DNA of 64,000 nucleotides from a virus: IMG/VR virus record IMGVR_UViG_3300023210_000017, positions 1 to 64,000 of that record, one strand, 5' to 3'. Under the pieces are notes generated by a model. That model had not been told where the DNA came from, searched no databases, and was given only the letters and a program-made list of their open reading frames with translations. The stretch's first letter is position 1. The number at the start of each line of letters is the position of its first letter. Made by a program: the position numbers and the translations under genes. Shown piece by piece: positions 1 to 64,000 of the stretch.

Positions 1-362
1 CTATGTTTCAAAGTACCTCATTTAATCAAGATGTCAGTGATTGGGATGTGAGTAATGTTACTAATATGCGATTTATGTTTGCTACTTCTCCATTTGACCA
101 AGACCTAAGTAACTGGGATATTTCAGGTATGCTTGTTCCTGGAGCTGGAGGTAGTGCTAATAAAATGTTTTATGCGTCATGTTCATTTTCAACTGCAAAC
201 TATGATTTACTATTAGTAGGTTGGAACGCTTATGTAGTACCAGGAACAACTGGTATACAATTTACTGCATGTGATGCAAAATATTCTGCAGGTGCTCCAG
301 CAACAGCAAGAGCGAATATGATTAGTTTTGGGTGGATTATTGGGGACGGTGGTCCGGTATAA
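1..362 (+). CDS. DUF285/BspA-like repeat protein, C-terminal part (5' end outside window)
   Basis: Repeats MFQSTSFNQDVSDWDVSNVTNMRFMFATSPFDQDLSNWDIS match the DUF285 pattern; typical C-terminal cap FSTANYDLLLVGW...ARANMISFGWIIGDGG. Confidence 0.75.
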   Translation, partial: MFQSTSFNQDVSDWDVSNVTNMRFMFATSPFDQDLSNWDISGMLVPGAGGSANKMFYASCSFSTANYDLLLVGWNAYVVPGTTGIQFTACDAKYSAGAPATARANMISFGWIIGDGGPV

Positions 363-388
363 AAAAAAATAATAAAAAATAATAAAAT

Positions 389-919
389 ATGAGAACATCT
401 TTAAATAAAACAACTGAATTTACAAATTTAAGCGCTTCTAAAATAATTGCTTCAGAATCAGTCGGTAAAGATATATTAACTAAAGCTTATACAACTAATG
501 CTGCTGCAAAGGTAGCAGGGTTAAGTAAAGGTGATATATATCATACAGCCGGAGCTTTAAAAGTTGTATTTAAACTTGTAGATCCAGTTTTTTCTGGAGA
601 GATACCTACTGGAAATTTAGGTCAAGCCCAAATACCACCATTACCACCATCACCATGGACTACTGCTGGTACAACTATTGGAACTGGTATAACTACTGGT
701 CAAACTATGACTGGTTTAACGAGTGGTGCTACAGCTGATGTAAATGTACAAATTGTAAGTGGTTTAATTGCAGTAAATGTACAACTTGTAAATTCTCAAA
801 CTTTTGTTGTTGGTGAAACTGTTTCAATACCTCCATATAGTTGTGCAGGATGCCCTGACTCTGAATGGTCAGCACCACTCTTATATGTTCTTAAAATTGA
901 AGATTTTATTAACGTATAG
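389..919 (+). CDS. putative head decoration/fibre protein; N-terminal domain paralogous to 4071..4280
   Basis: KTTEFTNL..SK.IAS..VGKDIL...Y..NAAAK.AGL..GD.YHTAG shared with 4071..4280; beta-rich C-terminal extension; near capsid genes. Confidence 0.5.
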   Translation: MRTSLNKTTEFTNLSASKIIASESVGKDILTKAYTTNAAAKVAGLSKGDIYHTAGALKVVFKLVDPVFSGEIPTGNLGQAQIPPLPPSPWTTAGTTIGTGITTGQTMTGLTSGATADVNVQIVSGLIAVNVQLVNSQTFVVGETVSIPPYSCAGCPDSEWSAPLLYVLKIEDFINV

Positions 920-1026
920 CATGCAAACAATAAACTTAAAATATATATACATAAAATAACGTTAGCTATATAACTGTAAAAAACTTAAACTTTATTTCAA
1001 ATAATATAAGTTTATATAAAAAGAAT

Positions 1027-1045
1027 GACTTATATTATATGTATA
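1027..1045 (+). promoter_or_regulatory. candidate phage promoter (TATATTAT class)
   Basis: GACTTATATTATATGTATA resembles copies at 6163, 7530, 19008, 31535, all just upstream of gene starts. Confidence 0.4.
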
Positions 1046-1075
1046 AGTTCATTACAAACAATTAAACCAACAAAA

Positions 1076-2353
1076 ATGAGTGAAACTAATAGCGTGGATA
1101 CAACAGTAACAAAAGAAGAAATTAATATTGATGAGCTCTTTGGGCCCAGCGGAGACAATGTAACTTTACCAGAAGATACAAAGCCTAACATGATGGATCC
1201 AATTAGACCACCTGTTGATATGACTTTTGACCAACCTATAGATAAAGAAGAGGTATCAGAAGAAGAAGATTCTACTTTACCAGATGCTGAAACTAAGCAT
1301 ACAGATGAAGAGATTAAAACTAAAGGAGAGGATATCATTGCAGGCATAGAAGGAGAAGATGAAGAAGAAGATGATTTAGAAAAACCTGAAACCAGAGGTA
1401 GGAAAACTATATCTGGAATGAATGACCTAATAAGCTCACTTGTAAAAAAAGAAAAACTCTTTGCATTTGATGATGACGGAAAATCATTAGAAGACTATAA
1501 TGCAAAAGACTTTGAAGAATTAATTGAAGCTAATATAGAAGAAGCACGAGCTGAAGTAAGACGTGAAACTCCTAAACAGTTTTTTGATGCTCTTCCTAAT
1601 GAATTAAAAGTTGCAGCAAGATATGTTGCAGACGGTGGTACAGATTTAAAAAGTCTTTTTAAGACATTAGGTCAGGCAGAAGATACATATGATCTTGATT
1701 CAACTACAGAAAGAGGTCAAGAACAAATTATAATGGAATACTTAAGCTCTACGGGCTACGGTACACCAGAAGAAATTAATGAAGAAATTGAAATTTGGAA
1801 AGATCTTGGTAAGCTTGAAAGTCAAGCATCTAAGTTTAAACCAAAATTAGATAAGATGCAAGAAAAAATTGTTGGTCAAAAATTACAAGAACAACAATTA
1901 AAGCAACAACAACAAGCTGATGCATCTAAACAATATATGTCAAATGTATATAATACATTAAAGGATGGTAAGATAGGTGATATAAAAGTTGATAAAAGAA
2001 CTCAATCTATGTTATATAATGGATTAGTTCAACCAGCGTATCCATCAGTTAGTGGTAAAAACACAAATCTACTAGGACACTTATTAGAAAAATATCAATT
2101 TCAAGAACCAAATTACACATTGATCACTGAAGCATTATGGTTACTTTCAGATCCAAATGGATATAAAAGTAAAATAATGGAGAAAGGTGCTCAAGCTAAT
2201 ATTGCAAAAACAGTTAGAAAGTTAAAGACAGAACAATCTAATAAAACCTCAAGTTCTCTAGGTGTGCAAGAAACAGAGAAAGAAGCTAATAGGTCAAAAG
2301 GTAGAACTTCAAAAAAGTTATCCAGACCTAATAGTATTTTTAAAAGGATTTAA
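1076..2353 (+). CDS. acidic protein upstream of MCP, probable capsid scaffold/assembly protein (crAss-like conserved gene)
   Basis: Very acidic N-terminal half, helical C-terminal half, basic tail, directly before MCP; ATG at 1076 (after AAACCAACAAAA) preferred to 1025. Confidence 0.7.
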   Translation: MSETNSVDTTVTKEEINIDELFGPSGDNVTLPEDTKPNMMDPIRPPVDMTFDQPIDKEEVSEEEDSTLPDAETKHTDEEIKTKGEDIIAGIEGEDEEEDDLEKPETRGRKTISGMNDLISSLVKKEKLFAFDDDGKSLEDYNAKDFEELIEANIEEARAEVRRETPKQFFDALPNELKVAARYVADGGTDLKSLFKTLGQAEDTYDLDSTTERGQEQIIMEYLSSTGYGTPEEINEEIEIWKDLGKLESQASKFKPKLDKMQEKIVGQKLQEQQLKQQQQADASKQYMSNVYNTLKDGKIGDIKVDKRTQSMLYNGLVQPAYPSVSGKNTNLLGHLLEKYQFQEPNYTLITEALWLLSDPNGYKSKIMEKGAQANIAKTVRKLKTEQSNKTSSSLGVQETEKEANRSKGRTSKKLSRPNSIFKRI

Positions 2354-2397
2354 TAATCAAATAATATAAATTAATAACAAACAAAAAACAATCAATT

Positions 2398-4017
2398 ATG
2401 GCAACTCCAGTATTAAACAATGGAATTTTCTTGCGGGACACTCAGTACAACGCAAGCTCTCATGTTGATTCTTATCACTTATCTAATATGCTCGGTTCTT
2501 CTGAGCCTATGGATATGGGACCTGTTGATTTATGGGCAATGACACAAAAAGTGGAAATGCCTTTATATCAAATGGCTTCTTTTGGTGGAAAGAATACAAT
2601 CATGGTAGACAACGCTCGTGGTGAGTACAAATGGCAAACACCAATTGCTCAAGATTTACCGTTTATAGTTTCAAACCTTGAAGCAGCAAATGATCTTGGT
2701 GCAGATGGTACTACTTTTAGAATTAAACTTTCTAAAAGGACTTTTGGACATGGTGACATTATTACTTATGATAAGTATAATGGACTTGAAATGTACATTA
2801 CAGCAGAAGATATTATCCCTGCAGGTGATGGATTCATTTACACTGTTCAATTAGTAAACAATAACAATGCAGCTTCTTTAGACGCTTCTTTGTATTTGGT
2901 TCCAGGAACTAAGTATTTTAGAAAAGGTTCTGCTAGAGGTGAATATGGAGAACGTTTCTCTGATATTGAAACAGGTTCTGGTTTCCGTGAATTCTACAAC
3001 TTTGTAGGTGGAGCAGAAGCACACGTACATTATTCAATTTCTTCTAGAGCAGATTTAATGCTTAAAGGTGGAATGAGTGCTGATGGTACAGTACCGGTAA
3101 CTGAGATCTGGAGAAATTTTGATCAAGATCCTAATAATCCATCTGTTTCTTCTATTGAAGAATTAGTAGGGAATATGGGTAAAGCAGGTGCTAGAGATGC
3201 ATTTGAAAATGGAACTCTTTCAAAAACTTTTGTTACAAACATGGAGGCAGCTCACTTGAGCAAGATTGCTAATGATATTGAAACTTACCTTATGTGGGGT
3301 AAAGGTGGTAGAATTAGACAAGATGGTCCAGATGATATTAGATTATCAGTTGGTCTTTGGTCTCAATTAGACAACTCATTTAAAAGAGTATATAACAAAT
3401 CTAGTTTTACACTTGATATGTTTAAATCTGAATTATATAACTTTTACCAAGGTAAAGTTGAATTTAAAGGTCCAGATCCAAAACGTCAACTTATTGTACA
3501 AACAGGTATTGGTGGTATGCAACTAATTAACAAAGCTATTGCTGATGAAGTATATGGTTCTGGATTAGTTCAAAATGCTTCTGATATTGGTGCAGTAACT
3601 GGATCAGGTATGGATTTAGATTATGGTTTTGCTTATACAAGCTTTACTATTCCTTTCCTTGCTAACGTTAAGTTTGTACTTAACCCAGCATTTGACAACT
3701 TACATACAAATGATATTGAGAATCCATTAATTGATGGAAGACCATTAAGCTCATTTAGCTTTATTATATTTGATGTAACTGATGAAGGAAATGACAACAT
3801 TCACTTGTTGAAACTTTCTTGGGATAATCAACTTAAATGGTTCTACCAAAATGGTACAATGGATTATATGGGAAGAACGCAAGGATTTGCTTCTACTGGA
3901 CAATTCAATGGTTACAGAGTTTATATGACTCAATGTATGCCAGCTATTTGGGTGAAAGATCCAACTAAGGTTCTGAAAATTGTAATGAGAAACCCAGTAA
4001 CTGGAGGATCATTCTAA
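2398..4017 (+). CDS. major capsid protein, crAss-like
   Basis: 539 aa; motifs (YLMWGKGG, GLWSQL, VQTGIGG, C-terminal IWVKDPTKVLKI) and position match crAss-like MCPs; followed by a strong terminator. Confidence 0.85.
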   Translation: MATPVLNNGIFLRDTQYNASSHVDSYHLSNMLGSSEPMDMGPVDLWAMTQKVEMPLYQMASFGGKNTIMVDNARGEYKWQTPIAQDLPFIVSNLEAANDLGADGTTFRIKLSKRTFGHGDIITYDKYNGLEMYITAEDIIPAGDGFIYTVQLVNNNNAASLDASLYLVPGTKYFRKGSARGEYGERFSDIETGSGFREFYNFVGGAEAHVHYSISSRADLMLKGGMSADGTVPVTEIWRNFDQDPNNPSVSSIEELVGNMGKAGARDAFENGTLSKTFVTNMEAAHLSKIANDIETYLMWGKGGRIRQDGPDDIRLSVGLWSQLDNSFKRVYNKSSFTLDMFKSELYNFYQGKVEFKGPDPKRQLIVQTGIGGMQLINKAIADEVYGSGLVQNASDIGAVTGSGMDLDYGFAYTSFTIPFLANVKFVLNPAFDNLHTNDIENPLIDGRPLSSFSFIIFDVTDEGNDNIHLLKLSWDNQLKWFYQNGTMDYMGRTQGFASTGQFNGYRVYMTQCMPAIWVKDPTKVLKIVMRNPVTGGSF

Positions 4018-4024
4018 ATTAACT

Positions 4025-4050
4025 GGGGAGGTTCGCCTCCCCTTTTTTTT
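4025..4050 (+). terminator. rho-independent terminator after MCP
   Basis: GGGGAGG-TTCG-CCTCCCC followed by T8. Confidence 0.92.
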
Positions 4051-4070
4051 AACTTTAAAATTTTAAAATT

Positions 4071-4280
4071 ATGTCAACGTTTCCAATAGCAAAGCCTTCA
4101 GGCAAAAAAACAACGGAGTTTACAAATCTAGATGTTTCAAAAATGATTGCATCTACAGGAGTAGGTAAAGATATTTTGATTAGAGATTATCTTGACAATG
4201 CTGCTGCAAAAACAGCAGGATTAATAGATGGTGATTTATACCATACTGCAGGATTTGTAAAAATAGTATATACAGCTTAA
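4071..4280 (+). CDS. small putative head decoration protein, paralog of N-terminus of 389..919
   Basis: 69 aa; direct similarity to 389..919. Confidence 0.6.
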   Translation: MSTFPIAKPSGKKTTEFTNLDVSKMIASTGVGKDILIRDYLDNAAAKTAGLIDGDLYHTAGFVKIVYTA

Positions 4281-4287
4281 TTAGGAA

Positions 4288-4368
4288 TACTCAATTAACT
4301 TTTGTTAGTGTAAAAACTAACATTAGAAATATTAATTAATAGTGTACATAATTATGTACTTTTGAGTA
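4288..4368 (+). ncRNA. candidate structured intergenic RNA or palindromic regulatory element
   Basis: Closing stem TACTCAA/TTGAGTA enclosing TGTTAGT/ACTAACA, TATTAATTAATA and the 16-bp palindrome GTACATAATTATGTAC. Confidence 0.4.
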
Positions 4369-4401
4369 AATAATAATTAATAATTTAAAAACCAATTAAA
4401 A

Positions 4402-5418
4402 ATGAGTGATTACACAATTGTAGAAAAGTATCAACAAGGTAAAAAAGAAACCGTGGCTATACGCCCTTATCTAGATAATGATAGGGAAAATATGGGTCTA
4501 GAAACATACGGTATGTCTTTACATGAAGGTGTGTGGCATCAAGAATCTTTAGCATGTTTAGAAATGAATGGTGTTAAAAGATATGTGACCGGACTAAATG
4601 AGTTTGCTCCAGAAGTTAAAAAATTAGCTCCAGGAGATAGAGAGATTAAAATTAAAGAAATTAGAAAAGCTGTAGCTCAACTTGAAGCTGAACTTGCTGC
4701 AAATATAATTGATCCAGAAGATAAAGATTTTTGGAATCATGTAACTCTCTTAAAGCCTGACAATGATAAATTTTGGTCTAGAATAGAATTAAGATGTGGC
4801 AATGAGCCTGTTTATTTAGATCCTACAAAAGATCCATATGATTTAATTAAATTATATGCTATCAATGCAGGAGGATTTTCAATGATATCTAAATCTTTAA
4901 AGGATGCTAAAAAAGCAGCCAACCCTAAGAAGTTTTATTTAGATCAAGCACAAGAAACTATTTCTACAAGAACAGAATACACCAAACTTAAGAATAAGGC
5001 TCTAGTAAAATTAGAAGGTTTATATACAAAGGATAATGGTAAGCTAATGTATGTAGCTAAAGTAATTGACTCAGATAGCGTTCAATATACAGCTTCAACT
5101 CAATTAGACATTATTTATGAGAATATGGATTCACATATTCAAGGAAAAGGAACGGAGTCTAATAAGAAAAGAGCGGCTGAAGAATTTATTGCAGCAGCTG
5201 GTGATACTATGAAGAATCTTAAAATTAGAGCTCTAGTTAAAGATGCTATGTTTTATAGATTCATACTTATAAAAGCAACAGGTTGGATTGAAACTTTAGA
5301 TAGCGGTATTAGATTAGGTAAAGTACCAAGTGAAGTTGTTACATTCTTATCAAATGCTGAAAATGATGAAGTTTTAAAATCTTTGATGAATAAAGTTGAA
5401 CCTTACTGGAATGCATAA
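4402..5418 (+). CDS. conserved crAss-like protein downstream of MCP (function unknown)
   Basis: 338 aa; position and motifs (RYVTGL, FW..I.L, YLDP..DPYDLIK). Confidence 0.6.
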   Translation: MSDYTIVEKYQQGKKETVAIRPYLDNDRENMGLETYGMSLHEGVWHQESLACLEMNGVKRYVTGLNEFAPEVKKLAPGDREIKIKEIRKAVAQLEAELAANIIDPEDKDFWNHVTLLKPDNDKFWSRIELRCGNEPVYLDPTKDPYDLIKLYAINAGGFSMISKSLKDAKKAANPKKFYLDQAQETISTRTEYTKLKNKALVKLEGLYTKDNGKLMYVAKVIDSDSVQYTASTQLDIIYENMDSHIQGKGTESNKKRAAEEFIAAAGDTMKNLKIRALVKDAMFYRFILIKATGWIETLDSGIRLGKVPSEVVTFLSNAENDEVLKSLMNKVEPYWNA

Positions 5419-5421
5419 ACA

Positions 5422-6126
5422 ATGAATAATTCTACAATTCAAATAAAAATCAAACAAAGGCTTAATAAATTAGACAGCAATGACTATGATAATATTGAAA
5501 CTTGGCAAATAACTGAAGCTTTCAATAAAGCCGCAGTAGAATGGTCCAGAAGACAGCTTCATGGTGGAAACATTTATAAAGAAGGTGATGAATATTCTAA
5601 AAGACGTATTGATGATATGCAAGTATTATTAGAAGAACTTCCATTAACAGGAGTTCAGTCAACAGAATATTTTGAAACAACTAATTTTCCTATTGATAAT
5701 TATCTAGAATTTAAAAGAGTTGCTGCATATTTCAAAGATGAATGTTGTCCAAAAAGACAAGCTAAAGTTTATTTATCTGAAGAAGCAAATGTTGAACTAA
5801 CTTTAAGAGACCCTCTTAAAAGACCTGACTTTGAATGGGCTGAAACATTCTGTACTATATTAGGAAATAAAATCAGGATTTATAATACTGATGAATTTAA
5901 TATTGTAGATCCTATTTTAACGTATTATAGAAGACCTACTTATATTCAGGTTACAGGCACATTAGATTCTTATACAGGTTTAATTTCTACAGTTGATGTA
6001 GAGTCTGAATTTAAAGATGATATTGTAGAATTAATATTAGATGAAGCAGCTTCAATTATATCTGGAGATATAGATAACTATACTCAAATGCAAACAGCTC
6101 AACAAGCAGCAGAAAGATCTAATTAA
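5422..6126 (+). CDS. putative tail ring/head-tail connector protein
   Basis: 234 aa; LNKLDSN, YYRRP and EF..DIVELILDEAA motifs of crAss-like ring proteins; position. Confidence 0.6.
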   Translation: MNNSTIQIKIKQRLNKLDSNDYDNIETWQITEAFNKAAVEWSRRQLHGGNIYKEGDEYSKRRIDDMQVLLEELPLTGVQSTEYFETTNFPIDNYLEFKRVAAYFKDECCPKRQAKVYLSEEANVELTLRDPLKRPDFEWAETFCTILGNKIRIYNTDEFNIVDPILTYYRRPTYIQVTGTLDSYTGLISTVDVESEFKDDIVELILDEAASIISGDIDNYTQMQTAQQAAERSN

Positions 6127-6162
6127 AAAAAACAGAAATACTTTTGGATAATAATAATATTA

Positions 6163-6180
6163 TTATTATATTATATATGT
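6163..6180 (+). promoter_or_regulatory. candidate phage promoter (TATATTAT class)
   Basis: TTATTATATTATATATGT, followed by small hairpin TGTGC/GCACA (6178-6193). Confidence 0.35.
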
Positions 6181-6224
6181 GCAATGAAGCACAAACTTTT
6201 ATTTATAACTAAAAATTAAAAAAA

Positions 6225-7454
6225 ATGGCTTATTTTAATCATTCATTTTGTAAAAGCTGGTTAGCGGTAGGTGCTGCTCCAGCTGACACTACAGCTACTT
6301 CTGCTTTTACAGCAGGACAGATGGCTCTTGTAGATGGAACAACCTATTTAGTAGATACTCCAGCAGATATTTCAGCTGCGGGACATCATGCTTTATTAGT
6401 AGGTGGTAACTTTCACCCAGCTGATTCAATTGGTAACAATCCAGGACATGGAGGATATCAAGAATCAATTAAATCTAAAGGTATTAACTTTAGATATGTA
6501 TCAAGACTTGGTGTTGCAGCTCCTGTAGCTCCAGCTCAAGCAACTGCAGAAATTTGCGTAGGTTCTACTTGCGCTCCTTGTGGATCAAATATGTTTGTAC
6601 GTATTGATGTTAAAGGTTCTCCTGCATTACGTTTCTTAAATCACAATGCTTATGCAATTGGTGATAGTTCAGGAGATGCTGCTGCTAATGGTGGGCCACT
6701 TCCAGGACTTTGTTGTGCAACAGGTCAAGAATATTTAGATCCAGCAATGGCTTTAGCTGCTTCAATGCAAATGCTATTAGCAGATCCATTAATCATGCCT
6801 TTTGTTGCTGAATCACCTACTGCTGGTATAGTAGTTACAGTGGCAGCAACGCCTACTACTTACACTATTGCAGAAATTTTAGATGGTACTTATACACCTT
6901 CTACTGATCCAGTAGGTGATGAAGTTAGTGCTTGTGCAACTGTTATAGGAGCATACGTTGATACTAAATTTGGAGATTGTTCTTTTGATACTAGAGATCA
7001 CTACAACAAAGAACCTGTTCAAATTATTGCATCTATTTTAGATGAAACAGGTAATCCTTGTAATGACTGTGGTGTTTTAACTACTACTCCAGGACAAATG
7101 CCTCAAACTTCAGGTGAAACAGTTCTTAGACAATTGTTATTAACTGAAAGATACATGCAAAATCCTTTTAATCAAGGAAATAAAGATTCTTCAAGAATTC
7201 AAGAAATTGAAGGATTTGATCCAATTAAAGGAGCTGTTGATAGAAGCATTAACTACCAGGTATATTACTTGCAACATAGTGTTCCTAGATTTAACAATCC
7301 AAGTGGAGTATTTGATAATGATCAATACTTATATGAGATTTTTGTTGATCCAGCGGATGCAGCAGGTATTGCAAATATGGATGCATTATGGGCAGCAATT
7401 TCAGCTCAAGCTGTAGCTCTTGGTAATGTTGTTCTTGTAGAAACAGGACTATAA
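6225..7454 (+). CDS. abundant virion structural protein, likely auxiliary capsid protein
   Basis: 409 aa, Ala/Gly/Thr-rich beta protein with own candidate promoter and terminator; position matches crAss-like auxiliary capsid gene. Confidence 0.55.
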   Translation: MAYFNHSFCKSWLAVGAAPADTTATSAFTAGQMALVDGTTYLVDTPADISAAGHHALLVGGNFHPADSIGNNPGHGGYQESIKSKGINFRYVSRLGVAAPVAPAQATAEICVGSTCAPCGSNMFVRIDVKGSPALRFLNHNAYAIGDSSGDAAANGGPLPGLCCATGQEYLDPAMALAASMQMLLADPLIMPFVAESPTAGIVVTVAATPTTYTIAEILDGTYTPSTDPVGDEVSACATVIGAYVDTKFGDCSFDTRDHYNKEPVQIIASILDETGNPCNDCGVLTTTPGQMPQTSGETVLRQLLLTERYMQNPFNQGNKDSSRIQEIEGFDPIKGAVDRSINYQVYYLQHSVPRFNNPSGVFDNDQYLYEIFVDPADAAGIANMDALWAAISAQAVALGNVVLVETGL

Positions 7455-7482
7455 AATAAAGTCTAATTATACTTAAATTAAA

Positions 7483-7517
7483 AAAGGTGAGATATTATGT
7501 CTCACCTTTCTTTTTTT
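7483..7517 (+). terminator. rho-independent terminator
   Basis: AAAGGTGAGA...TCTCACCTTT followed by T tract. Confidence 0.85.
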
Positions 7518-7529
7518 CTACTCTTTTTT

Positions 7530-7548
7530 TTTGTATATTATTAGTATA
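7530..7548 (+). promoter_or_regulatory. candidate phage promoter (TTTGTATATTAT)
   Basis: 18/19 identical to 31535..31553; directly after a terminator and 14 nt before ATG. Confidence 0.55.
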
Positions 7549-7562
7549 TAAATCTATTTACT

Positions 7563-8114
7563 ATGGCTGGAAAGCATGTTTTAAGTTTAGAAGTTGCTAC
7601 TGCTTCATGTGAAATCTTATCTGTAAGGGACACCAGTCAGTATTCTTCATCACTTCCTATAGATTGTCCAGAATTATTAATTACAGTTCCTGGATTTAAT
7701 GCGCCTGCTTTAATTGACGTGGAACCAAATTTTAATTTAAATTTAACTGCTTGTGCATTAGGTGTACAATTAACAGGCTGCAATGTTGCAAATACAGAAC
7801 TTCCTGATGGTATATATATTATAAGATATAGTGTAGCTCCAAATACTAAAGTATTTGTGGAGTATAATCATTTAAGAACAACAGCTATTTTAAATTCATA
7901 TTATGAAGTAATATGCGGATTAAACTTAGCTGATTGCGAACCTTCTTCAGAAAAACAAAAATTAATTAATGAAGTAAATTATATAAGACTTTTAATTGAT
8001 GCTGCTGTAGCAGAAGTAGAATATTGCATTTCACCAAATAAAGGAATGGAAATGTATAACTATGCATCAAAACGCTTAAAGAAAATATTATGTTTAACTA
8101 GCGGTAATTGCTAA
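7563..8114 (+). CDS. putative virion structural protein
   Basis: 183 aa; LPDGIY.IRYSVAP motif seen in crAss-like structural proteins. Confidence 0.5.
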   Translation: MAGKHVLSLEVATASCEILSVRDTSQYSSSLPIDCPELLITVPGFNAPALIDVEPNFNLNLTACALGVQLTGCNVANTELPDGIYIIRYSVAPNTKVFVEYNHLRTTAILNSYYEVICGLNLADCEPSSEKQKLINEVNYIRLLIDAAVAEVEYCISPNKGMEMYNYASKRLKKILCLTSGNC

Positions 8115-8126
8115 AAAAAAAAGAAA

Positions 8127-8474
8127 ATGGCAGTAGTAGATATGTATGGGAATAAAGGACCTGGAGGACCTGGTAAAGGGAAGAAAAAGGCAATGAAGAA
8201 GACAAAGTATAGTAAAAATGCTAAGTCTTGTAGTGGCAATTTTAAAAGTAAAGGTAAGTCAAGTTGTGGACCAAAAAAAGATGGTGTAATCAAAAAAGTG
8301 GTAAGTAAAATAAAAGCTGGACCAAAAAAGAAAAGACCAACAACAACAACAACAACAACGTCAAAAACAGCTAAAGGAAGAATAGGAACGCCTGTTAAAA
8401 GAAAAAAGAAAGAAGAAATTGTAGTATCTACACCAAGTTTTAGTTCTAAATCAAAAAACCCAAGGTTCTTATAA
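8127..8474 (+). CDS. small very Lys-rich basic protein
   Basis: 115 aa, low complexity K/G/S/T; A-rich start context; fits the operon. Confidence 0.55.
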   Translation: MAVVDMYGNKGPGGPGKGKKKAMKKTKYSKNAKSCSGNFKSKGKSSCGPKKDGVIKKVVSKIKAGPKKKRPTTTTTTTSKTAKGRIGTPVKRKKKEEIVVSTPSFSSKSKNPRFL

Positions 8475-8485
8475 AAACTAATAAT

Positions 8486-8659
8486 ATGAATTGTGCTCAT
8501 TGTAATAAAGGATTTACATGCGGATGTCAGAAGACAAAAGCTGCAGATAATAAAACTGTTCATAAAACATGTTTAACAGTTTATAATACCAAAGCAAATG
8601 TTAAATCAGATCCTTTGACAGAAAAATTAAATATGGCAAGGTTAAATCTTAGTAAGTAG
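8486..8659 (+). CDS. 57-aa Cys/His (Zn-finger-like) protein, absent from the ORF track
   Basis: Hand translation MNCAHCNKGFTCGCQKTKAADNKTVHKTCLTVYNTKANVKSDPLTEKLNMARLNLSK*; fills the gap; TAG overlaps the next GTG. Confidence 0.7.
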   Translation: MNCAHCNKGFTCGCQKTKAADNKTVHKTCLTVYNTKANVKSDPLTEKLNMARLNLSK

Positions 8660-8907
8660 TGGATAATGCGGCTAAAATAAAATTAGAGACAGAATTTGCT
8701 AATGCAGCATATCAAGACTTTAAATCCAAAAGATTTGGTCTTACAGCTTGTTGTTATTATGATCTTCAGGCTATATATATTAAAAAGCAGTGTTGTAATT
8801 GGGAAGAAAAGAAAGCTTCATGTGTGTCAGAAGTAAAGGTGGAAATTGAAACAGAACTTAGTGTTTTAATTTCAACAGAATTAAATGATGTATTAATAGT
8901 TGAATAA
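8659..8907 (+). CDS. small Cys-containing hypothetical protein
   Basis: 82 aa; GTG start coupled to upstream stop; KRFGLTACC motif. Confidence 0.6.
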   Translation: MDNAAKIKLETEFANAAYQDFKSKRFGLTACCYYDLQAIYIKKQCCNWEEKKASCVSEVKVEIETELSVLISTELNDVLIVE

Positions 8908-8918
8908 AATTATAAAAA

Positions 8919-10337
8919 ATGAGTATTAAGTATAGTGAAATATTTTCAGCTAATCAAGTTCTTTCTGCTGGACCAAATGATATAATTGTTATTGCAGTTG
9001 TTGATGGAGCTTCTTCAACCGGCTACACAACAAAAGCAATTAAGAAATCTAATCTAATTGCAGATCCTTTATTTACAAGTTTAACTACAGTAGGTACAAC
9101 AGGTGCATCAACTCTAGTTTCAGGAGTATTAAATATTCCAACGTATGGTGGAGGTATAGTTGACTCTGTTACGGGTTTAAATACAGATAATTCAGATCCC
9201 GTAAACCCTATTATTAAATTAGCGGTTGATGCTGTTACAATTACGGGAGCGGGAACAGTTGCAGATCCTTTAGTTGCTAGTGGACAAGGTTTAGGTGTGA
9301 TTGATCAAACTTTAATTGGTAATAGAACTGTAACTATGGCCGGGTTTGATTTAATATTTACTTCAGTGGGTGATCCATTCATGCTTTTTTTAGATGCACC
9401 AGGAGGTAACGTAGGTATTGGAAATGCACCTTCACTAGGTAAGTTGCATGTTGATGGCACAATTGCATCAAACGATAATTTATTGCTAAGAGATAGCGGT
9501 AATGGAAATAGTGGTATCTTAACTAGAGAGGCGTTAGTAACTTCAGATCAAACTTGGACACTGCCTGACAATACAGGAACTATTGCTTTATTATCTGATA
9601 TACCGGCTATTACTGGAGATGGTATTTATGGAGGTAATGGTACTATACCAGCTGCTGTAGTTGCCACACTGACAGATAATATAGAACTTGCAGCTAACTT
9701 TGTTGGTGAAGCTGCTTTTTCAATTAGCAATACAGGTTTATTAGGTAGATCTAAAATTAAAATAGTTGCGGGTACTGAATCCATGAACCTATATACTACT
9801 CTTGCTCAAGGACATATCATTAGTTCAAATGATCCCAATGGATTACATATAGACTCAACAACTGCAAACGTTACCATAAGCACTCTAGCAGGTACAGTTA
9901 TAGAAGGAACCGCAGCAGGAAATGTTAAGATGTATGGAGGAACAGATTCTAATCTATTTCATTTAGTAAATTCAACTGATAGAATACAAATAGGAACAAA
10001 TGCTGGTCTTCCAGTTAAGGTGTCAATTAAAAATACAAATGCATCAGATGATGTTTTTACTGCAATTAATAGTATAGGTACATTGGGTATGACATTTAAA
10101 GAAGACGGATTACTTTTTATAAATGATAAAATTTCTGTTGGAAATGCAAGTCCATCTTCTGCTTCTAGAATACAAGCATTGGGTGATATTGAAATTACAC
10201 AAACTACTGCATGGTATTATTTAGGAGATCCTACTACAGATGGCTCATGGAGATTTGGAACAAATGCAGGAGCGGATTTCTTACACCAAAAAAGAGAAGT
10301 TGGAGTATGGGTAACTAAACAAACAATTGCAGCATAA
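8919..10337 (+). CDS. tail fibre-like protein
   Basis: Gly/Thr-rich; fibre motifs LTTVGTTGASTLVSGVLNIP, GNVGIG, TWTLPDNTGTIALLSDI, YLGDPTTDGSWR. Confidence 0.7.
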   Translation: MSIKYSEIFSANQVLSAGPNDIIVIAVVDGASSTGYTTKAIKKSNLIADPLFTSLTTVGTTGASTLVSGVLNIPTYGGGIVDSVTGLNTDNSDPVNPIIKLAVDAVTITGAGTVADPLVASGQGLGVIDQTLIGNRTVTMAGFDLIFTSVGDPFMLFLDAPGGNVGIGNAPSLGKLHVDGTIASNDNLLLRDSGNGNSGILTREALVTSDQTWTLPDNTGTIALLSDIPAITGDGIYGGNGTIPAAVVATLTDNIELAANFVGEAAFSISNTGLLGRSKIKIVAGTESMNLYTTLAQGHIISSNDPNGLHIDSTTANVTISTLAGTVIEGTAAGNVKMYGGTDSNLFHLVNSTDRIQIGTNAGLPVKVSIKNTNASDDVFTAINSIGTLGMTFKEDGLLFINDKISVGNASPSSASRIQALGDIEITQTTAWYYLGDPTTDGSWRFGTNAGADFLHQKREVGVWVTKQTIAA

Positions 10338-10362
10338 TATAAATAAACCAAAAAAATAAAAA

Positions 10363-10557
10363 ATGTCATTAGAAAAAACAGCTAACACAGAAGAGTTAAC
10401 TCTTAAAAATTTAGAACAAGTTTTTATTCTTGCAAGATTGCAAATGGTTAATTCAAGACCAAATGATAAAGATGGATTAATACATCTTATAAATTTTGAA
10501 ACACAGGTCTTAGAAAAGATAAAGAAATGTGAAGAGTGCAGTATAGAAAAAGAATAA
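10363..10557 (+). CDS. small hypothetical protein (possible fibre chaperone)
   Basis: 64 aa helical protein directly after the fibre gene. Confidence 0.45.
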   Translation: MSLEKTANTEELTLKNLEQVFILARLQMVNSRPNDKDGLIHLINFETQVLEKIKKCEECSIEKE

Positions 10558-10577
10558 AATAATTATATATAGAAACT

Positions 10578-13500
10578 ATGATACCATCAAATACTAATAC
10601 AACAGCGCCTTGTAGTCCAATTTCTTCAAACTGTGTAGTTTGGCAAGGTCCTGATATTGCATGTATAGCATTATGCAATGGGGATTCAGTTAGTGATGTA
10701 GTAGCAGCATTAGCAACAAAGCTTTGTGAAATAATTGACTCAGCTTGTGATTGTAATCCAGATCTTGCTGGTTTAGATTTAAAATGTACATTGGCTGCAG
10801 GAGCATCTACTCCAGAAACATTAGAAGAAACAATTCAAATTATAATAGATTTTGTATGTGCTCAAGCTTTAATAGAATCTAACATTCCAGATTTAACTTT
10901 ACCGGATTGCCTGCAATATAGATCTTGTGAGTCATGTCCTTTAATTACAGAACTTCCACTTGCAGAGTGGGCGCTTTTAATTGGAACGGCAATTTGCAAT
11001 ATGGAAGATGCGATAGGGAGAACTAACATTGCTATTAATAGTATTAATATTAGACTTGCAACACTTGAAGCTTGCGTTTTACCATGTAATTCACTTGATA
11101 CAATAGATATGAAGATAGTATCATCTTGTCTTTTTAAAGGTCAAGAGGTTACTTCATCTACTTTACTTTTAGCTCTTGAAACAGAGTTTTGTAAGACGTT
11201 AGAATCAGTAGGTAGTTCAGGGCAAGTAGGTGAAGCAATTAGTGCTCAGGGAATACGTGCTACAGATAAAAGGTTAACAACTGCAGGAACAATTGGGGAT
11301 ATAGCCGGATGGAATACTTCTCCTGCGAATTTAGCTCAATCTGTTTCAAATGAATGGAGGATGATAGATGAGTTATATTCAGCTGTTGCTAGCATACAAG
11401 CTAACGCACCCACTCAATGTGATGGTGTAAGTTTTATTTTTACATATAATGTTATAGATAGTTCTGGTACTGGTATTGTAGATAAAGTAAATTTAAATTT
11501 TCAAGGAACTATACTTCCGCAAGGTTTTATAGATTGTGGTGGATCAACTGTAATTACAATCACTGATTCTAATGGTAGTTTTGTAAATCAAGCTGTTACA
11601 GTCTCTAATTTAACTGGCGCAACGGGAGGAGCTAATATTGATATTACATCTTTAAATAGATTGCAATCATTAAGTTTAAGTATTCCATTTTGCGTTACAG
11701 ATGGTGTTTCACAATGTGCAGACAAACAACAAGTTATCATCCCGTTAACTGTCCCATGCCCTACAGTTACCGTTACTGGAACTAGTCTTGGTATTGGTGT
11801 AAGTTTTGTAAATCTACTGGGACCTACAGTTTCATATAGAATATCAGCAACAAGTATTACTACTGGTGTAGTAATAGGCAATGTGTTACTCAATAATCAA
11901 TCAGGACAAGTAAGTTATACTTTTCCAAAACCTCTTGCAGGAGAAACATATTCTATTGTAGTATCCGTTGAGACAGAAGGAGTCAGCATGGTTACGTGTC
12001 CAGCCCAAACAACAACTATACCTGGAGCTACATGTATTGATTTAGAAGTAACTACACCTTCAACAAGTGTTCCAGTTACTGGAGATATTTATTTAGGCTT
12101 ATATGATGATGGTCCAGCTATAACAAGATATTGGTATGATCCTAATACAGCAATAATTAAATCAGAAAATGTTGGCGCAACCGTTCCTTGTGATTCACCT
12201 ATATTATCAAATCCTGTAATGGATTATTTAGGTACTCCAGGGGATGTTGAAGTAACCGTTAGTTATGGTACAGAACCTTCTCCTGTAAGTGCTGAAATAT
12301 CATATAGTGTAAATGGAATAACTTATATAGGTTCAAATGTTGGTATAGATGGCTCAAGAATAATTGCAACAGGGCAAACATCCGGTTCAGTTTATATACA
12401 AGTACAAACAGCATGTACTGGACCAATAGTAAGCGTCCCTTCAATTATAAGATATGATTTTGCAACAGGAGTTTGGACAACAATTCAAAGTCCTGCTGAA
12501 TGCGCTATTACTTCTATAACTACAGGCTGTCCTGCAGGTATTGAAGTTGCAAGACAATTTTTAAACTGCGGTCCTTCTACATATACTGTATTTGGTGGTT
12601 CTGCAGATAGTTATTGGTTTTATATTGGAAAAAGAGAGGTTGCAAATGTTGGAACAAGATATATTTATGCTGGTTGGGATAATGCAACTCAATCTGTAAG
12701 AACTATAGTTGAATGCTGTACTTGCCCAACTTTTATATTAACAGATCCAATTCAAGTATTATGTGGACATGATGGTGATTCAGTTACTGTTACAGTACCG
12801 TACGTGCTAGGATCAGGTGAACCTGAAATGACAATTTTTACTAATCCAGTTCTTGGTACAGTAGTTCAGGGCACTAATACTAATGAATTTATTTATACAG
12901 CAATTAATCCAAGTGGTGGTTCTGATTATGCAGATACTTTTCAAATTCAACTTCAACCTTCTGTTCCAGGAGCAGGAGCATGCTCATTAGCAACTGCAGT
13001 AATTCAAGTTCAGTATAAAAATTCTAAAACTAAATTAAGATATATTGATCAAGATTTATATGTATATATTAATGCTAATAGTTATACTGCTGCACAAGGA
13101 ACGTCAATTCAATTAGGTATATCAGAGTTAATTAATTATTGGATAGCTGAATTTGGATATTCAGGAAATGTTTACTTTATTCCAACAGATGATCCACGAT
13201 GGGCAAGCTATCCTAAATCTTTTGTTGATGATGGAGCAAGTTGGCTTCAATCTGCTAATTTAAGTTGGCAAGCATTAGAGGCGTTACCAACTTCATGGTC
13301 TGGAGGAGTACCTGTATATAAAAATGCAGCAATGATGTTGATTCTTTCTAATAGTTCTGAAGGAGCTTATCATGACTCAACTTTAGCTGCTGGATATGGT
13401 AGTGGTCTAACAGCACAACCTACTCTTGAATATAAAGAAGATTATGATGCGCTTAAAGATATGCTTACCGGCACACAATCTAGCATATGGGCTCAAAATT

Positions 13501-14180
13501 TAAACATTACTCAAAATCAAATTATAGAAGGTTTAAGCATAGTATTATATCCTTTAACTGTAAATGATTCTGGTGGTGCTGACGCTGCAAACATACTTCA
13601 AATGATGGCTGCTTATACTGCACAATTAATTCCACCAAGTAAATATGGAATTCCTACAGCGGTAGATGTTACAAGTTTTATGTTGCAAGGATTTGCTCCA
13701 ACGATGCCTTACACGGGCGCTACTACACCTACTAATACAATAACTCAATTATTTGATAATGCAGGTTTAGGAATGCTTGCTTTGTTAGATCAAGAAAATA
13801 GCTCTGAAATAATAAATGAAATAAGTCTTGGTACTAATACACAATTTACTGAAACATTAACAAGAGCAATAAAAGATGATGCTAACGCATATCCAGCAGC
13901 AACTATACCTACATCAAATATATTTGAGGTAGGAGATTGTGCTAATGGAGATGTATATTATGTTAGAATACCAGGTTACTTATGTGGTAATATTGGCAAT
14001 GGTACAATTATGAAATTAACAAATAATGGAGCAACTTATCCAGCAAGTGGTGGAAGATTAAGTTGGGACACCTTAACTTCTAAATGTATTACTATAAATG
14101 ATAACTGTTCTGCTGGACCTTTTGAACTTATTGCTAACTTAGATAGTACATATACAGAATGTATTCTTTGTACACCTTAA
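10578..14180 (+). CDS. large Cys-rich virion structural protein (fibre/hub, Ig/FN3-like repeats)
   Basis: 1200 aa; N-terminal CSPISSNCVVWQGPDIACI domain, short coiled coil, then beta-sandwich-like segments. Confidence 0.6.
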   Translation: MIPSNTNTTAPCSPISSNCVVWQGPDIACIALCNGDSVSDVVAALATKLCEIIDSACDCNPDLAGLDLKCTLAAGASTPETLEETIQIIIDFVCAQALIESNIPDLTLPDCLQYRSCESCPLITELPLAEWALLIGTAICNMEDAIGRTNIAINSINIRLATLEACVLPCNSLDTIDMKIVSSCLFKGQEVTSSTLLLALETEFCKTLESVGSSGQVGEAISAQGIRATDKRLTTAGTIGDIAGWNTSPANLAQSVSNEWRMIDELYSAVASIQANAPTQCDGVSFIFTYNVIDSSGTGIVDKVNLNFQGTILPQGFIDCGGSTVITITDSNGSFVNQAVTVSNLTGATGGANIDITSLNRLQSLSLSIPFCVTDGVSQCADKQQVIIPLTVPCPTVTVTGTSLGIGVSFVNLLGPTVSYRISATSITTGVVIGNVLLNNQSGQVSYTFPKPLAGETYSIVVSVETEGVSMVTCPAQTTTIPGATCIDLEVTTPSTSVPVTGDIYLGLYDDGPAITRYWYDPNTAIIKSENVGATVPCDSPILSNPVMDYLGTPGDVEVTVSYGTEPSPVSAEISYSVNGITYIGSNVGIDGSRIIATGQTSGSVYIQVQTACTGPIVSVPSIIRYDFATGVWTTIQSPAECAITSITTGCPAGIEVARQFLNCGPSTYTVFGGSADSYWFYIGKREVANVGTRYIYAGWDNATQSVRTIVECCTCPTFILTDPIQVLCGHDGDSVTVTVPYVLGSGEPEMTIFTNPVLGTVVQGTNTNEFIYTAINPSGGSDYADTFQIQLQPSVPGAGACSLATAVIQVQYKNSKTKLRYIDQDLYVYINANSYTAAQGTSIQLGISELINYWIAEFGYSGNVYFIPTDDPRWASYPKSFVDDGASWLQSANLSWQALEALPTSWSGGVPVYKNAAMMLILSNSSEGAYHDSTLAAGYGSGLTAQPTLEYKEDYDALKDMLTGTQSSIWAQNLNITQNQIIEGLSIVLYPLTVNDSGGADAANILQMMAAYTAQLIPPSKYGIPTAVDVTSFMLQGFAPTMPYTGATTPTNTITQLFDNAGLGMLALLDQENSSEIINEISLGTNTQFTETLTRAIKDDANAYPAATIPTSNIFEVGDCANGDVYYVRIPGYLCGNIGNGTIMKLTNNGATYPASGGRLSWDTLTSKCITINDNCSAGPFELIANLDSTYTECILCTP

Positions 14181-14197
14181 TAATAAAATAAAAAAAA

Positions 14198-15064
14198 ATG
14201 GCTTGTAATTGTACAAAATGTAATTCAAATAAACCATGCGGTTGCTTAGATCCTGCATTAACTAATCCTTGTTCATATACAGATTGTTGTGATGGAGAGA
14301 CATGTGAAGAAATATCTTTGGCAAATTGCGTATCTTGGCCTGGTCCAGATATCTGTGAATTTGATATTAAGATAGGAGACAGAATGGATGAAGTTATTAA
14401 AAAACTTATTTTAGCAACTTCTCAAACAAGCTGTATAGCAACATTTTCCGGAGCATCTGTATTATTTGAAGATTCTGTAGAAGAACCTTCAGGTTGTGTA
14501 ACAAGAACATATACAGTCACTTATTATAAAGAATCACCCGGAGGTCCTAGTGTTCCTGTAGATACTATAGTGTTTTCAACACCTCCAATATGTCCTGATA
14601 ATTCTCTTCATAATGATTTTGTTGGAGAGGGTGCAATTAACCTTACATTATCATTATTGGGCAGTAAGACGTATACCATGCCAGCAAACACTTTAAATCA
14701 GGTTGGAGATGTGCTTTCGGTTAAAGGTGCTGTATTAAAAAATACAAATAGCATTACTGATATTATAAATGTAACTATTGGTGGTGGTGATATAACTAAT
14801 GAGACATCCTATTTGTTTAGCTCAACAAGTCAAGAAATTGCACACATAAGTATTGATTTCACTTATTTAACTAGCACCACTTTTAATACTAGACTCAATA
14901 TTGATTTTGCAGATCTTGTCCTTGGTATTGTTAGGGAATCAATAGTTCTTGATAGTATACAGACTCTAAGTGCTTCACAAGACTTTTTAGTAGACGATAT
15001 AACTATACAGTTGCTAGGTCAAGGTTCATTTACTGCTTTAGATCTTCAAATTAATAAAAAATAA
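14198..15064 (+). CDS. Cys-rich structural protein
   Basis: 288 aa; MACNCTKC...CGC start; NCVSWPGPDIC segment paralogous to 10578..14180. Confidence 0.55.
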   Translation: MACNCTKCNSNKPCGCLDPALTNPCSYTDCCDGETCEEISLANCVSWPGPDICEFDIKIGDRMDEVIKKLILATSQTSCIATFSGASVLFEDSVEEPSGCVTRTYTVTYYKESPGGPSVPVDTIVFSTPPICPDNSLHNDFVGEGAINLTLSLLGSKTYTMPANTLNQVGDVLSVKGAVLKNTNSITDIINVTIGGGDITNETSYLFSSTSQEIAHISIDFTYLTSTTFNTRLNIDFADLVLGIVRESIVLDSIQTLSASQDFLVDDITIQLLGQGSFTALDLQINKK

Positions 15065-15068
15065 AAAA

Positions 15069-15809
15069 ATGGCAAATTGCAATGATAAAGGATGCCCATG
15101 TCCACCACCTATAACTATTCCAGGATTAAATGGTGTAGATGGCACAGATGGAATAAATGGAACTGATGGAATAAATGGAACTGATGGAATAAATGGAACT
15201 GATGGCACTAACGGTATTGATGGAACAAACGGAACAAACGGTACAGATGGAACTAATGGGGCTGTTACAAGTTTAACTACAACTGGTACTTCAGGAGCAT
15301 CAACTTTATTGGGTGGAGTGTTAAATATTCCGAGCTATGCAACAGGTGGTTTTACTCATTACTTAGGAGAAGATTTTGACGGTGGAATTATTTATCACTT
15401 GTGGAAAGATAATCTTGGTGTAGAACATGGCTTAATAGTAAATAAAACAGAACAATTAACTACAAACTGGCAAGCAACAGGAACTTTAACCGGTGCAGAC
15501 AGATCAGAAGATGGTGATTTTAATACTAACTTAATGACACTTAGTGACGCTGAAACTTATGTTACAAGTTTAGGAGCAGGTTGGTACTTACCAAGTATTG
15601 ATGAGTTAAATTTATTATATGACAACAGGTTTAATACCAACAAAGCATTACGTGCAGGAGGAGATACCTTACTCTCAACAACAGCTTACTATTGGAGTAG
15701 CACGGAGTACAATACGACAACTGCGTTCATCTTAAATTTCATCTTTGGAACCTCGGCCAACATCAATAAGTCCAATGCCTACAGTGTTCGTGCAGTTAGG
15801 GCTTTTTAA
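15069..15809 (+). CDS. collagen-repeat fibre with C-terminal DUF1566 (C-type-lectin fold) domain; DGR-target-like
   Basis: G-X-D/N triplets; WYLPSIDEL, YWSSTE and terminal VRAVRAF motifs. Confidence 0.8.
   Translation: MANCNDKGCPCPPPITIPGLNGVDGTDGINGTDGINGTDGINGTDGTNGIDGTNGTNGTDGTNGAVTSLTTTGTSGASTLLGGVLNIPSYATGGFTHYLGEDFDGGIIYHLWKDNLGVEHGLIVNKTEQLTTNWQATGTLTGADRSEDGDFNTNLMTLSDAETYVTSLGAGWYLPSIDELNLLYDNRFNTNKALRAGGDTLLSTTAYYWSSTEYNTTTAFILNFIFGTSANINKSNAYSVRAVRAF
15147..15205 (+). repeat. 3 exact 18-bp tandem copies GATGGAATAAATGGAACT (collagen DGINGT)
   Basis: Read directly from the sequence. Confidence 0.9.
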
Positions 15810-15832
15810 ATAATTAAATAAAAAAATGAATT

Positions 15833-16165
15833 ATGGCAAATTGTGACGATAAATGTGGATGTCCACCCCCTGTAGTAATTCCTAGTACTAATGTAGGTCC
15901 AGAAGGTCCTCAAGGGATACAAGGGATAGCAGGAAATGATGGTATAGACGGTACTGATGGTACAGATGGAACTAATGGAGCAAACGGAACAGATGGAACA
16001 GATGGATTATTTGGTAGAGGTATAGCTGTATTTATACAAAATACAGAACCAGATCAAACAGATTTTAATACTAACTATGGAACTATTGATGGATTTGGTG
16101 TAAACGGAATACCGGGAAGTAATACATTTAAACCAGGAGATCTTTGGATAGAAATTTGTCCTTAA
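15833..16165 (+). CDS. short collagen-like protein
   Basis: MANCDDKCGCPPP start (similar to 15069) then GPEGPQGIQGIAGNDG... triplets; ends PGDLWI. Confidence 0.7.
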   Translation: MANCDDKCGCPPPVVIPSTNVGPEGPQGIQGIAGNDGIDGTDGTDGTNGANGTDGTDGLFGRGIAVFIQNTEPDQTDFNTNYGTIDGFGVNGIPGSNTFKPGDLWIEICP

Positions 16166-16188
16166 TAAAATAAATAAAAAATTACAAC

Positions 16189-17193
16189 ATGGCTTGGGGT
16201 GTAGATTTTGGTATAGCAGAATTAAGAGAGTTTGGTTCAGATCCTATTAATGGAAATACAGGTGGTGGTACTTTACTAAGTGATTTCTTTGGTGCTCCTT
16301 GTGGTTATCCAAATAATCAATTTAAGATTACAATAACTTTATTTGGAAACAAAGAAGGAGCTGATTTAGGACAACCTTTAACTTGGGCTGATGTTAATAC
16401 CGTAAAGATAAGATTTTATAGTGCATTCCCTGCAAATGTTAATCATTGGTTTGTTGTACAGGTAAATGCATCAGAATTTGCATGGACTGTTGGAAATACT
16501 GTCTTAACTATTCCAGAAAATCATGTTTTTTCTTCTGGTATTATTAATGTGGGCTATAATGGGCCTTGTAATTTAAATCCTTCCGAACTTTACAGTCTAA
16601 CAGTTGGTCCAACGTTTTCACAACCAAATATATTTAATGTTTTTGATCCTAATGATCCGTTGATGATTTTTGGTTGTCCTAATTTTCCAGAATGTACTTT
16701 TTCAACAAACAGGAATCTTCAGGTAATTGTTCCCTCAATAAATGGACCTTGTGCTATTTCAAGTCTTTCTATAGTTGAGAGTTTTCCATGCAATCCTGAA
16801 ACTAATACTTATTCAGTAACAGTTGAAGTAACTTATACAAATGCACCTGCTGCTGGAAATCTAATTGTAAATGGTCAAACTTTTGCAATAACATCAAGTC
16901 CCCAAGATTGCCTATTAACAGGACTACCCGCAGATGGACTTCCTGTTGATGTAACAGCTATCTTTGGTGCTGAACCCGCTTGTAATTTGACAGTTCCAGG
17001 TTTATATACTGCTCCTAACTCTTGTTCTTGTGTAGAAACATATCAAATATTTGATGGAACTAATTGGGTAAACCCCTGTGACTGCAATGTTAATATTATG
17101 GATAGTACCAATACTTGGCAAAGAGTGGATCCAGCAAATTGCCCAACTAGATATTGGGATGGTACTCAATGGGTTTTAATTGAATGCCCTTAA
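16189..17193 (+). CDS. putative fibre-associated structural protein
   Basis: 334 aa, beta/Cys-rich; C-terminal FDGTNW/YWDGTQW motifs. Confidence 0.5.
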   Translation: MAWGVDFGIAELREFGSDPINGNTGGGTLLSDFFGAPCGYPNNQFKITITLFGNKEGADLGQPLTWADVNTVKIRFYSAFPANVNHWFVVQVNASEFAWTVGNTVLTIPENHVFSSGIINVGYNGPCNLNPSELYSLTVGPTFSQPNIFNVFDPNDPLMIFGCPNFPECTFSTNRNLQVIVPSINGPCAISSLSIVESFPCNPETNTYSVTVEVTYTNAPAAGNLIVNGQTFAITSSPQDCLLTGLPADGLPVDVTAIFGAEPACNLTVPGLYTAPNSCSCVETYQIFDGTNWVNPCDCNVNIMDSTNTWQRVDPANCPTRYWDGTQWVLIECP

Positions 17194-17248
17194 TAAAAAT
17201 TATATAATATCAAATTTAATAATACAAATATTTAAAAAAAAAAGAGTT

Positions 17249-17575
17249 ATGCCAGGATGTACACCATGTAACGAATGCACCAATTACGGAGAAGAGACGG
17301 CTTGCTTAAGCCCTATTAATTTATCATTCATAAGTTTAACAAGTATGTCAGTTGGTCTTACTTGGGATGTAAGCGCTAATGCAATTAACTATAATGTTGA
17401 ATATAAAGAATCAACAAGTTCAACTTGGATTATATTATCTCCTATTCCAGCACCAACAAATGCTATGACTGTCATTGGATTAACTCCAGATACAGAATAT
17501 GACTTTAGAGTTAGTGCAGAATGTGCAGCAAAATCATGCTACTCATTGACAGTTAGAAAAAAGACTTGCCTTTAG
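17249..17575 (+). CDS. fibronectin type III domain protein
   Basis: P.NL...LTW....YNVEYK...W...VIGLTPDTEYDFRVSAEC is a canonical FN3 pattern; ATG at 17249 preferred to 17180. Confidence 0.8.
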   Translation: MPGCTPCNECTNYGEETACLSPINLSFISLTSMSVGLTWDVSANAINYNVEYKESTSSTWIILSPIPAPTNAMTVIGLTPDTEYDFRVSAECAAKSCYSLTVRKKTCL

Positions 17576-17579
17576 AATT

Positions 17580-17702
17580 ATATTGTAGATGCTTGCAATA
17601 GCATGGATATATTAATCACAATATTACTATAACAGAGGCAATAATTTGTTGGTTTTTTATTGCTAAAGTTTGGAAGCCTGGTTAACGCTGGGCTTCTTTT
17701 TT
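17580..17702 (+). ncRNA. candidate small RNA / structured 3' UTR
   Basis: ATATTGT/ACAATAT enclosing ATGCT/AGCAT; then GCAATAA/TTATTGC hairpin; then terminator. Confidence 0.35.
17673..17702 (+). terminator. rho-independent terminator
   Basis: GAAGCCTGG-TTAACG-CTGGGCTTC (two G-U pairs) followed by T6. Confidence 0.75.
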
Positions 17703-17721
17703 AAATGCTATTGGTATATTC

Positions 17722-17742
17722 ATAAAATATTTATTAATTTAG
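17722..17742 (+). promoter_or_regulatory. candidate promoter (TTTATTAATTTAG class)
   Basis: Near-identical to 38491..38510; both end 4 nt before ATG. Confidence 0.5.
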
Positions 17743-17746
17743 TGCC

Positions 17747-18973
17747 ATGAAAAATATTAAAAATAAAGTTAAGGATACATTTAGGTGGAAAAAAAGTGCT
17801 GATTATTGTTCAAAAAAATTAGGCATATCTAAATCAGAATTTTTAAGATTAAAAAAAGAAATTCAAAAAGAGTGGATAAATAAAAAGAAAATTTTAGGAA
17901 AAAAGTATAATGGAACTAATGCTGATATATCAGTAGATCTAGAAAAAGGAGAAGCTAGAATTTCTGGAAGATCTACAAATGAAGCAAAATCAGCTGAAGA
18001 AATAATTACAATTTTAAATATTGATACTACCAAATGGAAGCTTTCTCAATATTGGAATAAACAAATGTCTGATCATTGGCGTATATCAGCATTGGTTACT
18101 CAAATTAAAGAGACTGAAAGTGATCACTTAAAAGAACTTTTAGAAAATTGGCATCCAAAGAAATATACAATACCTGATTTAGCTAAAACAAAAAGATATT
18201 CAATATCTCCGGATAGAGAACAGGTTTGTGGAGTAATGTCTCTTCAAGACATACATTTTGGAAAAGAAGGAAATGAAACAGTAGATAAAGACTTTGAAGA
18301 TACAATCATCAACCTTATGAAAAGAGGTACAGCTGCATATAATATTGAAGAATTATTCTTTGTTGTAGGGGGCGATCTAATCAACATGGATACATTTCAT
18401 GGTACAACAACAAGTGGAACACCTGTAGATAACTGTAGTACAGCTACAGAAGCTTATATACAAGCATTTGATGCAATGATTTGGGCTATTGCATTTTTAT
18501 TAACTTATGTTAAACATATAACTATAGTTTATATACCAGGTAATCATGATAGATTATCTTCATTTCATTTAGTACATGCTTTATCTAAAGCTATAGATTC
18601 TGATAAAATAACTTGGGATGTTAAATATGAAGAAAGAAAAGTTCATGTATGGCATAAAAACTTTAATGGTTTTGAACACGGTGATAAAAAAAGTAAAAAT
18701 ACACCTTTAATTTATGCTACAGAATTTCCTAATGAATGGGGTAAAACTGTTCATAGAACTTTGTTTACAGGACATTTTCATACAGAACGTAAAATAGAAT
18801 ATATGACAACTGCTGAAACAGCAGGCTTTATACATAAAACACTACCAAGTCTTGGTAAAACAGATTACTATCATTATAGTAATAAATTTGTTGGAAATAG
18901 GAGATCTGGTAAATTAGAATTACAATCTCCAACTAAAGGAAATATAAGCGAACTAACTTATACAGCAGATTAA
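17747..18973 (+). CDS. calcineurin-like metallophosphoesterase with basic N-terminal domain
   Basis: All five motifs present: DIH, GD, GNHD, HGD, GHFH. Confidence 0.9.
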   Translation: MKNIKNKVKDTFRWKKSADYCSKKLGISKSEFLRLKKEIQKEWINKKKILGKKYNGTNADISVDLEKGEARISGRSTNEAKSAEEIITILNIDTTKWKLSQYWNKQMSDHWRISALVTQIKETESDHLKELLENWHPKKYTIPDLAKTKRYSISPDREQVCGVMSLQDIHFGKEGNETVDKDFEDTIINLMKRGTAAYNIEELFFVVGGDLINMDTFHGTTTSGTPVDNCSTATEAYIQAFDAMIWAIAFLLTYVKHITIVYIPGNHDRLSSFHLVHALSKAIDSDKITWDVKYEERKVHVWHKNFNGFEHGDKKSKNTPLIYATEFPNEWGKTVHRTLFTGHFHTERKIEYMTTAETAGFIHKTLPSLGKTDYYHYSNKFVGNRRSGKLELQSPTKGNISELTYTAD

Positions 18974-19007
18974 TATACAAGGTTTAACTTTTTTAAGTGC
19001 TGTTTTT

Positions 19008-19026
19008 TTTGTAAATTATAAATAAG
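19008..19026 (+). promoter_or_regulatory. candidate phage promoter (TTTGTAAATTAT)
   Basis: Variant of the 7530/31535 motif just before ATG 19031. Confidence 0.4.
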
Positions 19027-19030
19027 TACC

Positions 19031-19597
19031 ATGAATAATACTTTTAAAAAACCAGATCTTAATGCTCCTAGATTTAGAGAGAAAAAATTAGGTCTGTTAA
19101 ATAAAAAAACAATAAAGGAATTTAAAACCAAATACCCTTTATATGAAGAGATTGACAATGGTAAGTTGAAGGAAATAATTAAATTATATAACAAGGCATT
19201 GTGGAATGGTGTAATTAAATTTAGAGATGGTGTTGAGCTACCTAATTCATTAGGTTATTTATTTATAGGAACATGTTCTCCTTCAAAATATAAAAAGCAA
19301 AATATCAATTATGCAGATTCTACAAAACATGGCAAAATGCTTCAAAATGATAATTGGGAAACAGATGGTAATTTAGGTAAGATATTTTATACAAATGTTT
19401 CAGCAAAATATAAATTTAAAAATAGAGAATTATGGAAGTTTCAAGCTACTAGGGAATTTAAAAGAACGGTAGCTAAAGAATATCCAAAAGATTATACTAA
19501 GTATATAGTAATACAAAACAAATATAAGATTTCACATTTGTATAAAGATACTACAAGCAAAGCATCATTAGATGCGTATAATGAATTTGAAAAATAA
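19031..19597 (+). CDS. IHF/HU-like DNA-binding protein of crAss-like phages
   Basis: GVELPNSLGYLFI and WKFQATREFKR motifs; basic; position before tail ring genes. Confidence 0.7.
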   Translation: MNNTFKKPDLNAPRFREKKLGLLNKKTIKEFKTKYPLYEEIDNGKLKEIIKLYNKALWNGVIKFRDGVELPNSLGYLFIGTCSPSKYKKQNINYADSTKHGKMLQNDNWETDGNLGKIFYTNVSAKYKFKNRELWKFQATREFKRTVAKEYPKDYTKYIVIQNKYKISHLYKDTTSKASLDAYNEFEK

Positions 19598-19603
19598 ACA
19601 ATA

Positions 19604-20278
19604 ATGGCAACAAAAATAAATGAAGCTATATCAAGAGTAAGGGGTCAGGTAAAAGCTGAAGTCCAAGATGCGTTTGTTACAGATAGATACTTGTATAGTC
19701 TAATAGTAAAGTATGCTCAAGTTTTGATGCGAAGGCAAGACTTTGCTAATAAACTTATGAAGTTTAATGCTGTATGGAAAAGTCTTCCATATATAGAGTT
19801 GATTGATGTAGATAAAGTAGAAGCACACTGTTCTGGAGTACAAAGCCATTGTACTGTCAAAAGGAGTAAAGAAAAAATTCCTGAAATGATAGAAGGTTAT
19901 TGGGGACCATTAATTAGGACGGTAAGTTCTATTGATAGTTCCATAGAAGCTCAAGCAACTCAACCGGGTACTTTCACTTCAATAACTAAAACAACTTCTT
20001 TTAAATATAACAATACAAAGTATTTTTGGTTTTTAGATGGTTATATCTATTTACCAAATATTGATTGGGATGCAGTTAGACTTGAAGGTGTTTTTGATGA
20101 TGATATAGGAGCATGGCTTTGTGATAAAGCTGAACAATGTGTTCCTAGATATGAGCAAGATATGAATATTCCTGAATCATTATTTGCTGAGATTGAAGTT
20201 CAGGTAGTCCAAGCAATGATGATGACAGTTCAAATTCCAGTTGTAGATGGAGATAATAAAGTAGATATAAATAGATAA
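19604..20278 (+). CDS. putative tail ring protein
   Basis: 224 aa; YFWFLDGYIYLP...VRLEGVF motif; position. Confidence 0.6.
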   Translation: MATKINEAISRVRGQVKAEVQDAFVTDRYLYSLIVKYAQVLMRRQDFANKLMKFNAVWKSLPYIELIDVDKVEAHCSGVQSHCTVKRSKEKIPEMIEGYWGPLIRTVSSIDSSIEAQATQPGTFTSITKTTSFKYNNTKYFWFLDGYIYLPNIDWDAVRLEGVFDDDIGAWLCDKAEQCVPRYEQDMNIPESLFAEIEVQVVQAMMMTVQIPVVDGDNKVDINR

Positions 20279-20281
20279 GAT

Positions 20282-21190
20282 ATGAGCCTATCACATAAAT
20301 ATAGAACCTTTGAATCATTATATGAAGATGTAACTGTTGACTTTGCAAACTATGCACTTGAAAATATGATTGATCCAGCACCTTTAATTAAGGTTGCAAC
20401 TAGAGTTAATTATGATCTTGGATTGAAGATTCATAGAACTCATGAAGTAGTTTTAGATGTAGAGCATGGAAAAGTTAAACTACCTCAAGATTTTAATTTT
20501 TTAAATTATGCGTTTAGATGTGGTGAATATACTATTGCAGATAGACCTCCATCAGGAACACATGTAGAAACATTTAATGATGTACCTTATGTTCCAGCTC
20601 CAGGTGAGTCTGGCCCTTGTGAAGATCCTACTTGTAGAGATGTATGTGTGATTAAAACTTGTGATGGTAAAAATGAACATCAATTAGTTCAAAGAATAGC
20701 TCCAGCTAAGTGGAGAACATTTACAGCATTTGCATCTTTAAGGATTCAAAATGTTAATAATAAAGTATGTGATACTTGCGTGGATGTTGGATTACAAGCT
20801 TCAGATATTGCTGAAATAAAAGATGGTTTCTTACTTACAAGCTTTACTACAGGTAAAGTTTATCTTAGCTATCAAGGAGCAATGGAAGATCATAATGGTA
20901 ATCTTTTAGTTTTAGATCATCCTTATTGTAATGAATATTATGAGTATGCATTAAAGGAAAGGCTACTTGAAAACATGCTTTTTGCTGGAGAAAATGTTTC
21001 TCAACAATTAGGTCTTATTACACAAAAGTTAAGAGCAGCTAGAAACAATGCATTGAGCTTTGTTAATACACCAGATTTTGCAGAGATGCGTAAACTATGG
21101 AACTTAAACAGACGAGCTCAACATCATAATTATTATAATATGTTTTTAAGTCATCCTCCAGCTGGAAACCCTAGTTATAATCTTTCTTAA
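20282..21190 (+). CDS. tail tubular/ring protein (P22 gp4-like position)
   Basis: KVKLPQDF and GFLLTSFTTGKVYLSY motifs; immediately before muzzle gene. Confidence 0.65.
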   Translation: MSLSHKYRTFESLYEDVTVDFANYALENMIDPAPLIKVATRVNYDLGLKIHRTHEVVLDVEHGKVKLPQDFNFLNYAFRCGEYTIADRPPSGTHVETFNDVPYVPAPGESGPCEDPTCRDVCVIKTCDGKNEHQLVQRIAPAKWRTFTAFASLRIQNVNNKVCDTCVDVGLQASDIAEIKDGFLLTSFTTGKVYLSYQGAMEDHNGNLLVLDHPYCNEYYEYALKERLLENMLFAGENVSQQLGLITQKLRAARNNALSFVNTPDFAEMRKLWNLNRRAQHHNYYNMFLSHPPAGNPSYNLS

Positions 21191-21192
21191 AA

Positions 21193-24100
21193 ATGGCAAA
21201 AAAAAAGAAAAGTAATCCGCCTTCAAATTCTGGATCCCAAGTTGAAACAAACAGTTTTTCTAAGGGAATGCAGAAAGATATTTATTCTGGACTTGTCCCA
21301 AAAGAACAATGGGGCCATGCTAGAAATGCTGCAAATAATTCTGTAGATGGAGATATAGGTATAATAGGAAATGAGCCTGCTAATATAGAATGCGCTAAAG
21401 TTCCATATACTATAATAGGTGCTATACATAGATACGGAGATCAATGGGTTATATTTTCAACAGATGATACTAGTTCTGAAATAGGTTTATTTGATGATAG
21501 CAAATGTGAATATGATCTTCTTGTTAATGATCCTTGTTTAAACTTTAATAGAAAGTATTTAATTACCGGGGCATCTAAAGAAAATTATGATTGCACATGG
21601 CAAATATATTGGGATGATGGTAATAATCCATCAAGAACTTTAAACATTGATGATATACCTTACATACAAGAAGTGGTTTCTGCACCAGGGGCAGATTGCA
21701 TCTTATATGAGGATACAAGTGTATTGAATTGTGAAAAAATAAGATTGGCTCCTTTAATGGATGTGCCTTGTGTAAAACTCACAAAAGCTAAAGATGGTGG
21801 ACAATTAAGAAATGGATCCTATAGAGCATATATAGCATATACAGTAAATGAACAAAAAGTAACAGATTATATAGGTGTATCAAATATACAAGCATTATTT
21901 TCACATGACATTAATGGAGGTTCTTTAGATATTGAAATAAGTAATTTAGACAAAAATTTTGAGTATTATGAATTAGTTATTCTTTCAGATAATCAAGGCC
22001 AAAAAGATGCAAGAAAAATTGGCATTTATAGTACAGAGCAATTTAATATATCAATTGATTTTATAGATCCTGCATTAACGGCTATAGGTGTAGAGCTTTT
22101 ATTTTCAAGAAGTCCTGCATATGAAAAATCAGAATCAATGTATGTTGTTAATGATTGGTTAATAAGACAAGGACCAACAGAACAATTTGATTTTAACTAT
22201 CAACCTTTGGCTAATAAAATTACAACTAATTGGGTTGTTGCAGAATATGATGCAAATTATTATTTTAAAGGAGGAAATGAAACGCAGTTTATGAGAGATG
22301 AGGTGTATTCATTTTTTATAAGATGGATATATAATACTGGTGAAAAATCATCATCATATCATATTCCTGGTAGACCACCTTCTGCATCAGCAAAAAATCA
22401 ATTTCAGCAATCAATGTCAAGTGGTGGAGATATAGGAACTGCACCTGGAATAAGCTTAGGTGACCCTGAATATAATTTTCAGATTTTTAATACAGCAGAA
22501 GCTACGCAGGCTCAAGGTGGACCTGGTACTCCAACAGGTAATGGAGGAACAATTATTCAAAGAGGTACGATGGCCTATTGGCAATCAACAGAAAAATATC
22601 CTGCAACTAAGCCAGAAATATGGGACTCATCTTATGTTGATCCTATAACTGGAGTAAATATTGGAGATACTTCTAATCCAAATTTTGATTTGTGTGGTAA
22701 AGAGATAAGACATCATAAGATGCCAACAGAAGAAACCCATCCTTCTTTGCATTTATCAGCTGGAAATGGAAGTACAATAAGATTGCTGGGCGTTGAGTTT
22801 TCAGATATAACCAGACCTAGATATAATGATGGAACCTATATTGAAAATATAGCAGGGTATGAAATTTTAAGAGGATCTAGAGAAGGAGCTAAATCTATTT
22901 TAGCAAAAGGTCTATTTAGAAATATGAGAGAGTATGAGATACCTGATCAAGATGGAAACACACTCGGACCTACAAAAGGACTATACCCAAATTTTCCATA
23001 TAATGATTTAAGAGATGATGTTTATCATTATGATGGAAGTAGAGCTAATCAAAGTGGTAACTTTGGAGGCAGTGGCCCTGGCTATAATCTTTTTGCTGTA
23101 GATCCCTTACCTAGAACAGATGGATGTGCAGATGGTCTTTATGGGCCAACTAATAATAAGGCTTCTTTAACTAAGTTTCCTCCTCTAACTGGATTTAGAA
23201 GAGATGTATTTACATTTCATTCTCCGGAGTTAATGTTTAGAAAACCATTTTTAAATCCTTATGAGATTAGAATATATGGAGCTGTTTCTGGAGTTAGTGA
23301 AGGGCATTTTATAAAATCAGAAAAGCATCCTCAGAACAAACTACTTAGAAATGCAGGTGCTCTTATAGCTGGTATTCTTGGGACAGGATATGCTATTAAT
23401 CAATTGCAAGGAACACAAGAAACTGTTGTGGAAAGTGCTGAAAATGCTGGAGCACCATATCTGCCTGCTTGGGTTATGGGAGGATTTGGTTCTTCTGGTT
23501 CAAATTTCCTTGGATACAATTCATACGCTGCCGCTGCTGCCGCTGCTCAAGGCGCTAACTCAGGAGCAAATAGCGGCTTTCAAATTGCTTTGCAGGAAGC
23601 AACTAAACTTACAGATTTATTTGGAGCTGGTGGAGCCACTTCAGATGGGGCTCAAAAAGTGTTTGGTATTGCACAAGCAGCAATAGTTTCTCCTGGAATG
23701 GTCTCTGGAGATATACAAACAAAATATGTAAAAGATTCAGATACTTCAGGACTAAATATTATATTTAAAGCACTACTAGGTTTTATAAATTCAGGAGCTC
23801 AAATTGCTATTGGGGCTCAAAAAGTTATAGATTTATTATACAATCTTGTATCACCTGAAGATTTTGCATATAAACATAATTCTGCAGGTCTTTTTGCTAA
23901 TTACCATAAAACTAGAGAAGGCACTACATTTAGAGCTAGAAACAATTTATCAAATTATATAGGAAATGTATTTCAAAATTTTAATCCTAATTCAATAAAT
24001 GCCGCAAATAATACTTTGGCAAATCAATTTAAAATAAATAATTTATTTAGACCAGATACTGTAGCAATTCAATCTCATATTGATTTGCCAATACCTAACG

Positions 24101-27100
24101 GTCCTAATGGATTGGGTGCACCAGCAGATAGATCTAGGTATGTTATAGGGGGAGATAGTCAAGGAAATGCAGATCCAGGTTGGATGGCTAATCCAGAAGG
24201 TAAGCAGTACAAGCCTATTTCTGCATTGTATGGAGCTTTAAAATTTAATTTTGAAAATCAATATGGACAACTTGATGGGATAAAGCAAGTTGTAATGAAT
24301 GATTGTATTTATGAAATTGATTTAGAAAGACCAGAAAGAGCCTTATATTCAACAGGTCCTATATTTACAGGTGATACATATGTTGGTAGATATAGTGAAA
24401 AAGTTATAATGCCCATATTTAGTGATTTTCTTTTAGGGCAACCAGATCAATTTCCATACAACTACCTACAAAGAATTAATATACCATATCCAAGGTATTG
24501 GATGGACACAAGAAAATTTGATACTTCAAAATGGGCTAATCTTTTAAATATTATTGGACAGGGAATATTAGGTACTGGCGGTGCTATGCAGAATCTTCTT
24601 CCTAATGATCTATTTTATTTAGATAGAGGTGAAAACAATTGCGTAACTGGATTAGATTCAGTATTGGGAAATGACGATGATGGAAATAGTTTATTTGCAA
24701 TGAAAGTGGGCGCTATGTACACCCATTGTAATGGTGTATTAGACTTCTTTGTTGAATCTGAAATAAACCTTGCAAATAGAGATTGGGATAATACTCCACA
24801 GGGAAGGCATTATGATAATTTTAGATATCAAGCATATGATGAAATGTTTCATGCTGAAATAGTAAAGGAAGATAATGTTTATAAATATGATTATTCATTA
24901 AGCGCAAGTAGATTTCTTACAAATCTTACAAAGGGTGCTGGAAATGTTCAGCCCAGAGATTACAATCCTCAAATAGCCGAGACGTGTTTTTCACATTATC
25001 CTAAAAGATTAATATATTCATTACAATCTCAGAAGGAAGCAAAGAAAGATTTTTGGCGTGTATTTTTGGTTAACAATTATAGAGATTTTAAAAATCCAGT
25101 TAATGTAATTAAACCTATAAATAAGAATGGCGCTATTATATTTTTTCCATATCAATCTCCTCAAATGTTTCAAGGAATTGATACATTAGAAACAACAGAT
25201 TACAATACAAAAATAACTATTGGAGATGGTGGTTTATTTAGCCAACCTTTTCAAAATTTAGTTAATTCTGATATATCAAATGAATATGGCTCATGTGAAA
25301 GTCAGAGGGGTGTTATTAATACACCTTATGGTTTCTTCTTTATATCACAGGCTCAAGGTAAAGTGTTTCAACAGAAAGGTCAGGGTTTAAATGCTATTTC
25401 AAATAATGGAATGAAATGGTGGTTTAATAAATATTTACCATCTAATTTAATTAGACAATTTCCAGAATTAGAATTTAGTGAACTTGCAGATAATACAGTT
25501 ATAGGAGTTGGGTGTCAAATTACATATGATATTACAGATGATATAATGTATGTATGTAAGAAAGATTTTGAATTAAAAGAAGAATGGCTAGGTCAAGTTA
25601 TATTTGATACTGAAGAAGATTGCTTTGTAATTCTAGATAATATTTCAAATCCTAATGATAGTCACAGCATACCTGCTAAAAGTGTTTTTAAAACCACTTT
25701 AATGTACGTGTGTCCGGATTGTAATACTCTTGTGGGTGGCTTTGCAAATGGTATAACTACTTTTGATGCATCAGATCAACAAGGTTGCTTTGATGCTGCA
25801 GAAAAGGGTTGTGGATCAGATGTACCGCCACCAACACCAGTAAAAACATGCATTGACATAGGAGATCCTTTATATTTTGATGATTGTTCATGGACTGTGA
25901 GTTATGATCCTAAAGTTGAAGCTTGGATATCATTCCATGATTGGCATCCAGAACTCTGTTTATCTAGTATAAATCATTTCCTTACAACAAAGACAGGTAT
26001 TACAGATGATCCACAATGTCCTCCAAATTTTGTATATAATTCAGTTACAGGAAATTGTGAACGATTGATTGATGAAACTGTAAATGCAGTAGTTTCTGTA
26101 GATGAGATTCCTACTGTAGGAGAAGGATGTCCTGATGGATTTACGTTTAATCCAATAAGTGGAGAATGTGAAAATATTGTAATATTTGATATTAATTGCG
26201 CTGGATCAGAAGAAGTAGTAGCAGCAACTCCTTCTGCTGAATATGGTAAATTTGGAGCTAGATTTTATACAGATGTTATATCAGAGTCATCTTTAAATTT
26301 ACCAGTTGAGGCATTTGGTTCAAGTTTTGGAACAAATAATACTTATGAATTGCAATATTCAAATGGCACTACGTATGAATTTGATAATTTCCAGTCTCCG
26401 CCAATAGTACCTGTTAATCCATACAATAATCCATTATGGAGTGGTGCAGGAGGAAGATTAAATGCTGGTGGTGTATGGACAGGTCTTCCGAATGATGGTA
26501 ATGGTTGCTTCGCTCCACCTTGTGGAGAATGGATTGGATTTACACAGTGTATTGAACTTCCTGCAACAAAGACATATTGTGTGGGTATAGCTGCAGATAA
26601 TCAAGTAAGGTTTACTATAAATGGCACCATAATAGTTCACTTGGATGGTAATGATGGTAGAAATTTTTATAATTGGCACGTAATTCCAATTGCCCTTAAT
26701 GCAGGTGTAAATATTATTACACTTGAAGGATATAACCAGGCAAGTATTGCTTCATTTGCTGCAGAAATTTATGATGCTACACCTCTTGAATTAGCAAATA
26801 TGACAACAGTTGCTGAATTAGAACCTGTTATAGTATTTTCTACAGAGAATACTATTGATAATGGATTCTTTCAGGTAGGAGAGACAGTGGGATGCGATTG
26901 TCCTAATGGAGGTGTTTTATCAAATTGTACAGGAGAACTCCAATGTGTTGAAATTGAAACTTCACCTCTTGTTTCAGGATGCGATTGTCCAGAAGGTTAT
27001 ACTTTAGTATACTGGAATCAAGTTGAACAAAATTTTACATTGCCAACTGGAGATTGTATAGATGATGAAATACCTCCAATTTGTAGAAAGGTTGAATGCA

Positions 27101-27876
27101 TTTGTCCACCAGGTCCTGATCCAGATTCAATAGTTACTCAATCTGGTACTTGTGATAATGTTTATCTTGCTGGACCAAATGGAGATCTAACTTATGTAAA
27201 TCCAGATCCAGCACGTTGTACTTTCAATGCACTACAAGAAGAACCTGCTAATTTTAAAATAGGAGGCATCTGGAGACATAATTATAGATGTGATTTATTT
27301 GCAAACTATTATAATGTAGATTATCCATGGGAAGTAGAGCTTATAGAAAGTACAGGTCAAAATGTATTTACAGTTAGAAGTCTTGAATACCAATTAGAAA
27401 GCTATGTTTATAAAGGAGATTTATTTAATGGCTGTAGTGATGATAGATGGCATGATTTAGATTTTAACTTTGATGAATCAATTATATATAATACAGAGCA
27501 AGTATCTGGATTATTAAAGTTAAATTTAGATCCTGTAGGAAATCCTTTAGCTGGATTAACTTATCCTATTATAAATAGTAATGATATAGATATATTATAT
27601 TCTAAGGTAGAACAGAAATATAGATTTAATCAATTTTGGGATGTTACTAATGACAGAGGTGAATTTACAAATGCAGAACAAGAAATACTAATGACTCAAT
27701 GTAATGGTTATATTAGAGATCTTAATTCTGCTAACTTAAACTACAATAAAGCGCAAGGCCAACGTAAAAAGTTCAGACACTATTATAATAAGATTATCCT
27801 AAGAAGAGTTCTATCAAATAATAGAAAAATGTTATTGAAGTTAAATAACACTAAGTTAAATTTATCATATAGATAA
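21193..27876 (+). CDS. tail stabilisation/muzzle protein (P22 gp10-like) with Cys-rich insertions
   Basis: 2227 aa; N-terminal FSKGMQKD...ARNA, FMRDEVYSF, WTVSYDP...WISFHDW motifs typical of crAss-like muzzle proteins. Confidence 0.8.
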   Translation: MAKKKKSNPPSNSGSQVETNSFSKGMQKDIYSGLVPKEQWGHARNAANNSVDGDIGIIGNEPANIECAKVPYTIIGAIHRYGDQWVIFSTDDTSSEIGLFDDSKCEYDLLVNDPCLNFNRKYLITGASKENYDCTWQIYWDDGNNPSRTLNIDDIPYIQEVVSAPGADCILYEDTSVLNCEKIRLAPLMDVPCVKLTKAKDGGQLRNGSYRAYIAYTVNEQKVTDYIGVSNIQALFSHDINGGSLDIEISNLDKNFEYYELVILSDNQGQKDARKIGIYSTEQFNISIDFIDPALTAIGVELLFSRSPAYEKSESMYVVNDWLIRQGPTEQFDFNYQPLANKITTNWVVAEYDANYYFKGGNETQFMRDEVYSFFIRWIYNTGEKSSSYHIPGRPPSASAKNQFQQSMSSGGDIGTAPGISLGDPEYNFQIFNTAEATQAQGGPGTPTGNGGTIIQRGTMAYWQSTEKYPATKPEIWDSSYVDPITGVNIGDTSNPNFDLCGKEIRHHKMPTEETHPSLHLSAGNGSTIRLLGVEFSDITRPRYNDGTYIENIAGYEILRGSREGAKSILAKGLFRNMREYEIPDQDGNTLGPTKGLYPNFPYNDLRDDVYHYDGSRANQSGNFGGSGPGYNLFAVDPLPRTDGCADGLYGPTNNKASLTKFPPLTGFRRDVFTFHSPELMFRKPFLNPYEIRIYGAVSGVSEGHFIKSEKHPQNKLLRNAGALIAGILGTGYAINQLQGTQETVVESAENAGAPYLPAWVMGGFGSSGSNFLGYNSYAAAAAAAQGANSGANSGFQIALQEATKLTDLFGAGGATSDGAQKVFGIAQAAIVSPGMVSGDIQTKYVKDSDTSGLNIIFKALLGFINSGAQIAIGAQKVIDLLYNLVSPEDFAYKHNSAGLFANYHKTREGTTFRARNNLSNYIGNVFQNFNPNSINAANNTLANQFKINNLFRPDTVAIQSHIDLPIPNGPNGLGAPADRSRYVIGGDSQGNADPGWMANPEGKQYKPISALYGALKFNFENQYGQLDGIKQVVMNDCIYEIDLERPERALYSTGPIFTGDTYVGRYSEKVIMPIFSDFLLGQPDQFPYNYLQRINIPYPRYWMDTRKFDTSKWANLLNIIGQGILGTGGAMQNLLPNDLFYLDRGENNCVTGLDSVLGNDDDGNSLFAMKVGAMYTHCNGVLDFFVESEINLANRDWDNTPQGRHYDNFRYQAYDEMFHAEIVKEDNVYKYDYSLSASRFLTNLTKGAGNVQPRDYNPQIAETCFSHYPKRLIYSLQSQKEAKKDFWRVFLVNNYRDFKNPVNVIKPINKNGAIIFFPYQSPQMFQGIDTLETTDYNTKITIGDGGLFSQPFQNLVNSDISNEYGSCESQRGVINTPYGFFFISQAQGKVFQQKGQGLNAISNNGMKWWFNKYLPSNLIRQFPELEFSELADNTVIGVGCQITYDITDDIMYVCKKDFELKEEWLGQVIFDTEEDCFVILDNISNPNDSHSIPAKSVFKTTLMYVCPDCNTLVGGFANGITTFDASDQQGCFDAAEKGCGSDVPPPTPVKTCIDIGDPLYFDDCSWTVSYDPKVEAWISFHDWHPELCLSSINHFLTTKTGITDDPQCPPNFVYNSVTGNCERLIDETVNAVVSVDEIPTVGEGCPDGFTFNPISGECENIVIFDINCAGSEEVVAATPSAEYGKFGARFYTDVISESSLNLPVEAFGSSFGTNNTYELQYSNGTTYEFDNFQSPPIVPVNPYNNPLWSGAGGRLNAGGVWTGLPNDGNGCFAPPCGEWIGFTQCIELPATKTYCVGIAADNQVRFTINGTIIVHLDGNDGRNFYNWHVIPIALNAGVNIITLEGYNQASIASFAAEIYDATPLELANMTTVAELEPVIVFSTENTIDNGFFQVGETVGCDCPNGGVLSNCTGELQCVEIETSPLVSGCDCPEGYTLVYWNQVEQNFTLPTGDCIDDEIPPICRKVECICPPGPDPDSIVTQSGTCDNVYLAGPNGDLTYVNPDPARCTFNALQEEPANFKIGGIWRHNYRCDLFANYYNVDYPWEVELIESTGQNVFTVRSLEYQLESYVYKGDLFNGCSDDRWHDLDFNFDESIIYNTEQVSGLLKLNLDPVGNPLAGLTYPIINSNDIDILYSKVEQKYRFNQFWDVTNDRGEFTNAEQEILMTQCNGYIRDLNSANLNYNKAQGQRKKFRHYYNKIILRRVLSNNRKMLLKLNNTKLNLSYR

Positions 27877-30800
27877 TGGAAAAGAAGTATAACAATAAGG
27901 AGAGTAGAGGTTTGCCTGGTGGACCTAATGAAGTATTTTCATATGTGACAGGTGTATTTTCTACAGATGGATATAGAAGTGATAGCCAAGATGTAAATAA
28001 TCCTTTTAACGTTATACCTTCAGGCAACATTACTATGAAAGAACGAGATGGTAGACCTTTAAGGAAGGGTCCATTATTAGGTGTTGATAATTTAGGCAAT
28101 AAGAAAATAATGCGTCCAGGCCAAGACTATCAATTCCCCGGTGATGAAGTTACTGAGATACCTATGGCACAAGATGGTAAGACTCTTAGTATGGAAGATC
28201 AAGTTTATTCAAGGTTTCCTGCATTAAGAAATATGGGTGAGGTTACATTTAAAGCTGATCCTGAATTTACAAGGGAGGCTACAGGTGTTGGAGATATAGA
28301 ATATTTTGGTCCTGGAGAAGATAGAACTCAAATAACATATCCAAATAATTTTGTTTATAAGCATCCAAAAGTAGGTACACATGGTATTGTTTATAATCCT
28401 GAAACTAATAATGCTCAAGCTATAGCTTTAGACATGCTACATGGCTTAGGTAAAGATGATAAGAATTATGAAAAACTTAGAAATGAGTTTGGTGAAAGTT
28501 ATATGAACTCTATATTCAGAGAAGATTTTGAAAGAGACGTTAAAATGTTTAAAGAAGAAATTGGTGAAGATAAGTTTAATGAATGGTATGATGATGATAA
28601 AGATTATTTCAATCAGAGTTATGTTGATGGTATTATACGTAATTTACTTTTTGAAGGATCTCCAGAAGATTTTAAAGAATCTAGATATTGGGAAGGGGCA
28701 AGAGAAGGTTATTTAAGTCAACCAGAACTAAAAGAAACATTTAATGCTTTAGAAGGTTATCTAAAAACACCAACTGAAAAGCATGGTGGATCAATAAAAG
28801 AAAATGCAGATAAAGAAAATAGTAAGTCTATTTTATATAACTGGGAAAAGCCAAAAACTCCTGTTATGAATAGACAAGCTGCTATGCCAGATTGGTTTAA
28901 GTATGGTGAATTACTAGCTAGGAGTAAAGAACCTACAGGTAAAGGAGGTTACGCTTTTCAAACTAACATAGATATGCCCACCAAAAAGATTCCTGATGGT
29001 AATATGGATCTCAGAGGGATTGGAGTTAACTATAAATTTCCTATAGGTAAAAGTTGGAACGTCAATCCATCTGCTAATTTAACTAATGTGCAAGGTAGAG
29101 GTTTTGGTAATCAAAAATTATATTCAACTACAATACCTGGAGCAGGAATAGGTTTAAACTTTAAGCCAAATAAAAATTCTAATTTAAGTTTAGGTTTAAA
29201 TATGAGTTCTGTTATAGGTAAACCTATTAATAACGAATTTTCTAACGCAAAAGCTACCATCAAATATAATTTTAAAACAGGTGGTGATTCTCCTGAAGAA
29301 AAAGCATGGATGTCTGAATATAAGTTTACAGATGCTGATTTTGATTTTTTAAATAATGATAAATCATATTGCCCTAATGGTGGATGTTTAAAGCAAGCTC
29401 AAACTGGTACAGAAACTGAGGCCACAGAACCTGCTATACCTAAAGAGGAATCCTATATGGGAGATCTTTTTATTTCAGGTGTAGATTTAGAAAAATTAAA
29501 TTCAACACCTGATTTAGATATAAATGAGCTGCCTGAAGAGTTATGGGATAAACAGGTTGGAAGAGGAGACTCTAAAACCTATAAGCAAGTGGCAGATGAC
29601 AATAATGGAATAATTCCATGGAGGTATCTTGACACAGAAGAGAAACGTTTAGCTAATCAATATTATTGTACTACAGAGGGAGGTTGTTTAGCAAGCTCTT
29701 ATAATGCATATGATGCGGTAGTTGGTCAAAGATATCCATCAAATGAATTTTTATCTGAAGCAAAATTAAAGGAATCTTTAGGGCTTCAAAGTGCAAGTAA
29801 AGAGAAATTGGGTTATCCATATTATGATGATGGCGTATTAATGCAACAGGATCCTGATAAGTCAAGTGGATTTACACCTGTTTCAGAAGGAACTAAAAAT
29901 TGGATAGAATCAGTACCATATTTTAAACATACTAGAGAGGGTAAAACAAAGCTTGATTTTACAGCAGATAGTTGGGATACCCATGGTGTAATGGTTGAAA
30001 ACAAAGGTAGCAATATTTTTACAGCTTCAGATGATGATATTAAAAATAACAGAAATAAGTTTGCAAATTTATCTGAAAAAGAAAAGCAAAAGCTTTATGC
30101 TCAAATGACTCCAGGTACAGTTGTATCATTTACAAGTCCTTTTGGTGCAAGTGATGGTAATTTAAGAATAGGTCTTAATGATAAGTATGGTTTAGGTAAT
30201 TCAAGTCATAGTGCTCAAGTTGTTGGTTATGCTGAAGATGGTGTTCCAATTATATTTGACTATGGTGTGTATAGACGTATAGATGATGATGATGCAGCTC
30301 CAGTATACGGTGATATGAATACTTTAAGTAACATCACTATACCTAAAGCGCATATAGGTAAAAATCTTGAATGGGCTAAGAAAAATGGTTACTTTGACAA
30401 AGAAGGACCTGGAGAATTAGATTTTGATTTAACCCCTTTATATGATGAGAAAAATGCAGATATAGATGAATTAGAACCATTTTATAATGCATTAAAAACT
30501 AACAAGCGTTCTTTAATGGATGATCTTAATATTAAATCTGAAAACTATGACATGATTGCCAAATCATTAATTGGCATAACAATGGAAGAGACAGAAGGTG
30601 GTTCTGGATTGCAACATAATATTGAAAATAAAATGTTTAGTGTAGGTCAAGACAGTATTGGATTAACTCAGCTAATGTGGTCTAACATTGAAAATGATCC
30701 TAAGTTAAAAAAAGTAGCTGCAAAATATGACATTACTAAAAAAAGTGATTTAAAAGACTCTGACAAAAGTGCTATTGCTTCCATGATATATGGGCATAGA

Positions 30801-31505
30801 AACTTTTTATCAGCTAAAGAAAATTATAAAAAGGGTAAAGGAAAGCCTGGTATAAGAACATATAAAGCATCTGATAGCTGGAAAACTACTGCTAAACAAT
30901 ATGCTTTAAAAGATCCTGTATATGATGGATATACATTTAGAACAGAAGAAGGTGTGGAAGTAGATTTCTTTACAGGTGCTAATGATGTTTGGAATCCTTT
31001 TTATGGTGTAGGTATGGATAAAAGTATAGAAAATATTCAAAGTCAATTTGAAAAAATAGCACCCGGTAAATATAAAGTACGTGAAGAAGATGGAGAGTAT
31101 GTTGTTGATAAAACTACATTGGGTAATGGTAGGATTAATAAAGAAACAGGAGAACTAGAAGATCTTACAGACTCTGAAATATTTTCATATAATTGGAATT
31201 CACCTTATAGCTTATCTTCAGGAGATGCCCAAGGTGGTGCAGCATATGTAGAGGGTATACAAAATATAGGGAATCTTATACAAAAAAAGGTTGGAGGTGA
31301 GATTGCACGTAATCAAACTGTTTTAGAAAAGTTTAATTCAGGGGGAGCTAAAGAACTTAAATTATATAAAAATTATTTTAATGGAAAGGTGAAGAATGAA
31401 AAGGCACGTAAAAATTATGATAAACTTAATAGAGTTTATTACAAAGATGCTAAGGCTAAAAAAATGTCTTCACCTAATTATATATTAACGCATGTAATTA
31501 CATAG
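27876..31505 (+). CDS. modular cargo-region protein: beta-rich module, Cys/His amidase-like and lytic transglycosylase-like domains
   Basis: IPSGNITMK...PGQDYQFPG N-terminal module; GCL...PG.VV...SHSA (CHAP/NlpC-like); EET...SIGLTQL (lysozyme/SLT-like); GG/AQxG linkers. Confidence 0.6.
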   Translation: MEKKYNNKESRGLPGGPNEVFSYVTGVFSTDGYRSDSQDVNNPFNVIPSGNITMKERDGRPLRKGPLLGVDNLGNKKIMRPGQDYQFPGDEVTEIPMAQDGKTLSMEDQVYSRFPALRNMGEVTFKADPEFTREATGVGDIEYFGPGEDRTQITYPNNFVYKHPKVGTHGIVYNPETNNAQAIALDMLHGLGKDDKNYEKLRNEFGESYMNSIFREDFERDVKMFKEEIGEDKFNEWYDDDKDYFNQSYVDGIIRNLLFEGSPEDFKESRYWEGAREGYLSQPELKETFNALEGYLKTPTEKHGGSIKENADKENSKSILYNWEKPKTPVMNRQAAMPDWFKYGELLARSKEPTGKGGYAFQTNIDMPTKKIPDGNMDLRGIGVNYKFPIGKSWNVNPSANLTNVQGRGFGNQKLYSTTIPGAGIGLNFKPNKNSNLSLGLNMSSVIGKPINNEFSNAKATIKYNFKTGGDSPEEKAWMSEYKFTDADFDFLNNDKSYCPNGGCLKQAQTGTETEATEPAIPKEESYMGDLFISGVDLEKLNSTPDLDINELPEELWDKQVGRGDSKTYKQVADDNNGIIPWRYLDTEEKRLANQYYCTTEGGCLASSYNAYDAVVGQRYPSNEFLSEAKLKESLGLQSASKEKLGYPYYDDGVLMQQDPDKSSGFTPVSEGTKNWIESVPYFKHTREGKTKLDFTADSWDTHGVMVENKGSNIFTASDDDIKNNRNKFANLSEKEKQKLYAQMTPGTVVSFTSPFGASDGNLRIGLNDKYGLGNSSHSAQVVGYAEDGVPIIFDYGVYRRIDDDDAAPVYGDMNTLSNITIPKAHIGKNLEWAKKNGYFDKEGPGELDFDLTPLYDEKNADIDELEPFYNALKTNKRSLMDDLNIKSENYDMIAKSLIGITMEETEGGSGLQHNIENKMFSVGQDSIGLTQLMWSNIENDPKLKKVAAKYDITKKSDLKDSDKSAIASMIYGHRNFLSAKENYKKGKGKPGIRTYKASDSWKTTAKQYALKDPVYDGYTFRTEEGVEVDFFTGANDVWNPFYGVGMDKSIENIQSQFEKIAPGKYKVREEDGEYVVDKTTLGNGRINKETGELEDLTDSEIFSYNWNSPYSLSSGDAQGGAAYVEGIQNIGNLIQKKVGGEIARNQTVLEKFNSGGAKELKLYKNYFNGKVKNEKARKNYDKLNRVYYKDAKAKKMSSPNYILTHVIT

Positions 31506-31534
31506 CTACGCTTATTAGCAAATATCCTTATTTA

Positions 31535-31553
31535 TTTGTATATTATTAATATA
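31535..31553 (+). promoter_or_regulatory. candidate phage promoter (TTTGTATATTAT)
   Basis: 18/19 identical to 7530..7548; 10 nt before ATG. Confidence 0.55.
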
Positions 31554-31563
31554 GATTATCATC

Positions 31564-34500
31564 ATGGATTTAAAAAGCATAAATAAAAAAAGTTTAAATG
31601 GAAAGCCATTTCATAAAATGCCAGATGGATCTTGGATGCCCGGCACAAAGCATATGAAAAAAGGCGGAGAACTTGAAGAGACTGTTGTTAGTGAAAAAGG
31701 TTTTGATTATAAAAAAATCTATGATGCTAGTTCTGGTACAACAATGTATTATACAAAACCTTCAAGAGGTAAAAATTGGAAAGATCTTCAAGATGGTAGA
31801 AACAATAGAACATTAACTGTTGTTAAAACAAAAATATTTAAAGATGATTCTTTAAAAGAATTAAAAGAAGGTGGAGATTCTGAAGAGAAATATATTCCAA
31901 CAATAGATGAAATTAAAAAAGGCGGTTACAAAGTTAAGGTAATAGCGTATGCTCCAAGTAAAAGCATGCCTCCTGGACATACAGAAGCTATACTCATTGA
32001 TAAAAATGGAAACCCTGTTGATTATTATTATGATAAAGATGATAACAAAAAAGAAGCCTTTGTAAATAGATGGGAAGAAGGAGGAGATGAAGGATCACAA
32101 TTTGATGATGATGCTGGTTGGGATAATAGAAACAAAAGCTATTTTAAATCTAAATCTATAGAAGCTTTAAATAAAAAGATTAAAGCAAACAAGTATAATA
32201 GAGCAATGGATCTAAATTTAGATTCTGATCAAATTGAAAATTTTTTAAACAGCACATCATTAGAAGGCGGCCTTGATTATAACTTCATGGAAAATAATTG
32301 TGCTGACGGTGTATGTAGAGCTTTTGGTTTAGACTCAGATAAAGTTGGAGGAACATTTGGCACACAATGGGTAGGAACAGAACCACAACAAGTATTTAGC
32401 CAATTGCAAGAAAACTATAAAGATCAAATTTCAGGTAAAGTAGTAGGAGAGCAAATGTCTAGAGAAGACTTTGTAAAACAAGCTGCGCTACTTGGAGCAG
32501 GAAATGTAGATGGGATAGGAGGTACTATATTACAAGGTATTGCAACACAACAAGTTAATGACCCGACCAGTCTTCTTAATGCAGCGGGGAATGCATACAA
32601 AGCTGGAAGATATGTAAAACAAAAACTGGAAGATTCTGCAGATTTTGTAGATGAAAATACAGATTTTTCTTCTGAAGGGGTGAGTAATTTTTTCCCTTGG
32701 TGGGGTAATACAATTAATAGCGTATTTGGAGGAGATGAAAATTATTGGAAATATTCATCTCAAAAAAGAGCAGAAGCAGCAGCTAGAAAAAAGAAACGGG
32801 ATGCAGATAATTGGGCCAACCCTGTTATAATAGATCCAACTTTAATGCAAGGTGATGAAACAAGGCAGGGCCCAGCATTTACTCAACCATTTAATTTAAA
32901 AGAAGGTGGACAATTACCTACAGCGCAAAATGGAAATGGTAGATATTCAGATTTAACTTCTAGGTATGGTAGTTATAATCAATGGAATCAAAGCAATGAT
33001 AGGTCTGTTAGAGCGCCTGTTCAAAGCGCTTATTTGCCAATGAACTTAGGAGCAAGAGGTGATGTGATAGGTGCAGTTTCCACTCTTGTTGAAGGTGCTG
33101 GAAGATTATTTGGCGGTAAAGATAGAGATGGAGATGGGCTAATGGATGGAGCTTTTAGAGATAATAAAGCTAAAAGAAAAAGACATAAAGCTAGAAGGCA
33201 ATTAGAAAAATCTCAAAACTATGATTATAAAGTTACAGCTGATCCTAATGATCCAACTAAATATGTAGATTCATCAACAAATCTTTACAATGCTAGTAAG
33301 AAAAAAAATCCTGAATCTTTGCAAACTGTTGATAGTTGGAAAGGTGAGTTAAATGAAGATAATACATTTTTAGACTTTGATGTTGCATCAAATCAATATA
33401 CGGCTAGCTATATGGATCCTGATCTTATGTCAAAAAATAAAAAACTTAGACCTACTAATACTGTTAAAGATTTTCAATCTCGTAAAGAAAAGCTGGATAC
33501 TGGCAAGTATAATGAACTTAGCTTATTAGGTCAAGATGCTGATGCATTTAATGCTGCTAATGACATACCCGAAGGTACTACATTTGGCATGAATGAAAAT
33601 GGTCAAAGTACATATTATGCGCCTAATGCACAGACAGAAGAAGAAAAAACAAATTACTATAATACAATGATGATGAAAAAATTTGGAGGACACATGCAAG
33701 AAGGTGGGCAACCATCTCCAGAAGAAATGGCAATGATGCAGGCTCAACAAGAACAAGCGCCACAACAACAAGCACCGCAAGAAGGTGGTGAAGAAGCTGT
33801 AGTTCAACTTATGGAAGAAATAAAAGGAGCTCTTGAAGGTGGTGCTAAACCACAAGAAGTAATGGTGCAGTTAATACAAAGTGGTATGCCGCCTGAATCT
33901 GTGGCTCAAGTATTTGTACAATTAGGAATGCCCGAAGATCAAATAGGTCCAGCTATAGAACAAGCAATGACTCAAGCTCAAGGTCAGCAAGGCGCTGAAC
34001 CTTCTGAAGAAGAAATGATGGCGGCTCAACAATCACAAGCTGGAGCACCTGCTCCACCAATGATGAGATATGGAGGTGGAGATTCACCTTTTGCGGAAGC
34101 ACATCCATTGTCTGCATTTGCATATGGTGGTGATAACGATTATGTTGAAACAGGAGAAGGACTTTTAGATGAAGATAACTTTATTAAAACTAAACGTAAA
34201 AGAAATGGAAAAATTAAACAAAAAGAAATTTCTGAAAAAAGATTTAATAGAATTCAAGATAGATATGAAAGAAAAGGTGGACACGATGGTGGAGATAACC
34301 CCAATGTAGATAACACTGTTAATAGAAGAGGTAATAAAAGTGTTTCTGATATGAATGCTGGAATACCTTGGGAAGATTATACACGACCTAGCTTGATAAG
34401 ACCTCAGTTAAGAACTCCTTATGAACGTCCACTTGCTATGGTTGAACCTGACCTAATATTTGATGATCCTTCAACTATAGAAGCACCAGCATTTAATGCA

Positions 34501-35337
34501 ATGCAAGAGTTGAATAGTGCTGATGCTCAATACTCACCGACCCCTTCTTTTATTAGTAGTTCTGATCCTATGGCTGCTGCTATGGCAGCAGATGCTACAA
34601 GTACTCCATCATTTGCATATGGTGGTCAAGCTCAAGATGGAACTGAAATAAATCCAGCACAATTTGCAGCTGAACAAGATACATATGCAGCATCTGAAGG
34701 AGATCCTATGGCTCAACAAATGATGCAAGAGTCTAATCCACAAGGTGGTTCTGGAGATTTAATTCAAGAAGTTTTAGCAGCTTTATCACAAGGAGTAGGT
34801 CCAGAACAAGTATATACTAAAATAATGGAAATGGGCATTGATCAAGAGCAAGCTGGTCAAATTATACAGCAAGCTATGGCAATGATGAATCAAGGTGGAC
34901 CAAGTAATCAAGCGCCTGCTGAAGATGATGGATATGCTCAAATGCTTTCACAGCTTCAAGATCAAAGAGATTCTTTTAAGAATGAATATAGAAGAGATGT
35001 AAATAAATTAGGTGGAGGTGCAGCTATGCAAAATGCTCAGAATGGTACTGGTAGAGTTGTAAAATCAGACACAACTAAAACATCTAAATTTTGGCCTAGA
35101 GAAAAAACATCTGCTATTTTTAATGAATTTCTTGGACAGGGTTATAGTGCAGAAGAAGCTAGAAATAACATATACAATATGAATGTAATCTCTGAAAAAG
35201 ATTATGATTTTGTTAGAGGGTTGGGAGCTAAAAAGAAAAAATTAAAGAAAAGAGGTGGTCAATCAGATTCTGTAGAATTAACTACTAAGCAAATTGCTCA
35301 AATAATCGCTGCAGGTGGCAGTGTTAAATACGTATAA
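31564..35337 (+). CDS. modular cargo-region protein with permuted papain-like peptidase domain and Gln/Met-rich repeats
   Basis: PPGHTEA...YNFMENNCAD; HKMPDGSWMPG; DRDGDG; many xxGG / AQxG linkers. Confidence 0.55.
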   Translation: MDLKSINKKSLNGKPFHKMPDGSWMPGTKHMKKGGELEETVVSEKGFDYKKIYDASSGTTMYYTKPSRGKNWKDLQDGRNNRTLTVVKTKIFKDDSLKELKEGGDSEEKYIPTIDEIKKGGYKVKVIAYAPSKSMPPGHTEAILIDKNGNPVDYYYDKDDNKKEAFVNRWEEGGDEGSQFDDDAGWDNRNKSYFKSKSIEALNKKIKANKYNRAMDLNLDSDQIENFLNSTSLEGGLDYNFMENNCADGVCRAFGLDSDKVGGTFGTQWVGTEPQQVFSQLQENYKDQISGKVVGEQMSREDFVKQAALLGAGNVDGIGGTILQGIATQQVNDPTSLLNAAGNAYKAGRYVKQKLEDSADFVDENTDFSSEGVSNFFPWWGNTINSVFGGDENYWKYSSQKRAEAAARKKKRDADNWANPVIIDPTLMQGDETRQGPAFTQPFNLKEGGQLPTAQNGNGRYSDLTSRYGSYNQWNQSNDRSVRAPVQSAYLPMNLGARGDVIGAVSTLVEGAGRLFGGKDRDGDGLMDGAFRDNKAKRKRHKARRQLEKSQNYDYKVTADPNDPTKYVDSSTNLYNASKKKNPESLQTVDSWKGELNEDNTFLDFDVASNQYTASYMDPDLMSKNKKLRPTNTVKDFQSRKEKLDTGKYNELSLLGQDADAFNAANDIPEGTTFGMNENGQSTYYAPNAQTEEEKTNYYNTMMMKKFGGHMQEGGQPSPEEMAMMQAQQEQAPQQQAPQEGGEEAVVQLMEEIKGALEGGAKPQEVMVQLIQSGMPPESVAQVFVQLGMPEDQIGPAIEQAMTQAQGQQGAEPSEEEMMAAQQSQAGAPAPPMMRYGGGDSPFAEAHPLSAFAYGGDNDYVETGEGLLDEDNFIKTKRKRNGKIKQKEISEKRFNRIQDRYERKGGHDGGDNPNVDNTVNRRGNKSVSDMNAGIPWEDYTRPSLIRPQLRTPYERPLAMVEPDLIFDDPSTIEAPAFNAMQELNSADAQYSPTPSFISSSDPMAAAMAADATSTPSFAYGGQAQDGTEINPAQFAAEQDTYAASEGDPMAQQMMQESNPQGGSGDLIQEVLAALSQGVGPEQVYTKIMEMGIDQEQAGQIIQQAMAMMNQGGPSNQAPAEDDGYAQMLSQLQDQRDSFKNEYRRDVNKLGGGAAMQNAQNGTGRVVKSDTTKTSKFWPREKTSAIFNEFLGQGYSAEEARNNIYNMNVISEKDYDFVRGLGAKKKKLKKRGGQSDSVELTTKQIAQIIAAGGSVKYV

Positions 35338-35338
35338 T

Positions 35339-38300
35339 ATGCCTAAAATAAAAAATACAAAACATAGAGTTTTAATATCTAATCTTCCTAAAGGGTTTGA
35401 ATTAGTTGATGGTGAATTAGTAAAAAAAGCACATGGTGGTTTAGTTACTGGAGATCAACATAACTATGGTTTAGTTACATTTAATCCACACGCAGGTGAT
35501 TCAGAAAATGATAGAGATGTAGATGTAAGATATAGTTTATCTTCAGTGCCTAGAGATGCTGCTAATATAGAAGCTGAAGGAGGCGAGACTGTATTAACAG
35601 ATCTTACTAATGATGGTAACTATGGATTGTATGATATAACAGGACCTAAACATTCTAAAGGTGGTGTACCAATGTTCTTACCTGAACAATCTTTTATTTT
35701 TTCTGATACAGAGAAGATGAAGATGGATAAAACAGAGCTTGCTGAATTTGGAATTGAATCTAAAAAGAAGATGACCCCAGCTAAGGTTTCTAAAAAGTTT
35801 GATTTAAATAGATACTATGGTTTATTAAATAGTGAATATGCAGATAAGACACAGGCAAATTCTGCAGAACTTATGCTTACAAAAAATTCAGAGTCTCTTT
35901 CTAAATTAGCATTTGGTCAAGAATTGAAAAAGGATTTTGAAGAAGGTGTTCCTGTAGCAGCTCATCCATATCTTAATTCTATTGGTATAGATCCAATGGA
36001 GTTTACTGCACAAGTAGAACAAAGACAACAAGGTGGCCAAGAGCAAATGGGTGAAATGAGATATGGTGGTATATTACGTAAAGCACAAGTGGCTGGACCT
36101 GCTCCTTGTCCAGAAGGACAAGAATGGGATGATGCTGTACAGGCGTGTGTATTAAAAGAATCAACAAGCGAACAACCAAATGGTCCATTTGCTCCACAAA
36201 ATCAATATACTTCTTCAGCATATTCTGAGTATGAAAATGATGACATAAATGATGGTACTTTACCTGCAAATCCTGGACAATTTGGACTTACTCGACCTGA
36301 AACTCCTGCTGTTGAAACTCCTACTTATGGAGCGCCAACTGTAGAAAGAACAAATAAAAAAGGAATGGGTGCAAGAATGGAGCAAGGATTAGATAGATTT
36401 ATGGATAGTCCTGGAGTGGATAAATTTGCAGAAATTGGATCTTTTGGTGTAGCAGCTGCAAATGTTGGGAATCAAATAGCTCTTAATACTAAAGGTGAGC
36501 AAGCTAAACAAGATATGCTGAAAATGAGCATGGTAGATAATTCCGTTGGTGTTGTAGATTATGATCCAAATGCTCTGGGGTACACGGGTGTACAAGAAGG
36601 TCTTATAAATAAAACCCTGCAAGGTCAAGGTCCTTCTGGATATAATGGTTACTATGGAGAAGATGGGATGGAAATACCAAAGGCTCAAGAAGGTACAGAA
36701 ACTGGATATTATGATGTTATGGGAAATTGGTACCCTATTGATAAACCATTATCTACCGGAACTGATTTTGCTATGGTAAATGGATTTAGTGCAACGAAAG
36801 AAGAGTTAGATCAATTTGTAATAGATCAACAAGCTGAATTTGATAGACAAACTGCAGAATTAAACGGTACTCCAGCAAAAGCAGAACAACTATGGGAATC
36901 AGGCAAAACATATAAAGGTGGTTCTCCTGAATGGAATCAATGGTATATGTCTGATAATGCTGAACAATATAGAGATGATAGATATACTGCATATAAAGCC
37001 CGTAGGGAATCAAAAGGTTTAAAATCTTTAGATGCAGATGCTTACCACGATATATATCTAAGAGGTCAAAAGCAAATTAATGCTATACAACAAAGGTATG
37101 AAAGTGATCCAACTACTTTAACAGATAAAAAGTGGGATGCAACTCAAAATGATTTCTATAACGAGCAGATTGACCTTTTAAATGCAGATATAGAAGCTGC
37201 AAATACTGCAGGTCTAGCAGCAGATCCTGACTATAAAGCAAAACCTTTATATAAAGGATTATCTGATAGTGAGGTTGGTGATTTTCAATCAGGATATATA
37301 GGAGGAAAGTTTCTTCAATCTAATATTGGCGGTACTTCAAAAGATTTAGTAGACATGATTCATAAAGGTGTCAATGATCAAACTGTTAATGTAGGTGCTG
37401 ATACTTATAACATATCACCAGAAGATAAGTGGTTTGGAGATACAACGGTTGGACAATGGGAAGAAAAAACAATACCCACCTATAATGAAAAGACTGAAAA
37501 ATGTGAGTGTGAATTTGAAGGTCAGACATTTGAAATGACACCACTTAATGATGGCGGCTGCCCACCATGTCCTGAAAAAGAGCAAAAAATATTAGATGAT
37601 GCAGAAGTACCTGAAGAAATAGCACCTACTGCAAAGGTTCCTTTTATACAAGACATTTTAAAGTTAAGATCTATTGCAAATAGGAAAAGAGATTTATTTT
37701 TACCATGGGAACCTGCTGAACGAAAGGTACGGTATGAAGATGTATTAGAAGATCCAACTAGAATAATAGCTGCTGCAAATTCAGATGCTAATGCAGCAAT
37801 GCAAGCAGCTGGAGCATTTGCTGGACCACAAGCTTTAGGAGCAAGAACTGCTGCTATTCAAGGTCAAAATGCTAGAGCTATTGCAGATCAAGTTGGAGCA
37901 GTTAATCAAAGAAATGTTGCAACTATTAATAGAGGTAATGCAGTTAGAGGTCAATTTGAAGATTCATATAATCAAAGAAGTAATGCTAGCAATAAAAGAG
38001 TATATGATAATACTATGAAAGCCCTTCAAATAGGAATGGATGAGCAAAACTTTGATAATGAGCAATATATAGATCAATTGGGTAATACAATTACAAATGC
38101 ATCACATGCATATAATGATAACTCATTGAGAGATTATTATGGTTATAATCCTTTAAAAGGTGGAGATGTATATCAAAAAGGAAGCAAAGCTTTTAAACCT
38201 GTACCAGAAGTAGATAGATTTGCACATGTAGATAAAGCTGGTGAAATAGCAAAGCGTTATAGACTAGCTACAAATTCAGAACCATCTAAAGAAATGATGA

Positions 38301-38455
38301 ATTATTTAATGGGTATAGAATCAAGCAAAAAGTCAAATTCAAATGAAACATATGCTCAGAGAGAAAGAAGAAATGAACAAGGCGCAAGCAGAAAAAAAGG
38401 TGGAGCAATGAAAGCATGGGCATCTCCATTTTACACAGGAAAGATGGGTGTTTAA
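35339..38455 (+). CDS. conserved crAss-like cargo protein
   Basis: NIEAEGGE...GPKHSKGGVP...FIFSD domain; helical Ala/Gln/Asn-rich C-terminus; ATG 35339 follows the upstream stop. Confidence 0.6.
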   Translation: MPKIKNTKHRVLISNLPKGFELVDGELVKKAHGGLVTGDQHNYGLVTFNPHAGDSENDRDVDVRYSLSSVPRDAANIEAEGGETVLTDLTNDGNYGLYDITGPKHSKGGVPMFLPEQSFIFSDTEKMKMDKTELAEFGIESKKKMTPAKVSKKFDLNRYYGLLNSEYADKTQANSAELMLTKNSESLSKLAFGQELKKDFEEGVPVAAHPYLNSIGIDPMEFTAQVEQRQQGGQEQMGEMRYGGILRKAQVAGPAPCPEGQEWDDAVQACVLKESTSEQPNGPFAPQNQYTSSAYSEYENDDINDGTLPANPGQFGLTRPETPAVETPTYGAPTVERTNKKGMGARMEQGLDRFMDSPGVDKFAEIGSFGVAAANVGNQIALNTKGEQAKQDMLKMSMVDNSVGVVDYDPNALGYTGVQEGLINKTLQGQGPSGYNGYYGEDGMEIPKAQEGTETGYYDVMGNWYPIDKPLSTGTDFAMVNGFSATKEELDQFVIDQQAEFDRQTAELNGTPAKAEQLWESGKTYKGGSPEWNQWYMSDNAEQYRDDRYTAYKARRESKGLKSLDADAYHDIYLRGQKQINAIQQRYESDPTTLTDKKWDATQNDFYNEQIDLLNADIEAANTAGLAADPDYKAKPLYKGLSDSEVGDFQSGYIGGKFLQSNIGGTSKDLVDMIHKGVNDQTVNVGADTYNISPEDKWFGDTTVGQWEEKTIPTYNEKTEKCECEFEGQTFEMTPLNDGGCPPCPEKEQKILDDAEVPEEIAPTAKVPFIQDILKLRSIANRKRDLFLPWEPAERKVRYEDVLEDPTRIIAAANSDANAAMQAAGAFAGPQALGARTAAIQGQNARAIADQVGAVNQRNVATINRGNAVRGQFEDSYNQRSNASNKRVYDNTMKALQIGMDEQNFDNEQYIDQLGNTITNASHAYNDNSLRDYYGYNPLKGGDVYQKGSKAFKPVPEVDRFAHVDKAGEIAKRYRLATNSEPSKEMMNYLMGIESSKKSNSNETYAQRERRNEQGASRKKGGAMKAWASPFYTGKMGV

Positions 38456-38490
38456 ACTTTAAAAGTGTTTTTAATTTGTTTTTTAAACCT

Positions 38491-38510
38491 ATAAAATTTT
38501 ATTAATTTAG
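38491..38510 (+). promoter_or_regulatory. candidate promoter (TTTATTAATTTAG class)
   Basis: Near-identical to 17722..17742. Confidence 0.5.
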
Positions 38511-38514
38511 CAAT

Positions 38515-41500
38515 ATGGCAACTTACGTACCAGGAGTACCACAATATTTACCAACATTTAAACCATTTACACCGGACTTTAAATACCTATCTAATGTAGT
38601 AGATGCAAAAGAGCAGAAGTATAATTCTAATCATAAAGCATTAAATGATTTATATAGTAAAGTAGTGTATGGAAATCTTTCTAGGGAAGACACTAGAGAA
38701 ATGAGAGATCAGTTTGCTGAAAACTTAGGTCCAAAATTACAACAAATTTCAGGAATGGATTTATCCATGATGCAAAATGCAGAAGCTGCAAAATCTATAT
38801 TCAACCCTTTCTTTGAAGAAGACCTTATTGTTAAAGATCTTGTAACAACTAAAACATATAGAGAGCAAATGCAGGAAGCTGAGTTATTGAGAAATAATTC
38901 AGATAAAGATCTTCGTGAAATGTACTGGCAGACTGGAGTACAGAAAATGCAATATGAAATGGAAGATTTTGTAAATGCAACTGAAGAAGATGCAATGAGA
39001 ATGGCTGCACCTAAATATACTGCAGATGCAGATCTTCATGAAATGGCTATGGCTGTATTAACAGAATCTGGTCTTGAGACTGGGGATATTTCAGAGTTTT
39101 CTAAAGATGGTATGTGGAAAATAACTAGAGCTAATGGAGATCTTATTAGTAGAGAGGCATTACAGTTAGTTCAAAAAACACTTAAAGATGATCCTAGAGT
39201 TATAGATGCATATCATGCTAAAGCTTTTGTAGAATCAAGACAGTTTGCGGATAATGGTATAAAAGAAGGAAAATATCAAAATGTTAATGAAGGTCAAGTT
39301 GCTTGGGCTGCAGATAAAATATCTGATATAGAAGCACAAATTGCAGAACAAAATAAAGGTTTAGTAAAAGAAGAAAAAGTTGCTCAAAATACAGCAACCT
39401 CTTGGGATGTATATAGAAATGAGCATGATCTAATAAAAGGAAGTAAAGAAGCAAAACTTGCTAGAGAGTCTTGGTCAGTTGTTAATGCTATAAAGCAAAA
39501 AATAAAAAGTAACAATGCTGCACTATCTGATACTAAAAGTGTAGATGTATCAAACCCAGAAGAAGTAGTTCCTGAGAATAAACAAAAGCTTTTACATAGA
39601 GCATACGGTTTAATGATGAATTTAAACATGGAATCTGATCTTCAATCAGCAGCTTTAATATATAGTAATATTGGTAAAAAGATTGATTTTGAAGCAACAG
39701 AACTTCAAAAAAATAAATATCAAATGGCTCAAATAGATAGACGCCATGAAAATGCAAAAAAATTAGCAGATTACAATAGAACGAAAGACAAGGAGGCAAA
39801 TGCTGTAACTGGATTTGAGTTTATTGATGAAGCTGTAGGAGCTGCCGGTCAACTTAATACACATACTGCAAAAATGGTAGATGGTAAACTTGCTTTACAT
39901 ACAGATACACAAGCAGACCAAGATGCTAAATACAATAAGCAGGATGATATATTAATGCGAAATAAAATAGACATAGCTTTAGGAGGATTAGCTGGTCTTG
40001 ATAAAGCTGGTAGCACAACTGCTTTATATACTGTACCTGGAATAGGTAAAGATAAAACTATGAATCAGCTACAACAAATAATGAAAAATGGTTTAAGTAG
40101 TGGCAATGAATCAATCATAGCTGCTATAGATGCAGAATATTATAGAATAGAAGATTTATTTGATGCTAAAGATGCAGAAGTAGCAGCAGCATCTGATGGC
40201 AAACCTTATCCTAAAAGCGAGCATTATCTTGCATTGAGAGGAGGTATGATAGATATTGAATCACATCAAGGTGCAATAGATGCTGCTGATTCAGCAGTAA
40301 AAGCATCTCTTTCTAGAAACCTTAATAGATTAGCAAATACTGCATTAGACCAGGTTGACGGGCAAGAAGAAGCTGGAGCAGCAGTAAAGCAATATATGAA
40401 TTCTAGTGGCCCTAGTATTTTTTATGAAGATGCAGAAGGTAACACTCACAGGTATACAGAAAAAGAATTTGTTAATGTATTTGCTGATTGGGCTCAAAGT
40501 GATAAAAATAAAACTAATGTAAGAAATACATCTTTTGATGATAGTAGTTTCTGGAGTCATGATGGAAGTGAGCAAACCGTAAATGAAGATGGAGGTGCAG
40601 CTAAGTTTGGTTATGGTCAAAATAGACCTGTACTTGGAACAAGTGTAATAAACATAGCTCATAGATCTCCTGGTGGTGGTGGAGGTATGGATCCAAATGC
40701 TGGATCTCACACGGTAACTAATTATGGAGATTATGATGGAGACTTTTATTTTCAAAAAGATTTAGCTAGAACACAAGCTGAAACAATATATAAATCTCAA
40801 TATAACTTAGCAAACAATTCTGCAACTGGAGCATTAGAAGGAGAATTTGGAGTAGAAGGATCAATGTTTGAAACACCAGATTTTAATCAATTTTTAAAAG
40901 GTGTTGATATAGCAAATATGACTCCTGGAGATATTGCTTCAAATCCAAGTTATATAGCTGTTGTAGATCCTGCAAATGCAGATCCAAATGGTGCAGGTGT
41001 AGATTTTTTAAAAAATATACACTATGCAACACAAGTTGATGCTTTTGGAACAGATGTATATATGAATGATGTAGCATTCAATGAGCATCAAGCGAATGAA
41101 GGAAAATTTCTGAATGCCGATGATCAAAATTCAGAAATACTTGATCCTGCTGATGATGATTCAGCTGGTCAAGCAAATTTTGATGCTGGTCAAGCAATAT
41201 TAAAAGATTATTACATGGAGATAAAAAGATTGCAGGGAGCGGGAACTCCTACTAAATCTGACTATCCAATAGCTACAATACAATATTTCCCAGCTTGGAG
41301 TGCTGATGCAAATGATTTTAGTGGTGGTAAAGCAGGCTATACAATTACATTTGGTGAAGATTATATGGATAAACATAGAAAATCAGGTGGTATATTAGAT
41401 GGCCTATCAGGAAGTAATGGTGGTAAACCTTATGTATTAAATGTTGTAATTCCTAGTGAAAACGATCATAATGTTAGGAAAGCGGGAGAAATGAATTTTT

Positions 41501-41874
41501 CATCTGTTGCTGCACAGGTAGCTTCTAGTACAAACGGAGGATATCAATATGTAGCTCCTTTAGGTGGATCCTTGAATATTACTCAAACTCATACTGGCCA
41601 ATTTCAAATAGACTATTCAGCATTACAATTTGATGCTGATGCTGCAGGAAAAGGAGAAAATATGTGGAAATCTGTTCAAGAAACAAAACTAATGGAATAT
41701 AAAGGGGTGCCTATAACATCTCTTGATAGAAGATATTTAGATTATTTTGTAAATGAATATAGAGGTTTACTTGATAATAATGGAATAACTAATGAGGCAG
41801 ATAGAGCTAGTTGGTTAGCTTCACATCCAGAAATGAAAGTAGAAGGTCCAACATATCAATATGATTATAAATAA
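38515..41874 (+). CDS. cargo/ejection protein preceding the virion RNAP
   Basis: 1119 aa; MATY...FKPFTPDF start then long helices, as in crAss-like pre-RNAP cargo genes. Confidence 0.6.
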   Translation: MATYVPGVPQYLPTFKPFTPDFKYLSNVVDAKEQKYNSNHKALNDLYSKVVYGNLSREDTREMRDQFAENLGPKLQQISGMDLSMMQNAEAAKSIFNPFFEEDLIVKDLVTTKTYREQMQEAELLRNNSDKDLREMYWQTGVQKMQYEMEDFVNATEEDAMRMAAPKYTADADLHEMAMAVLTESGLETGDISEFSKDGMWKITRANGDLISREALQLVQKTLKDDPRVIDAYHAKAFVESRQFADNGIKEGKYQNVNEGQVAWAADKISDIEAQIAEQNKGLVKEEKVAQNTATSWDVYRNEHDLIKGSKEAKLARESWSVVNAIKQKIKSNNAALSDTKSVDVSNPEEVVPENKQKLLHRAYGLMMNLNMESDLQSAALIYSNIGKKIDFEATELQKNKYQMAQIDRRHENAKKLADYNRTKDKEANAVTGFEFIDEAVGAAGQLNTHTAKMVDGKLALHTDTQADQDAKYNKQDDILMRNKIDIALGGLAGLDKAGSTTALYTVPGIGKDKTMNQLQQIMKNGLSSGNESIIAAIDAEYYRIEDLFDAKDAEVAAASDGKPYPKSEHYLALRGGMIDIESHQGAIDAADSAVKASLSRNLNRLANTALDQVDGQEEAGAAVKQYMNSSGPSIFYEDAEGNTHRYTEKEFVNVFADWAQSDKNKTNVRNTSFDDSSFWSHDGSEQTVNEDGGAAKFGYGQNRPVLGTSVINIAHRSPGGGGGMDPNAGSHTVTNYGDYDGDFYFQKDLARTQAETIYKSQYNLANNSATGALEGEFGVEGSMFETPDFNQFLKGVDIANMTPGDIASNPSYIAVVDPANADPNGAGVDFLKNIHYATQVDAFGTDVYMNDVAFNEHQANEGKFLNADDQNSEILDPADDDSAGQANFDAGQAILKDYYMEIKRLQGAGTPTKSDYPIATIQYFPAWSADANDFSGGKAGYTITFGEDYMDKHRKSGGILDGLSGSNGGKPYVLNVVIPSENDHNVRKAGEMNFSSVAAQVASSTNGGYQYVAPLGGSLNITQTHTGQFQIDYSALQFDADAAGKGENMWKSVQETKLMEYKGVPITSLDRRYLDYFVNEYRGLLDNNGITNEADRASWLASHPEMKVEGPTYQYDYK

Positions 41875-41883
41875 AATTTAATA

Positions 41884-44800
41884 ATGGAAGATATCATTTT
41901 AAATAATCAGGTTCCAAACAATCCTGTTGGAGTGCCAGATGATCAATTTAATTTTCAAACAATTTCAGAATTAGAAGTTCCGCCAAATTTAGCAGAATTT
42001 GATAAATCTTTAGATCCTGAATATGAAGTAATGTTGGAGCAGCAATCTGCTTTAATTAATAAGTTTGCAATGGCTGCAACTCATAATTATAATTCTCCAT
42101 ATCCAGCTCCATCAACTGGAGGTTATAATACAGCTAGTCAACAATCTGCACCAAATCCTCATACATTGCAAGGTAAGTTAAGATTATTTTCTGATGTAGA
42201 TAAACAAGATCCCGTAGTTAAAGAACAGGGTATGTTTGGAAGTAATGTAGTAAAAATAGCAGATCCTGTAGTTTCTGGAATTAGACAAAGTAATTTTGAT
42301 AGATTCTATGCTTCCCCTGCTTATGGTAAACTAGGTTGGCATCCTCATGCTAACATGGAAGAATACTATAATGAACGTACTACTTGGTGGGATGATACTT
42401 CAAGAATGCTTGGTGAGTTAGGTGCATTAACTGGAACTGGTTTTTTAAGTGGTTATAGAAGTTGGGGTGATTTGGATAGTGTTATGGATCTTCAAAGTGC
42501 TGTTGAGTATGAAGATGCAATAAGAATTGGTTCTTCTTCTAAAGATGGTTTTGGTGCAGGCTTTAATAATTTTCTTCTTAATGCTGGTTATACATTTGGT
42601 ATTATAGGTTCAATTGCTTTAGAAGAAGCTGCATTATTTGGTCTTGCTGCAATACAAGGAGGATTAAATCCTGCATCTGATGCTATATTAGCGGCAAGAA
42701 CTGCATCTAATGCAAGTAGATTAGCCAAGCTTGGTAGAAGAGTTGCAAATAGTTTTTCAGTTGGTAAGTTGGCTCAAGGTACTAGAGCTATAGTTCAAAA
42801 TTTAAAAAGAATAGAGAATGCAAGAGATTTTTATAGTGTTGCTAAAGCTGGTGGAAATGTATTAGGTAAAATGCTTATTCCAGAAACTATGTCAACTTTT
42901 AAAAATCTTAAAAGTGCTCAGAAAGCTGGAGAGAATTTAACCTGGATGGCAAGAAGTTCTAAAAAACTTGGAGGATTTTACAGAGATGCTAGGTCTATGA
43001 ACTTTGCATTATCAGAAGGTAGAATGGAAGGTGGTTCAGTTTATAAAAGCCAACTTTCTGCAAATTATGCTATTCAAGCAGAAAAAAATAGAAGAGAAGG
43101 TTTAGGAGATGTTACTTCAGAGCAAATGAAAGCGTTAAGTGATCAAGCATTGGAGGCTGCTTTTGTAACAAGTTCATGGAATGTTCCGGTTATTTATTTA
43201 TCTAATCAATTACTACTAGGAAATGCTTTTGGAGGTTTTAAAAGATCTCTTAGTCAAATGGCTAGAGATAATATTAAAGGTGTTGGTAAGAGAATTCTTA
43301 AAACTAAAGCTACACTTGAAGGAGCAAAAGGCGCTAAAAAAGTAGCTAGAGATGTTTTTGAAAAAGTAGATGATAGTTTTATGGATTGGAAATATCTTAA
43401 AGCTAAGGTTAAAGCTGGAGGTGCAAAAGGTGGGGTTGTAATGGCTGCTGGTGCAGGTCTAAGATTTTTTGCAAATAATGTTGCAGAGGGTGCTCAAGAA
43501 CTTTATCAAGAAGCTGTATCTGCAGGTGTAAAAGATTACTATACTAGTTTAATGCGTGATCCAGCAAATTCTAACATTCAGCAAATGAAAGCATCTGCAC
43601 AAGCAGGTCTAGGTGAGCAATGGAGTGGTCAAGGTTTAGAAACATTTATGTCTGGATTTTTTATGGGAAGTGTAGTAAGCGGACCACAAAAATTAGTATT
43701 TCAAGGAATACCAAATCTTTATCAAGCTAAGTTTAATAAGACTGAGTATGCTGAATACAAAGCAAATAAAGAAAAATTAGTAGATGCAACACTTAAGTCA
43801 CTAAATAGTAGTTGGAATTCACAACAAGAAAGTGTTGATTCAATGTTTGACACAGATACCTTAAATTTTCTAGAGCAAAAGCAAGCTGCTGAAGCTATGG
43901 AAAGTGCTACTATGCAAGATAATGTATTTGATTTTATGGATGCTGGTGATACGGCAAGATTTTCAAGTCTGCATAGAATGTTTAGTACAGGAAAAGAAGA
44001 CTTCTTTAAAGAGCAATTGCAAGATTATTTAACTATGTCCGATGAAGAATTAGGACAAGCTTTTCCTGCAGAAGCAAAAGCAGCTAAATCTGGCAAGCTT
44101 AGAAATAAAATTCAAAAGCAGATAAAGAATATTGATGTAATGCGGGAGATGTATGATAAGCATAATGAGGATATGGTTAATCCTTATGATCCTGCTGCAT
44201 TTACCCCAGGCTCTAAAGAACATACTGAAGAATCATATAAACATCTAGCTTTTAATCACGCTAAGATGCTATTCATGTTTACCAAAGATGGTTTTTTAAA
44301 AGCCGGAGAAAGAGCTCAAAGTATTTATAATAAATTAGAAAGTGATCCAATAATAAAAGAATTAGCTGCAAATGATATAACAGTTCTTCTTAATAAAGAT
44401 ACTTTACAAAAAGAAATTAAACAACTTGAGGAAGAAATCCCAGGGCTAGGTGAAGCAGGGACCAAGCTTCTTAAAAAGGATAAAGAGAAAAAATTAGAAA
44501 AGCTTAAAGCTATTGCAGAAGTATTATATGCAAATGAGAATCAAACACTATCAATAAAGGATAAGCGTTTTGATAGAAGAAAAACTAGCAAACTTATGCC
44601 TAAAGTTTTAGACTATTTAAAAATGTTAGCTAAAACTAAAAAAGATTTTGTTGATGAATCAAGAATAAAAGAAGTGATTAACATGATTATAGATCATAAT
44701 CATTTATCAAATAGACAAAAGGTTTATGATAAGGCTATACAATTTATGACCAATCCTAAAGAGTTAGATCTTATTGTTAGAAGAAGTGCTGAGTATATAA

Positions 44801-47800
44801 AGTTTGCACATACAGATAAACTCAATCTTCAAAAAGAATTAATTGAAAAGTTAATTTTAAGAAAGGAAATAAATCAATTACTAAATGAATTGATGAAGTT
44901 AGATGTATATGTTGATCCTAGTGAAATGTTAATGTTTAATGAAACTGGAGACTCTAAACATCTTAGAACATTTCATACAGAAGATGGAATATTAAATGAA
45001 ATAGATGATCCAGTTTTGTATAATAAAGTACTTAGTATAATAGATGTATATAGACAAACTTCTGGAGTTCAAGAAAAAATTGATGCTGAAAAAGCTGCTG
45101 AAGCTGAAGCTGCTCAATCTGGTACACAGAGTGCAGATACTACAAAAAGTAAAATTGATGAATTGCTTGAAGAAGAAGGTATTAAAGCTCCTGAAGTTAA
45201 AATTCAAGGTAAAGCAAAAAATGAATCTCCTGTCTTAGATAAAATTATAAACTCTAGATGGATTCAATATAGAGCTATGCAGGCAAATCTAGGAAATGCT
45301 CCTGTTACTTTAGAAGAGTTTTTAGAAACAGCTATTGCAAAAAATATTATAACTGCATATACTGGTTTAAAAAAACTATGGTATCAGAGTTTAATCAGTA
45401 TGGAGAATGAGCAGATAAGAATGCTTAAGTATACTACTGATAATGGGTTTTTAAATTGGCTATCTCTTCAAGAAGAAAATCCTATAGTTTTCAAAATATT
45501 AGATGAAAGTAATTTAGATTTTAAATTCTTTTTGCCTGACTTTGAAAAACAGAAAGGCGAGCAAGCTGGTAAAGAAGATGGGGAAAAAACATTTAAAGGT
45601 TATACTGGAAATAATGTAGAAATAATTGAAATAGAAAGTATAGATATAAACACAAAAGAAAAAACTACATATTATCAAATACGTCAAAAAAATGGAGACT
45701 ATGTTGAAGAAAGTATATCAGATTCTGTTGCTCCAGGCAATCCAACTTTATCTTTTACAGATGCAGCTGTAGCTAAACAAATAGCTGCAAAAATAGATCC
45801 TTTAGTAGTTAACCTTGATGCATATGAATTCGGAGGACAGACTCTTCAGTATGGTATGAGAATAAAGGATGTAAAAACAGGCAAGCATTATATTGTATTG
45901 GCAAATCCTTCTGATGTTAAATCTGGCAGAATATATGTTTTAAATGAGGATTCTTCATATTTATTAGCTAGTGATAAACGTACTAGAAATGCAAGTGTTG
46001 AAAAAGGAAAAGATGGTAAAAGAGGATTAACTGAAGCTGAATTTCAAGCACGTTTTAAAGTAGAAAAAATTAATCTTGGTGCAACCGCTTTACCTAAAGG
46101 AGCAAGTAAGTTAAGACTTGATTCAGCAACCAGTTTAATACCACATAAAAATGATAGAGGTACTAATACTGAAGAAGGAAAAGTATTAGCATTTAGAAGA
46201 TATGCATACATTGTTCAAAGATTATCTAAAGAAGAATTAGAAAGTTTAGAAGTTGAAGTAACAACAAACTCAAATGGTGGAGCATTCATCCGTCAATTTA
46301 AATTAGATAAAGAAGGAGCTGAACCAAATCCTTTTATAGATGCAACTAGCGCCCCTTATAATATTGCAATTAAAATGCCTGAAGCATTATCAAAAAAAAT
46401 GAATAAGCTTCTTTTAGCTGAAAACCTAAATCCAACTAAGGATGGTATAATAGGATATATTCCAAATGGTGATGTAATATTAAAAGATAGAAAAACCGGA
46501 GAGGTGATCAATCCTTTAAATATACAAGGAGATCAAATTTCAGATTTATTTAGCACTTCAAAAGATAGTGAGGTAGCAGCAAAAGAAATCCAACAAAGCT
46601 TTGCTATTCAGTATACTATAATGAATGCAATAAAAGATAAACTTGATGGTGCATCTGAAGGAACATTTAGTTTAACAGATATAGGTGGAGTTAATTTTTC
46701 AACTACACCTGGGTATATAGAATTTCTTAAAAAAGGAGAAACTGTAAGAATTGATCAACTGCATCATAATACAGTTGATGGTAAAGTTGTGATTTTAAAG
46801 AATACTAAAAGAAGAAATAAAAAAGGAGAAGCAAGTATTAGTACAGCATTTACACCAATGGGTTTACCTGTTGAAGAAGAATTGGCATTTGAGAAAAAAA
46901 TTAAATCTGAAATGAATGATCAAAGTTTAAACATATGGGATAGCGCAACTAATGCTGGAAGATATGTTATGATTGTTAAACAGGATAATGGCGTATACTC
47001 ATATTTTCCAATTAAATCTGATAAATTAGAAGCTGAAGAATTAAATACTTTAGCTGATGCATTAATTAAACAATCAGCAACAACAGCAAAAGAAAATGTT
47101 GAAACTAATGAAGATGGTGAAACTAAAGTAAAAGATTTATCATATAGTTCTGCGTGGAATCAAGATTTAAATAATGGAGAAATTGAAGGTATTTCAGGAT
47201 TCTATATAGCTTCTATACCGGGTTATTCTTTTGATATTAATATAACAGCAAAAGGTGGGATTCAAGTAAAAATTTATGATAGAGCTGGAAATGAAGCTAT
47301 ATCACTTATAATGTCTAATGTTTCTGATATAGCTCAATATGCTGGTGCTGAAAATAAATCTGATTTAATAAAAGATTTATTTGAATTAGTTAATGAACAA
47401 TTAAAAGATGCTCCTAGTAAATTTACAAAAAAGACTTCTGATGCTAGAAAGAAAGTTATAAGAGATGCTTCTAAAAATATAAGTTTAAATCTTGACTCTT
47501 TAAGAAAATCATTTTCTCAAAAAACAAAAGCTAAAGACATTATAGATAATGTAGTAACAACAGTATCTCCAAGTATTAGAGCAGGTGCAAAAATAATATC
47601 TAATGTAGATGGTGTAGATGCACAACAAATGATAGCTGCTGGTGTAACTGTAGGACCTTCAGTTCCAACTGCTGGTACATTTACGCCAACTGAAACTTTT
47701 ACAGATGCGGATGGAAAGCCTATACCTAAAGGACCTGAAACAACTACAAGTAGTGAAGATTTAGATATTGATCTAGCTTTACTTTCTGATGAAGCGTTTA

Positions 47801-50800
47801 AGGAAATGCAAGATAAAGAGTTTATAAGCCTGACTAATAATCAAAAAGATTTTATTGCAGATAAAATAGCAAAAGACGGATTAACTAGTTTATCAAACAG
47901 AGAGTCTCAGGTAATGGAGTCATCTTATAGAGATATAATTAATGGAAAGGTTGCTAAAAAATTAGCAAGTAAATCTTCTACTGCATCTGATCCTAAAAAA
48001 TCTACATCTGAAAAAGAAGTGGTGAATTTAAGAGCAGAGTTGGAAAAAGTAAAATTAGAAATAGAAGCACGAGAAACAGAGCTTTTTGATAATAAACTTA
48101 CTAATGCTGAATATATGCAGCAAATAGATCCAACTTCTAAAATATATGATAAAAACTTAAAAAAATTAGTAAAAGAACGCAATAGCATTCTTTCAAAACT
48201 TGGAGCAAATAAAGTTATATCTGATGATTTAACTACTGAAGAAGTTGCGCACATAGATGAGTTTATACAATGGGCTGCTGAAAATCTACCTGACTTTATT
48301 ACAATAGAAAATATTGATACTTTAGGTAATAATATGAAATCTGGCGGTCAAAGAGTTGGATCATTTGTAATGGCACTTAATAATATAGCCGGTAAACAAT
48401 CAATTAACGGAACTATATATGCAGGTACATCAACAAGACACGCATACCATGAAGCATTTCATGCTATATTTGAAATGCTTTTAACTGAAGATCAACAAAA
48501 CCAATATTATAAAATTGCTAAAAAAGAGCTTCTAGGTAAATTGAAGTCTCAAGGTAAAAGTCTTAAGTCTGCATTAGAAGAACTTAAAAATTCTGATATA
48601 GATAAATATAAAAGATATTCTAAAGAAAAACTAGAAAAGTTATTGTATGAGGAATATATGGCAGATGAGTTTGAGCTGTTTAAGCAAAATCCAAAAAGCA
48701 CTAAAACTGATTCTTGGATTAAGTCTTTGTTTAATAAGATTATTGAGTGGCTTAGAAATGTATTGGGTACTTATAATGCTACTGAATTGCGAGTTTTATT
48801 TGAAGAAGTTAATGCAGGCAAGTTTAGATCTGGCAAAGTTCAATCTAATCCGTTTACAAATGAGGCTGCGTCAGGCGTTACTTTGGATGTCAGTAAGATA
48901 ATTAGAAGTAAAACAGTAAAAGGAGAAGATGGTTTTGAGTATAGTGTAAGTTTAGATCCAGATGTAGGAAGAGGTATGGTGTCTTCTATTGCAGCTAGAG
49001 TTATAATGCTAGAGTTAGAGAATGAAGATCCTAATTTCAATATAGCAGATGCGGTTACAACTTCAATTGATCTTTATAGAGATCTTTATAAGCTTGATAA
49101 TCCTCAATATGAAAATCTTTCAAAAGCTCAATTTGATCTTTTAATTGCAATAAATAATTCATTTGAAGATTTTGGATATGATTTTTATGAAGCAGTTATA
49201 GATGAACTTAAACTATATGATATAAAACTTGAACTCAAAGAAGAAGAAGATTCAACATGGGAAGAGGGATATGGATTAAGATCTACAGGAGAATATGATA
49301 AAGATGCTTCTCAAAGTGGAGGAGTTAGATCGTTGCCATCTTTCATAAGAAAATATATAGGTACTACAACTATTAGTGAAAAAGATATCTTTGGTCAAAC
49401 TGTTTTAAGAACTTATGAAAATGACAAAGGTGAGACCGTTAATGAAAATATTATAACAGCTGTAGATTTTAGTGCAGCTTATTCAGGATTTTTAAAAGCT
49501 GCTAGTGGCAAGTCTGATCCTGTAACTATATTGCAATCATTATATCTTTTTAGTATTGACAATCCACAAACAAGTGCGGTTGTACAAAGGTTGTTCAATG
49601 ATTTAGGTATAGTATGGGAAGGCCAACTTGAACAAGGTGAACTACCAGGAAAAATCAAACAAAATGGTTTATTCCAAGCTATGCTTAAAGGATTTGAAAA
49701 CTTTAAAGTTGATTACCTATTTATACACAGAGTGCTAGGAAATGGTAAGAATGATCCAAATTCAGGTAAAGTTGTAACATATGATGCAGCTAATAGAGAT
49801 GATGCTCATGAGCAAATAGCAAGATGGACAGATAATTATAAAATGTTACGTAAACAATTTAATTTAGATCCAAGCTTAAGCAAAGATCTTTCTGATAAGT
49901 TAAATGAGTTAATGAAATATTTAGATTCTGATAATAAACAAGAAGAAATATCAGATAAAAAATTAGGAGATATATCTAGAGAATTTGCAAAATTATTAGA
50001 AAGTACTTTAGGTATAGTGTTAAGTCCAAGATATATTGCGTTTAGTATTGCTTCTAACTTAGTTATTGCAACTCCTTATCAAGATGCATTACTTAGATCT
50101 CAAAAAGATATTGTACCTATACAACATAAAGTTATAGAAGAATTACGTATTGGTGTTGATAATAATGCTGATATCATGTCTGAAACTGAAGAAGGTTTAT
50201 ATGGCAGACTTAGAACAATGGCTTTAGGTAATGCACCATTTGATGAAAGAATAGGTGCGTCAGTATTTAGAAATCCTAATGGGGATTTAGTATATGCACA
50301 TCAACTTCCTACATTCCACCTTAAAAGAATAGCTTCATTAAATGATGTTAAAGGAAAAGGTGCTGTTATTGCAGACTTAGCTGAAACAGATCCTTTTTTA
50401 GCAATGAACTTTTTAGTAAAAAGTGAAGCTATGCAGAAGCTTTCTGCAGAAGGTAGATTGAAAATTACTAGACTTTCTGGTTCAAAATCAAGTAGATCTA
50501 TTGAAAAAGATGAAGCTGGAGGTATAACAGAGACATATGATAAAAATGAAAAAGGAACTGTATATGGGGATTATAATCCTCAAGAATTTATAGTTGGTTT
50601 ATTAAGTGCTTATATATCAGGTGTTAATCCTAAATCAGGAAAAGTAAATGATGTAATAGTAGAAACTGAAAAGGATGGAGAAAAAAGTGTAGCAATAGCT
50701 CCAGTTTTACTTAGAGTGATTGAAGCATCTAATACAGGAGATATGATAGGATTACCTATTATAAAAGCTATATTAAAAAGTTCTTCTGGAAAACCTAAAA

Positions 50801-53800
50801 TTACTCAAGAGGCTATTGATGCTCTTGCAGGAAATGTTGAAGCTGAATTTAATAGAATAATGTTGGAGTTAAATCCTGAGACAGCTACATATAATCCTGA
50901 GACAAAAGAAGGTGAATTAATTGTAGGAGCTAATGCAGATAAAACTGGTCAAAATTTTGATATAAACGGAAGAGCCTTTCAATTTACTAATAATAAATTA
51001 ATTTTAGAAAATGCTATCAAGAAAGCTTCCATAGATACTTCAACAGCTAATATTGAACATAATGTTGAACTTGTAGAAAGAATTAAAGAAGGTACTCAGA
51101 CAATGTTTATAATGTCTAATGCTGGAGCTACATTTTCAAATTTTAAAACATCTGATCAAATTAGAAATGTATCTATACAAGGTAGGCTAGGTGCTAAAAA
51201 AGCAAATAAGAAAAAAGGCATAAAAGCTCAACCTAAACAATTAGTTGGAGATCCTACATTAAGAAGAGTTAAATCTTATGGTAAGATAAGTGTTGATGGC
51301 TTAAATGAAGGTCAAGTAATAGAAAAATTTGGCAGTGCTTTACATGTTGATAAAATTCCAGGTGCTAAAAAAGATCATATAGTTGCTATTGCTGGTAAAA
51401 GATATTATGTAGAATCTTTAGAAATAAAAGAATTTTTACAAGGTAATAGAGAATCTTATTTATATGAAGTACTTGAAGATGTAGATACATCAGAAGAAGT
51501 TGAACAAGCTGCAACTGAAGGATTTGCTAATAGATTAGAAACATTATTAAAAGATAATGCTAAACTACCTAAAGATAAACAAGTAGCTTATACATTAGAC
51601 TCAGCATTAAAAGCTATTGGGGAAAGCAGAAAAACTTTCAATGAGTTTATTGAAAGAAGAATGGATGAAAACTTTAAAGAGTTTGAAATTGAATTAAATA
51701 AACAATTTCCTAAAGGGGGATTACCTAGATTTATAGATGAAGGTTTAGTTGGATCTACTACAGCTGGTAAAGATGGAAGTTTTGCAAAAGCAAATGAAAA
51801 ATTAAATTTAACAAATAATGCAACGCATAATTTAAAGCAAATATTTATAAATGATTTTATAAATACTACAGCTATAAATGATATTTTATTAGGAGATCAG
51901 ACATATACTCTTAAAGATGCAGTTGATGCAGTTAAAAGAGCAAAGATGCAAAATGCTGCATACTACAGTGCTGAAAGTAAAATAGCAGCTCCAGAAATGG
52001 GAGTTAAAAAAGCAACTAGTAAAATATCTTTATTTGCAACTACAGATCCTGTAGGAACTTCTATTCATACAGGTAAAGATATTGAAATAGCAGATGCTCA
52101 AAACTATATGACTGTTAAAGCATTTAGATATATGTGGTTTGGTTTTGGAAAGCTTACTCAAACTCAATCTAATTTAATTGATAAAATTGAAAGAGGTGAA
52201 GATATACCAGTAGATGATATATTTGGTGCAGCAGGTGCAGCAAAGAAACAAGAAATGCTAAACTCTAAAAAACTTGTTTATGGTGATGGAAGAACTTTTG
52301 ATAAAATGTCTATTGTCCCTCTTACTAAAGCGTTGACTTCTATTAAAAATGAACAAGGCCAATGGGTTGCAAACCCACTTAGAGCTAGACTTCATAATAT
52401 TAGAGTTAAGATGGAGCAGTTTGAGCAAACTAATGATACTATTGCAATAACAGCTCCTTTATCAGCTCTTAAGATGTTAAAAAAGAATGTCACTCTTATT
52501 GATGATTTTAGTGGAGATAGTGGGGCAATCTGGCAATCTGATTCTAAAGTTTCAGGACCTGGGGGTTCTTTTGACTATATGGATAGATTTGTATCAACAA
52601 ATGCTTCTGAGTTATCTATAGATCAATCTATGGAACTTGACACTAACTTTATGGGACTTCAGGTTTTAAATCCTTCTAATAAGATGGAGATAGTAGATCC
52701 TACTCAAATTAAATCAATAATAACCGGAGAACAAGATGATAGTGTTACTGTAATAGTAGACGGTAAACCTGTTTCTATAGGAAAACTTAGAGATCAATAT
52801 AATAAAGCTACATCAGATAGAATGTTGGGTAAGCATTTAAATAAAAGAAATTTAATATTTTCTTTTGATCCTGAGTATGCTTCAGATGAACTTCATAAAA
52901 GCATTAAAGAAGGTGCAATAAATGTAGACTTATTTAATTATTTACAATATGCTCAGACTAGTTTGGAATCATCTCAAAGTGCAAGTGATCTTATTGAGTT
53001 CTTTACAACTGATGAGGATACAGGTGAGCAAAAATATGAACTTAATAATCCAATTGTAATAGCAAAATTTGAACAATTGTTTCTAAGCTATTTTAGTAAA
53101 GGAGTAACAGCTGAAAAATTGCCTGGTACATCTGCAGCTTTAATGTCTGATTTTGGAATGAATGTTTATAGAAGAGTTATAAGCGTAGATGAAAAAGGAC
53201 ATCCGTTAGAACAAGAAATAATTAGATCAGATGATTTCTTAAATAACTATTCTCAAGAAGATCTTATTGCAAGAGGAGATAAACCATTAGACTTTTCAGA
53301 TGATAAAAGTTTTGACACACTTAAACTTGAAGTAGAAAAAGCAAAAGGAAAAGGTGTAATAATATTAGATAGACTTAGATCTGATATGACTGAATTTAAA
53401 GATGGAAAATCTACAAAAATAAAATACAGTGAGTCATTGTTACCTGCTCATTCTAAAGAAGCATACACATTAGTAGATCAGGTTCCATCAAAACAAATAC
53501 CAGATGTACTTTCAAAAATGTTTGGTATACGTATTCCATCTCAGGATAATCATTCTACAGTGAATATTAAAGTTGTAGATTTCTTACCTGTCTTCTATGG
53601 TTCAACAATTGTTTCTTCACGAGAACTAGTTGAGGTATCAGGGGCCGATTTTGATATTGATAAACTTTATATTCAAATGAAGGATTATTATGAAGATAAT
53701 GGAGAATTTAAAGAATATTCAGATTCACATGAAGATTATATTAGATATGTAAATAAACAAGTAAACAAACAAGGGAGTATATATAATGAAGCTTTATTAA

Positions 53801-56800
53801 AATCTCAAAAAGGAATGGATGAAAGTGTTGATGACAGCACTATGGATTCTTTCAAAAAAGAGAAGTTAACAGCAGCCAGCATTAATGCTTTAACTGAATT
53901 AAAATTACCTAGATCTAAAGCTGAGTATGACGCATATATTAAAAAGAATGATAGAATTCCATATGCAGGTGCTTTAAATAATAAAATATTAGATTTAAAA
54001 ATAGCTTTAATAGGTAATGACGGTGTAACAAAATCTATGAATGGTAATTCACCTATATCATATGAAGCCGCAGATATAGAGATACTAACTGATGTATGGA
54101 AAGAAATTTCAGAAGCACTTCCACAGTTAGCTGAATTGGTTAATGAAGATGGGATTAATGCTAATGATTTATTTGGTAAATGGAAAGGATTTACAAATAA
54201 TAAAGCGGGTGCTAGATCAATTGGAGCTGCAGTATTACCAAACTTATATCTAAGTTTAATGCAAGAATATGAACTTGAATTTAACTCAGTAACAGTTGCT
54301 GGTAAAACTTTAGGTACTAAATTAACTTTTGATAATAAAATTTTTAGAAACTTTAGAAATAAAGATGAAAATGGTAAATCTACAACTAGAGAGTTAAAAG
54401 AAGATGGCACTGAAGGTAGAAGAAAGCAATATATAATTTCTGCATTAATTACAGCAATGACAGATAATGCTAAAGAAAGACTTGCTGCTAAATTAGGATT
54501 AAGTAGAAATTCTTTAGCTGTTGTTACTAATATGGTTGCAATGGGTGTTCCAATTAAAACTTCTATATTATTAATGAATCAACCTCAAGTGAAGAGAGTG
54601 TATGAATTAGAAGCATTATCTGGTGATGAAATTTTTAGTGTTACTAAGGTAATGGAAGAAATGGTTTCAGCTCTTGAAGGTGCTGTAATGTCTCATCCTT
54701 CAACTATTAATATTGAAGATATAAATGTTAATCAAAAATCATTGACTGAAGCAATTGATGACCCAAGTTTAGCTTTTGATGATATTTCAGATTTCTTTGA
54801 TAGTGCAGATGACTTAGATTCAAAAATAAATAAAGCTATTGAATCAGGAAAAAATATTAATCCAGAAAATATGGTTAGAGATATTGCCATATTAAATCAA
54901 TTTTTAGAAGCTGCTAAAATTGCAAAGTTTACACGAAATTTAGGAGCAATATTAAATTTAACAGGTGGATATGGTAAAAATTTAGCTGAATTTACACAGA
55001 TTGACAATGCTATAAAAGAACTTGGTTTAAATTTAAGTGATGCGGAATATAATAAATTGCCTATTTCAAAATCTAAATTTACTAAAAGTAGCAAAAGTAA
55101 TTCAAAATTGACTGTAAAGCCAATAATGGATGTAAGAAAGATATTTAAAGGTAAGGCATGGCAAAGTACACTGCTTAATGTATATTTAGAATTTTCTAAA
55201 AATTTAGCACCTAAAGTATTTTTATCTGAAAGCAGAATATACAAAGCAATGTATAATTCAATAATTGATCAGATGGAAGGCTTTGTATCAAATGATACTA
55301 GAGATGTTATTAAACGAGATCTTTTATCTTACATTACATTAAAAGCCTGGGTAAAGTTATCCGTTGAGTCTAGTTCAAGTGGTTGGGCCAATTTGAATAA
55401 TGACATGATTTATGAAGAAGGTGAAAGTAGTATAGGAAACATTGTAGAAAAAGCAAGAGAAGCAAACGGTGCTACATACAATGCGTTTTTAAATGATTTC
55501 ATTAAGATAGAAAGAGCATCAGATGAAAATAATAAAATAGGAATAACAACAATATCAGCAAATACATTAACACCGTTAAATGATTTTCAAAAAATTAATG
55601 TTCAAAATGGATTTAAAGAATTGTTTGTAAATCCTGAAACTAGAGAATATGCTGTTGCAATTTTAAATTATCTAATGGTTAAAGATGGATTGCAACCTAC
55701 ATATAAAACATTGTTGACAGCTGTTTCACCAAGTATGCTTGGACGATATCTTGAAAGTATAACAACAGTGAGAGAAGCTGTTGCAAGAGAAGAAGATTCC
55801 AATCAACTTTTTCAATCAGTATTTGGCATGAGTGCTAGTGAATTAAGATCTGATTTTACAGTTAACTATTTAGCTTCTGTAAAAAATAAAAGATTTGTTC
55901 AACAAAAAGGAGAAGGAACAGCTATTCCATCATATAATCCTATATCACAAGCTATTACTACATCAACTATTTCAACTGAAAAAGTAATATCTCAACCTAA
56001 TACACTTTTTGTTATATTTGATAATGAAGATGGGCTTGGTTCAACTGATGGTGGAATTGTAAGAGATCAACCTAATGTTTATAGAATAAAAATTAAAAAG
56101 AATATAACAAATAATGCAGGTAGTTTTTATACAGAGGATGAAGTTACTGCTAAAACAATAGAGTTAACAAACTCAATAAATCAATTAGAAAAAACTGCAG
56201 AATTATTTCCTGGCGGTATAGTTTTTCCAACAAAAATGGAGGATACTATTAGAAAAGCTTTTAGTGAAAATAATCCAAAAATGCATGATGATTTAGCTAT
56301 TTTATTGCAGGAAAAGTTTGCGTATAGAATGAATGGTGTAAAAACAGAAAAGCAAAAAAATGCGGCCCCTGTAAATAAAAAAGCTGTTAAAAGTCCTATA
56401 TATATAAATAACTCTAAAGAAGTTCCGGTGTTAATCATTGATTTAAATAAAAATGTAGGTAAAGAATTTTCACCAAAATCAAATGAAGTTCAAGAAAGAA
56501 TTCAACCTAAAGCTAAAAACTCTGCAGAAAGAAAAACTTTTAAAGATAATCTTTATAAAGTGAATGTGGCCGGATTTAAAAGTGTAGAAGTTGTAAGAAA
56601 TAATATTCAATATCAAGAAGTATTATTACCTGCAATGATTAAGGTGAAAGGTCAGCTATTTCAATTAGTAACAATAGCCGGAAGTCAATTGGGAGATCAA
56701 TCTATTTTAGATAGTCTTGGTGTTTTATCAGGAAACTACGCTGAATATATTGCAGTACCTGATATGGGTAGTACTGGAGCAACAGCAGTAGGATTTGTAT

Positions 56801-57489
56801 TTCCAAATCTTAAAGAAACTAGTGAAGTTCAAAAGGTTATTAAAGAAGCTAATCCTAATTCAGAAGATGGTGGTAATAAATTTACAAAAGATCCAATACC
56901 ATCACAAGATTATACGCAAGGAGATTATCCAGCAATGGATGCTATACTTGAACAAAAATATGAAGAAATGTCAACTGTAGCAAAATCAGTTAATATTCAG
57001 GTACCAACATATGAAGAATTTATTTTATTAGATACGGCTCAAAAAGCAATTAAAAATTATTTAGATACAATATCTGATTCTGATTCTCAAGTAACTTATA
57101 CTAATGGTTCAGTTACAGTTAATGGAAATCCATTAAATGATCTTAAAGCAGAAATAGAAGAAGCTGGTGGAGGTAAAGCTGAAGATTCTTTTGATATAGG
57201 AGGTCAACCAGCACAACCAGCTAGTGAGGTTGAAGGTAAAAAAGAAGATTCTTTTGATATTAATAATACTGAAGGTGTAGCAAATGAAAATGAAAGTGAT
57301 ATATTTGGGAATTCTTCTGAAACTACATTAATGTTAACAGAATTTTATGATAGTTTGACAATACGTCAAAAACAAATATTAGCAACATTTGAGATTAAAT
57401 CAACTAAAGATTTAATTAAAGAAAGTGAAAAAAATCAATATGGTACAACAGAAGAATTTATTGAAGAGATTAAACAATGTTTTATTTAA
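41884..57489 (+). CDS. giant virion-packaged DNA-dependent RNA polymerase fusion protein with zincin-like domain
   Basis: Catalytic GADFDIDK (53641-53664) preceded by RIPSQ, as in crAss-like vRNAPs; DAQ and TDNAKE motifs; HEAFH (48448-48462) plus EEYMADEF. Confidence 0.92.
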   Translation: MEDIILNNQVPNNPVGVPDDQFNFQTISELEVPPNLAEFDKSLDPEYEVMLEQQSALINKFAMAATHNYNSPYPAPSTGGYNTASQQSAPNPHTLQGKLRLFSDVDKQDPVVKEQGMFGSNVVKIADPVVSGIRQSNFDRFYASPAYGKLGWHPHANMEEYYNERTTWWDDTSRMLGELGALTGTGFLSGYRSWGDLDSVMDLQSAVEYEDAIRIGSSSKDGFGAGFNNFLLNAGYTFGIIGSIALEEAALFGLAAIQGGLNPASDAILAARTASNASRLAKLGRRVANSFSVGKLAQGTRAIVQNLKRIENARDFYSVAKAGGNVLGKMLIPETMSTFKNLKSAQKAGENLTWMARSSKKLGGFYRDARSMNFALSEGRMEGGSVYKSQLSANYAIQAEKNRREGLGDVTSEQMKALSDQALEAAFVTSSWNVPVIYLSNQLLLGNAFGGFKRSLSQMARDNIKGVGKRILKTKATLEGAKGAKKVARDVFEKVDDSFMDWKYLKAKVKAGGAKGGVVMAAGAGLRFFANNVAEGAQELYQEAVSAGVKDYYTSLMRDPANSNIQQMKASAQAGLGEQWSGQGLETFMSGFFMGSVVSGPQKLVFQGIPNLYQAKFNKTEYAEYKANKEKLVDATLKSLNSSWNSQQESVDSMFDTDTLNFLEQKQAAEAMESATMQDNVFDFMDAGDTARFSSLHRMFSTGKEDFFKEQLQDYLTMSDEELGQAFPAEAKAAKSGKLRNKIQKQIKNIDVMREMYDKHNEDMVNPYDPAAFTPGSKEHTEESYKHLAFNHAKMLFMFTKDGFLKAGERAQSIYNKLESDPIIKELAANDITVLLNKDTLQKEIKQLEEEIPGLGEAGTKLLKKDKEKKLEKLKAIAEVLYANENQTLSIKDKRFDRRKTSKLMPKVLDYLKMLAKTKKDFVDESRIKEVINMIIDHNHLSNRQKVYDKAIQFMTNPKELDLIVRRSAEYIKFAHTDKLNLQKELIEKLILRKEINQLLNELMKLDVYVDPSEMLMFNETGDSKHLRTFHTEDGILNEIDDPVLYNKVLSIIDVYRQTSGVQEKIDAEKAAEAEAAQSGTQSADTTKSKIDELLEEEGIKAPEVKIQGKAKNESPVLDKIINSRWIQYRAMQANLGNAPVTLEEFLETAIAKNIITAYTGLKKLWYQSLISMENEQIRMLKYTTDNGFLNWLSLQEENPIVFKILDESNLDFKFFLPDFEKQKGEQAGKEDGEKTFKGYTGNNVEIIEIESIDINTKEKTTYYQIRQKNGDYVEESISDSVAPGNPTLSFTDAAVAKQIAAKIDPLVVNLDAYEFGGQTLQYGMRIKDVKTGKHYIVLANPSDVKSGRIYVLNEDSSYLLASDKRTRNASVEKGKDGKRGLTEAEFQARFKVEKINLGATALPKGASKLRLDSATSLIPHKNDRGTNTEEGKVLAFRRYAYIVQRLSKEELESLEVEVTTNSNGGAFIRQFKLDKEGAEPNPFIDATSAPYNIAIKMPEALSKKMNKLLLAENLNPTKDGIIGYIPNGDVILKDRKTGEVINPLNIQGDQISDLFSTSKDSEVAAKEIQQSFAIQYTIMNAIKDKLDGASEGTFSLTDIGGVNFSTTPGYIEFLKKGETVRIDQLHHNTVDGKVVILKNTKRRNKKGEASISTAFTPMGLPVEEELAFEKKIKSEMNDQSLNIWDSATNAGRYVMIVKQDNGVYSYFPIKSDKLEAEELNTLADALIKQSATTAKENVETNEDGETKVKDLSYSSAWNQDLNNGEIEGISGFYIASIPGYSFDINITAKGGIQVKIYDRAGNEAISLIMSNVSDIAQYAGAENKSDLIKDLFELVNEQLKDAPSKFTKKTSDARKKVIRDASKNISLNLDSLRKSFSQKTKAKDIIDNVVTTVSPSIRAGAKIISNVDGVDAQQMIAAGVTVGPSVPTAGTFTPTETFTDADGKPIPKGPETTTSSEDLDIDLALLSDEAFKEMQDKEFISLTNNQKDFIADKIAKDGLTSLSNRESQVMESSYRDIINGKVAKKLASKSSTASDPKKSTSEKEVVNLRAELEKVKLEIEARETELFDNKLTNAEYMQQIDPTSKIYDKNLKKLVKERNSILSKLGANKVISDDLTTEEVAHIDEFIQWAAENLPDFITIENIDTLGNNMKSGGQRVGSFVMALNNIAGKQSINGTIYAGTSTRHAYHEAFHAIFEMLLTEDQQNQYYKIAKKELLGKLKSQGKSLKSALEELKNSDIDKYKRYSKEKLEKLLYEEYMADEFELFKQNPKSTKTDSWIKSLFNKIIEWLRNVLGTYNATELRVLFEEVNAGKFRSGKVQSNPFTNEAASGVTLDVSKIIRSKTVKGEDGFEYSVSLDPDVGRGMVSSIAARVIMLELENEDPNFNIADAVTTSIDLYRDLYKLDNPQYENLSKAQFDLLIAINNSFEDFGYDFYEAVIDELKLYDIKLELKEEEDSTWEEGYGLRSTGEYDKDASQSGGVRSLPSFIRKYIGTTTISEKDIFGQTVLRTYENDKGETVNENIITAVDFSAAYSGFLKAASGKSDPVTILQSLYLFSIDNPQTSAVVQRLFNDLGIVWEGQLEQGELPGKIKQNGLFQAMLKGFENFKVDYLFIHRVLGNGKNDPNSGKVVTYDAANRDDAHEQIARWTDNYKMLRKQFNLDPSLSKDLSDKLNELMKYLDSDNKQEEISDKKLGDISREFAKLLESTLGIVLSPRYIAFSIASNLVIATPYQDALLRSQKDIVPIQHKVIEELRIGVDNNADIMSETEEGLYGRLRTMALGNAPFDERIGASVFRNPNGDLVYAHQLPTFHLKRIASLNDVKGKGAVIADLAETDPFLAMNFLVKSEAMQKLSAEGRLKITRLSGSKSSRSIEKDEAGGITETYDKNEKGTVYGDYNPQEFIVGLLSAYISGVNPKSGKVNDVIVETEKDGEKSVAIAPVLLRVIEASNTGDMIGLPIIKAILKSSSGKPKITQEAIDALAGNVEAEFNRIMLELNPETATYNPETKEGELIVGANADKTGQNFDINGRAFQFTNNKLILENAIKKASIDTSTANIEHNVELVERIKEGTQTMFIMSNAGATFSNFKTSDQIRNVSIQGRLGAKKANKKKGIKAQPKQLVGDPTLRRVKSYGKISVDGLNEGQVIEKFGSALHVDKIPGAKKDHIVAIAGKRYYVESLEIKEFLQGNRESYLYEVLEDVDTSEEVEQAATEGFANRLETLLKDNAKLPKDKQVAYTLDSALKAIGESRKTFNEFIERRMDENFKEFEIELNKQFPKGGLPRFIDEGLVGSTTAGKDGSFAKANEKLNLTNNATHNLKQIFINDFINTTAINDILLGDQTYTLKDAVDAVKRAKMQNAAYYSAESKIAAPEMGVKKATSKISLFATTDPVGTSIHTGKDIEIADAQNYMTVKAFRYMWFGFGKLTQTQSNLIDKIERGEDIPVDDIFGAAGAAKKQEMLNSKKLVYGDGRTFDKMSIVPLTKALTSIKNEQGQWVANPLRARLHNIRVKMEQFEQTNDTIAITAPLSALKMLKKNVTLIDDFSGDSGAIWQSDSKVSGPGGSFDYMDRFVSTNASELSIDQSMELDTNFMGLQVLNPSNKMEIVDPTQIKSIITGEQDDSVTVIVDGKPVSIGKLRDQYNKATSDRMLGKHLNKRNLIFSFDPEYASDELHKSIKEGAINVDLFNYLQYAQTSLESSQSASDLIEFFTTDEDTGEQKYELNNPIVIAKFEQLFLSYFSKGVTAEKLPGTSAALMSDFGMNVYRRVISVDEKGHPLEQEIIRSDDFLNNYSQEDLIARGDKPLDFSDDKSFDTLKLEVEKAKGKGVIILDRLRSDMTEFKDGKSTKIKYSESLLPAHSKEAYTLVDQVPSKQIPDVLSKMFGIRIPSQDNHSTVNIKVVDFLPVFYGSTIVSSRELVEVSGADFDIDKLYIQMKDYYEDNGEFKEYSDSHEDYIRYVNKQVNKQGSIYNEALLKSQKGMDESVDDSTMDSFKKEKLTAASINALTELKLPRSKAEYDAYIKKNDRIPYAGALNNKILDLKIALIGNDGVTKSMNGNSPISYEAADIEILTDVWKEISEALPQLAELVNEDGINANDLFGKWKGFTNNKAGARSIGAAVLPNLYLSLMQEYELEFNSVTVAGKTLGTKLTFDNKIFRNFRNKDENGKSTTRELKEDGTEGRRKQYIISALITAMTDNAKERLAAKLGLSRNSLAVVTNMVAMGVPIKTSILLMNQPQVKRVYELEALSGDEIFSVTKVMEEMVSALEGAVMSHPSTINIEDINVNQKSLTEAIDDPSLAFDDISDFFDSADDLDSKINKAIESGKNINPENMVRDIAILNQFLEAAKIAKFTRNLGAILNLTGGYGKNLAEFTQIDNAIKELGLNLSDAEYNKLPISKSKFTKSSKSNSKLTVKPIMDVRKIFKGKAWQSTLLNVYLEFSKNLAPKVFLSESRIYKAMYNSIIDQMEGFVSNDTRDVIKRDLLSYITLKAWVKLSVESSSSGWANLNNDMIYEEGESSIGNIVEKAREANGATYNAFLNDFIKIERASDENNKIGITTISANTLTPLNDFQKINVQNGFKELFVNPETREYAVAILNYLMVKDGLQPTYKTLLTAVSPSMLGRYLESITTVREAVAREEDSNQLFQSVFGMSASELRSDFTVNYLASVKNKRFVQQKGEGTAIPSYNPISQAITTSTISTEKVISQPNTLFVIFDNEDGLGSTDGGIVRDQPNVYRIKIKKNITNNAGSFYTEDEVTAKTIELTNSINQLEKTAELFPGGIVFPTKMEDTIRKAFSENNPKMHDDLAILLQEKFAYRMNGVKTEKQKNAAPVNKKAVKSPIYINNSKEVPVLIIDLNKNVGKEFSPKSNEVQERIQPKAKNSAERKTFKDNLYKVNVAGFKSVEVVRNNIQYQEVLLPAMIKVKGQLFQLVTIAGSQLGDQSILDSLGVLSGNYAEYIAVPDMGSTGATAVGFVFPNLKETSEVQKVIKEANPNSEDGGNKFTKDPIPSQDYTQGDYPAMDAILEQKYEEMSTVAKSVNIQVPTYEEFILLDTAQKAIKNYLDTISDSDSQVTYTNGSVTVNGNPLNDLKAEIEEAGGGKAEDSFDIGGQPAQPASEVEGKKEDSFDINNTEGVANENESDIFGNSSETTLMLTEFYDSLTIRQKQILATFEIKSTKDLIKESEKNQYGTTEEFIEEIKQCFI

Positions 57490-57499
57490 GTAAATAATT

Positions 57500-60400
57500 A
57501 TGGCAACGTGTATAAATAAGAACCTTAGTGAATTTAAAGAAGTGGCCAAGGTTATGGGTTCTCCTATTTTAGCAAATAGTTTAATAGCGTCATGGCAAAT
57601 ATTTAATAATAATGATTCAATTCCAACAGTAGTTGAAGCTCTAGCTTTTCATAAAAAAACAAAGTCATTTAGTACTTTAAAAATAAATGAGTTTACTGAA
57701 GCGTTATATGCTAATTTAGTTAGAGAAAAAATACTAACTAAATTTAAAGGTGATTATTATATTGTTTCTTCACAAAATAGAATCTTTGATCCTAATATAA
57801 GAAAGTTTAATAAAGATAGATTATATAACTATTTAAGAATAAATAATATAAATAGTGAATCTGTAGTAGAGACTACAAAAGGAAAAGGTTTATCAATAAA
57901 AATTAATAAAACTTTATTTTCACCAAAAGATATTATTCCTGAATCTAGAGGTTTTAATACTCCACAAACAAAAGAAGTTGTAAGACATTTGATAAGAATG
58001 TTTCCTAAAATGAGAGTGAAGATGTTTTCAGTTAAAGATGCTAAAGCTTTACATGATGCCTTGCCTTCTTCACAAAGATCTAAAGTAAATTTTAATGAAG
58101 TAAGATCTTTCTATATAAATGGAATGGCTATTTTAATTGAAGGTAGAGTTACAGATGATGTTGCTATTGAAGAAATCTTACATCCATTTATTGAAGCAGT
58201 TTCTTTAGATAATACAGCATTGTTTGATGGTTTAGTTAAAGAAGCTAAAAAAAGTTTTCCTGAATTATGGGAAGGTATAAAAGATTCATATAATGATAAT
58301 AAAGAGTTTAGTGAAAAAGATAGAAATTTAGAATTAGTAACTCAAGCTCTATCTAGACATTTCAATAAAGAGAATAAAGAAAATGGTACAGTAACATTCC
58401 GCAACAGAGTAAAAGATTTTTTAGATTGGTTTCTAAATATAATAAAAGATCTTCATGAATATATAGCAGGAAAACCATTGACTGTTGGCATGATATCTCC
58501 AAATGCTACTTTAACAAGCATTGCAAAATTATTAAATACTGAAAGTATTGAATTTAAATTATCTACGTTACCAGAGAAAAAAATAAGATATAATTTATCT
58601 CCAGAAAAAAAGCAGGTTTATGATTATATATCTGCAAGAGGGAATAAAGTTCAGCAATCAATTATAGAAACAATGTTTCATGCTGGTGTAAATTCACCTA
58701 AGCAAGTTGGGTCATTGGCAGCATCTACTATTACAGATGGAGATCCTATATTAGTTTTAGATGAAGCTACACACACCTATCAAGATATTAATGATTTAAC
58801 TAGCAAGTGGACAAGCGCTACAACAGCAATTAATGGTAAAATGTCTGATGAAGTTAAAGCTGAAATTCAATTAAATTTAGATTTAGGAAATGATTTTGAT
58901 TCAATATTAGATGGTTTAGCTACAGATAAGTCATTAGAAGAAATCATGCCTAATCTTAAAGTTTTAAATCAAGAACAATCTGGAAAAGCTTATGCGGCAT
59001 TACAAGCTAATTTAGCATTACTAACGCAAGACGGTAGTATAGCAATACCTCAAGTTGTTGTTTATGATCAAGCAACAGGAATGGCGGGTAGTATTGATTT
59101 ATTATTAGTTAAACCTAATGGGACACTTAAGATAGTAGATCTTAAAACTTCACGTACATCTATTAGTGAAAAGAAAATTGGAGGAAAACTTAAGTATGAC
59201 ACTATAAGTGAGTATGATACTCTTAACGAGGATAGTCTTTTAGCACAAAAAGGATTAGCTAAAGAACTTAGTAAAAGACAAAAGCATAATCTGCAAGTAA
59301 ATCTTTATAGAAGGATGTTAGAAAATATGGGTTATACCATATCTAATGAAGAAGGTGCTACTAGCACAATGCATATTAAAGTTGATGTGACAGGCCGAGG
59401 TAAGGAACAAAAGTTCAAAGGTGGGTTTACAACTGAACAATGGATAGAACATCCTATAAGTCAAAATCAGTTATATGTAGATGCAATTGTACCATCAAAT
59501 GTAAATCAATCTAAAAAAGAAAAAATTAATGAGGCTACATCAGAATCTCCTGAGTCTATTCAAAGTTTTAATTTAAATGAAGAAGACCAAAAGCCGGATC
59601 CAATAGATGTAGACTCTTCTGGTAAGAATTCAGATATTGCATATGAAGTTATAGGTCAATCTTTAATGAATTATCAACTAGGTCTTGTTAAGAAGCAAGA
59701 AGTTATTAATGCAACTCAAGGTAAAGCATTTCTTGGCCGTCATCAAACAACAGCACAATTAGAAGAAAGTGTATTAAATGCAATTAGTGCAGTTAATATA
59801 GCATTAGCTGGATCACCTACAGGTAGATCTAGAACTTATACAGCATTGTTAAGAGATTCTTTAAAGCAAATTAATGAATTTCAAGCTTATGTTGAAGATC
59901 CTGCAAATTTTGGAAAACCTGAGTATATATCTTATGTATTAAATTTTGATAAGTTCTTATCTACTTTTGAAGGACTATATGCTATTAGTAATGCTAAAGG
60001 ATTAAATTCATCACAAAAAACTTTAGTATTACAGCTTCAAACCAAAGCAAATGAAATGGTTGGAGTTGGTGGTTTTGATAAATATTCTGAAGGAGTTATT
60101 GATAAAGCGGTAATGTCATATGTAAGAAGCACTGTTGAAAATACATCTGAAAGAGAGTTTACCAAAGATCAGTTAGATGAGTTATTGCAAATGGGTGAAG
60201 AGATGGGGGTTGTTGATTATCAAACAAGAGATATGGCTACTGCAGAAGATACCCTTTTAGCAGTAATGGATAAAATATATAAAATAAAAAAACAAGAACT
60301 TTTAGATAAAATACAAACTAGAGAAGGTGGCATAAGACGAGCTGCTCAAAAGCTTCAAGAATTAAGCGGTATTACAAATATAGAAAGCCCAAAGCAACTT

Positions 60401-63205
60401 AAGAAGTTGTATGAGTTTATGTTAATATTTGATAAAGATGGTGAATTTTCAGGAAGATATGTTCAAGAACTAGGAGAAGAATATCAAAATAAACAAGATG
60501 AATTAAGAGCTCCTTTATTTGATGAACAAGGTCAACCATATCAGTTTAGAGATATTACAGATCTTGCAACAGCAAAACCTGAAGATATTGAGTACAATAA
60601 AAAACTTGCAAAAAATAAAAGATTATTTGGAAAGTTTTTTAATGCTGAAACTAAAGGTTTAAATGATCAACCTGTACCGGGAGAATATCATAGTTATACT
60701 GAAGAATTTAAAACTGCTAGAAAAATTCATGAATATTTTGTACCAGTTGGTGAAAATGGATATTGGAAAAGAAGAAAAAACATAAGTGATCAAAATTGGT
60801 CTAAATATGAATCTAAATATTATACTACAGGTGTTGACAATGAAGGCGTAACTATAGCTTTAAAAGATCAAGATGGTAATTATACAGGTGCAATTAAAAA
60901 AGATTTTCTTTTTCCAAAAGTTAAAACTGAGTATAGAATAGCTAGATTAGATTCAGGATACCCGTCTAATAAAGATATGCGTAGTGAGCAATTTAAAGCT
61001 ATACAAAATGATAAAACAGCATTAGGTTTAGCACGTAAAGAATTTTATGATTTATTTAGGTCCCAATATGAAAATGAACTTTTAACTAAATTACCAAAAG
61101 CCCAAAGAACTCAAATGTTAGGAAGAGTTCCATTAATAAGAGGGAGAGTTACTCAAGACTTAAGAGGTAAAGGTATACCGTTTGCAAAAGCATTTGCAAA
61201 AACAAGTAAAGGTGTAAAAAATCTTTTTACAACTACATCACAACAAAGAACTTTACTTACAGATGAAAAGAATAACATCATAGATACAATGCCTATATTT
61301 TATACTGGTAGACCAGCAGATGATAAACAGCTTGTTGATATAGATGAAAGAATTCAATCATTAAATCAAGAAAGAAAAGAAGGTAAAGTAAAATTTCAAG
61401 AATATAAAGATAAAATAGCTATTCTTGAAGGTGAGCGTGTAAAAATAGAAAGTAAGCCAACTAGAGGTGAGTTAAACTTAGATATGGGGAATGGCTTATT
61501 AAAGTTTGCATCAATGGCAGAACATTATGAAACCATGAGTACTGTTGAGGATACGTTCAAAGCAATGCTTGAGGTTATAAAAAGAAGAGAATATCAACCT
61601 GCTGGTGGAAAAACTAAAACTCGTGTTAAAAAAGCACTTGGATTTGAGGCAAAAGGAGCAATAAAAGGAGTTGATTCAAATGTATTAAAGCGGGCTAAAA
61701 AGTGGATGTCTATGGTCTATTATGATAATGATCAAATGACTAAAGGATTTTTTGATAAAGCGGCTGATGGATTAATTCAATTTTCATCTTTATCATATGT
61801 TGCGTTTAATCCATTTGGTAACTTTAATAATTATGTTCTTGGTAGACTCAATGATAATATAGAAGCAATAGGGGGTAGATTTTTTGGTGCTACAGCGTAT
61901 GGTAAAGCTTCTTTAGAGTGGAATAAAAGAGCTCTTCCTGATATGATTCATAGATTATCTTCAATGGCCCAAAAGCCTTTATGGAAAAATGATTATGATC
62001 CAGAAATGCCAACTAGTAAGTATGAAGCATTTGTAGATCTATATAGAATGATGGATTCTGATGTAGAAATAAGAGAATCTGGTTCTACTATAGATAGAGC
62101 TGGTAAATCTTATTTTAAAAGATTTATGGAATGGGGTTATGTAATGCAAGATGCTGCAGAGTGGAATGTTCAAAGTAAAGTTGGTATAGCAATGTTGATG
62201 GATACCTTTATTAAAAATAAAGAAACTGGAGAAATATTATCACTTTATGATGCACATGAATTTGACTCAGCAACTAAAGGTGTAAGATTAAAAGAAGGTT
62301 TTACAACAATAGTAGAAATAGATAATAAAAATTTAGATGAAAATAGTCAGCCTCAATTAATAAGAGAAGTTGAAGAATATGGAGATCAATATAGATATAA
62401 ACTTAGAAATAAAATACGTGAAGTAAACAAACAAATACACGGTAACTATTCATCTGAAGATAGAATGGTTTTACAATCTAGCACAGTTGGTAAATTAGCA
62501 GCTCAATTTCACAAATGGGTTGCACCTGCAGCAAGAGCAAGATTTCAAAGAGAATATTTTGATGAAAACTTAGGTTGGATGGAAGGTAGATATTTAGGTT
62601 GGTGGAAATTTGTAGCTTACTCTTCTAGTCAAGTTGCTAAAGGAAATTTTAAATTTAATAAATTTTCAGATGGGTTTTTAGAAGATCAAGGTTTTATAGA
62701 AGGAGGAAGTAGACAAGATAACCAAAGAGCAAAAGATAAGTTATTTGGTTTTTATAGAACTATGGGAGAAATTGGAATTATGATGATGACCATGGTAGTC
62801 AAAGAATTAATGGCTGCTAGTATGGGAGATACTGATGATGATGATGAGATTACAAGAAAGTTTAAAAATATAGCTTTATACCAGGCAGATAGAACTTTTA
62901 AAGAATTAATTTTATTTACACCTTTTGGAGGAGATCAAATTTATCAAATGGTTAAATCTCCAATTGCATCTACAAGAACTATGGGTGAATTAACTCAAGC
63001 ATTGTATTCAACTATTGAAACTCCATATCAATACTTTACTTCATCTAATAATGAATTTTGGTCAAATTCAAGTGTAGTTTATCAAAGAGGAAGCAGAGCC
63101 GGTAGCCTTAAGTTGGTTAAAGAATGGCAAGATGGTATGATTATTTTATCTACTATTAAAAAATGGGAAAATTTTAATGATAGGCATGATTTCTTTATTA
63201 AATAA
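57500..63205 (+). CDS. large cargo protein with PD-(D/E)XK nuclease-like domain
   Basis: AGSIDLL...IVDLKT (about 59084-59149) and QVNLY; degenerate zincin-like EEILHPF; follows vRNAP. Confidence 0.7.
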   Translation: MATCINKNLSEFKEVAKVMGSPILANSLIASWQIFNNNDSIPTVVEALAFHKKTKSFSTLKINEFTEALYANLVREKILTKFKGDYYIVSSQNRIFDPNIRKFNKDRLYNYLRINNINSESVVETTKGKGLSIKINKTLFSPKDIIPESRGFNTPQTKEVVRHLIRMFPKMRVKMFSVKDAKALHDALPSSQRSKVNFNEVRSFYINGMAILIEGRVTDDVAIEEILHPFIEAVSLDNTALFDGLVKEAKKSFPELWEGIKDSYNDNKEFSEKDRNLELVTQALSRHFNKENKENGTVTFRNRVKDFLDWFLNIIKDLHEYIAGKPLTVGMISPNATLTSIAKLLNTESIEFKLSTLPEKKIRYNLSPEKKQVYDYISARGNKVQQSIIETMFHAGVNSPKQVGSLAASTITDGDPILVLDEATHTYQDINDLTSKWTSATTAINGKMSDEVKAEIQLNLDLGNDFDSILDGLATDKSLEEIMPNLKVLNQEQSGKAYAALQANLALLTQDGSIAIPQVVVYDQATGMAGSIDLLLVKPNGTLKIVDLKTSRTSISEKKIGGKLKYDTISEYDTLNEDSLLAQKGLAKELSKRQKHNLQVNLYRRMLENMGYTISNEEGATSTMHIKVDVTGRGKEQKFKGGFTTEQWIEHPISQNQLYVDAIVPSNVNQSKKEKINEATSESPESIQSFNLNEEDQKPDPIDVDSSGKNSDIAYEVIGQSLMNYQLGLVKKQEVINATQGKAFLGRHQTTAQLEESVLNAISAVNIALAGSPTGRSRTYTALLRDSLKQINEFQAYVEDPANFGKPEYISYVLNFDKFLSTFEGLYAISNAKGLNSSQKTLVLQLQTKANEMVGVGGFDKYSEGVIDKAVMSYVRSTVENTSEREFTKDQLDELLQMGEEMGVVDYQTRDMATAEDTLLAVMDKIYKIKKQELLDKIQTREGGIRRAAQKLQELSGITNIESPKQLKKLYEFMLIFDKDGEFSGRYVQELGEEYQNKQDELRAPLFDEQGQPYQFRDITDLATAKPEDIEYNKKLAKNKRLFGKFFNAETKGLNDQPVPGEYHSYTEEFKTARKIHEYFVPVGENGYWKRRKNISDQNWSKYESKYYTTGVDNEGVTIALKDQDGNYTGAIKKDFLFPKVKTEYRIARLDSGYPSNKDMRSEQFKAIQNDKTALGLARKEFYDLFRSQYENELLTKLPKAQRTQMLGRVPLIRGRVTQDLRGKGIPFAKAFAKTSKGVKNLFTTTSQQRTLLTDEKNNIIDTMPIFYTGRPADDKQLVDIDERIQSLNQERKEGKVKFQEYKDKIAILEGERVKIESKPTRGELNLDMGNGLLKFASMAEHYETMSTVEDTFKAMLEVIKRREYQPAGGKTKTRVKKALGFEAKGAIKGVDSNVLKRAKKWMSMVYYDNDQMTKGFFDKAADGLIQFSSLSYVAFNPFGNFNNYVLGRLNDNIEAIGGRFFGATAYGKASLEWNKRALPDMIHRLSSMAQKPLWKNDYDPEMPTSKYEAFVDLYRMMDSDVEIRESGSTIDRAGKSYFKRFMEWGYVMQDAAEWNVQSKVGIAMLMDTFIKNKETGEILSLYDAHEFDSATKGVRLKEGFTTIVEIDNKNLDENSQPQLIREVEEYGDQYRYKLRNKIREVNKQIHGNYSSEDRMVLQSSTVGKLAAQFHKWVAPAARARFQREYFDENLGWMEGRYLGWWKFVAYSSSQVAKGNFKFNKFSDGFLEDQGFIEGGSRQDNQRAKDKLFGFYRTMGEIGIMMMTMVVKELMAASMGDTDDDDEITRKFKNIALYQADRTFKELILFTPFGGDQIYQMVKSPIASTRTMGELTQALYSTIETPYQYFTSSNNEFWSNSSVVYQRGSRAGSLKLVKEWQDGMIILSTIKKWENFNDRHDFFIK

Positions 63206-63244
63206 AAATAAAGAGGACTACCACATCCTCTTTATTTTATTTTT
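63200..63244. terminator. bidirectional rho-independent terminator between convergent genes
   Basis: AAAATAAAGAGGA-CTACCACA-TCCTCTTTATTTT with A tracts before and T tracts after. Confidence 0.85.
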
Positions 63245-63287
63245 AACATAGATATTATCTACGTTATTTATATAGCTAGCGATTAAT

Positions 63288-64000
63288 CTATTGAATTTCA
63301 CAAGCACCTCCTGCACAGGCTAGTTCACCTGTAAGGTTTGTTTCATCTTTTTCTTCTATTACTTTAGATAAGTCAATTTCTTTAAGATATTTTAACATCT
63401 CATTGTACTTCTCTTTTGTAATGTCTTGAAAAGGTGCTTGCTTATATGTACCACCGTTATGCGGTAAAACAGATAATCCATTATAAGAATCTCTATTTTC
63501 CCACATCCATTTACCAGCTAGGTCCCAATCATCTTCTTTTAAAGATATTGTGGCTGAAACATTATGGGTATTTGAACCAGTCCTATGACCAGGTTTAATC
63601 CATTCTGCTGCAACTCTCTTAACTCTTTCTAAAAGAGCAAATGGGGATTCAGTTCTCATTATTGCTCCTTCTGGAGCTTTTTGAGGAATGCTGATAACAG
63701 CAGTGGTATGAGGACTAAAAAACTCATCTTCTACCAATGCTGGGATGTTCTTAGAAAGATACTCATATATAGCTTCAGTCTTACCAACCCGTAGAGTACG
63801 AATATAATAATCATTATGCCATGCATGAATACCAGAACTTGTTCCTAAAGTTAAAGATGTAGTGCCCGCAGGTTTTACAGTTGTTGTTCTAGCAGACTTA
63901 TTGATTCCAATAAGCTTTGCTACTCTAGAGTTTTCTCTTTTTACAACATCTGCAGCTTTAGGCATATCATATGTTAAAACAGATCCAGATCCAATTCCTG
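63288..64000 (-). CDS. nrdJ: class II (adenosylcobalamin-dependent) ribonucleotide reductase, C-terminal part
   Basis: TTVKPAGT, HNVSAT, Y.QAPF and terminal ELACAGGACEI redox Cys pair; frame stays open to the window edge. Confidence 0.9.
   Translation of the reverse strand, partial: GIGSGSVLTYDMPKAADVVKRENSRVAKLIGINKSARTTTVKPAGTTSLTLGTSSGIHAWHNDYYIRTLRVGKTEAIYEYLSKNIPALVEDEFFSPHTTAVISIPQKAPEGAIMRTESPFALLERVKRVAAEWIKPGHRTGSNTHNVSATISLKEDDWDLAGKWMWENRDSYNGLSVLPHNGGTYKQAPFQDITKEKYNEMLKYLKEIDLSKVIEEKDETNLTGELACAGGACEIQ

Follow-up and report, generated by a model that had tools for sequence, protein, structure and literature searches.

A recurring Gly-Gly/Ala-Gln peptide at the cassette joints of three variable-cargo proteins in a large family of uncultured phages

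The internal proteins of phage T4 carry a short capsid-targeting leader that is cut off, and adenovirus processes polyproteins at Gly-Gly-X sites with the protease adenain. In ASFV, pS273R cuts pp220 and pp62 in a maturation of the Gly-Gly-X polyprotein type (PMC10308890), and a prohead protease is described as cutting the inner-body proteins of phiKZ and SPN3US (PMC10052503 for SPN3US). Phages and conjugative elements also encode polyvalent proteins, which are large chains of effector domains delivered with DNA (Iyer, Burroughs, Anand, de Souza, Aravind 2017, PMC5512222). In the Bacteroides phage crAss001, separate segments of the cargo protein C1 (gp45) are bound to the portal and the tail barrel (Bayfield et al. 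2023, PMC10172136). Packing several megadaltons of protein and ejecting them through a narrow tail is an open problem for podovirus-like phages (crAss001, PMC10172136; N4, PMC13434306).

The window studied here is a stretch of 64,000 nucleotides from IMG/VR virus record IMGVR_UViG_3300023210_000017. The genome analyzed is 93.7 kb, and about 26,400 residues lie outside the three neighboring giant ORFs described below. The products of these ORFs are probably particle-borne cargo of an uncultured marine phage.

Three cargo slots and the motif they share

The three ORFs are variable-cargo slots of a large uncultured phage family, whose many members have genomes of 90-120 kb and a crAss-like gene layout. 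A large virion protein comes first, then slots 1, 2, and 3, next a 1119-aa protein, and finally a giant RNAP-bearing protein; 80 syntenic IMG/VR phage loci keep the slot gene order. In every slot protein, the end domains are conserved and the middle is built from cassettes that can be exchanged, for the most part enzymes acting on the cell wall and other effectors. Wall hydrolases, a zinc ribbon, a helical mini-domain, and a permuted papain-like domain were found between motif copies, and the relatives L113, L137, and L140 carry multi-cassette chains. The 298 homologs of slot 1 have the two termini only in common; their middles contain LysM, YkuD, SLT, lysozyme, ART-PolyVal (PF18760), PF18762, and other domains. 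Across the 80 loci, the common part of slot 2 is limited to core residues ~476-620 and the two termini. Slot 3 has 732 homologs and 314 relatives in IMG/VR. No significant match was obtained when the three whole proteins and eight sub-regions were compared with Pfam and PHROGs, and megablast and tblastn searches of 50,697 GenBank phage records gave zero matches to any of the three. PDB sequence searches with the cargo proteins returned low-complexity matches or matches at E>0.1 only. The slot proteins and their motifs, all on the + strand, are as follows.

Slot 1:
27876..31505, +, cargo slot 1 protein P0001, 1209 aa; conserved N-domain (1-~97), variable cassettes, conserved C-domain (~1150-1209)
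27906..27923, +, RGLPGG, Lys-rich N-terminal leader with a GG end; slot-1 starts keep (E/S)RGLPGGPNE
28161..28178, +, PMAQDG, junction motif closing the conserved N-domain; homology stops here
28776..28790, +, EKHGG junction
29271..29285, +, FKTGG junction, directly 3' of a beta-barrel-like module ending in ...KYNF
29376..29408, +, NGGCLKQAQTG, composite GG...AQxG junction that contains KQAQTG
31284..31298, +, KKVGG junction, preceding the conserved C-domain

Slot 2:
31564..35337, +, cargo slot 2 protein P0002, 1257 aa; 12 homologs
31654..31668, +, MKKGG, N-terminal motif; G34 and G35 kept in >=90% of homologs
31876..32568, +, permuted papain-like cassette (NlpC/P60, H-box/NC-box type, as modelled); His139 and Asn245-Cys246 invariant
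32896..32934, +, LKEGGQLPTAQNG, full composite motif; G448 and G449 invariant in 13 sequences
33673..33708, +, MKKFGGHMQEGG, tandem motif; G709 in >=90% of sequences, G714 invariant
34063..34080, +, MRYGGG junction; G837 in >=90% of sequences
34612..34641, +, FAYGGQAQDG composite
35008..35046, +, LGGGAAMQNAQNG composite
35245..35334, +, KKRGG, with the conserved C-terminal tail behind it (helix-GG-strand; SVELTTKQIAQIIAAGGSVKYV)

Slot 3:
35339..38455, +, cargo slot 3 protein P0003, 1038 aa from the ATG at 35339; N-domain (1-235) and C-domain (750-1038) conserved, middle variable
36056..36097, +, MRYGGILRKAQVAG, composite motif 3' of the N-domain and a Q/M/P-rich linker
36671..36694, +, EIPKAQEG motif
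38390..38404, +, RKKGG near the C-terminus; G1021 invariant in 24 sequences

Every motif named in a preliminary description of this DNA was present where it had been placed. That description treated xxGG and AQxG as separate linkers, a view that had to be revised, as they are two halves or variants of one motif and interchange at the same alignment position. At one such position, homologs have PMAQDG, PMAKRGGG, LMAKMGGG, or PQMQFGG. The consensus is [KY]-G-G-x-[LI]-P-[KM]-A-Q-x-G, with [KY]GGxLPKAQxG as the commonest full form and about 12 conserved residues; at the MRYGGILRKAQVAG site, slot-3 homologs have [RK]YG[RK]ELPKAQxG. Short forms are Phi-x-x-G-G and P-M-A-Q-x-G, and a longer form is the helix-GG-strand element ELTxxEIxxLxxGGYxVEEL. 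In about 60 loci, the C-terminal end of slot 2 reads xxGG-E-x3-V-D-x3-LAKLIAAGADIEIL. Slot proteins often start and finish with the motif.

Enrichment was assessed with 2000 composition-preserving shuffles within each protein. AQxG occurred 7 times in the three ORFs compared to 1.35 expected, a count reached by 1 of the 2000 shuffles. For AQ[DNET]G, there were 6 occurrences (0.36 expected), and for the paired form, GG-x(1-7)-AQxG, there were 5 (0.08 expected); no shuffle reached either count, and both patterns were found 0 times in the rest of the genome. These results agree with the recurrence of the motif and the pairing of GG with a following AQxG that had been described. The pattern [MLFKR]-x-[KREQYFHVT]-GG was seen 17 times (3.1 expected). 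GG dipeptides numbered 47 compared to 30 expected, with the excess mainly from ORF 31564 (26 vs 11.4). Motif scans likewise upheld the statement that the series is missing from capsid, fibre, and RNAP-type genes. Across the 80 syntenic loci, the motif is restricted to the three slots, at 0.2-0.9 per 1000 residues vs 0-0.03 in flanking genes (PxAQxG: 0.91, 0.91, and 0.21 for slots 1, 2, and 3, and 0.00-0.03 in flanking genes).

The product of ORF 31564 is G-, Q-, and A-rich and a large part of it is predicted to be disordered, so the motif might be put down to chance or to the composition of low-complexity linkers rich in Gly, Gln, and Ala. Such an origin is refuted by the shuffle test and by the slot specificity in 80 loci, and the motif positions are conserved in orthologs; we give it almost no credence.

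Hundreds of related phages contain the junction peptide. At least 120 IMG/VR stretches matched a strict DNA pattern for GGxLPKAQxG; 144 of the 148 matches lay in an open frame, and genes frequently had 2-3 of them. The same pattern matched prokaryote genomes (596 Gb) at about chance level, mainly in DNA of high GC. A few low-GC MAG contigs with the pattern resemble mis-binned phage. The peptide was not found in the literature searched.

Cassette exchange at the motif

Ortholog comparison supported the proposal that the three proteins are strings of modules with the motif at their junctions. Homology between relatives breaks at the motif: the slot-1 N-domain alignment ended within 6 aa of PMAQDG in 105 of 143 distinct homologs. 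A motif copy is present at essentially every slot-1 cassette joint, and in homologs 1-3 xxGG copies stand immediately ahead of the C-domain. Insertions were found between copies as well. In six slot-2 homologs, a helical mini-domain is inserted between MQxGG (the MKKGG site) and the following MAQDG, and at the FAYGGQAQDG site, P0006 and P0008 have a Cys...His module between two (M/K)AQDG copies. These breakpoints and insertions in the ortholog alignments bear out the expectation that modules are gained or lost exactly at the motif. At the level of sequence comparison, they show that cassettes are exchanged there. This part of the earlier interpretation stands, and the cleavage and docking roles that accompanied it remain candidates.

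Structure prediction covered the ORF 31564 product (slot 2). All nine listed motif sites fell below pLDDT 50 in the AF2 model of residues 1-1200, and several were no more than 6 residues away from where a confident domain starts or ends. This placement fits the suggestion that motifs lie near module or fold boundaries, but it is weak support by itself because 73% of the model is low-confidence. The only confidently modelled motif element, IDEIKKGGYKVKVI (pLDDT 81-93), is predicted to form a helix followed by a GG turn and then a strand added to the domain's sheet. Foldseek searches with full-length and domain models of ORF 31564 gave no match at E<=0.001.

Synonymous codons are used at the motif just as in the background, which places selection on the peptide rather than the DNA. 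A role of the motif as a DNA recombination site or recoding signal was rejected on the same ground. A related possibility is that the motif is a passive hinge and recombination seam, a flexible Gly turn with no partner that would look conserved only because exchange between phages succeeds at shared flanks. The coincidence of breakpoints with the motif fits this possibility, as does the papain-like module, which is motif-bounded both in slot 2 here and in the slot-1 protein of L140; a beads-on-a-string design was also proposed for the N4 vRNAP (PMC13434306). Against it, L-P-K-A-Q would be superfluous for a hinge, and background codon use means that no DNA-level sequence is preserved across the family. 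The peptide is also kept between proteins that otherwise have no common sequence and in phages without detectable homology to this one. We consider a passive hinge improbable.

Possible roles of the junction peptide

We tentatively favor, with somewhat less than even confidence, the reading that the motif is a partner-recognition peptide, for docking or threading, with a putative partner. It would be bound, by strand addition beside the Gly-Gly turn, by a conserved partner that is a further cargo protein or else a component of the channel or the virion interior. Any cassette placed between two copies would still be packed and then threaded out like beads on a string, making cleavage unnecessary. 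The motif would be the sole conserved sequence between unrelated cassettes and, therefore, recombinants would survive there.

We lean toward recognition by a partner because the motif is enriched in the genome and restricted to three slots, and because it recurs in IMG/VR stretches with chance-level matches only in prokaryotes. Its ~12 conserved residues are more than protease sites tend to have and of a length typical for a binding peptide, codon use points to selection on the peptide, and IDEIKKGGYKVKVI is modelled as a helix, GG turn, and sheet-joining strand. The positions of breakpoints (105/143) on the motif and of insertions between copies also count in favor. So does the retention of the motif at the very N-terminus (MQEGGQ..., MGGQ..., and M-Lys-rich-LPKAQxG are examples), from which cutting would free a few residues only. 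Further reasons are that no gene splits at the motif, that no recognizable processing protease was found in five complete relatives, and that the sole embedded peptidase-like domain is a rare cassette. Finally, the crAss001 C1 segments bind the portal as well as the tail barrel, with the portal-bound domain GG-flanked. Some points count against recognition by a partner. The low-confidence, probably disordered motif stretches of the model would suit a protease site equally. By analogy, the K-rich leader with a GG or PKAQxG end resembles a capsid-targeting leader that is cut off, and Gly-Gly-X polyprotein processing, established in large eukaryotic DNA viruses, may be a parallel. The broader proposal that [KY]GGxLPKAQxG is a universal plug-in cargo address, by which any cassette flanked by it would be loaded into the capsid and threaded into the host via a conserved partner, or released there by a protease, is possible but on the unlikely side. 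As packaging signals, the strictly conserved terminal domains of each slot protein are likelier candidates than the short motif alone.

Alternatively, the slot proteins could be polyproteins cut after GG and/or AQxG(xE), by a head protease of the phage or by a host protease after ejection. Each enzyme would then be freed where it acts. The presence of a motif copy at essentially every slot-1 junction, the location of the motif in flexible segments of the AF2 model, its tandem copies, and the Lys-rich N-terminal leaders with a motif end, seen in all three slots and in divergent phages, are consistent with cutting. The cassettes also mix cell-wall enzymes with ART- and kinase-type domains expected to be cytoplasmic. 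For polyvalent proteins, it has been proposed that embedded peptidases process the chain (PMC5512222), and some family members have HExxH or papain-like cassettes. The HExxH cassettes are sporadic.

The protease search speaks against cutting. In this contig and five 100%-complete relatives, Pfam profiles detected none of the Gly-Gly-specific proteases C48, C5, C39, and C97, none of the prohead proteases S77, S78, and ClpP, and no zincin MPTase (PF18818). The clan CE profiles PF00770 and PF02902 had no match, though very divergent members may escape profiles, and PF03412 (C39 peptidase) was not found in the five complete relatives. This absence counts weakly against a protease because genomes of the family match few Pfam profiles in general.

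The papain-like cassette was the one embedded candidate. In its AF2 model (pLDDT 73), H139, N245, and C246, invariant in 13 sequences, place the His upstream of Asn-Cys. The top five VIA matches were all permuted papain folds (TseH, Z 7.7; YiiX, 6.5; MARTX RID, 5.9; Aichivirus 2A, 5.4; 3kw0, 5.3), followed by a match at 4.2. The model thus assigns the cassette to the circularly permuted NlpC/P60 (H-box/NC-box) superfamily, with a predicted fold whose closest listed matches are the wall hydrolase TseH and YiiX and not deSUMOylases. The PF05903 (PPPDE/DeSI, C97) profile had no match; DeSI, though absent from the listed VIA matches, may still be a relative. The cassette occurs in 7 of the 80 loci, with 28 representatives among 1.84 billion proteins, and so cannot be a general processing enzyme; it is itself a mobile cassette. 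This rarity, together with a fold nearest wall hydrolases and acyltransferases, argues against cleavage, as do the motif copies at extreme termini, where cutting would be pointless, and a conserved stretch that exceeds the typical length of a protease site. No natural gene splits at the motif were found, and 52 of 59 loci have two genes between the flanking genes.

Published MALDI peak lists for bands 1-10 of the crAss001 gel (Shkoporov 2018 supplement) were matched to predicted tryptic masses. Band 3 was gp47 and gp50, and bands 5-9 were portal and tail proteins. Band 4 was gp49: 25 of its 31 peaks matched, and the peptides ran from residue 46 to residue 1336. Thus the large cargo proteins gp47, gp49, and gp50 appear at full size, which by analogy may argue against cleavage, but these proteins have no motif. 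With 5 matches compared to a decoy mean of 4.3, gp45 was not placeable, so the gel is silent on cutting of the GG-bearing cargo protein. Overall, we regard cleavage of the slot proteins as rather unlikely, though a serious candidate.

Significance and comparison with known systems

A 12-residue peptide at every cassette joint offers a concrete, mutable handle on protein packing and ejection. It predicts where passengers may be inserted or removed, and it predicts a conserved partner, whether docking site or protease, that could be fished out. It would explain how phages of this family freely shuffle wall-degrading and host-modifying enzymes, and it is a practical marker for cargo genes in metagenomic phage genomes outside known families. 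If release by a protease is true, this would be the first case in tailed phages of a system that matures polyproteins at Gly-Gly. If the plug-in proposal is true by either route, the motif would offer a natural, portable tag with which arbitrary enzymes could be delivered into bacteria.

As in adenain and ASFV maturation, internal virion proteins would here carry repeated Phi-x-G-G-type sites at product boundaries. In contrast to those systems, the required clan CE cysteine protease is undetectable here and cleavage at the phage motif is putative. The adenain consensus has its hydrophobic residue one position nearer to GG than the phage motif. C39 leaders follow the pattern LSxxELxxIxGG, whereas the leaders here are Lys-rich (LNKKSLKQQGG). 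In T4 and phiKZ, a short leader sends arbitrary passengers into the head to be ejected with the DNA, a feature the slots may share. There, the leader is found at the N-terminus only and an S77-type protease removes it after Glu, whereas the motif here is internal and repeated.

Like polyvalent proteins, the slot-1 homologs and the slot-2 protein with its papain-like cassette combine many unrelated effector or enzymatic domains in one polypeptide. A conserved junction peptide like theirs is not described in PMC5512222, where "linker" and "glycine" appear 0 times. The zincin MPTase proposed as the hub of polyvalent proteins was also undetected in this contig and the five complete relatives.

No sequence homology of slot 3 to crAss001 gp45 was detectable: hhalign and BLASTP were not significant, and a language-model score (0.92, Atlas feature) is a lead only. 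PF25725 (crAss_CARG1) had no match to slot 3 (residues 1-250, E<=10) or to the six-frame genome, and as a control it found gp45 at 2e-66. In contrast to the slot proteins, gp45 is without the LPKAQxG half, and cassette variability is not described for it. NAFGG and MFAYGG stand on either side of its portal-bound domain (424-555). Like the genes of C1 (gp45) and C2 (gp46) in crAss001, the slot genes are flanked by that of a large tail or muzzle protein on one side and those of the giant RNAP-associated proteins on the other.

The cargo region

The window spans positions 1-64,000 of an IMG/VR phage contig of 93,688 bp whose completeness is rated at 81%; GC content is ~32%. Seven very large + strand ORFs are found downstream of a major head protein gene (phrog_11589). 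The second to fourth of them encode the probable cargo proteins called slots 1, 2 and 3.

Very large ORFs downstream of the major head protein gene
2227-aa ORF, + strand: virion structural protein, matching phrog_37948 and phrog_15100
27876-31505, + strand: slot 1 ORF, 1209 aa
31564-35337, + strand: slot 2 ORF, 1257 aa
35339-38455, + strand: slot 3 ORF, 1038 aa
Remaining very large ORFs, + strand: 1119 aa, 5201 aa and 1901 aa

A Pfam/PHROG search matched none of the slots (0/3), and no relative of any was found in 50,697 GenBank phage records. Metagenomic relatives were found for slot 1 (298 proteins), slot 2 (12) and slot 3 (732). The longest slot 3 ORF begins at a GTG at 35315; homologs start MxKVKINNLP, which fits the ATG at 35339, and the start implied by a 1044-aa database entry is 35321.

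A slot 3 alignment yielded 314 IMG/VR relatives, and the comparison drew on 80 retrieved loci. The gene order 2227-like, slots 1 to 3, 1119-like and 5201-like (named after the flanking ORFs) was common to them. Slot 3 was separated from the 2227-like gene by exactly two genes in 52 of 59 loci. The C-terminal tail of slot 2 was nearly invariant, GGE-x3-VD-x3-LAKLIAAGADIEIL (window 35269-35334; slot-2 proteins of related loci L003-L082), and N-termini were conserved in slot 2 (LNKKSLKQQGG) and slot 1 (ESRGLPGGPNE). These conserved ends may couple the three proteins head to tail.

The junction peptide and its cassettes

All the xxGG and AQxG copies listed in the preliminary description were found in place, and they are enriched over background. 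AQ[DNET]G occurred 6 times in slots 1-3 compared to 0.36 in composition-preserving shuffles, and GG-x(1-7)-AQxG 5 times compared to 0.08; both were absent from the genome's other ~26,400 encoded residues. GG dipeptides numbered 47 vs 30, mainly through ORF 31564 (26 vs 11.4). The two forms are not separate linkers: they proved to be variants of one motif, interchangeable at one alignment position. At the end of the slot 1 N-domain, >100 homologs have PMAQDG, PMAKNG, PMAKRGGG, LMAKMGGG, PQMQFGG or PLKKEGG. The consensus, from ~300 distinct AQxG contexts in homologs and 134 in related loci, was [KY]-G-G-[EDS]-[LI]-P-[KM]-A-Q-x-G-x-E. A GG lay within 14 residues before AQ in 39% of cases vs 11% in the background, and the commonest spacing was 4-5 residues. 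A long form, (L/V)E(L/V)TxxEIxxLxxGGYxVEEL-PKAQxG, is internal in slot-1 homologs, and the C-terminus of slot-2 proteins is a truncated version of it (xxGG-E-x3-VD-x3-LAKLIAAGADIEIL; in this phage SVELTTKQIAQIIAAGGSVKYV).

The proposal that cassettes are swapped at the motif is supported by homology breakpoints and by insertions between motif copies in orthologs. In slot 1, only residues 1-~105 and ~1130-1209 were common to most of the 298 homologs. In 105 of 143 distinct homologs, the N-domain alignment stopped no more than 6 residues from the motif. One to three xxGG copies directly preceded the C-domain. The middles varied: LysM, YkuD, SLT, GH24 lysozyme, chitinase, SET, ART-PolyVal, PF18762 and zinc ribbons. 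In six slot 2 homologs, MQxGG and MAQDG precisely enclose an inserted helical mini-domain, and in two others a pair of (M/K)AQDG copies encloses a Cys...His module. G34/35, G448/449, G709, G714 and G837 were invariant or nearly so, but the neighbouring sequence was not. In slot 3, [RK]YG[RK]ELPKAQxG comes after the conserved N-domain (1-235) and a Q/M/P-rich linker. These exchanges could mean that the motif is a passive hinge or recombination seam, which we consider improbable. In 82 distinct motif instances, the codons used for P, A, Q and G matched the background of the same genes, so selection acts on the peptide.

Other modules were seen in passing. Slot 1 residues ~306-470 (window 28791-29285) weakly resemble an outer-membrane beta-barrel (OMP_b-brl E 0.009, DUF6850 E 0.001) and terminate, immediately ahead of FKTGG, in ATIKYNF, which resembles the C-terminal signature of OMPs; the module may be a membrane-inserting cassette. 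For slot 1 residues 131-190 (window 28266-28445), phmmer gave weak matches to ubiquitin-conjugating E2 enzymes that fell short of significance (E 0.4-1; YKHPKV...AIALDML vs YHPNI...ICLDIL, with Ala replacing the catalytic Cys). These could reflect a UEV-like cassette or chance. A ~50-residue helical mini-domain occurs twice in slot 2, at ~744-806 (window 33790-33990) and ~1063-1110 (window 34750-34890), edged by Q/M/P/E-rich linkers. It is N-terminal in most slot-2 proteins of related phages (VDPxVxQIxxFIxxSxxxGxxPxEV...) and matched only generic helical bundles (VIA, Z about 6).

Residues 1-1200 of slot 2, modelled with AF2 from a 13-sequence alignment, had a mean pLDDT of 41, with confident islands at 38-73, 109-313, 646-686, 750-806 and 1066-1108. 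All nine listed slot 2 motif sites fell in low-confidence stretches, several adjoining an island, which weakly supports the suggested placement at domain boundaries. Modelled by itself, the 105-335 island reached pLDDT 73 and pTM 0.76. Five circularly permuted papain-like proteins matched it in VIA, each with a Z clearly exceeding the noise value of 4.2.

Matches to the slot 2 105-335 model
TseH: Z 7.7, rmsd 4.2, 136 residues aligned
YiiX: Z 6.5
MARTX RID: Z 5.9
Aichivirus 2A: Z 5.4
3kw0: Z 5.3

These matches, together with the invariant H139 and N245-C246, identify the cassette as an H-box/NC-box NlpC/P60-type enzyme. It is plausibly an effector, acting either as a wall hydrolase or as an acyltransferase. 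It lies in slot 2 here but in a 2689-aa slot-1 protein in related locus L140, motif-bounded in both. The helix, GG turn and strand with which it begins (IDEIKKGGYKVKVI, pLDDT above 80) are the long form incorporated in a fold, which suggests that the motif may work by strand addition next to the turn.

Distribution and possible roles of the motif

Across the 80 loci, PxAQxG occurred at 0.91, 0.91 and 0.21 per 1000 residues in slots 1, 2 and 3, and at 0.00-0.03 in flanking genes. A strict back-translated GGxLPKAQxG pattern matched at least 120 stretches in IMG/VR. Among the matches listed, 144 of 148 had an open frame and the typical [KRQ][KYF] prefix; a gene often held two or three of them, and some lay in large low-GC ORFs for which no homology to this phage was detected. 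When 596 Gb of prokaryote genomes were scanned with this pattern, the count was close to the estimated chance number, mostly in high-GC DNA, with an open frame in only 51 of 121 matches. Since IMG/VR matches are mostly in open frame and prokaryote matches are near chance, the motif is essentially a phage feature. Five low-GC contigs (L238, L242, L263, L293, L302) binned in Rickettsiales, Clostridium and Bacilli MAGs carried genuine-looking copies, e.g. RYGGDLPKAQTG; they are probably mis-binned phage contigs and thus give no reliable host assignment.

The junction motif is real and general, and a full-text literature search for the peptide and related terms found no published description or anything else relevant. 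Peptidase-mediated processing has been proposed for polyvalent proteins, in a paper that does not mention any linker motif (PMC5512222). That the motif is a cleavage site, one of the two roles offered in the preliminary description, seems rather unlikely to us. No match was found on this contig for C48, C5, C97 or MPTase-PolyVal profiles, or in five relatives rated 100% complete for S77, S78, ClpP, C48, C39 or MPTase-PolyVal profiles; the negative result carries little weight, as few profiles of whatever type match these genomes. The papain-like cassette, found in only 7 of 80 loci and with 28 representatives among 1.84 billion proteins, is ruled out as the enzyme serving the motif in all these phages. 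We tentatively favor a partner-recognition peptide, which would act as a docking or threading handle and would not need cleavage. Portal and terminase were not recognised on the contig, and its missing part may contain head-assembly genes, possibly including a partner for the motif.

Comparison with crAss001

Published MALDI peak lists from a gel of crAss001 (NC_049977; PMC6235969 supplement 14) were matched to predicted tryptic masses. The ~270-kDa band was gp47 plus gp50, and the next was gp49, with peptides across residues 46-1336 (the ~150-kDa band if numbering starts at the gel top). Bands 5-9 were portal gp20, gp26, gp22, gp25 and gp23; matches for gp45 were at decoy level. These identifications show that the RNAP-associated cargo gp47, gp49 and gp50 is at full length in virions. 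The atlas of crAss001 makes no mention of cleavage (PMC10172136).

Homology between gp45 and slot 3 was not demonstrable, the lead coming from a language model only. Cargo protein C1 (gp45) occupies the same genomic place as the cargo slots. It is mildly GG-enriched, and its portal-bound domain (PF25725, residues 424-555) has NAFGG and MFAYGG on either side. The portal and the tail barrel bind separate segments of C1 (PMC10172136).
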